Below, piece by piece: positions 1 through 9,895 of a DNA stretch of 9,895 nt. Origin of the DNA: a virus. Lineage: Duplodnaviria > Heunggongvirae > Uroviricota > Caudoviricetes. Position 1 is the stretch's first letter. Each line of letters starts with the position of its first letter. The stretch is from the IMG/VR virus record IMGVR_UViG_2529292886_000013, one strand, 5' to 3'. Below the pieces are notes generated by a model. The model was not told the DNA's origin. It was given only the letters and a program-made list of their open reading frames with translations, and ran no database searches. A program made the translations under genes and the position numbers.

Positions 1-1284
1 TTACTTCTTCGCCTCTGCAACCACTTTGCTACCCACGCCGCGGTTATTGTATTCCCACATGCGGTTGTAGTTAGTGTCATTCAGATTGCGCTGTATTTCG
101 TCGCTATCGTCAACGCTGCCGGTGTTACCCGCAAACGGACGATTAGAGATCACCGCATCGCCCCACGGTTTAGCCGTGTTAAAACCTTCGTTGATGGCGC
201 TATCACGGATCACCACCTGACCGTTGGTATTGGCATCAACATCCAGCGAGCGGCCCAGTTGTGCCACGCCATCACCGGAAGCATTGAAACGGCTGTTTAC
301 GGCGAGGAAACCGTAGTAAATGTTGGACAGCGTAGCCGGTGCAAACACATACGCTTCTTGCTGAGTACGTGAGTTCACCACGCGGAATTCGGTGTTATCG
401 AACACCACTGCGCCGCGACCAGAAACGATATCCACATCCCCTTCAATGTAGCTGTTGGTCACCAGCGTACGCGGCTGACGATTCGTTTCCAGACGGTTCT
501 GCACACCGCTGTTGGTGACAAAGAAGGTGTTCTGACGACCGAGAATGTTAACGTTGTTAATCTGTACCTGGTCACCGTCAGTACGCAGTGCCACCGCCGG
601 ATGGTTACCCGCATCTACGCTATCACCCAGCGTGTTTTCGATGGTCAGGTTTTGCAGTTGCAGGCCATTGTTTTGTGACCAGAAGACCGCAGAACACAGA
701 ACACCGATACTGTCGCTGCGTTTGCTCTGGCAGCTATCGTACATATACCACGCTGGTTTACCTGGCATATATTTGCCGCGCGGGTTGACGTCGTGACGCC
801 AGTCGGCAGGGCTCATGCCCCCATCAAGGGAAAGCCCAATCTTCACATCAATCGGTTTTTCACCTGTACCGTACAGAGTAATTCCACCTGGAGCAGCAGG
901 GACATACACCGTTCCCTGATACTCACCAGGCATCACGGCAATATACTGGCGCTTGTTGGTGCGCTTGATAATTGCCGCATCTACCGCCGCCTGAATCGTG
1001 GTATGCGTTACACCTTGAGTACCCGCCGGGCCGACAACAAAGTCAGGTTGCGCAGGCAGGGTTATCGGGGACGGATTCCACGCTGCAGCACCTGGTGTCA
1101 GGGATGCAAAATAGTGTTGAGCATCGAAATTCTGCGCTTCTTTTGCCGACAGAATCGGGCGAGAAGAGGTACCAGGCGCAGTTTGATCAGAAGGACGTTG
1201 ATCGGGTGGTGTTGAGCTACAGGCGGTCAGCGTCACGCCAAAAGCCAATGCCAGCGCCAGACGGGAAACTGAAAATGTGTTCAC
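1..1284 (-). CDS. ybhC: YbhC-family outer-membrane lipoprotein (pectinesterase-like / acyl-CoA thioesterase), complete
   Basis: 427-aa ORF from the track. N-terminus MNTFSVSRLALALAFGVTLTACSS has a lipoprotein signal peptide with lipobox LTAC. Recognised from memory as E. coli YbhC, the chromosomal gene on the gal side of the lambda attachment site. Confidence 0.9.
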   Translation of the reverse strand: MNTFSVSRLALALAFGVTLTACSSTPPDQRPSDQTAPGTSSRPILSAKEAQNFDAQHYFASLTPGAAAWNPSPITLPAQPDFVVGPAGTQGVTHTTIQAAVDAAIIKRTNKRQYIAVMPGEYQGTVYVPAAPGGITLYGTGEKPIDVKIGLSLDGGMSPADWRHDVNPRGKYMPGKPAWYMYDSCQSKRSDSIGVLCSAVFWSQNNGLQLQNLTIENTLGDSVDAGNHPAVALRTDGDQVQINNVNILGRQNTFFVTNSGVQNRLETNRQPRTLVTNSYIEGDVDIVSGRGAVVFDNTEFRVVNSRTQQEAYVFAPATLSNIYYGFLAVNSRFNASGDGVAQLGRSLDVDANTNGQVVIRDSAINEGFNTAKPWGDAVISNRPFAGNTGSVDDSDEIQRNLNDTNYNRMWEYNNRGVGSKVVAEAKK

Positions 1285-1330
1285 AGGTTGCTCCGGGCTA
1301 TGAAATAGAAAAATGAATCCGTTGAAGTCT

Positions 1331-1345
1331 GCTTTTTTATACTAA
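1331..1345. other. attL: att core (15-bp overlap region) of attL; bacterial/prophage junction (B-O-P')
   Basis: Exact string GCTTTTTTATACTAA at 1331-1345. Host sequence (ybhC upstream) lies to the left and the lambda P' arm (GTTGGCATTATAAAAAAGCATTGCTTATCAATTTGTTGCAACGAACAGGTCACTATCAGTCAAAATAAAATCATT) to the right. Confidence 0.85.
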
Positions 1346-1390
1346 GTTGGCATTATAAAAAAGCATTGCTTATCAATTTGTTGCAACGAA

Positions 1391-1422
1391 CAGGTCACTA
1401 TCAGTCAAAATAAAATCATTAT
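1391..1422. promoter_or_regulatory. Int arm-type binding sites (P'1-P'3) in the att P' arm, overlapping the int 3' end
   Basis: Tandem matches to the arm-type consensus (C/A)AGTCACTAT: AGGTCACTAT at 1392-1401 and CAGTCAAAAT at 1402-1411, with a third degenerate copy following. Assignment is from knowledge of lambda attP architecture. Confidence 0.55.
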
Positions 1423-2489
1423 TTGATTTCAATTTTGTCCCACTCCCTGCCTCTGTCATCACGATACTGTGATGCCATGGTGTCCGACTTATGCCCGAGA
1501 AGATGTTGAGCAAACTTATCGCTTATCTGCTTCTCATAGAGTCTTGCAGACAAACTGCGCAACTCGTGAAAGGTAGGCGGATCCCCTTCGAAGGAAAGAC
1601 CTGATGCTTTTCGTGCGCGCATAAAATACCTTGATACTGTGCCGGATGAAAGCGGTTCACGACGAGTAGATGCAATTATGGTTTCTCCGCCAAGAATCTC
1701 TTTGCATTTATCAAGTGTTTCCTTCATTGATATCCCGAGAGCATCAACATGCAATGTTGTAGGGATGGCAATTTTTACGCCTGTTTTGCTTTGTTCGACA
1801 TAAAGATATCCATCTACGATATCAGACCACTTCATTTCGCATAAATCACCAACTCGCTGCCCGGTAACAACAGCCAGTTCCATTGCAAGTCTGAGCCAAC
1901 ATGGTGATGATTCTGCTGCTTGATAAATTTTCAGGTATTCGTCAGCCGTAAGTCTTGATCTCCTTACCTCTGATTTTGCTGCGCGAGTGGCAGCGACCGG
2001 GTTTGTTGTTATATGGCCTTCAGCTATTGCCTCTCGGAATGCATCGCTCAGTGTTGATCTGATTAACTTGGCTGACGCCGCCTTGCCCTCGTCTATGTAT
2101 CCATTGAGCATTGCCGCAATTTCTTTTGTGGTGATGTCTTCAAGTGGAGCATCAGGCAGCCCCCTCCTTATTGCTTTAATTTTGCTCATGTAATTTATGA
2201 GTGTCTTCTGCTTGATTCCTCTGCTGGCGAGGATTTTTTCGTAGCGATCAAGCCATGAATGTAACGTAACAGAATTATCACTGTTGATTCTCGCTGTCAG
2301 AGGCTTGTGTTTGTGTCCTGAAAATAACTCAATATTGGCCTGTATTGCTTCAGTGATTGCTATCCTCCTGTCTCGGCCTAAACCAAACTCTTTACCCGTC
2401 CTTGGGCCCCTGTAGCAGTAATATCCATTGTTTCTTATATAAAGGTTAGGGGGTAAATCCCGGCGCTCATGACTTCGCCTTCTTCCCAT
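1419..2489 (-). CDS. int: Integrase (tyrosine recombinase), lambda Int
   Basis: 356-aa ORF matching lambda Int essentially end to end (MGRRRSHERRDLPPNLYIRNNGYYCYR... ASQYRDDRGREWDKIEIK, catalytic Tyr in the ASQYRDD context). Stop codon lies inside the att P' arm. Confidence 0.97.
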   Translation of the reverse strand: MGRRRSHERRDLPPNLYIRNNGYYCYRGPRTGKEFGLGRDRRIAITEAIQANIELFSGHKHKPLTARINSDNSVTLHSWLDRYEKILASRGIKQKTLINYMSKIKAIRRGLPDAPLEDITTKEIAAMLNGYIDEGKAASAKLIRSTLSDAFREAIAEGHITTNPVAATRAAKSEVRRSRLTADEYLKIYQAAESSPCWLRLAMELAVVTGQRVGDLCEMKWSDIVDGYLYVEQSKTGVKIAIPTTLHVDALGISMKETLDKCKEILGGETIIASTRREPLSSGTVSRYFMRARKASGLSFEGDPPTFHELRSLSARLYEKQISDKFAQHLLGHKSDTMASQYRDDRGREWDKIEIK

Positions 2490-2685
2490 TTCTGATCCTC
2501 TTCAAAAGGCTACCTGTTACTGGTCGATTTAAGTCAACCTTTACCGCTGATTCGTGGAACAGATACTCTCTTCCATCCTTAACCGGAGGAGGGAATATCC
2601 TGCATTCGCGCACCCATCGACGAACTGTTTCAAGGCTTCTTGGGCGTCGCTGGCGTGCGTTCCACTCCTGAAGTGTCAAGTACAT
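2467..2685 (-). CDS. xis: Excisionase, lambda Xis
   Basis: 72-aa ORF MYLTLQEWNARQRRPRSLETVRRWVRECRIFPPPVKDGREYLFHESAVKVDLNRPVTGSLLKRIRNGKKAKS. The 3' end overlaps the int start by 23 nt, as in lambda. Confidence 0.95.
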   Translation of the reverse strand: MYLTLQEWNARQRRPRSLETVRRWVRECRIFPPPVKDGREYLFHESAVKVDLNRPVTGSLLKRIRNGKKAKS

Positions 2686-2711
2686 CGCAAAGTCTCCGCA
2701 ATTACACGCAA

Positions 2712-2734
2712 GAAAAAGCCGCCATCAGGCGGCT
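2712..2734 (-). terminator. Putative intrinsic terminator (minus strand) between the 55-aa ORF and xis
   Basis: GC stem GCCGCC (2718-2723) / GGCGGC (2728-2733) with a 4-nt loop. On the minus strand it is followed by a U-run (plus-strand AGAAAAA, 2711-2717). The stop codon of the upstream ORF lies in the loop. Confidence 0.45.
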
Positions 2735-2892
2735 TGGTGTTCTTTCAGTTCTTCAATTCGAATATTGGTTATGTCTGCATGTGCTATCTGCGCCCATATC
2801 ATCCAGTGGTCATAGCAGTCATTGATGTTCTCTGCTTCGATAACTCTGTTGAATGGTTCTCCATTCCATTCACCTGTGACTCGGAAGTGCAT
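2725..2892 (-). CDS. Small hypothetical protein (55 aa), conserved lambda early-left ORF
   Basis: Hand translation of the minus strand: MHFRVTGEWNGEPFNRVIEAENINDCYDHWMIWAQIAHADITNIRIEELKEHQAA. GGAG lies 8 nt upstream of the ATG. Below the 60-aa cut-off, so absent from the ORF track. Position corresponds to an unnamed hypothetical ORF between xis and ea8.5 in lambda (from memory). Confidence 0.6.
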   Translation of the reverse strand: MHFRVTGEWNGEPFNRVIEAENINDCYDHWMIWAQIAHADITNIRIEELKEHQAA

Positions 2893-2929
2893 TTATCATC
2901 TCCATAAAACAAAACCCGCCGTAGCGAGT

Positions 2930-2962
2930 TCAGATAAAAGAAATCCTCGTCAGTGCGAGGAT
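2930..2962 (-). terminator. Putative intrinsic terminator (minus strand)
   Basis: Stem ATCCTCG (2943-2949) / CGAGGAT (2956-2962) with loop TCAGTG. On the minus strand it is followed by UUCUUUUAUCUG (plus-strand CAGATAAAAGAA, 2930-2942). Confidence 0.5.
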
Positions 2963-3345
2963 GCTGTTCATTGCTGCTATACACTTTTTTGCTCTCAACG
3001 TAAGCGGTAGCTCATTCTGTTGGGTTGGTGCAGTTGCTTTTAGGAAATGCTATTTACCCCTTAAACGTCGGCTGAAAGAGCTAAAATCCATGCAAAAAAT
3101 TTACGCAATTTTGTGTATTATTGTGCAGTAAGTAATGAGCTATTTTCTGCGCAAAAAATGGATGGTAAATTTGTCCGGGGCAGGAAAAATTTTATGGGCG
3201 CTAAACATGAAAAAAGATTCGTATCCTTATTTGATTTGCATGACAGTTTTAGGCCTTTATTTTCCTTTTCTTCTGGTGGCGGGCAGATATTTACAGGGTC
3301 ACGTTTCTTAATCAGAGTATATCCCACTATTACATTCTGTTTAGC

Positions 3346-3732
3346 ATGGGAATAGCTTTTCTGTTATCTCTGTTTTGGGTTAAGAAGGGGATAGTAAAAC
3401 AAAGCGGCTGGAAGAGTCTGTCAGCATACCTTAAGGTTTATGCAGGGATGTGCATATTTGCTGGATTTTTTCTGATTATACCCCTTACAACACTAACTTA
3501 TTTTTTGCCTGGAGAGACATCGTCTTATGTTGCACCGTATCGGTATACTTCCGGTAGTTCAAAAAGTTGTTCTGGAGCTGAGGTGGATGACCCCGATCTA
3601 CATGAGAATATTCGCATTTGCTATCCGTATGGCAATTATGAGTACGATAATATTATCTATGTTGAAAAGAAAATTAATACATTAGGTGCGGTAGTAACAT
3701 ATGCACAGACCGCGCGTGATGATACTGAATGA
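3346..3732 (+). CDS. Hypothetical membrane-type protein (128 aa) in an AT-rich island; candidate accessory (moron) gene of unknown function
   Basis: Only sizeable ORF in the non-lambda segment, and on the opposite strand to the surrounding early-left operon. Hydrophobic stretches GIAFLLSLFWV and YAGMCIFAGFFLIIPLTTLTYFL are followed by a polar C-terminal part. Local GC is about one third by hand count, against about half in flanking lambda-type DNA. No clear Shine-Dalgarno; start uncertain. A stem-loop terminator follows. Confidence 0.45.
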   Translation: MGIAFLLSLFWVKKGIVKQSGWKSLSAYLKVYAGMCIFAGFFLIIPLTTLTYFLPGETSSYVAPYRYTSGSSKSCSGAEVDDPDLHENIRICYPYGNYEYDNIIYVEKKINTLGAVVTYAQTARDDTE

Positions 3733-3766
3733 GATAGTATATAGCGGGCAAGTTTTAGTTAATTTA

Positions 3767-3800
3767 TCGAGGTAATATAATTTACCTCGACTCGTTTATT
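3767..3800 (+). terminator. Putative intrinsic terminator (plus strand) downstream of the 128-aa ORF
   Basis: Perfect 9-bp stem TCGAGGTAA (3767-3775) / TTACCTCGA (3782-3790) with loop TATAAT, followed by a T-rich tract (CTCGTTTATTCTGG). Confidence 0.45.
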
Positions 3801-3942
3801 CTGGTATTAATATTTCGCTTTACGATCGATTTTTATCTGATGATATCATGCGGTTTTCATATACTGACTTACTGTCTTTTCTCCGTTAGCGATTTTCTCC
3901 TGCTCAGCGATGATTTTATCTTTGGCTTCTAGTTAATTTCGC

Positions 3943-4164
3943 TCACTTCGAACCTCTCTGTTTACTGATAAGTTCCAGATCCTCCTGGCAACTTGCACAA
4001 GTCCGACAACCCTGAACGGCCAGGCGTCTTCGCTCATCTATGGGATCGCCACACTCACAACAATGAGTGGCAGATATAGCCTGGTGGTTCAGGCGGCGCA
4101 TTTTTATTGCTGTGTTGCGCTGTAATTCTTCAATTTCTGATGCTGAATCAATGATGTCTGCCAT
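3943..4164 (-). CDS. DksA/TraR-family C4 zinc-finger protein (lambda Orf73-like; probable RNA polymerase secondary-channel binder)
   Basis: 73-aa ORF MADIIDSASEIEELQRNTAIKMRRLNHQAISATHCCECGDPIDERRRLAVQGCRTCASCQEDLELISKQRGSK. It has a CxxC-x17-CxxC zinc-finger motif and the size typical of TraR-family proteins. Confidence 0.8.
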   Translation of the reverse strand: MADIIDSASEIEELQRNTAIKMRRLNHQAISATHCCECGDPIDERRRLAVQGCRTCASCQEDLELISKQRGSK

Positions 4165-4216
4165 CTTCCATTAATCCCTGAATTGTTGGTTAATACGCTT
4201 GAGGGTGAATGCGAAC

Positions 4217-4240
4217 AATAAAAAAGGAGCCTGTAGCTCC
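4217..4240 (-). terminator. Putative intrinsic terminator (minus strand) between the orf61-region ORF and the TraR-like ORF
   Basis: Stem GGAGC (4226-4230) / GCTCC (4236-4240) with loop CTGTA. On the minus strand it is followed by a run of U (plus-strand AATAAAAAA, 4217-4225). Confidence 0.45.
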
Positions 4241-4262
4241 CTGATGATTTTGCTTTTCATGC

Positions 4263-4544
4263 TCACCGTTCCTTAAAGACGCCGTTTAACATGCCGATCG
4301 CCAGGCTTAAATGAGTCGGTGTGAATCCCATCAGCGTTACCGTTTCGCGGTGCTTCTTCAGTACGCTACGGCAAATGTCATCGACGTTTTTATCCGGAAA
4401 CGGCTGTCTGGCTTTTTTGATTTCAGAATTAGCCTGACGGGCAATACTGCGAAGGGCGTTTTCTTGCTGAGGTGTCATTGAACAAGTCCCATGTCGGCAA
4501 GCATAAGCACACAGAATATGAAGCCCGCTGCCAGAAAAATGCAT
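4263..4544 (-). CDS. Hypothetical small protein at the lambda orf61 position (altered relative to lambda; start uncertain, ATG at 4544 or 4478)
   Basis: 93-aa ORF on the track; the internal start MTPQQENALRSIARQANSEIKK... would give 71 aa. The lambda-type orf61 start (ATG complement of 4572-4574) is present but is followed after 9 codons by an in-frame stop (TGA, complement of 4545-4547). Confidence 0.5.
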   Translation of the reverse strand: MHFSGSGLHILCAYACRHGTCSMTPQQENALRSIARQANSEIKKARQPFPDKNVDDICRSVLKKHRETVTLMGFTPTHLSLAIGMLNGVFKER

Positions 4545-4554
4545 TCAGTGGTTG

Positions 4555-4746
4555 TCATACCAGGTCTCTCTCATCTGCTTCTGCTTTCGCCACCATCATT
4601 TCCAGCTTTTGCGAAAGGGATGTGGCTAACGTATGAAATTCTTCGTCTGTTTCTACTGGTATTGGCACAAACCTGACTCCAATTTGAGCAAGGCTATGTG
4701 CCATCTCAATACTCGTTCTTAACTCAACAGGAGATGCTTTGTGCAT
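4555..4746 (-). CDS. Lambda Orf63-like small protein
   Basis: 63-aa [66 protein letters not shown]. Same length and position as lambda orf63, immediately left of orf60a/exo. Confidence 0.8.
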   Translation of the reverse strand: MHKASPVELRTSIEMAHSLAQIGVRFVPIPVETDEEFHTLATSLSQKLEMMVAKAEADERDLV

Positions 4747-4901
4747 ATCGCCTCCCGTTTATTATTTATCTCCTCAGCCAGCCGCTGGGCTTTCAGCGGA
4801 TTTCGGATAACAGAAAGGCCGGGAAATACCCAGCCTCGCTTCGTAACGGAGTAGACGAAAGTGATCGCGCCTACGCGGATATTATCGTGAGGATGCTTCA
4901 T
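4719..4901 (-). CDS. Lambda Orf60a-like small protein
   Basis: Track ORF 4719..4907. The lambda-equivalent start is the second Met ([60 protein letters not shown], 60 aa). Its start overlaps the exo stop. Confidence 0.75.
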
Positions 4902-5578
4902 CGCCATTGCTCCCCAAATACAAAACCAATTTCAGCCAGTGCCTCGTCCATTTTTTCGATGAACTCCGGCACCATCTCGTCAAAACCCGCCATGTACTTT
5001 TCATCCCGCTCAACCACGACATAATGCAGGCCTTCACGCTTCATACGCGGGTCATAGTTGGCAAAGTACCAGGCATCTTTTCGCGTCACCCACATGCTGT
5101 ACTGCACCTGGGCCATGTAAGCCGACTTTATGGCCTCGAAACCACCGAGCCTGAACTTCATGAAATCCCGGGAGGTAAACGGGCATTTCAGCTCAAGGCC
5201 GTTGCCGTCACTGCATAAACCATCGGGAGAGCAGGCGGTGCGCATACTTTCGTCGCGATAGATGATCGGGGATTCAGTAACATTCACGCCGGAAGTGAAT
5301 TCAAACAGGGTTCTGGCGTCGTTCTCGTACTGTTTTCCCCAGGCCAGCGCCTTAGCATTAACTTCCGGAGCCACACCGGTGCAAACCTCAGCCAGCAGGG
5401 TGTGGAAGTAGGACATTTTCATGTCAGGCCACTTCTTTCCTGAGCGGGGCTTTGCTATCACGTTGTGAACTTCTGAAGCGGTGATGACGCCGAGCCGTAA
5501 TTTGTGCCATGCATCATCCCCCTGTTCGACAGCTCTCACGTCGATCCCGGTACGCTGCAGGATAATGTCCGGTGTCAT
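4898..5578 (-). CDS. exo: Lambda exonuclease (Red alpha), 5'-3' dsDNA exonuclease
   Basis: 226-aa ORF matching lambda Exo over its full length ([65 protein letters not shown]...GEQWR). It overlaps bet by 4 nt. Confidence 0.97.
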
Positions 5579-6360
5579 GCTGCCACCTTCTGCTCAGTGG
5601 CTTTCTGTTTCAGGAATCCAAGAGCTTTCACTGCTTCGGCCTGTGTCAGTTCTGACGATGCGCGAATGTCGCGGCGAAATATCTGGGAACAGAGCGGCAA
5701 TAAGTCGTCATCCCATGTTTTATCCAGGGCGATTAGCAGAGTGTTAATCTCCTGCATGGTTTCATCGTTAACCGGAGTGATGTCGCGTTCCGGCTGGCGT
5801 TCTGCAGTGTATGCAGTATTTTCGACAATGCGCTCGGCTTCATCCTTGTCATAGATACCAGCAAATCCGAAGGCCAGACGGGCACACTGAATCATAGCTT
5901 TATGCCGTAACATCCGTTTGGGATGCGACTGCCACGGCCCCGTGATTTCTCTGCCTTCGCGGGTTTTGAATGGTTCGCGGCGGCATTCATCCATCCATTC
6001 GGTAACGCAGATCGGATGATTACGGTCCTTGCGGTAAATCCGGCATGTACAGGATTCATTGTCCTGCTCAAAGTCCATGCCATCAAACTGCTGGTTTTCA
6101 TTGATGATGCGGGACCAGCCATCAACGCCCACCACCGGAACGATGCCGTTCTGCTTATCAGGGAAGGCGTAAATTTCTTTCGTCCACGGATTAAGGCCGT
6201 ACTGGTTGGCGACGATCAACAATGCGATGAACTGCGCATCGCTGGCATCGCCTTTAAATGCCGTCTGGCGAAGAGTGGTGATCAGTTCCTGTGGGTCGAC
6301 AGAATCCATGCCGACACGTTCAGCCAGCTTCCCTGCCAGCGTTGCGAGTGCTGTACTCAT
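5575..6360 (-). CDS. bet: Lambda Beta (Red beta) single-strand annealing protein
   Basis: 261-aa ORF matching lambda Bet over its full length ([85 protein letters not shown]...). Confidence 0.97.
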
Positions 6361-6365
6361 CCGTT

Positions 6366-6662
6366 TTATACCTCTGAATCAATATCAACCTGATGGTGAG
6401 CAATGGTTTCAACCATGTACCGGATGTGTTCTGCCATGCGCTCCTGAAACTCAACATCGTCATCAAACGCACGGGTAATGGCTTTTTTGCTGGCCCCGTG
6501 GCGTTGCAAATGACCGATGCATAGCGATTCAAACAGGTGCTGGGGCAGGCCTTTTTCCATGTCGTCTGCCAGTTCTGCCTCTTTCTCTTCACGGGCTATC
6601 TGCTGGTAGTGACGCGCCCAGCTCTGAGCCTCAAGACGATCCTGAATGTAATAAGCGTTCAT
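6366..6662 (-). CDS. gam: Lambda Gam (short GamS form), RecBCD inhibitor
   Basis: 98-aa [101 protein letters not shown]. The upstream [16 protein letters not shown] start (complement of 6779-6781) is out of frame here (see findings). Confidence 0.95.
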
Positions 6663-6735
6663 GGCCGAACTCCTGAAATAGCTGTGAAAATATCGCCCGC
6701 GAAATGCCGGGCTGATTAGGAAAACAGGAAAGGGG

Positions 6736-6879
6736 TTAGTGAATGCTTTTGCTTGATCTCAGTTTCAGTATTAATATCCATTTTTTATAAGCGTCGACGG
6801 CTTCACGAAACATCTTTTCATCGCCAATAAAAGTGGCGATAGTGAATTTAGTCTGGATAGCCATAAGTGTTTGATCCAT
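6736..6879 (-). CDS. kil: Lambda Kil (host killing / cell-division inhibitor), 47 aa
   Basis: The C-terminal 47 aa of the 115-aa track ORF ([47 protein letters not shown]) equal lambda Kil as recalled. Confidence 0.8.

Positions 6880-9895: not shown

Follow-up and report, generated by a model that had tools for sequence, protein, structure and literature searches.

In P2-like prophages, the gpA-gpQ (old/tin) locus is a hotspot at which anti-phage systems are abundant (Rousset et al. 2022, PMC9122126); cargo unrelated to defence, for example partition systems and cytolethal distending toxin, is also present there (PMC9122126). System #4 in Table S5B of that study is a single protein of 181 amino acid residues, labelled '3 TM', which has no Pfam domain and occurs 470 times in the P2 hotspot of E. 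coli (PMC9122126). As its sequence is absent from the file of cloned systems in the same paper (PMC9122126), system #4 was catalogued and apparently neither cloned nor tested there.

A second described relative of the gene studied here belongs to phage 434. The gene CPT_434_36 (OL657226, positions 27296-27862) is annotated as a 'putative membrane protein' of 188 amino acid residues, and its uninterrupted frame encodes 200 residues if it is read from the first ATG. It lies between ORF55, with the terminator tL4, and a TraR-like gene, and the locus is the same in phages 2B8 and mEp332. The literature that we searched on the accession numbers, on mEp332, and on the exclusion functions of phage 434 contained nothing on this gene, and we found no paper that links the 434 island to the '3 TM' cargo of the P2 hotspot. 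The known Hex protein of phage 434 is encoded by a different gene, in the immunity region.

By kind only, the protein can also be compared with P22 SieA, HK97 gp15, and T4 Imm, in that it is a small prophage-encoded inner-membrane protein from a moron-like unit with its own terminator.

In the present study, we examined a stretch of prophage DNA of 9,895 nucleotides (hereafter, the window) in which a preliminary description had noted an AT-rich island with a plus-strand open reading frame (ORF) of 128 codons, taken as an intact membrane-protein gene. We conclude, with a probability of roughly 0.85, that the island is real and moron-like, and that the 128-aa ORF is the untranslated tail of a longer membrane-protein gene, which was broken by a 5-bp deletion and is intact in phage 434. 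Entries for this feature already exist in three places: as a pseudogene in RefSeq, as a gene in the annotation of phage 434, and as PHROG 1416 and system #4 of Rousset et al.

Results

The prophage and the limits of the island

The window is 100% identical to positions 1662802-1672696 of E. coli O157:H7 strain F3113 (NZ_CP038374.1). It contains ybhC, followed by a defective lambda-type prophage. The features around the island are as follows.

1419-2489, minus strand: int.
2467-2685, minus strand: xis.
2725-2892, minus strand: ORF55, the homologue of lambdap35 (match to PHROG 676); conserved lambdoid backbone, outside the island.
2912-2962, minus strand: tL4-type terminator region of the leftward (PL) transcript, with two hairpins in the terminator scan; backbone.
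2989-3930: AT-rich cargo island of about 942 bp (about 0.94 kb), in the slot of ea8.5 and ea22 of lambda.
3943-4164, minus strand: TraR/DksA-type zinc-finger ORF (PF01258 and PHROG 54); backbone, right flank of the island.

Further genes on the minus strand are orf63- and orf60a-like genes and then exo, bet, gam, and kil; beyond kil, the plus strand carries a truncated O gene followed by P, ren, and ninB. The terminator t-L4 is annotated at the equivalent position in M60848. An Rfam scan of positions 2600-4300 gave no credible RNA family.

The limits of the island were taken from the edges of homology. In more than 200 lambdoid and Stx phages, the match on the left side was limited to window positions 2893-2988 (the ORF55-tL4 region), and on the right side, the homology to lambda resumes at position 3931 (lambda 30381-31011 against window 3931-4560, 97.6% match); thus, the island proper is 2989-3930. 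Both flanks are common to lambda and many Stx phages, and the DNA between them differs. The foreign DNA of the preliminary description is therefore real, although its limits of 2963-3945 were slightly too wide. Its placement of the island in the ea8.5/ea22 slot agrees with the lambda genome, in which lambdap35 (ORF55), ea8.5, and ea22 are found at the equivalent locus. The slot between ORF55/tL4 and the TraR-like ORF is the same in lambda; however, the sequences within it are unrelated, and the lambda genes belong to the PL operon on the minus strand, in contrast to the plus-strand gene of the island. Lambda has an intact TraR-like ORF of 73 amino acid residues, absent from the lambda RefSeq annotation, the end of which coincides with the start of ea22.

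The GC content is 37.8% in 2963-3945 and 48.4% in the remaining prophage DNA of the window, with the lowest value for 300 nucleotides in 3601-3900 (34.3%). It is thus clearly lower, as had been stated, but the earlier estimate of about one third was slightly too low. The plus-strand ORF at 3346-3732 (128 aa) exists, but it is not the single one, as others are found at 2961-3131, 3113-3355, and 3135-3311. The first of these, with 56 residues, is annotated as a 'putative membrane protein' in phage 434; it is probably no gene, as it starts in the tL4 hairpin, crosses the edge of the island, and has no family match.

The island is also present in phages 434, 2B8, and mEp332. Positions 2893-3945, which include the whole island, are 99.3% identical to phage 434 (OL657226), and in the pairwise alignment the window differs by only two substitutions and one 5-bp gap. 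The upstream block and the terminator hairpin are identical in the two. In contrast to phage 434, the window lacks these 5 bp, with a frameshift as the result, and also lacks ORF114, which lies between xis and ORF55 in phage 434. Within E. coli, the gene was found in lambdoid prophages with different integration modules, always with the TraR-like gene adjacent.

A frameshifted gene in the island

The features of the gene and its surroundings are as follows.

3074-3206, plus strand: upstream non-coding block, a candidate promoter/operator, which moves with the gene between lambdoid and Salmonella P2-like contexts.
3111-3125, plus strand: direct repeat TTGTG-N5-TTGTG with a 10-bp period, unique in the window (0.03 chance matches expected).
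3207-3732, plus strand: pseudogene of a three-helix membrane protein of 176 residues, with the conserved family start MKK(D/Y)SYPYL at 3207.
3207-3311, plus strand: truncated frame from the true start, 34 codons, MKKDSYPYLICMTVLGLYFPFLLVAGRYLQGHVS, followed by a stop.
3254/3255, plus strand: site of the 5-bp deletion after codon 16 (CTGAT/TGATC, with a CT microrepeat at the flanks), from the alignment with phage 434.
3346-3732, plus strand: the 128-aa ORF, the in-frame 3' remainder, which begins at the internal Met49 (176-aa numbering) within transmembrane (TM) helix 2.
3767-3790, plus strand: terminator-like hairpin of 9 pairs with a 6-nt loop and a T-rich tail, 35 nt past the stop, from the terminator scan.

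The N-terminal piece of the broken frame corresponds to the ORF at 3135-3311 in the window. PGAP annotates 3135-3732 as a 'hypothetical protein, frameshifted' (a pseudogene) in both F3113 and PV15-279. As all the homologues outside E. coli start at the position of the ATG at 3207, the functional gene most likely has 176 codons (3207-3732 with the 5 bp restored), and the starts that give 200 and 188 residues would be alternatives.

To determine how common the deletion is, we used a probe of 80 nt across the junction with 5426 complete E. coli genomes. The stretch was present in 914 of them (about 17%); 911 of these contained the intact form of 85 nt, and the deleted form was found in 3. Thus, the frameshift is rare and limited to a few strains of O157:H7. 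Since two other complete genomes share this form of the junction, an assembly error is an unlikely cause of the deletion.

The reading of the preliminary description, that the 128-aa ORF is an intact and independently expressed moron gene which gives the lysogen a membrane-protein function, has to be considered against this background. The ORF is open and starts with ATG, it keeps TM helix 3 together with all of the C-terminal domain, and the hairpin terminator lies behind it; products of 128 residues were also predicted by gene callers on some contigs. However, its start lies inside helix 2, 48 codons downstream of the start common to all family members; no Shine-Dalgarno sequence can be seen in front of 3346, the frame is continuous in nearly all E. 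coli copies, and RefSeq flags the copy in the window as a pseudogene. The many gene calls of this length on short metagenomic contigs may reflect either the same frameshift or the choice of start by the gene caller. We thus regard an intact 128-aa gene as very unlikely. Homology to a larger disrupted gene, the outcome that the preliminary description itself had named as speaking against its gene, is what the comparison returned: the ORF is the 3' part of a longer gene, continuous in phage 434 and in the great majority of the E. coli copies. The N-terminal half of the ORF, noted as hydrophobic, is made up of segments of the full protein: part of TM helix 2, the predicted cytoplasmic loop, and helix 3. 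Neither lysogenic conversion nor phage exclusion, the functions suggested for the ORF, can be assigned to it in this strain, which has no functional gene because the frame is broken.

A narrow protein family under purifying selection

A family search of 5.8 billion proteins gave 74 matches, all unnamed or 'hypothetical', from the genera Escherichia, Shigella, Salmonella, Enterobacter, Klebsiella, and Cedecea. When 1.84 billion cluster representatives were searched exhaustively with an HMM, only 61 were found at E <= 0.001, and therefore the family is narrow. The intact gene has the RefSeq entries WP_000120064/WP_000120062. Outside E. coli, the homologues have 169-180 residues, and all have Met at the place that corresponds to window 3207. 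In 20 aligned sequences with identities down to 43%, 30 columns were invariant, including two cysteines and the motif CSGA-V-DP-L---I-ICYP-G-Y. Separately, a protein of 3074 residues (P0154) gave nine weak matches to the C-terminal motif; it has no informative Pfam match.

Between the genes of phage 434 and Salmonella, pN was 0.18 and pS was 0.72. As pN is far below pS, the reading frame is under purifying selection. This result bears on the explanation that the island is a non-functional recombination scar in which the family ORF is fortuitous. The low GC content, the lack of a recognised domain, and the pseudogene in the window would all fit such a scar; however, the selection on the frame, the invariant columns across six genera, and a confident fold prediction (see below) stand against it. 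For the family, we consider this explanation refuted and its chance negligible; it is true only of the copy in the window.

The whole 90-position profile of PHROG 1416, the function of which is not annotated, matched the last 88 residues of the protein (E = 2e-50). In contrast to the full protein, this unannotated profile is limited to helix 3 plus the beta domain. PHROG 1416 was the only PHROG matched, and no annotated PHROG family was found. Scans of the restored protein against Pfam and NCBIfam gave no match and no enzymatic or transport domain, and a scan against PADLOC-DB v2 gave no family at E <= 1.

The protein of system #4 and the 434 protein are 52% identical over 168 residues (E = 3e-57). 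They share three helices and a C-terminal domain with the motif CSGA..V.DPDL...I.ICYP.G.Y; however, system #4 is found in another family of host phages and in another slot. As system #4 was catalogued without a test, this comparison carries over no function.

Predicted structure and topology of the intact protein

We modelled the restored sequence by AlphaFold2 with the family alignment (pLDDT 86, pTM 0.71). The model has three long helices (residues 5-29, 38-61, and 69-101) and then, in 105-171, five beta strands; the C-terminal domain modelled alone gave a pLDDT of 91. Hydropathy analysis gave three hydrophobic segments, in agreement with three membrane helices. The intact protein is thus predicted to consist of three TM helices and a small five-stranded C-terminal beta-barrel that holds the two invariant cysteines. 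A structure search against BFVD gave nothing significant, and a sequence search of the PDB with the family profile gave no match.

Basic residues mark the N-terminus (MKK) and the loop that joins helices 2 and 3 (five lysines), and the C-terminal domain, with the invariant cysteines, is net acidic. Because of this distribution of charges and cysteines, the N-terminus would be inside and the C-terminus outside, and the C-terminal domain would be periplasmic and probably disulfide-bonded.

With the 5 bp restored, the sequence in the window is homologous to the family over the whole protein and has the three TM helices and the beta domain with both invariant cysteines. The copy itself lacks the uninterrupted frame of about 170-200 codons, as shown by the deletion and the RefSeq pseudogene flag; judged by its sequence, it is a dead member of the three-helix cargo family.

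In profile comparisons by hhalign, the probability was 0.2% for P22 SieA and 0.9% for HK97 gp15, and homology to either family was not detected. To our knowledge, a structured periplasmic beta-barrel is not a feature of SieA, gp15, or Imm.

Upstream block, terminator, and moron-like anatomy

Comparison of the window with the two closest Salmonella P2-like loci by blastn gave homology that begins at 3111 in one locus (L004) and at 3074 in another (L005) and extends to 3700, and thus takes in about 100-130 bp of DNA 5' of the conserved start at 3207. The TTGTG repeat is included in this region; copies with the 10-bp period number two in L004 and three in L005, both of which are P2-like prophages. 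In the annotation of phage 434, the repeat at 3111-3125 is a consensus CII site. We doubt that this site is functional, because the repeat and the closest -10-like sequence are only about 4-8 nt apart and because the repeat is kept in the Salmonella P2-like prophages. We know of no P2-type phage that encodes CII. A promoter scan detected no sigma-70 consensus promoter upstream of the gene.

The 9-bp stem-loop at 3767-3790 that had been described as a terminator was recovered by the terminator scan, as a consensus match only; the sequence after the hairpin is CTCGTTTATT.

In three respects, the island has the anatomy expected of a moron: the DNA at the locus is variable among close relatives (lambda and many Stx phages), its base composition is distinct from that of the rest of the prophage, as given above, and it has the terminator-like hairpin of its own. 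The moron reading of the preliminary description thus holds in most respects, as distinct and mobile cargo DNA replaces ea8.5 and ea22 and has one gene, opposite to the PL operon, with a hairpin behind it; it fails for the gene itself, which is frameshifted. We conclude that the island is truly mobile cargo, moron-like in its anatomy, and that its gene is dead in this strain.

Loci of the intact gene

P2-like prophages of Salmonella (70% and 58% identity) and Klebsiella (55% identity) carry the gene between Q, which encodes the portal, and the replication gene A; its orientation is opposite to that of A. The neighbours in these P2-like loci are variable: a pair of genes for proteins of 81 and 119 residues, a YafO toxin gene, or an AAA_16 gene pair. 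A lone gene is present at unrelated chromosomal sites in Enterobacter, Klebsiella sp., and Cedecea, and the copies in Enterobacter and Klebsiella sp. have a host-like GC content of 52-56%. We found no conserved partner gene at any locus examined.

As a module, the intact gene is self-contained: about 100 bp of DNA upstream of it are conserved in the closest relatives, no partner gene is conserved, and the copy in the lambdoid island has a hairpin terminator of its own. It occupies accessory slots of two unrelated types of temperate phages, namely the distal end of the early-left region in lambdoid phages and the gpA-gpQ hotspot in P2.

These loci bear on two alternative functions. One is orphan immunity, in which the intact protein would protect against a toxin that acts on membranes, for example a pore-forming colicin, a CDI toxin, or a T6SS effector. 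Like this protein, the immunity proteins for pore-forming colicins are in general small multi-pass proteins of the inner membrane, and the solitary gene scattered singly over many loci would also be consistent with immunity. However, no toxin gene is adjacent in any locus examined, and we know of no colicin immunity protein with a conserved, structured periplasmic beta-domain, a point that we count against this explanation. Overall, it appears improbable.

The other is that the family is a factor of lysogenic conversion or envelope physiology, which acts in a host process or in stress tolerance and is carried for the benefit of the host rather than against phages. The lone chromosomal copies in non-phage settings, with host-like GC, fit a general envelope function equally well, the defence database gave no match, and the P2 hotspot also bears virulence and maintenance cargo. 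On the other hand, the protein has no enzymatic or transport domain, and the family is very narrow and patchy and recurs in phage hotspots rich in genes for inter-phage competition. We regard a host-directed role as possible but on the unlikely side.

Discussion

We propose, tentatively, that the intact protein excludes superinfecting phages. The protein would probably be made from the prophage independently of PL transcription and would probably act alone, at the inner membrane and in the periplasm, where it may block the entry of the genomes of superinfecting phages; this would be superinfection exclusion at the level of the envelope. Exclusion is favoured because the gene recurs in two unrelated accessory slots of phages, one of which is a validated defence hotspot. 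It is the single most likely role, at somewhat less than an even chance, and is drawn only from the location of the gene. Non-defence roles in the envelope or in lysogenic conversion rank second and are rather unlikely, and orphan toxin immunity ranks third with a small chance.

A more specific version of the exclusion proposal is that the family is a new single-protein defence, a superinfection exclusion protein with a periplasmic beta-barrel, which lambdoid and P2-like prophages would share and about 17% of complete E. coli genomes would contain, and that the window carries a naturally inactivated allele. We consider this version doubtful enough to be offered as a suggestion, with about one chance in three. 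In this strain, whatever function the gene had has presumably been lost.

The copy in the window is of small importance, as it is a pseudogene already flagged by RefSeq in a decayed prophage. The family is of greater interest, as it is found in the classical phage 434, in 914 of the 5426 complete E. coli genomes, and as system #4 of the P2 hotspot. The link between the 434 island and the '3 TM' cargo of the P2 hotspot makes the family easy to test, by comparison of the 434 allele with the natural frameshift allele. If the exclusion reading is true, the naturally inactivated allele in the window would be a ready-made negative control.

Prophage decay and the immunity region

The prophage is defective. 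A stretch of about 13.7 kb in close relatives (O157:H7 LSU61 and O55:H7 strains) corresponds to the 9.9 kb of the window, and from this comparison a deletion between the DUF2528 gene and O appears to have removed the immunity region, comprising N, cI, cro and cII as well as the 5' portion of O. The affected segment (6663-8396) contains the following features.

6848-7011, cIII, frameshifted
7084-7452, DUF2528 gene, one border of the apparent deletion
7789-8396, O gene, truncated and frameshifted, the other border of the apparent deletion

ORFs flanking the island

An ORF for a 73-aa TraR/DksA-type zinc-finger protein is intact in lambda between ea22 and orf61 (lambda 30392-30613, corresponding to 2693-2914 of the lambda segment L023), where it is without annotation in RefSeq NC_001416; its product differs by one residue from that encoded at window 3943-4164. 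On the other side of the island, phage 434 (L001) has a 114-aa ORF, ORF114, between xis and ORF55 (L001 1960-2304, compared with window 2685-2725), which is absent from both the window and lambda. The 114-aa gene is also present in another E. coli prophage (L018), in which no annotated ORF55 adjoins the island.

The left boundary of the island is spanned by one further ORF.

2961-3131, plus strand, 56-aa ORF, annotated in phage 434 as CPT_434_35, 'putative membrane protein'

This ORF starts within the tL4 hairpin and gave no family match; it is probably not a gene.

The island gene and its relatives

A direct repeat, TTGTG-N5-TTGTG(CAG), with a 10-bp period precedes the conserved start of the island gene by about 85 bp. 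The repeat, in two to three copies, is common to the lambdoid island (window 3111-3125) and the Salmonella P2-like prophages (L004, about 5905-5920; L005, about 5886-5915). It is labelled as a putative CII site in the phage 434 annotation.

Many gene calls of 128 aa on short metagenomic and Logan contigs (P0077 and P0084-P0089) are identical to the 128-aa ORF of the preliminary description, the 3' remainder of the island gene. These calls may reflect either the same 5-bp deletion or the choice of start by the gene caller.

The very large protein P0154 (3074 aa) gave nine weak matches to the C-terminal domain, at positions 122-158 of the profile (E = 1e-6 overall), and a Pfam scan of it was uninformative; the matches may be due to chance or to a shared beta-hairpin repeat.

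The chromosomal homologues in Enterobacter (L007) and Klebsiella sp. (L019) have a host-like GC content of 52-56%, compared with 39% in the E. coli lambdoid copy, and both adjoin a gene for a LysR-type regulator. In Enterobacter the regulator gene follows the homologue on the same strand after 16 bp, and in Klebsiella sp. the two genes are convergent. The host-like GC content and the LysR-type neighbour hint that these homologues may have a native, regulated role in the chromosome.
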